A stretch of 25,521 nt of DNA, taken from UHGV virus genome UHGV-0301809; one strand, written 5' to 3'. Of this stretch, positions 1 through 25,521 are shown in pieces. The translations under genes and the position numbers were made by a program. The stretch comes from a virus. A model generated the notes under the pieces. It was not told the origin of the DNA and did no database searches. It saw only the letters and a program-made list of their open reading frames with translations. Position 1 is the stretch's first letter, and each line of letters begins with the position of its first letter.

Positions 1-8061: not shown

Positions 8062-8562
8062 ATGAGTAAGAGACGTCACGAGGTAGTAACTCGGGAGCGC
8101 CTTATGGAGGTTCTCGATTACAATAAAGAAACAGGAATTTTCACTTGGAAAAAGAAATTAAGCGCCAGAGGTGCTGTTGGGAAAGTTGCTGGCACAATTT
8201 CTTATGGATATAACGCAATTAATATTGATGGCGTAAGATATTTTGCACATAGACTTGCCTGGCTGTATGTATATGGCGAATGGCCCAAACAAGAGATTGA
8301 CCACATTGATAGAAACAGAAGAAATAACGCAATCTCAAACCTTAGGGATGTCAGCAGAGTCGTAAATGCATTAAATGTCGGACCTCGAAATAGCAATGCT
8401 GGAATCAAGGGGGTAACTTTCTGTCAAGCCAGAAATCAATGGCAAGCTCAGATAAATGTCTCAGGTAAAAACATAACCCTTGGGAGATTCAACACCATTG
8501 ATGAAGCGGCTATAGCTTATAAGGCAGCAAACATGGTTGCTGACCATCTGTTGAGTAGGTGA
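8062..8562 (+). CDS. HNH homing endonuclease with C-terminal AP2-type DNA-binding domain (copy 1)
   Basis: ATG 8062 after GGAG at 7-nt spacing; HNH block [38 protein letters not shown]2-like block [41 protein letters not shown]; track TTG 8020 start rejected. Confidence 0.8.
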
Positions 8563-8693
8563 TATCTGACATTTCATTGCTCCAGACGAATGATATGATG
8601 CAACCATGATGTGATTGCATACCGAAATGGTACTATTGAGTATTTATCCAGTAGGTTACGATGCCATTCCACCCAACTGGTGAGGCATCAAGG

Positions 8694-8954
8694 ATGTACA
8701 GCAAATACGACGAGGCGCAGTTTCACTTGAGACTTCCGCATGAACTCCACGAGAAAATTAAGCAGCGTGCGAAGATGAATAACAGGTCGCTGAACTCAGA
8801 GATAATTGCAGCGATTGAGGAATCATTGGATAAACAAAGCTCTGCATCAGTTTACATTGACGATGCAGAGCGTATGGCAGAACAACAATCTGATATGGTT
8901 AAGAAAATTGTCTTTGATACGCTCAAGAAGCTATATAAAAAAGACAGCAGATAA
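8694..8954 (+). CDS. mnt: Mnt-like ribbon-helix-helix repressor
   Basis: ...FHLRLPHELHEKIKQRAKMNNRSLNSEIIAAIEESL...DDAERMAEQQSDMVKKIVFDTLKKLYKK parallels my recollection of P22 Mnt (...NDAERLADEQSELVKKMVFDTLKDLYKK); internal ATG 8694 chosen over track start 8661. Confidence 0.8.
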   Translation: MYSKYDEAQFHLRLPHELHEKIKQRAKMNNRSLNSEIIAAIEESLDKQSSASVYIDDAERMAEQQSDMVKKIVFDTLKKLYKKDSR

Positions 8955-9043
8955 CCATCCGTTACGGAGGATTTATGCACAGAGATATGCTGAATATTGC
9001 GTTCTACATATTTGGTTTTTGCACGTTCATGGTGTTTGCGAAG

Positions 9044-11041
9044 CTATTCTGACAGCGCATCAGACTTAGCCCCCTGAGTCAGGGCGTTAATGGCCTTTTG
9101 TGCCTGCTGCATGGCTTTCTCGAACGCTGTTGATCCGCGTGGGGTGTTTGCCATTCGGAGCATTGCATTTCTGAATGGCTCGCTCTCATAGGCGCGAGTA
9201 AGAAGTCCGTAGCTTACCGCTGCGCCAGTTGTCGCAGGGTTCATTGCTGTCCCATATCCGATAATGAACGGGATGGTTTGCTGCCCTGTTGGTGTTGTTA
9301 CTGCCGCTTTTGCAGCCTGCTGCGTGGATTGCAGGTAGTTTTTCAATCCTTTCAGATAAGCGGCTTCCTGACCTTTAAATGTGATGCCAGTCTGGTTTTG
9401 CAGGATGTTAAGCTGTCGAAGGAACTGGTCAGGGGAACCACCTGATTTCTCCATCGCCTTTCCAATGATGCCATTGCGCATTTGCGCCCTGCCAACACGA
9501 CCAACTGAGTTATACAGCGTCTTAATTTCCGATTTGTTCTTGCTGAATAGCATGTTGTTGACAACTTCCGGCGTCAGGTCGCCTTTCATGAGAACATTCT
9601 TCAGCCTGGTATTCTTTAGTTTCGCCGCTTCGTCAGCGTAGACGGCATTGGCCTGCTGATATTTACGGAGAGTATCGTTGCCAAGATTCTGACCAATGGC
9701 ACCATTGATATCGTCTGTCATCGCCTTGTAAACACGCTGAATGGCAGCATCGGAACGGTTTGGTAACACTGGTCGTTCCCCCTTCACGTCCATTCTGAAC
9801 TGGCTGCGCAGATCGCTTAATTGCTTCAAATCCAGATTAACCGGACCATCAGGGCCAGCATTGCGAACAAGCTCATCACGATATGACTGAAGTTTTGAAA
9901 TTGTCTCGTTATCAGCTACCTTACCAAGCTTCTGCAGATTAGATATTTCTGTATCAATCTGCTGAATTGCTCGCGCAGGCTGAATGTTTACTCCAGCCAT
10001 AGCATTCTGAACCTGCTCCAGTCGATTACCGGCGGCACGACGAATTCCTAATGTTTTCGCTTTAAGGCTGTCAATAACAACAGATGGATCATACTCACCG
10101 AATTTATCAGCAAATCTCTGCACCAACTGGCTTCTCGCTTCCTGTTGCGTTGCTCTCATTCCGCTTGTGCCAGCCAGAGGGATATTTTCTGCTGTAGTCT
10201 GCGCCATTTTTCCGACGCGGGAAGTGGGTTGTAACAGGTCTGTGGTGTGCAGAGGAACGCCTTCACGCTCTGCAAATCTGATAGCTTGCTGTGCTTCTGG
10301 CGCAATAGCACCACGAACTCCACGATAAGCAGCACCTAATCCACGTCCGGCAGCGTTAATAGCACCGCCAGCCAGCACACCAACGCCTAAATCGGTGGCG
10401 AGTGCTTCCGCATCATCTTTCGCACTATTTGCAGCAAGTGATCCAACTGCGTTTTCTGCTAGAAGGCGAGTTGCCCCCTGAGCAATTCGACCAGCAAGTG
10501 TTGGTGCCTGTACCGCCGCTCTCTCAACGCCAGCAGGAGTGAGGTAAGGCAATGCTTCAGAAAATACCCTTCCCTCTGTCGTTTGTGGAGTCAGCGCACC
10601 TTGCTGAAGGCCAAAGTCCTGCTCTAATCCCTGCGTTGTTACTCGTGGTGCTGGTTGATATGTACCATCGCCAATACCGAGTTTACCGCCAGCCCAAGCC
10701 GCCGCGCTTGTTACAGCATCGGCAACTGATGCAGGTATGTTTGCCACGTTCACGCCAGCCTGCACCAGTCCACGACCAGTCTCTTTTACTGCTTCACCAA
10801 GATCAGACATAAATCCACTTTGCTGTGGTTGTTGCTGTGCTACTGGTTGTTGTGTCTCCACTGGCTGCACAGATGGCAATGGATAGGCAGCATAGAAAGC
10901 TTGCTTAGCCTGCTCTGCATTTTCTCCGGCTTGCGGGGCCACGACTTCATTGAAGTATTGCTCCTGAGCCTGCGCTTTTTGTTCTGGTGCTAACGCCTGA
11001 TACTGTGGAGAGGCGATAACATCTTTCCATGCTTTAGCCAT
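9044..11041 (-). CDS. ejection (DNA-transfer) protein, P22 gp16-like
   Basis: Size (665 aa) and position after the gp20 homolog at the end of the ejection-protein block; low-complexity Ala/Gly/Gln-rich sequence typical of E-proteins. Confidence 0.7.
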   Translation of the reverse strand: MAKAWKDVIASPQYQALAPEQKAQAQEQYFNEVVAPQAGENAEQAKQAFYAAYPLPSVQPVETQQPVAQQQPQQSGFMSDLGEAVKETGRGLVQAGVNVANIPASVADAVTSAAAWAGGKLGIGDGTYQPAPRVTTQGLEQDFGLQQGALTPQTTEGRVFSEALPYLTPAGVERAAVQAPTLAGRIAQGATRLLAENAVGSLAANSAKDDAEALATDLGVGVLAGGAINAAGRGLGAAYRGVRGAIAPEAQQAIRFAEREGVPLHTTDLLQPTSRVGKMAQTTAENIPLAGTSGMRATQQEARSQLVQRFADKFGEYDPSVVIDSLKAKTLGIRRAAGNRLEQVQNAMAGVNIQPARAIQQIDTEISNLQKLGKVADNETISKLQSYRDELVRNAGPDGPVNLDLKQLSDLRSQFRMDVKGERPVLPNRSDAAIQRVYKAMTDDINGAIGQNLGNDTLRKYQQANAVYADEAAKLKNTRLKNVLMKGDLTPEVVNNMLFSKNKSEIKTLYNSVGRVGRAQMRNGIIGKAMEKSGGSPDQFLRQLNILQNQTGITFKGQEAAYLKGLKNYLQSTQQAAKAAVTTPTGQQTIPFIIGYGTAMNPATTGAAVSYGLLTRAYESEPFRNAMLRMANTPRGSTAFEKAMQQAQKAINALTQGAKSDALSE

Positions 11042-12429
11042 TAATCACCCCATAGTGAAGAAAAGTTACTGCTGGCTGCTGGCTGTGATACCTGTGCAGA
11101 TTGAGATTGCTTCCGCTGAGATTTACCAACATTAACGTTATATTGTTGGTTGTAATTGTTGGTGTATTCCTGAATTTCACGAATCGACTGCTGCATAGCC
11201 TCCGGGCTTGAATAGTCAACCTGCGGCATCCCCTGAAAATACATCTTCGCTTCTGCAACGGTGTTAATACCACTGGCACCCATGTCCCTTGCTGCCGCCA
11301 CGCCCTGATTCTGCATTCTTCCCTGAATACGTTGTGCTGAGTTATATAACTGGCGCTGCTCTTTTCCTGTTAATCGGCTGCGAACATCAGCACCAATTGC
11401 CGGGTTACCTGCACCGCCGGTCATTCCTGTCATGAAATCGAGAGCAGAAGCGTCTGCATTTGCGATCGCGTCGATATCCTTCTTCATGGCATAGTTTTGT
11501 GCTGATGCAGACGATGTTGCAGGCGCTGCGATTGAACTGGCAGGAACGCGAACCATATTCCCCTCGTTGTCGATGCCTTCGTAGAACGCATTAGCCCCAG
11601 CGCCGTGAAGCTTCCCGCCTACCGTTACAGTTCTGCCATCTGATAACTGAACTGTACGCTCATCATTCCCAGCGGTTCCTCTTGTTGACGCTCGCTGCAT
11701 TGCCAAATCCTGCCCGCGTCGCGCAGTAGAAGCAGATAAATCCTGACCGCGCATCGTGATGTTTTGACCTCGTGCTGTTAGCGCCTCTCCGGCCTGATTG
11801 CTGCGGATTGTCTCTGCCAGTCTGCCTCTGTCAATCTCACGACCAGCCATCTTGTCCTGAACATTGAAGTAATCAATCGGACCAAGAGCAGCCATTCCGA
11901 GGTGATCAACAAACTCGCCAAATCCTGAAGGATTCTGCTGATACATCTGAGCAACGTTGTTAGGGTCAACGCCGACGCGCGCCAGTTCCTTGGCGTTGTT
12001 TTGCAGCCATGATTGCATTGCTTCTGGAGACGATGACGCAAGGCGTGCGCCAGCCGCTAAGGTGCCGATAGAATTACGCTGGTCTTCATCAATGAATCCC
12101 ATGCCTTTACGAACGGATTCAATCTGGTCTGGATATTGAGTAGCCAACTGACGCAAAGCACCGCGATCACCAGACGCATAAGCATTAGCGTACGCCTGCT
12201 GAAATTCTTTCTGCCGCTGAGCCTGCTTTTCCTGCTGAAGCACCCCTGCAATACCTGAAAGGCCTTGCAAAGCAGTCAGCCCAACATTGTTAGCGCCTGA
12301 ACGCTCAATATCATTGTTCTGCCTGATAAGCTGAAGCGTATTGCCGATGTCATTTACGCTCGGGGCGTTTGAGTTGACGCCGCCGATACCAGCCAACAAT
12401 CCGCCGTTTGTTCCTTGCCAAGTAGCCAT
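11041..12429 (-). CDS. ejection protein, P22 gp20-like
   Basis: 462 aa, synteny between gp7 and gp16 homologs; start overlaps upstream stop. Confidence 0.7.
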
Positions 12430-12438
12430 GATTACCCC

Positions 12439-13131
12439 TTAAAACAACGAGCCAAGCAGGCCAAGTCCGCCGCCAATTGCCGCACCTAATCCAGTGCCAA
12501 GTCCTGGAACAATAGAGCCAAGAGCAGCGCCAGTCATAGCCCCTGAAGCTCCGCCGCTAATTGCTGTCTGAAGACCTGATGGTTTATTGGCATTAGCAGC
12601 GGCAAGAGCCGCACTTTGCTGCGAAATCTGACTCATGTTGTTGGCATATGTCTGCCCGGCGTTTGCCTGACCTTGCAGTGCGCCAAGACCAATATTTGCC
12701 AGATTCTGGTAGTTGTTCATCTGACCAGACAGCCACTGCTGACCAAGCGTTGGTGCGATTGTTGCTAACTGATTACCGGTTGCAGTGGAACCCAATCCAC
12801 CTGTTGCTTCCGCTGCCGCCAGACTCTGATAGCGAGCCTGACCAGCAAGATCTTTGTACTGCTGAGAGTTGTAATACTGGTTAAGTGCCTGACCTTGCCC
12901 CTGAAGAGAGGAAAGATTCTGCAATTGTGATACGTACTGCTGAGCGAGTGGCGTGAACGGAGCAAGGTTTTTCATGATCGTCTGCCACTGCTGATTCTGC
13001 AGGTCTGCGGCATACTTCTGAGCTTCTGCTGCATACTTTGCGCTTTTATCGGACCCACCTTTCCCGCCTTTTTCAGGGCAATAAGGTTCCTCTCCGCGCA
13101 GTTTTCTGCCCAGCTTAAATGCATATAACAT
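12439..13131 (-). CDS. ejection protein, P22 gp7-like
   Basis: 230 aa; N-terminus MLYAFKLGRKLRGEEPYCPEKGGKGGS followed by Gln/Ala/Gly-rich region; synteny. Confidence 0.7.
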   Translation of the reverse strand: MLYAFKLGRKLRGEEPYCPEKGGKGGSDKSAKYAAEAQKYAADLQNQQWQTIMKNLAPFTPLAQQYVSQLQNLSSLQGQGQALNQYYNSQQYKDLAGQARYQSLAAAEATGGLGSTATGNQLATIAPTLGQQWLSGQMNNYQNLANIGLGALQGQANAGQTYANNMSQISQQSAALAAANANKPSGLQTAISGGASGAMTGAALGSIVPGLGTGLGAAIGGGLGLLGSLF

Positions 13132-13133
13132 AG

Positions 13134-13589
13134 CTATCTCCCGTGATTCAGGAAGTCGATTAGTTCTTCGCGTGTAGCACTGTAAAATGTCACGTCATCC
13201 ACGCCTTTGAAGTATTTCTTGATGGTTCCGACACGCTTAAGGCCAATCATTGCGCAGTACATCTGACCGTGGCGGAATTTGCGCGCAGCGAACGATGTGA
13301 CGCACTGAACGGTGGTGTTAGTCAGAATGTATCGCCAGAACGCCAGCCCGATTTCCTTGCTGAATCCACGAACCTCTGGCAGGTACATGGCGTGGCAATC
13401 GAATGTAAGCGGCTGAATTTCCTGATAGTAAACAATGCCGCCAAACTGACCGTACACGTTAACCTCAAAGTAACGGCATTCAGGCTTGTAGTCGTATCCA
13501 TCACCGTTGTTGCTTCCGGCAATAATGTCAGGGTGATTTCCGACAGCTTCGATCAGGTCGATGTTTCGCGTTGGTTTGAACTGAATCAT
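13134..13589 (-). CDS. gp14-like protein (position of P22 gene 14)
   Basis: 151 aa ORF between tail needle and gp7 homologs; assignment by synteny only. Confidence 0.5.
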   Translation of the reverse strand: MIQFKPTRNIDLIEAVGNHPDIIAGSNNGDGYDYKPECRYFEVNVYGQFGGIVYYQEIQPLTFDCHAMYLPEVRGFSKEIGLAFWRYILTNTTVQCVTSFAARKFRHGQMYCAMIGLKRVGTIKKYFKGVDDVTFYSATREELIDFLNHGR

Positions 13590-14542
13590 TACTGCTCCGC
13601 GATTATCTTGATGGTTGTGGCAGTAAACGCCGCACCATTTGACTGAATGGTTAACGTGCTGCCATTTGTGGCAAGAAAGCCGTCTTTATCCACGCTGAAG
13701 AACGTAGCTAACAGGATGTTATCGGTCGTTGTCGCCGAGTTGCGACTGCTTACCAGTGTGTCAGGAACAGAGCCGGAAAATGTTAGTTGCATTGACCTGT
13801 TGGCGGTTCCGCTGGGCCACGTCCCGACGATCGACAGCTTGAAGAACAAGGTTTTGTTCTCGTTGAACACAACCATCTTGTTGTTAACGGTGTCGAAGAA
13901 TGGTGCCAGCGTGCCGGATGACGGCGTGAGCGTTTTCAGCAGACTAACAAGGTTGGTAGGCGCTGTCGGAATTGTTACCGATACCCCTGAGTAAACAACC
14001 TCTGATTTCTTGCGCGTGGTGGCATACTCAAGCGCAGATATTCTTGTTGAGTGATCACCAGCTGTGCTTTGTAGCGTCGAAATACTTCCCTCTGCCGCTG
14101 TGAGCCTGGTATCAAGTGCGTTGATATCGGTTGTATTCTGAGTTATTCGCGCATCATGGTTTGCTAACTCAGATTCATTGGCAGCAATTCGCGTCTCGTG
14201 ATCAGCCAGCTCTGTTTCGGCAGCCGTAATCCTTGTTTCATGATCTGCAAGAGTGCTTTCCGCTGCTGCAATTCTATGTTCATGATTGACGAGAGTTGCT
14301 TCAGCAGCTTCAATTCTGGATTCATGGTCTGCAAGGGTGACATCCTGCTCATCATTCTTCACCTGTGCATCATAAGCCCCCTTCCCTGCTTCGTTGGCCT
14401 TGTTAGCCACGTTACCAACATCAGCACCCTGTGCGATAACGTACAGCAGATATGACTGCGAGAAGATATTGCGTGGAAGGACTGATGTGTCGAGTCGTGT
14501 AGCCTGAATGATTACCGGCTCATTGAGATTCGAATCAGCCAT
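13589..14542 (-). CDS. tail needle (P22 gp26-like) with extended C-terminal knob
   Basis: N-terminus [43 protein letters not shown]...[13 protein letters not shown] resembles P22 gp26; long hendecad coiled coil (ADHETRI repeats); 317 aa versus about 233 in P22 implies an added C-terminal domain. Confidence 0.8.
14130..14350 (-). repeat. in-frame tandem repeats of about 33 nt encoding the needle coiled-coil hendecads
   Basis: Repeated LADHE(T/S)RI(A/T)AAE units visible in the translation and as periodic DNA; boundaries approximate. Confidence 0.4.
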
Positions 14543-15960
14543 TACTCGATCCTTATCTGGCAGCCTGACAGAGTGACAGGTGACTTAGTGATAACACGCA
14601 ATTTGAAGCCGACATTTTTCCTGATGCGCCCAACTCGCTTCCACAAAACGCGTTTGTCGTAAACGAACGGTTCATTCTGCTCAATCATCTGCTCACGCCC
14701 GTAATTGATGCCGTCAGTGGTTGCAGAGAGAAAAAGGCGGTCAGCATACTGCGCAACTCCAGTTGACGATTCAACTTCAAGGTCGAAAACTCTGGCGTTA
14801 TCCGCTTTGAACAACGGAGTAAACAGCAGGTGTTCCTGCTGCTTGTCGTACTGGCTGCTGATATCGAACTGCAGTTTCCCGGTAACAGATTCCAGCTTAT
14901 CGCCGCACGTTATCTGATTGCCTTCGTAAATGAAGTCGATAGCGCGATACACATCGTCATACAGGCCTGTTTTCAGCACACACCATTGCGGACCATTGGC
15001 GCTTGAAGATGCGTCGTACACAAGGACGTGACGCGAAAGATGGATAATCAGCAACTCATGAGCATCAAACCGCAACGATTCCATCACACCATCAGCCAGT
15101 TCATCAGCAGTGTAGGAGCGGAGGATTTTCTCAATGCTCGCGCTGGCGATTGGTGATACCTGACCGGAGCCGATGATGTATACAGACGGAGCACCTGTTG
15201 CCGGATTGCTGATAAACGCATAGGAATCAGCAAACGGCGTTTTGCAGTAAGTTCCGGCAATGCCTTTCTGCACCATCAGTGATGGCTGTGCGACATACAA
15301 AGCGGCACCAACGGTGGTTGCCCCAGTCAGGGAAAAATATTCAATCGTCGATGAACCAAAGCAGACGATGAAGTCTCGCCATGTTCCGATGCCGAGGATA
15401 CCGTCCGGCTGCGATTCTGCGCGATATTGTGCGCTGTAACGGTCAGGATGCGATTCGTCTTCAAGGTCAGTGATAAACCATGAATCCGTGCCGTCTTTTG
15501 ACCACGCATAACGCCCACGTAAGCGTGTAATGTCACGAACCGAACCTAACTCATACTGCGTGAATCCGCTGTCTGTAGGCCAGTTTGAGACGGTTTTAAC
15601 CGTGCCGTCATAGCGATACTCGACCAGTTGACCATTAACGCCTACAGCCTGAGATGTCCGACCATGCGCCATTGATACGCGACCACTTCCGGCAACATCA
15701 CCGACTGCATTTTCGCCTTTGTACAGCTTGCCACCACACACGCGATAAACAGCATTTTGTGCCATGTTGTACTCGGCGCCGCGAGATACACCGTTCACAT
15801 CAGAGCGTTTGGCAATGCCAGGGAATGAGCGAAGATATCCGCTGCTGTTCAGGATTTCTTTGGGTGTATCCAGCATATTCACTGGCAGATAGTCGATATA
15901 GTCAGCGTTTCGGAAGTCTTTGCCGACACCTTTCATAAGCGGAAGTTGCTGAATAGGCAT
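14542..15960 (-). CDS. tail hub protein, P22 gp10-like
   Basis: 472 aa starting [49 protein letters not shown], matching the P22 gp10 N-terminus as I recall it; synteny. Confidence 0.8.
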
Positions 15961-16461
15961 TTATTCGCTCCCGTTATCGCAAGATTCCTTCCGGTGGAAG
16001 TAATTCCAACCGTTCCACTTCGCCAACTGGTTACCGCTACCAACAGGCATACGGTTTGGATAACCGGACTTACATTTAGCGGCTTTTGCTCTGTCCATTG
16101 CAGACAGTTTGACGAGTCGCTCTTTCCCGTATCTGGCAGTGGTTATAAGTTTTGCAGACGCTTCCAGCGCATAATCTGGAGCAATGCGGCAGGCAAGGTT
16201 GAAAATGACGGCATTGATAGCGTTATTTGATAAACCGTGCTCATCGCCCGGATCCGGAGCAACATCTGCATCAGCAAAAATGTAGCCAACGTTGATACCA
16301 GGTGACGCATCACCGCCAAGCCATTCAGCCATCATCATTTCAAGGTCGTTGACGCCGTCTTCCATAGACTGCGGTTCGACATCTGTTAACGTGGCATTTG
16401 ATGCCACACCGAGCTTACGTAATGCCGCAAGGACTAAATCACCCTTCGTTGTCAGGTTCAT
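15961..16461 (-). CDS. tail accessory protein, P22 gp4-like
   Basis: Internal start [33 protein letters not shown]... fits the gp4 family; track N-terminal extension to 16527 rejected. Confidence 0.7.
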
Positions 16462-17032
16462 CTGCTGCCGCCTTAGGTTTTCGACCAGGCTTTTTACGCT
16501 GTTTTTCTTCTGGCTCTGGCTCTGCAATAGCCGGACGCAAACTCAGGAGTCGTCCAAGAACATCATTTGCTTCATGACCATCCCACTCTTTCCCGAACTC
16601 AAGCTCAGTACCTTCAGGAAGGAACTCGATTTCTTCAACAGGTAGGTGATAAGTGATTTCGCCTTCTGGAGTGGTGATACCAGCAATGATCCAGCCATCC
16701 CACTCTTCACCGTCACTGTGTTTGCGAGACCACCACGAAAGCTCAGCGTAAGCATGCATCAGCGATGAGAAGAGGCGCACTCGGTGAGCGTAAAGCTCGT
16801 TAAAAGTGTGATAACCGTCGGACACTTCGCCCATATCAACTGGGGAAGTTTCACCTCCGCCAACACTCCCAATTTGATCACCAACAAGAGGATCATCAGG
16901 AACATCGTCAGGGTGCTTATACCAGCCATTTGCTAAGTGCACAGCTACATCATCAGGATCAACGGTTTTCGTTTTCAGCTTGCGTCCCCAGATTTTGGTA
17001 TCTCCGCCAGCCTGAAAAATCATTACGCTCAT
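16439..17032 (-). CDS. hypothetical acidic protein (about 197 aa) with basic C-terminal tail, between coat and gp4
   Basis: Internal start [10 protein letters not shown]... chosen because the track ORF's upstream part overlaps the coat gene and terminator; C-terminus [11 protein letters not shown] is AT-hook-like; no family recognised. Confidence 0.5.
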
Positions 17033-17042
17033 TGGTATCTCC

Positions 17043-17066
17043 AATAGAAAAGGGAGCCGAAGCTCC
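17043..17066 (-). terminator. rho-independent terminator-like hairpin downstream of coat (UUCG tetraloop)
   Basis: On the minus strand GGGAGC-TTCG-GCTCCC followed by TTTTCTATT; nearly identical stem-loop to the terminator at 3598-3620. Confidence 0.55.
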
Positions 17067-17075
17067 CTCTGGTTA

Positions 17076-18371
17076 TCACGCGGTCTGGTTAGGCAGACCA
17101 ACACCAATTGCCTCTGGTCGTACAGCACATGCTGAATACCACACAGCAATACGGCACTTACCAGACAGAGTGTTGATATCACCCTGCGTTGCGAAGATGC
17201 CGTTAACACCAATACCAGGAATGCTGAAGGAAGACGTTTTCATGCCAGCAAACAGTTCATGGGTTACCGGGATCGGCTGAGACAGCAGACGGATTGAGTC
17301 ATCAGCCCAGAACACGTTAGCGGTGGTTGTTGCCACGTTCAGAACGTTTACCGGAGTGGTATTAGCAAGAGAGGTGTTTACGTTAGCGTAAGCCTTCTCT
17401 TCTTTTGTCAGTGACGCGTCATCCAGTGCAATCGGTTTCGGCGTGATTTCGATGCGAGTACCATCGATCACACGGGTGATTGAGAAAGTCGCATCATCAG
17501 TTAGCACGTTCTTCGCCATCTGAGACAGGAATTTCACACCAGTGAAACTGATTTTGTCGCCGCGCTTAAATTCGGTGGTGGAGGATACGGTCACCGTTGC
17601 AACACGGTTGTCGACGTTCTCTTTGTTACCATCGGTATCAAGGGTGTATGCCTGCGGCTTAAACTTCTGCGCACCAGAAACAGTTACACCAGTAGCGGTT
17701 GACTTGGTAACTGCCGGAAGTTTCGGTGAGCGAAGAATTTCATCAAAGCCAGCAATCTGACGCTGAATAGTACCGTTGCGATATGCTTCTTCAGGAACGC
17801 GCCCGAAGATGTCACCATCTACCAGGTTGCGGCCTGCTTTGCGGTAATCGTCAGGGTTCAGGAAGTAACTGATGCCCATATCGCGGTTTAGCTCACGGGA
17901 GAACATCAGGCGCTCTGCATCAGACACAAAATCCCAGCCAGACAGGCCAGTAGATGGACCAATTGCGCGGGTATCGTGAACAACAAGCGAGCCCATTTCA
18001 GTTGCCTGTTTGGCAATTGCTGACTCAATGTTATTCGCCAGTTTTTTGGCGGATGCCTGGATGCGGCGACGGTAAGAACGCTCATCACGCAGGTCATCTG
18101 CACGAAGCTCGAAGAAATCGTTATCCGGATCGCCCATGTTGCATTTCACGGACAGCTCCAGAATCCCGGTTGCGTTGCCAGTTAAATCCCAGCCAGTCTG
18201 AGTTGGCGCTTCCTGCTCAACAGGCATCCACACGGTGTTGCTTGAACGCTGCATGGATTCTGCCGGAGGGGTGTATTTTGTCACTTTGGACGCCATTGGC
18301 GTCAGGTTCTGGACGGTTTCGATGATTTCATCGATAGCGTAAGTAACTAACTGCCCTTCTTTGAGAGTCAT
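17076..18371 (-). CDS. major capsid (coat) protein, P22 gp5-like
   Basis: 431 aa; [54 protein letters not shown]... closely parallels P22 coat protein as I recall it. Confidence 0.9.
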
Positions 18372-18438
18372 ATATTGAATACCTTACTTTCTTTATGTGC
18401 TATACTATTGTTATATCAACATATAGCGCATTAGGGTT

Positions 18439-18960
18439 ATGAGCATGGAACTGAATGAATACTTCGAATACCGAGATGGTTCTTTGGTTTGGAAAGCCAG
18501 AAGCTCTGAATTTTTCAACAACAAAAAGAATCGCAACTATCACAACGTTTGGAATGCAAAACACGCTGGGAAAGTTGCTGGTCTTTTAGAAAGCAATGGA
18601 TATATCCGCATAAGAATTAACGGCATTAAGTGGCTAGCACACCGCATCGTATGGGTAATGTTTAACGGAGATATTCCAGAAGGCATGGAAATTGACCATA
18701 TAAATGGGATTCGCCACGACAACAGAATTGAAAATCTTCGTCTTGTGAAAAAATCAGCAAACCAAAGGAATAGAATCAAACTATCTAAAAATAACTCCAG
18801 CGGAATATCTGGAGTTTACTTTTGCAACACGCGGAAAAGATGGATCGCTCATAAGCGACTGCTTAATGCAAGAGTGCAAAAAGTATGTTCTTCATTCGAA
18901 GAGGCGAAAGAAGTAATCAGAAAGTTTGACGAGGAAAACAACATCACGATATCGAAATAA
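18439..18960 (+). CDS. HNH homing endonuclease with C-terminal AP2-type domain (copy 2)
   Basis: HNH block AHRIVWVMFNGDIPEGMEIDHINGIRHDNRIENLRLV; AP2-like GISGVYFCNTRKRWIAHKRLLNARVQKVCSSFEEAKEV; AT-rich upstream region with TATA-like elements. Confidence 0.8.
   Translation: MSMELNEYFEYRDGSLVWKARSSEFFNNKKNRNYHNVWNAKHAGKVAGLLESNGYIRIRINGIKWLAHRIVWVMFNGDIPEGMEIDHINGIRHDNRIENLRLVKKSANQRNRIKLSKNNSSGISGVYFCNTRKRWIAHKRLLNARVQKVCSSFEEAKEVIRKFDEENNITISK

Positions 18961-25521: not shown

Follow-up and report, generated by a model that had tools for sequence, protein, structure and literature searches.

An Mnt-family repressor without arc and ant, with an inferred operator of its own class, beside an HNH insertion in a P22-like genome from E. 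coli

The window analysed here is the whole 25,521-nucleotide stretch of UHGV virus genome UHGV-0301809, and it comes from the genome of a P22-like E. coli phage (Lederbergvirus). Its late genes lie on the minus strand and include gene 7 (12439-13131), gene 20 (11041-12429), gene 16 (9044-11041) and the tailspike gene (5673-8048). Megablast showed a mosaic, in which positions 7900-8586 are 98.7% identical to Kapi1 and positions 8558-9200 are 97% identical to IME10. The tailspike gene and the interval between it and gene 16 hold the following coding features:

5673..8048, minus strand: tailspike gene, starting at 8048 or 8039, with a P22-type head-binding domain (Pfam Head_binding, 1.9e-62)
8062..8562, plus strand: free-standing HNH_3 gene of 166 aa (Pfam HNH_3, E = 2.5e-16; the mechanical ORF starts at 8020)
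8558..8583, minus strand: stranded 5' end of the ancestral tailspike gene, with ribosome-binding site GGAG (8583-8580), ATG at 8572 and codons M-S-D-I-T
8694..8954, plus strand: mnt homologue of 86 aa (the longer mechanical ORF is 8661-8954)
8975..9052, plus strand: hydrophobic small ORF of 25 aa, MHRDMLNIAFYIFGFCTFMVFAKLF, with ribosome-binding site GGAGGA at 8966-8971

The product of 8694-8954 is a bona fide Mnt-family repressor under purifying selection. The ATG at 8694 is the start that aligns with P22 Mnt and is also the PGAP start in E. coli VE-T9 and 90-9281; a ribosome-binding site, GAGG (8682-8685), lies 8 nt before it. The N-terminus matches Pfam Arc (PF03869, ribbon-helix-helix; E = 5e-16, residues 7-49) and the C-terminus matches Repressor_Mnt (PF11423, tetramerisation helix; E = 8.7e-15, residues 57-82). 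Identity to P22 Mnt is 50% across residues 6-85, and the top PDB matches were 1MNT (1e-19, residues 3-75 aligned) and 1QEY (4e-8, the Mnt tetramerisation domain). Among 60 unique alleles, the median pairwise dN/dS was 0.14 and the variable sites numbered 16, 13 and 40 at the first, second and third codon positions; 108 of 110 close relatives carry an intact copy. As in P22, the gene is antisense to both of its neighbours, gene 16 and the tailspike gene, and the window has in common with P22 immI a location between genes 16 and 9, the orientation and a two-domain Mnt protein. The same mnt gene is deposited as a partition/chromosome-segregation ATPase in two Sf101 records and is unannotated in IME10; both should be corrected to Mnt homologue.

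Searches with the Arc and Ant proteins of P22 and Kapi1 (tblastn) found neither arc nor ant between gene 16 and the tailspike (8049-9043). Together with the Pfam domains and the identity to P22 Mnt, this bears out what had been read from the letters alone, namely that an Mnt-like repressor remains here without arc and ant. Relative to P22, the window lacks arc, sar, ant and the ant terminator, as well as sieA and orf59a, and has the 25-aa ORF after mnt instead. The layout is not new and has been described before (PMC2629481; PMC8022706). Regions with mnt only are on record for ST64T, ST104 and Para1, the variable region has been named the "ant moron", and it changes rapidly among P22-like phages (PMC2629481). 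For phage L, it has been asked whether the mnt-like gene is a remnant or has taken on a new function (PMC8022706).

The same organisation was found repeatedly among phage records. In those of Gally, ST160, VSe13, Brookers and JEP4, mnt adjoins the tailspike gene without arc or ant, and the SE1 record has likewise an mnt-only layout. IME10 and Sf101 carry the same mnt allele as the window (95-99% protein identity) directly beside the tailspike gene, with no HNH, arc or ant. ST64T, ST104, Para1, L, ST160, SE1, Gally, Brookers, VSe13, Sf101 and IME10 share with the window the order tailspike, operator, mnt, (small gene), gene 16 and the lack of an antirepressor; the window differs from all of them by an additional HNH cassette, which separates its operator region from the tailspike gene. 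The mnt region is present in 256-277 of 5426 complete E. coli genomes, among which the arrangement of the window as a whole is absent. A degraded prophage of VE-T9 contains the HNH-mnt junction; in 90-9281 an identical mnt occurs without HNH.

An antirepressor gene does lie in the early region, as the sequence-only reading had stated:

2932/2968-3591, plus strand: AntA/P22_AR_C gene (Pfam), in the early-left operon before xis

Its role as a relocated partner of Mnt was not sustained. No operator-like site was found near antA (2932-3591), and the complete 40-kb prophage of 90-9281, whose mnt region is 100% identical to that of the window, lacks ant, arc and antA altogether. The protein shares 82-88% identity with AntB-type proteins from Stx phages, and the gene is an Stx-phage-type early gene unrelated to mnt. 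Nor is there an arc or ant elsewhere under Mnt control in the 90-9281 prophage, where the operator pattern described below occurs once, besides a coding-region match in the coat gene. No second operator was found in the window, which holds only a coding-region TACCGGAGTGGTA at 17349 and sites with 2 to 3 mismatches at chance level.

The HNH gene is present and antisense to the tailspike gene as originally read. The proposal that it occupies the slot of arc and ant is contradicted by its distribution. Kapi1 carries the HNH gene (100% identical in protein, 98.7% in DNA) together with ant, arc and mnt. Conversely, about 65 of 80 close relatives, the 80 being the IMG/VR loci with an Mnt at least 94% identical to the window's, are orphan mnt loci in which the HNH site is empty. 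Since HNH coexists with arc/ant in Kapi1 and is absent from most orphans, the loss of arc/ant and the gain of HNH are independent events. Judged from this pattern, the HNH gene is a mobile insertion of the homing-endonuclease type, independent of the state of immI, and no replacement for arc and ant.

The cassette is ~520 bp long (about 8040-8557) and interrupts the ancestral tailspike gene behind its fifth codon (ATG TCA GAT ATC ACC). The stranded segment 8558-8583 is identical to the functional tailspike start of IME10, and the putative empty target site, the IME10-type tailspike 5' end, is ATGTCAGATATCACCGCAAATGTTGT. The HNH stop codon falls within target-derived bases, and position 8563 is the first base 3' of it, so that 8563-8693 is the stretch upstream of mnt. 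Because 8558-8583 is a stranded tailspike start, the ancestral intergenic region is 8573-8693 (121 bp), and the tailspike ATG lies exactly 121 bp from the mnt ATG in the ~65 HNH-less loci. An alignment of the window, IME10 and Kapi1 showed that the cassette supplies a new tailspike N-terminus, M(FIM)PEQLY. Kapi1 shares the insertion after codon 5, the N-terminus MPEQLY and the same stranded junction, with an MTDIT remnant; it differs in that ant, arc and mnt are all present to the right of HNH, its Mnt being only 35% identical to the window's and paired with another palindrome.

The HNH gene has a ribosome-binding site, GGAG, at 8052-8055. Promoters were scored on both strands with one simple position-weight matrix (PWM), for which the best scores of shuffled sequences had a median of 8.9 and a 99th percentile of 14.0. 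The best promoter-like site of the HNH gene is:

8000..8028, plus strand: TTGGTT-17-TATAAT, PWM score 12.7, the top score of both strands across 7700-9100

Its TATAAT -10 box is the complement of the recoded tailspike codons Gln4-Leu5-Tyr6. The window shares its HNH junction with Kapi1 and with 6 to 8 IMG/VR loci, and a second HNH type, 42% identical, sits at the same site in other loci. Tailspike N-termini are 92-94% identical among HNH-bearing loci, versus 84-86% for HNH-less loci. Two further HNH_3 paralogues lie in this late operon on the same strand of the window, at 18439-18960 (scaffold/coat) and 22105-22605 (portal/terminase); the HNH-free 90-9281 prophage has abutting genes at both places. 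The features shared with free-standing phage HNH homing endonucleases are the small HNH_3 protein with a putative AP2-type DNA-binding tail (the AP2 match in Pfam is below threshold), presence or absence at a fixed site in collinear genomes, co-conversion of the flanks and three paralogues in one genome. The putative nuclease of the window differs from them in sitting in the first codons of an essential gene and restoring its start codon. Phage genomicists may find this cassette of interest, as it restores the 5' end of an essential gene and hides its own -10 box in the recoded codons.

Upstream of mnt, two palindromes were found side by side:

8598..8620, unstranded: imperfect palindrome of 23 bp, ATGCAACCA-tgatg-TGATTGCAT
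8620..8632, unstranded: inferred Mnt operator TACCGAAATGGTA (TACC-N5-GGTA), centre 8626, proposed on positional and comparative grounds

The position of the second matches that of the operator in P22. In the curated P22 record, the mnt operator AGGTCCAC-C-GTGGACCT immediately precedes the Pmnt -35 TTGAGA, and Pant and the Arc operator overlap the other side of it. The window shares a palindrome at the equivalent spot relative to the Pmnt -35: TACCGAAATGGTA directly precedes cTATTGAGT, which is the position of P22 Omnt before the conserved ATTGAG, and this motif lies 53 nt from the mnt ATG in the window versus 51 nt in P22. The pattern TACC-N5-GGTA is expected by chance 0.14 times per window, and a C-to-A change within the TACC arm was seen in 2 of 83 close relatives.

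Comparison across lineages showed that the palindrome at the operator position varies with the recognition strand of the protein, which is QFHLRL in the window and HFNFRM in P22. Three classes were found:

HFNFRM strand (P22, epsilon34): AGGTCCAC-C-GTGGACCT
QFNLRL strand (Gally, ST160, Brookers): AGACCAC-N-GTGGTCT
QFHLRL strand (window, IME10, VSe13, JEP4, Serratia, E1V33): ATACC(G/T)AAA(T/C)GGTAC

The palindrome is kept in every QFHLRL lineage and is replaced by other palindromes where the strand differs, even though the Mnt proteins of the co-varying lineages are only ~50-65% identical to one another. The window thus differs from P22 in both recognition strand and operator sequence, and from Gally, ST160 and Brookers in its Mnt class. 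Residues 6, 8 and 10 of the Mnt recognition strand reportedly contact operator bases, according to work from the Sauer laboratory, and the pattern of strand and operator classes fits these contacts. The spacing from operator to Pmnt is constant at 1-3 nt across lineages, and that from operator to tailspike ATG varies (~45-79 nt). These comparisons point to TACC-N5-GGTA as the Mnt operator. The search for conserved inverted repeats upstream of mnt, proposed with the sequence-only reading, yielded this element among the QFHLRL homologues, and the suspicion that the operator would probably differ from that of P22 is supported by the comparison and localised to 8620-8632. Studies of ribbon-helix-helix specificity could make use of these three natural strand-operator pairings.

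The 23-bp palindrome at 8598-8620 is present in the IME10/window subtype, and the IME10 allele is a perfect palindrome. E1V33 shows one compensatory change in an arm, and a G.U vs A.U polymorphism is also present. It was rejected as the Mnt operator: the JEP4/VSe13/L016 subtype lacks it despite sharing the recognition strand of the window, and the window contains no second copy. The compensatory change and the polymorphism hint at a minus-strand RNA hairpin, but the fold is no better than those of shuffled sequences (z = -0.6). No relevant Rfam match was found in 7900-9200, and a known RNA such as sar was rejected. Lying next to the operator, the palindrome could be part of the control region.

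The orphan mnt layout is the majority state in two operator classes. The tailspike gene lies beside a group-A operator (the TACC-N5-GGTA class) in 39 of 39 IMG/VR loci among the matches listed in a pattern scan in which most matches were chance matches. Beside a group-B operator it was found in 43 of 46 loci, and the other three (L213, L266 and L277) have the full mnt-arc-ant set. These numbers bear on the view that the deletion of arc and ant left behind a functionless, decaying piece of immI. That possibility was raised for the mnt-like gene of phage L (PMC8022706), and both the flux of the region in P22-like phages (PMC2629481) and the decay of Pant, described below, agree with it. Against it stand the low dN/dS and the 108 intact copies, the prevalence of the orphan layout in both classes, and an operator that has co-varied with the recognition strand among such divergent proteins. 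Selection on the protein and co-variation of its operator together argue against a decaying remnant, and we regard this explanation as very improbable.

The interval upstream of mnt also holds the counterparts of the two divergent promoters of P22:

8636..8662, plus strand: Pmnt equivalent, with -35 TTGAGT (8636-8641), a 15-bp spacer and -10 TACGAT (8657-8662)
8642..8650, minus strand: decayed Pant equivalent, with the -10-like TGgATAAAT (or AATACT) and no usable -35

Their scores with the same PWM were:

P22 Pant: 16.7
P22 Pmnt: 14.3
Pmnt equivalent: 8.5 in the window, 8.5-11.8 in orphan lineages
Best tailspike-sense site: 6.8 in the window, 5-7 in most orphan lineages

The Pmnt equivalent is positionally homologous to the annotated P22 Pmnt, TTGAGA-17-TATCAT, and its predicted transcription start is near 8669. 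Half of the Arc-operator motif of P22 (CAGTAG) is still present in the promoter spacer of the window. Every orphan lineage tested has a promoter-like site with its -10 ending 30-35 nt ahead of the mnt ATG, the distance in P22 being 27 nt. The scores of these sites are not above those of shuffled sequences, and it is the conservation of position that points to a promoter here. An alternative plus-strand site, CTGACA-17-AATGAT at 8566-8594, scores the same as the Pmnt equivalent of the window (8.5). The strong divergent Pant, by comparison, is gone from the locus along with arc, sar and ant, and the remnant at its position is not conserved between orphan lineages.

This evidence weighs on the proposal, made from the letters, that a divergent Mnt-controlled promoter in 8563-8693 drives tailspike expression. 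In its fuller form, a Pant-like promoter upstream of mnt, repressed by Mnt, would read leftwards through the antisense HNH gene and make Mnt a regulator of the tailspike. The geometry is suggestive, as the operator would cover the start of a Pant-equivalent transcript, CTCAATAG, which lies downstream of the P22 Pant -10, is retained, the -10-like element at 8650-8642 is of the extended type, and in HNH-less relatives just 54 nt separate the tailspike start from the centre of the operator. CUS-3-like, JEP4-like and Serratia loci combine this Mnt type with a separate antirepressor module that has ribbon-helix-helix repressors of its own; Mnt keeps its own operator there, with the tailspike gene as the neighbour on that side in the CUS-3-like and JEP4 loci. 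Pant transcription has also been reported to affect tailspike expression in P22 (PMC2629481). The best tailspike-sense scores, however, fall below the shuffled median and far from P22 Pant, and no minus-strand promoter-like site in 7700-9100 scores above 8.3. The -10-like element is not conserved between subtypes and is missing from group-B orphans, the distance from operator to tailspike is not conserved either, and mnt-less phages such as Sf6 express their tailspike. The sequence does not support such a promoter, though a weak one may exist in 8563-8693, and we consider Mnt control of the tailspike from it improbable.

The reading that we favour is that the locus is probably a functional mnt-only derivative of immI, in which a self-regulated mnt and the 25-aa ORF are expressed from the prophage, with HNH as a separate insertion. 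A Mnt tetramer would bind a single operator, centred ~43 bp upstream of the predicted Pmnt start, and would thereby set the level of its own transcript. In P22, Mnt is not known to repress Pmnt; it favours Pmnt by shutting off Pant. Without Pant, any autoregulation in the window may be positive or negative. Mnt would have here no remaining cis control of an antirepressor. The transcript would run from Pmnt through mnt to the ORF for the 25-aa membrane peptide, against the late operon. No intrinsic terminator was found after mnt or HNH. With no minus-strand site above the score given, transcription of the tailspike presumably comes from the late operon, reading through mnt and the antisense HNH gene, and does not start in 8563-8693. 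HNH entry after tailspike codon 5 would have pushed the mnt locus ~520 bp away from the tailspike gene, the cassette bringing a replacement tailspike 5' end and leaving the old ribosome-binding site and five codons behind at 8558-8583. As a whole, the locus is an ordinary mosaic variant of a known region and no new kind of system.

Mnt might act in trans instead of, or as well as, on its own promoter. A prophage-made Mnt could shut off Pant-ant of incoming relatives with the same operator and so prevent antirepressor-triggered induction, which is compatible with autoregulation. Selection does maintain both the Mnt protein and its operator specificity, and a prophage-expressed role of P22 Mnt is established (PMC2629481). 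The complete mnt-operator-arc-ant regions of group B (L213, L266 and L277), found beside 43 orphans, indicate that matching targets circulate for at least that class. For the class of the window, though, arc/ant was found beside TACC-N5-GGTA in 0 of 39 IMG/VR loci among the matches listed, 0 of 5 phage records and 0 of 3 genome loci, and protection in trans leaves a precise cis operator next to Pmnt unexplained. We think this account unlikely.

The autoregulated mnt-only derivative also admits a broader and distinctly tentative claim, which we would not yet bet on: that the Mnt-operator pair of P22-like phages without arc/ant is no leftover and has been kept by selection as a regulatory unit for some new purpose. 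It might set expression of the 25-aa membrane peptide from the prophage, for exclusion or as a small toxin, or it might be a bound roadblock or insulator that gates transcription into the tailspike gene. If the claim were true, the HFNFRM, QFNLRL and QFHLRL classes would form a natural specificity series for DNA recognition by a beta-sheet. The comparison as a whole sharpens the question raised for phage L, of what a Mnt repressor does with no antirepressor to repress.

The 25-aa ORF begins 20 nt 3' of the mnt stop codon and is probably co-transcribed with mnt. It is unannotated in the database records examined, yet it is intact in ~90 related loci, with a pN/pS of 0.24 and 9, 5 and 14 variable sites at the three codon positions. 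At the equivalent place in other loci it is replaced by a lipoprotein gene. The ORF is also intact in Sf6, which has no mnt; mnt is therefore not generally needed for it. As a side finding, this conserved small ORF may be of interest to phage genomicists.

The HNH cassette, inserted after tailspike codon 5, has re-made the start of the tailspike gene at 8000-8048 of the window. The new codons Gln-Leu-Tyr occupy 8030-8022 on the minus strand, and their plus-strand complement is the TATAAT of the site that looks most like a promoter for the HNH gene. The ribosome-binding site at the new tailspike start is weak, whereas the stranded old start retains a GGAG; this stranded ribosome-binding site and its ATG open a short reading frame that runs into the HNH antisense strand, and any late transcript would lead to its translation.

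8000-8028, plus strand: promoter-like site for HNH, TTGGTT-17-TATAAT (PWM score 12.7)
8510-8583, minus strand: 20-codon ORF opened by the stranded tailspike start

The window carries two further HNH_3 genes, both antisense insertions, which share 43% (scaffold/coat gap) and 34% (portal/terminase gap) identity with the HNH_3 gene at 8062-8562.

18439-18960, plus strand: HNH_3 gene in the scaffold/coat gap
22105-22605, plus strand: HNH_3 gene in the portal/terminase gap

E. coli 90-9281 has a prophage free of HNH genes, in which scaffold and coat, and likewise portal and terminase, abut directly. At other places in P22-like morphogenetic clusters, a 2008 survey had detected no insertions (PMC2629481).

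Two sequence elements adjoin or resemble the inferred group-A operator (TACC-N5-GGTA, 8620-8632).

8598-8620: 23-bp imperfect palindrome adjoining the inferred operator
17349-17361: second TACC-N5-GGTA match, TACCGGAGTGGTA, within the coat gene

The palindrome is perfect in IME10, and in Escherichia sp. E1V33 one of its arms bears a single compensatory change; sequence comparison showed it to be absent from the JEP4/VSe13 subtype. The coat-gene match recurs in the 90-9281 prophage and has probably arisen by chance, the coding sequence there being conserved. Sequences similar to a half-site of the group-A operator were also found in the CUS-3-like IMG/VR contig (L150), as direct repeats GCGTACCTAAATAC and GCGTACCACATAC in the ant promoter region (7820-7915 of that locus). 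At this locus two Mnt-like genes lie in tandem, an Arc-like gene and ant are also present, and besides this set an mnt with the QFHLRL recognition strand of the window-type protein adjoins the tailspike gene.

The lambda-type integrase of the window is truncated and is followed by an acetyltransferase module.

3873-4751: truncated lambda-type integrase of 292 aa, its catalytic domain cut down to the first half
4982-5653: CatB-related hexapeptide O-acetyltransferase module

The match to full-length integrases ends at 4685/4686, and the integrase-acetyltransferase junction was present in none of the complete E. coli genomes searched.

Directly 3' of mnt lies an unannotated small ORF, preceded by a GGAGGA ribosome-binding site, that overlaps gene 16, on the opposite strand, by the final 9 nt of that gene.

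8975-9052, plus strand: 25-aa hydrophobic ORF, MHRDMLNIAFYIFGFCTFMVFAKLF

Intact copies occur in about 90 related loci (pN/pS 0.24), and the ORF is also intact in Sf6 (703-780 of locus L336), a phage without mnt. Its product may be a small membrane protein.

The deposited Sf101 records (KJ832078, NC_027398) name the Mnt homologue a partition or chromosome-segregation ATPase, and in the IME10 record (NC_019501) it carries no annotation.

Follow-up and report, generated by a model that had tools for sequence, protein, structure and literature searches.

Sequence comparisons identify a gene for a 197-residue protein in the UHGV virus genome UHGV-0301809 (25,521 nucleotides, referred to here as the window) as, almost certainly, the long form of a small accessory gene located between the coat gene terminator and gene 4 of P22-like phages. 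The gene family itself is already known, having been catalogued as P22 orf69, orf186 of ST64T and L, and epsilon34 gene 6. The long form bears a WDGH domain (PF25311) inside its linker, and it is possible that the product is a non-essential, non-structural accessory protein of the late operon, with WDGH as its working part, acting in counter-defence. The positions of the relevant features are collected in Table 1.

Table 1. Coordinates of the slot gene, its parts and its neighbours in the window.
Feature	Position	Strand	Evidence or remark
Long-form CDS, 197 aa, stop codon included	16439..17032	-	PHROG 3769, P0001, dN/dS
Terminator-like hairpin after coat gene	17049..17070	-	RNA folding; 9-bp stem, UUCG loop, then U-tract
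P22-type coat protein gene, immediately upstream in late operon	17076..18371	-	
gp4 (head-tail adaptor) homologue, 166 aa	15961..16461	-	99% identical to Louie gp4
TAAGG, likely gp4 Shine-Dalgarno, inside codons P186-K187-A188	16471..16475	-	9 nt before gp4 ATG
N-terminal domain, residues 1-45	16898..17032	-	phrog_1175 E=1.9e-14 (residues 1-44); alignments
Acidic disordered linker, residues 46-67	16832..16897	-	pLDDT <50 for residues 48-62
WDGH domain, residues 68-165	16538..16831	-	Pfam PF25311; pLDDT ~95
Disordered C-terminal tail, residues 166-197	16442..16537	-	pLDDT <50
Basic patch, residues 177-187	16472..16504	-	AT-hook-like in a loose sense only
Mosaic segment differing from closest phage genomes (Louie, APC_JM3.2, IME10)	16525..17037	.	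blastn break points, two-piece megablast matches

The ORF runs on the minus strand from an ATG at 17032-17030 to a stop codon at 16441-16439, encodes a product beginning with MSVMIFQ and has GGAG at 17039-17042 as its ribosome-binding site. The hairpin that precedes it follows directly on the coat stop codon (17076-17078). Having been missed in a scan for consensus terminators, this hairpin was checked by folding of the RNA (-18.3 kcal/mol, z=-3.2); phages L, Sf6 and HK620 have annotated terminators at the matching site after the coat gene. At its other end, the ORF overlaps the start of gp4 (16461) by 23 nt. Coordinates, the Pfam match, a full-length match to PHROG 3769 (E=4e-101) and a dN/dS of 0.13 overall (0.05 for the WDGH domain and 0.15 for the N-terminal domain, relative to one 80%-identical homologue) confirm, at the level of sequence, that this is a real gene, far beyond chance, with the length, first residues and location between coat hairpin and gp4 that a preliminary description had assigned to it. 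To judge from their codons, all three parts of the protein are under purifying selection. The same description had called the product strongly acidic and Trp-rich, and it has indeed a pI of 4.68, with 39 D+E versus 20 K+R, and seven Trp residues, five of which fall within the WDGH domain.

The N-terminal domain was predicted as a β-hairpin followed by a helix, with a G-W-x-x-H-P motif at its end (AF2 pLDDT ~80), and is common to all short forms of the gene (P22 orf69, Sf6 gp6 and the IME10-type proteins). Within the family, WDGH is the most conserved part of the protein (mean identity 80%), ahead of the N-domain (54%) and the linker (28%); in the C-terminal tail, an EP remnant is followed by the basic patch and then by an acidic end. 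Structure prediction, which had been proposed as a check, thus yielded confident models for WDGH and for the N-domain, but comparison of structures and profiles with solved structures revealed no solved relative of the fold. Searches of the PDB by sequence (phmmer) and by profile returned nothing significant for the 197-aa protein, a weak PARG line (E=1.2) being noise. NCBIfam likewise gave no match, the PADLOC defence-system models matched with 0 families at E<=1, and WDGH was the sole domain found in Pfam, with Tad2 (PF11195), Sequestin (PF21825) and Acb2/Tad1 (PF24729) absent from the protein.

The preliminary description had taken the slot to be empty in P22 and had regarded the whole gene as inserted; neither view survives a comparison of the coat-gp4 interval across P22-like phages. 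P22 carries orf69 there, a short homologue by alignment, and the same layout of hairpin, ORF and gp4 overlap is seen in P22, Sf6, HK620, L and epsilon34, the slot being occupied by a short or a long form in these phages and in the IME10/Louie types. The stop/start overlap with gp4 measures 17-26 nt in all relatives compared. In members of the family, an N-domain of ~45 aa is joined by a flexible linker, acidic or of (EP)n type, to a basic tail whose final codons overlap the gp4 start; in long forms, a 98-aa WDGH domain is located inside the linker, and this domain is all that is extra relative to the short forms. Short homologues in the slot comprise P22 orf69, Sf6 gene 6, HK620 hkbT and the 82-88-aa ORFs of IME10 and Louie, and metagenomic and Pantoea homologues occupy the same position; short forms lacking WDGH are the commoner state. 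The N-domain is maintained across Escherichia, Salmonella, Pantoea, Serratia and Xenorhabdus, and the length of the (EP)n linker varies freely, giving proteins of 74-98 aa in two-residue steps among the matches listed. When the N-domain was used as a profile query, the best 120 matches listed were all short forms of near-identical sequence; an "orf69" match in a paper on an Stx2 phage was rejected, as it concerns an unrelated ORF69. Published work assigns the gene no role, as the preliminary description had also supposed: in the epsilon34 genome paper, the P22 gene is described as the long form with an internal deletion, the role of the slot gene is given as unknown and the P22 form as non-essential (PMC2629481).

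Among long forms, orf186 of ST64T and phage L, epsilon34 gene 6 and ST104 ORF54 (PHROG 3769) share the slot, the N-domain, WDGH and the basic tail with the gene in the window, with ~62% identity over residues 1-167. The latter is nevertheless a different allele from the orf186 type and, unlike in the Salmonella long forms, its tail and flanking genes match the E. coli IME10/Louie type. The short forms of P22 (orf69), Sf6 (gene 6), HK620 (hkbT), IME10, APC_JM3.2 and Louie (phrog_1175) likewise share slot, N-domain, basic tail and gene 4 overlap, and the tail of the IME10-type proteins is identical to that of the UHGV-0301809 protein, but they lack WDGH, and their linker is short or consists of (EP)n only. 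The flanks of the mosaic segment (Table 1) are 97-99% identical to Louie, APC_JM3.2 and IME10, and its joints fall in the spacer between ribosome-binding site and ATG and in the EP-repeat linker. By this pattern of identities, the allele is a recombinant, in which N-domain and WDGH have been exchanged into a backbone of IME10/Louie type, the source of the tail. The 98%-identical protein cluster P0001 comprises 1,929 members, and 42 of 5,426 complete E. coli genomes carry the same gene; in the isolate collection searched, no sequenced phage exceeds 63% identity to the 197-aa protein. As a sequence feature it is ordinary, a hypothetical gene of P22-like prophages found in thousands of Enterobacterales genomes.

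The basic, AT-hook-like end noted in the preliminary description is retained here in part. A basic patch does lie near the C-terminus, but it is not terminal, being followed by the 10 residues of the acidic end, and it has no GRP core. This order, basic K/R-G-R/P-K-P-K and then an acidic end, is that of the slot family. As in an AT-hook (PF02178), the peptide is short, disordered and rich in Lys, Arg, Pro and Gly; unlike in an AT-hook, the tail has G-R-K-P in place of the defining G-R-P, and part of the motif doubles as the ribosome-binding site of gp4. A canonical AT-hook was rejected for the sequence K-K-P-G-R-K-P-K, and the Pfam AT_hook model did not match the 197-aa protein at E<=1. Across the family, a basic cluster is retained (median of 5 K+R per 10-residue window), Gly or most of the basic residues are absent in several members, and a GRP core, like a true RGRP core, occurs in 2/50. 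The tail DNA is 98% identical to that of IME10/Louie-type phages, with a near base-for-base match to APC_JM3.2 and Louie, and because these phages encode the short form, the tail is not specific to the 197-aa protein. Relative to phage L, the basic patch shows four synonymous changes and one replacement. The stretch CCT AAG GCG G at the tail codons is kept in UHGV-0301809, L, epsilon34 and P22, and Sf6 has TAAGGCGG.

The WDGH domain matches PF25311 over profile positions 1-97 of 97, with 134.8 bits (cut-off 27; E=1.3e-39), and contains the W150-D151-G152-H153 motif as well as the conserved blocks S-D-G-Y-H-T-F, H-R, W-W-S and Y-H-L-P. In 121 sequences, residues D72, G73, H75, Y81, H83, R84 and S102 show no variation, and the same columns are near-invariant among 131 diverse representatives; across both sets, little or no change is seen at five His, four Asp, two Arg, two Tyr and two Trp. 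The domain is strongly acidic (pI 4.5), is carried by 4,420 cluster representatives (50% identity) and retains ~45-50% identity out to phages of Listeria, Bacillus and Streptococcus. Other WDGH proteins, such as gp128 of Listeria phage P100 and those of Klebsiella phage LASTA and Lactococcus phage P092, have the full-length domain with all conserved residues, but they are stand-alone or have other flanking regions, and most WDGH genes are located in early or accessory regions and not in head modules. In a pneumococcal siphophage, the WDGH gene does belong to the head module, where it is flanked by the genes for the portal and the minor capsid protein. A 2H phosphoesterase fold was rejected, as the two H-T motifs lie ahead of helices instead of within central strands and the domain is smaller than such a fold requires, and a HEPN Rx6H motif was rejected because H93 is not conserved. 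Searches of the literature for "WDGH" or "PF25311", and of the supplements of the Sequestin paper (bioRxiv 10.1101/2025.07.12.664507), found nothing.

The partners of the domain hint at counter-defence. WDGH is fused to a Tad2-like domain plus Sequestin in one protein (P0101). The proteins P0077, P0082 and P0107 have it joined to Sequestin, as do 3 of the 131 representatives, and in 3/131 it is joined to the restriction alleviation protein Lar. At one locus (L014), a WDGH-Sequestin gene directly follows a Tad2-like gene; at another (L017), a stand-alone WDGH gene adjoins an Acb2/Tad1-hairpin gene, with a Tad2-Sequestin fusion in the same operon. WDGH resembles the Tad2, Sequestin and Acb2/Tad1 sponges, to which it is fused or adjacent, in being a short, widespread phage accessory domain, but it has no homology to any of them. 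Sequestin itself was found by the same fusion logic and shown to sponge 3'cADPR (bioRxiv 10.1101/2025.07.12.664507). Fusions and neighbourhoods lend circumstantial support to an anti-defence role; of the injected anti-defence factor envisaged in the preliminary description, this part gains some support, whereas nothing supports injection. Such fusions are rare, occurring in ~4% of the roughly 250 cluster representatives that were examined; the partner can mostly not be recognised, and Pfam scans of 20 long WDGH proteins yielded no further informative partner domain, a coiled coil excepted. The informative neighbourhoods all stem from related, Pavtok-like temperate phages and are therefore not independent of each other.

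Based on these associations, we tentatively suggest that the accessory protein would be expressed from the late operon alongside the head proteins, and that WDGH would most likely bind or cleave an immune signal derived from a nucleotide, such as those of Thoeris or CBASS, in a pocket formed by its near-invariant His, Asp, Arg, Tyr and Trp. The older scaffold common to the family would be the N-domain with the basic tail, which may serve in oligomerisation or nucleic-acid tethering. More doubtful is the wider proposal that WDGH constitutes a new, very widespread counter-defence family, an enzyme or a sponge for TIR- or CD-NTase-type signals, that was plugged into the linker of a late-operon scaffold and would hence be made along with the capsid proteins that trigger defence. 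Known sponge genes are usually early genes, so the place of this gene in the late operon, after a terminator, counts against counter-defence; so does the missing solved relative of the fold, because a pocket or active site cannot be shown. Moreover, the core function of the family cannot be that of WDGH, since the forms without it predominate in the slot.

A role in head assembly or packaging has position in its favour. The gene lies right after the coat terminator and translationally overlaps gp4 in every P22-like phage examined, and in lambda the order coat E, FI, head-completion FII places the packaging chaperone gpFI, a non-structural protein with two ends joined by a flexible linker, in the equivalent slot, downstream of the major capsid gene and upstream of those for head completion. 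The slot protein could then be the positional counterpart of gpFI, for instance a non-essential chaperone for docking of terminase to the procapsid or for loading of gp4 onto the portal, with linker and WDGH as dispensable elaborations, and the WDGH gene in the pneumococcal head module would fit this role. We nevertheless consider it unlikely. Homology to gpFI was rejected, as the sequences are not similar (hhalign probability 0.05%, BLASTP E=12), and the predicted fold of the N-domain differs; WDGH genes lie mostly outside head modules, and we know of no P22 assembly defect that maps to the slot gene, which is dispensable in the laboratory (as cited above). Position in the morphogenetic operon, and nothing else, also speaks for a virion component, be it a decoration, internal or injected protein, which we regard as very improbable. 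To our knowledge, the slot protein is not among the virion proteins of P22, and it has no similarity to any solved virion protein. On SDS gels, virions of epsilon34, which has the long form, can be told from those of P22 by gp13, the tailspike and the 15-kDa Dec alone, with no band of ~21 kDa reported; these phages have Dec as their decoration protein, the gene of which lies elsewhere, and the P22 short form is non-essential (PMC2629481). A decoration or abundant virion protein is thus disfavoured, and the interpretation given in the preliminary description is, as a whole, partly supported.

The overlap with gp4 in all relatives would also suit an ORF that acts mainly as a translational-coupling leader, guiding ribosomes past the terminator and on to the start of gp4; the Lys-rich tail would then follow from the A-richness of the initiation region, and WDGH would be carried along as a passenger. 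Conservation of TAAGGCGG, read P-K-A, at the nucleotide level even in Sf6 and the free drift in (EP)n linker length among the matches listed agree with such a leader, but the dN/dS values of N-domain and WDGH indicate that the protein sequence itself is selected, the changes relative to phage L in the basic patch are mostly synonymous, and coupling alone would not keep a folded 45-aa domain from Escherichia to Xenorhabdus; we hold this explanation to be improbable. Slightly less probable again, in our view, is a DNA-directed protein, in which the basic tail would serve as an AT-hook-like minor-groove anchor for the acidic WDGH domain, itself perhaps an enzyme or a DNA mimic, with anti-restriction as a possible outcome. 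The persistent basic cluster, the few RGRP cores, the Lar fusions and the acidity of WDGH are compatible with this arrangement. Against it stand the G-R-K-P sequence and the lack of a match to the AT_hook model, the members without Gly or most basic residues, the partial fixation of the motif by the gp4 Shine-Dalgarno sequence and the WDGH proteins of other phages, which have no such tail.

The gene matters chiefly as a pointer to WDGH, a domain with ~4,400 representatives that shows unusually strong conservation between Listeria phages and E. coli prophages and recurs with Tad2, Sequestin, Acb2/Tad1 and Lar. If WDGH does act in counter-defence, a large family would be added to the phage anti-immunity repertoire, and a long-unexplained variable gene of the classic P22 morphogenetic operon would be accounted for.

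The interval between the coat terminator hairpin and gp4 holds a real ORF of about the length proposed in the preliminary description, preceded by a GGAG ribosome-binding site 7 nt upstream of its ATG. A coat-terminator-like hairpin lies directly upstream of the GGAG, starting six bases past the coat stop codon, with a predicted RNA folding energy of -18.3 kcal/mol (z = -3.2 versus shuffles). A consensus terminator scan gave no call at this hairpin; terminators are annotated at the equivalent site in phages L, Sf6 and HK620. Given the gp4 start, the final 23 nt of the ORF overlap gp4. The encoded "slot protein" had rightly been described as acidic and Trp-rich (pI 4.68; 39 acidic versus 20 basic residues; seven Trp).

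Features of the window and parts of the slot protein (aa, residue numbers; dN/dS from the slot gene)
Feature	Position	Strand	Properties
Ead/Ea22-like early protein	2030-2626	+	C-terminal DUF551
Lambda-type integrase ORF	3873-4751	+	292 aa
Hexapeptide acetyltransferase gene	4982-5653		
Tailspike gene	5673-8048	-	
Tail-needle (gp26) homologue	13589-14542	-	317 aa; long coiled coil of near-repeats
gp4 homologue	starts 16461	-	166 aa; 99% identical to phage Louie gp4
Slot ORF	17032 to 16439	-	197 aa, start MSVMIFQ; dN/dS 0.13 (whole)
Divergent segment	16525-17037		
Coat-terminator-like hairpin	17049-17070	-	9-bp stem, UUCG loop, then U-tract
Coat gene	17076-18371	-	
HNH_3 homing-endonuclease ORF	18439-18960	+	173 aa; Pfam PF13392, E=4e-22
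Scaffold gene	18961-19872	-	
N-domain	aa 1-44		beta-hairpin + helix, pLDDT ~80; dN/dS 0.15
Linker	aa 48-62		disordered
WDGH domain	aa 68-165		confident alpha/beta domain, pLDDT ~95; dN/dS 0.05
Tail	aa 166-197		disordered; dN/dS 0.1-0.4, few sites

Pfam assigned a single domain to the slot protein, WDGH (PF25311), matched over all 97 model positions (E=1.3e-39), and PHROGs returned phrog_3769 over the full length (E=4e-101) and, separately, phrog_1175 for residues 1-44; neither family has an assigned function. In tblastn searches, full-length homologues were found in 39 of 50,697 phage records, nearly all of them Salmonella P22-like phages (ST104 ORF54, SE1, L, ST64T type) with ~62% identity over residues 1-167. 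Phage L orf186 and epsilon34 gene 6 occupy precisely this slot, with the coat terminator on one side and gene 4 on the other. The slot had been thought empty in P22, which in fact carries orf69 there (6135-6344 of its record), behind a stem-loop and overlapping gene 4; Sf6 gene 6 and HK620 hkbT (61 aa each) occupy the same slot, as do 82-88-aa ORFs in the closest genomic relatives of the window, Louie, Dewey, APC_JM3.2, IME10 and HZ41. Long and short forms share an N-terminal domain of ~45 aa (M..M-I/L-F/Y ... G-W-x-x-H-P) and, towards the C-terminus, a K/R-G-R-K-P-K patch that runs into an acidic end (alignment A1); between these, long forms contain WDGH, whereas IME10-type short forms contain an (EP)n repeat. 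The relationship between the forms is already in print, the P22 gene being treated there as a long form with an internal deletion (PMC2629481), and the phage L paper gives orf186 as "detailed function unknown" (PMC8022706); the family is known, as an uncharacterised one. The (EP)n linker of short forms is hypervariable (L003 2109-2159; L002 3039-3335; P0252-P0371), with protein lengths from 74 to 98 aa in two-residue steps, a pattern suggestive of slippage at a 6-bp repeat. Translated in the gp4 frame, this repeat gives (SQ)n, which accounts for the 29-aa N-terminal extension in the annotation of Louie gp4 (195 aa).

The slot protein was modeled with AlphaFold2 from a 121-sequence alignment (mean pLDDT 78.8), and dN/dS was estimated by the Nei-Gojobori method against an 80%-identical metagenomic homologue (Table). 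Across 50 family members, mean identity to the slot protein was 80% in WDGH, 54% in the N-domain, 28% in the linker and 57% in the tail. The slot ORF belongs to a known family and is a conserved accessory gene of the late operon that is under selection; the preliminary observation is borne out, and its interpretation is partly supported.

The supposed basic tail exists as a basic patch (residues 177-187), but the protein does not end in it, as an acidic stretch follows. Nor is the patch a canonical AT-hook, as had been suggested: it reads G-R-K-P instead of G-R-P, a Pfam search of the slot protein gave no AT_hook match, GRP occurs in only 2 of 50 relatives, and the glycine is wholly absent in some. 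Within the tail, the nucleotide sequence CCT AAG GCG G (P-K-A), 9 nt ahead of the gp4 ATG, does not vary among the window, L, epsilon34 and P22 (TAAGGCGG in Sf6) and is most simply read as the putative gp4 Shine-Dalgarno sequence. In the R-K-K-P-G-R-K stretch upstream of it, four synonymous changes and one replacement separate the window from phage L, so the basic patch looks protein-constrained as well.

A protein cluster from E. coli (P0001; 195 aa, 98% identical) comprises 1,929 member sequences. Slot-gene DNA is present at 99% identity in 42 of 5,426 complete E. coli genomes, where PGAP names it "hypothetical protein" or "WDGH domain-containing protein"; another ~175 share only the flanks with the window. 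Full-length relatives (55-80% identity) occur in Pantoea, Cronobacter, Serratia, Xenorhabdus, Erwinia, Hafnia and Klebsiella, and the two of these relatives that were checked keep the order portal-scaffold-coat-X-gp4-gp10. Louie and APC_JM3.2 are 97-99% identical to the window on both flanks and diverge across the segment listed in the Table, with one joint in the RBS-ATG spacer and the other in EP-repeat codons, indicating that N-domain and WDGH were acquired as a cassette. From residue 170 on, the tail comes from backbone DNA and matches that of the 88-aa APC_JM3.2 protein exactly. WDGH accompanies some members of each N-domain subtype and is missing from others, so it has been gained, lost or exchanged on more than one occasion. 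Some prophages of Salmonella and E. coli (L012 8001-8560; L013 8001-8363; H135) have the WDGH gene of the coat-gp4 slot broken into two ORFs, each matching PF25311, apparently by frameshift and possibly as part of decay.

Elsewhere in the window, the HNH_3 ORF is an antisense insertion between scaffold and coat genes, present in Louie and absent in APC_JM3.2, L and P22, where the two genes abut. The integrase ORF matches the Phage_integrase catalytic domain only at positions 2-96 of 172, so its C-terminal catalytic half appears missing; it is followed by the acetyltransferase gene, probably serving O-antigen modification, and the tailspike gene. The knob of the gp26 homologue is of the Sf6 type (PF16532, E=9e-108) and differs from the needle tip of P22.

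Across proteins at large, a WDGH profile run against 1.84 billion cluster representatives matched 4,420 at E<=1e-3 (1,095 at E<=1e-30), mostly of 110-350 aa, and the E. coli prophage domain is 45-50% identical to those of Listeria, Bacillus and Streptococcus phages. D72, H75, Y81, H83, R84 and S102 are invariant in the 121-sequence set; S71, E79, W100, H105, D107, Y128, H129, W150, D151, H153, D157 and R161 are near-invariant there and among 131 diverse representatives. By their conservation, these residues may line a ligand-binding or catalytic pocket.

Most regions flanking WDGH lacked a recognisable Pfam domain. The exceptions are fusions to Sequestin (P0077, P0082, P0107 and 3 of the 131 representatives), a Tad2-like + WDGH + Sequestin fusion in a Serratia prophage, and fusions to the Lar restriction-alleviation domain (3/131) or DUF551 (1/131). 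A DUF551-WDGH fusion was also seen in one BFVD match, and DUF551 ends the Ead/Ea22-like protein of the window. A WDGH-Sequestin gene lies directly behind a Tad2-like gene in contig L014; in L017, a stand-alone WDGH gene adjoins an Acb2/Tad1-hairpin gene, with a Tad2-Sequestin fusion in the same early operon. Tad2 acts as a sponge for the signals of Thoeris. Sequestin (PF21825) was recognised as a 3'cADPR sponge through its fusion to Tad2 and Acb4, in a paper that, supplements included, does not mention WDGH (bioRxiv 10.1101/2025.07.12.664507). In these Pavtok-like temperate phage contigs (L017 3031-7846; L014 6071-7870), the early-operon stretch between repressor region and integrase, containing the Tad2-Sequestin fusion, WDGH, the Acb2/Tad1-hairpin gene and many small unannotated genes in between, looks like an anti-defence island, and the small genes may be further candidates. 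Other contexts are uninformative or different: the early region of Erwinia phage Pavtok, a NADAR neighbour in a Bacillus phage, a place in a pneumococcal phage with the portal gene on one side and a minor capsid gene on the other, and unannotated early operons.

From these associations, WDGH might tentatively be regarded as a counter-defence module that targets an immune signal of nucleotide type. We go no further because only a small share of WDGH proteins carry such fusions, the telling neighbourhoods belong to phages that are related, and late expression, as expected of this late-operon gene, is atypical of known sponges. TIR and CBASS systems are reported to respond to capsid proteins, and making the slot protein together with coat, from the gene just behind it, could therefore be timely against capsid-triggered defence.

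An assembly accessory, gpFI-like or a gp4 chaperone, would fit by analogy of slot position, but appears unlikely for a protein without similarity to gpFI. That the ORF is a translational-coupling leader seems quite unlikely, as dN/dS speaks against it, and a DNA-tethered enzyme or DNA mimic acting through the tail is improbable, the tail lacking an AT-hook core. The earlier suggestion of a decoration, internal virion or injected protein is very improbable, given that the long form adds no visible band to epsilon34 virions (PMC2629481). The P22 form is dispensable (PMC2629481). The main yield of this analysis is a concrete, cheaply testable hypothesis for the WDGH domain.
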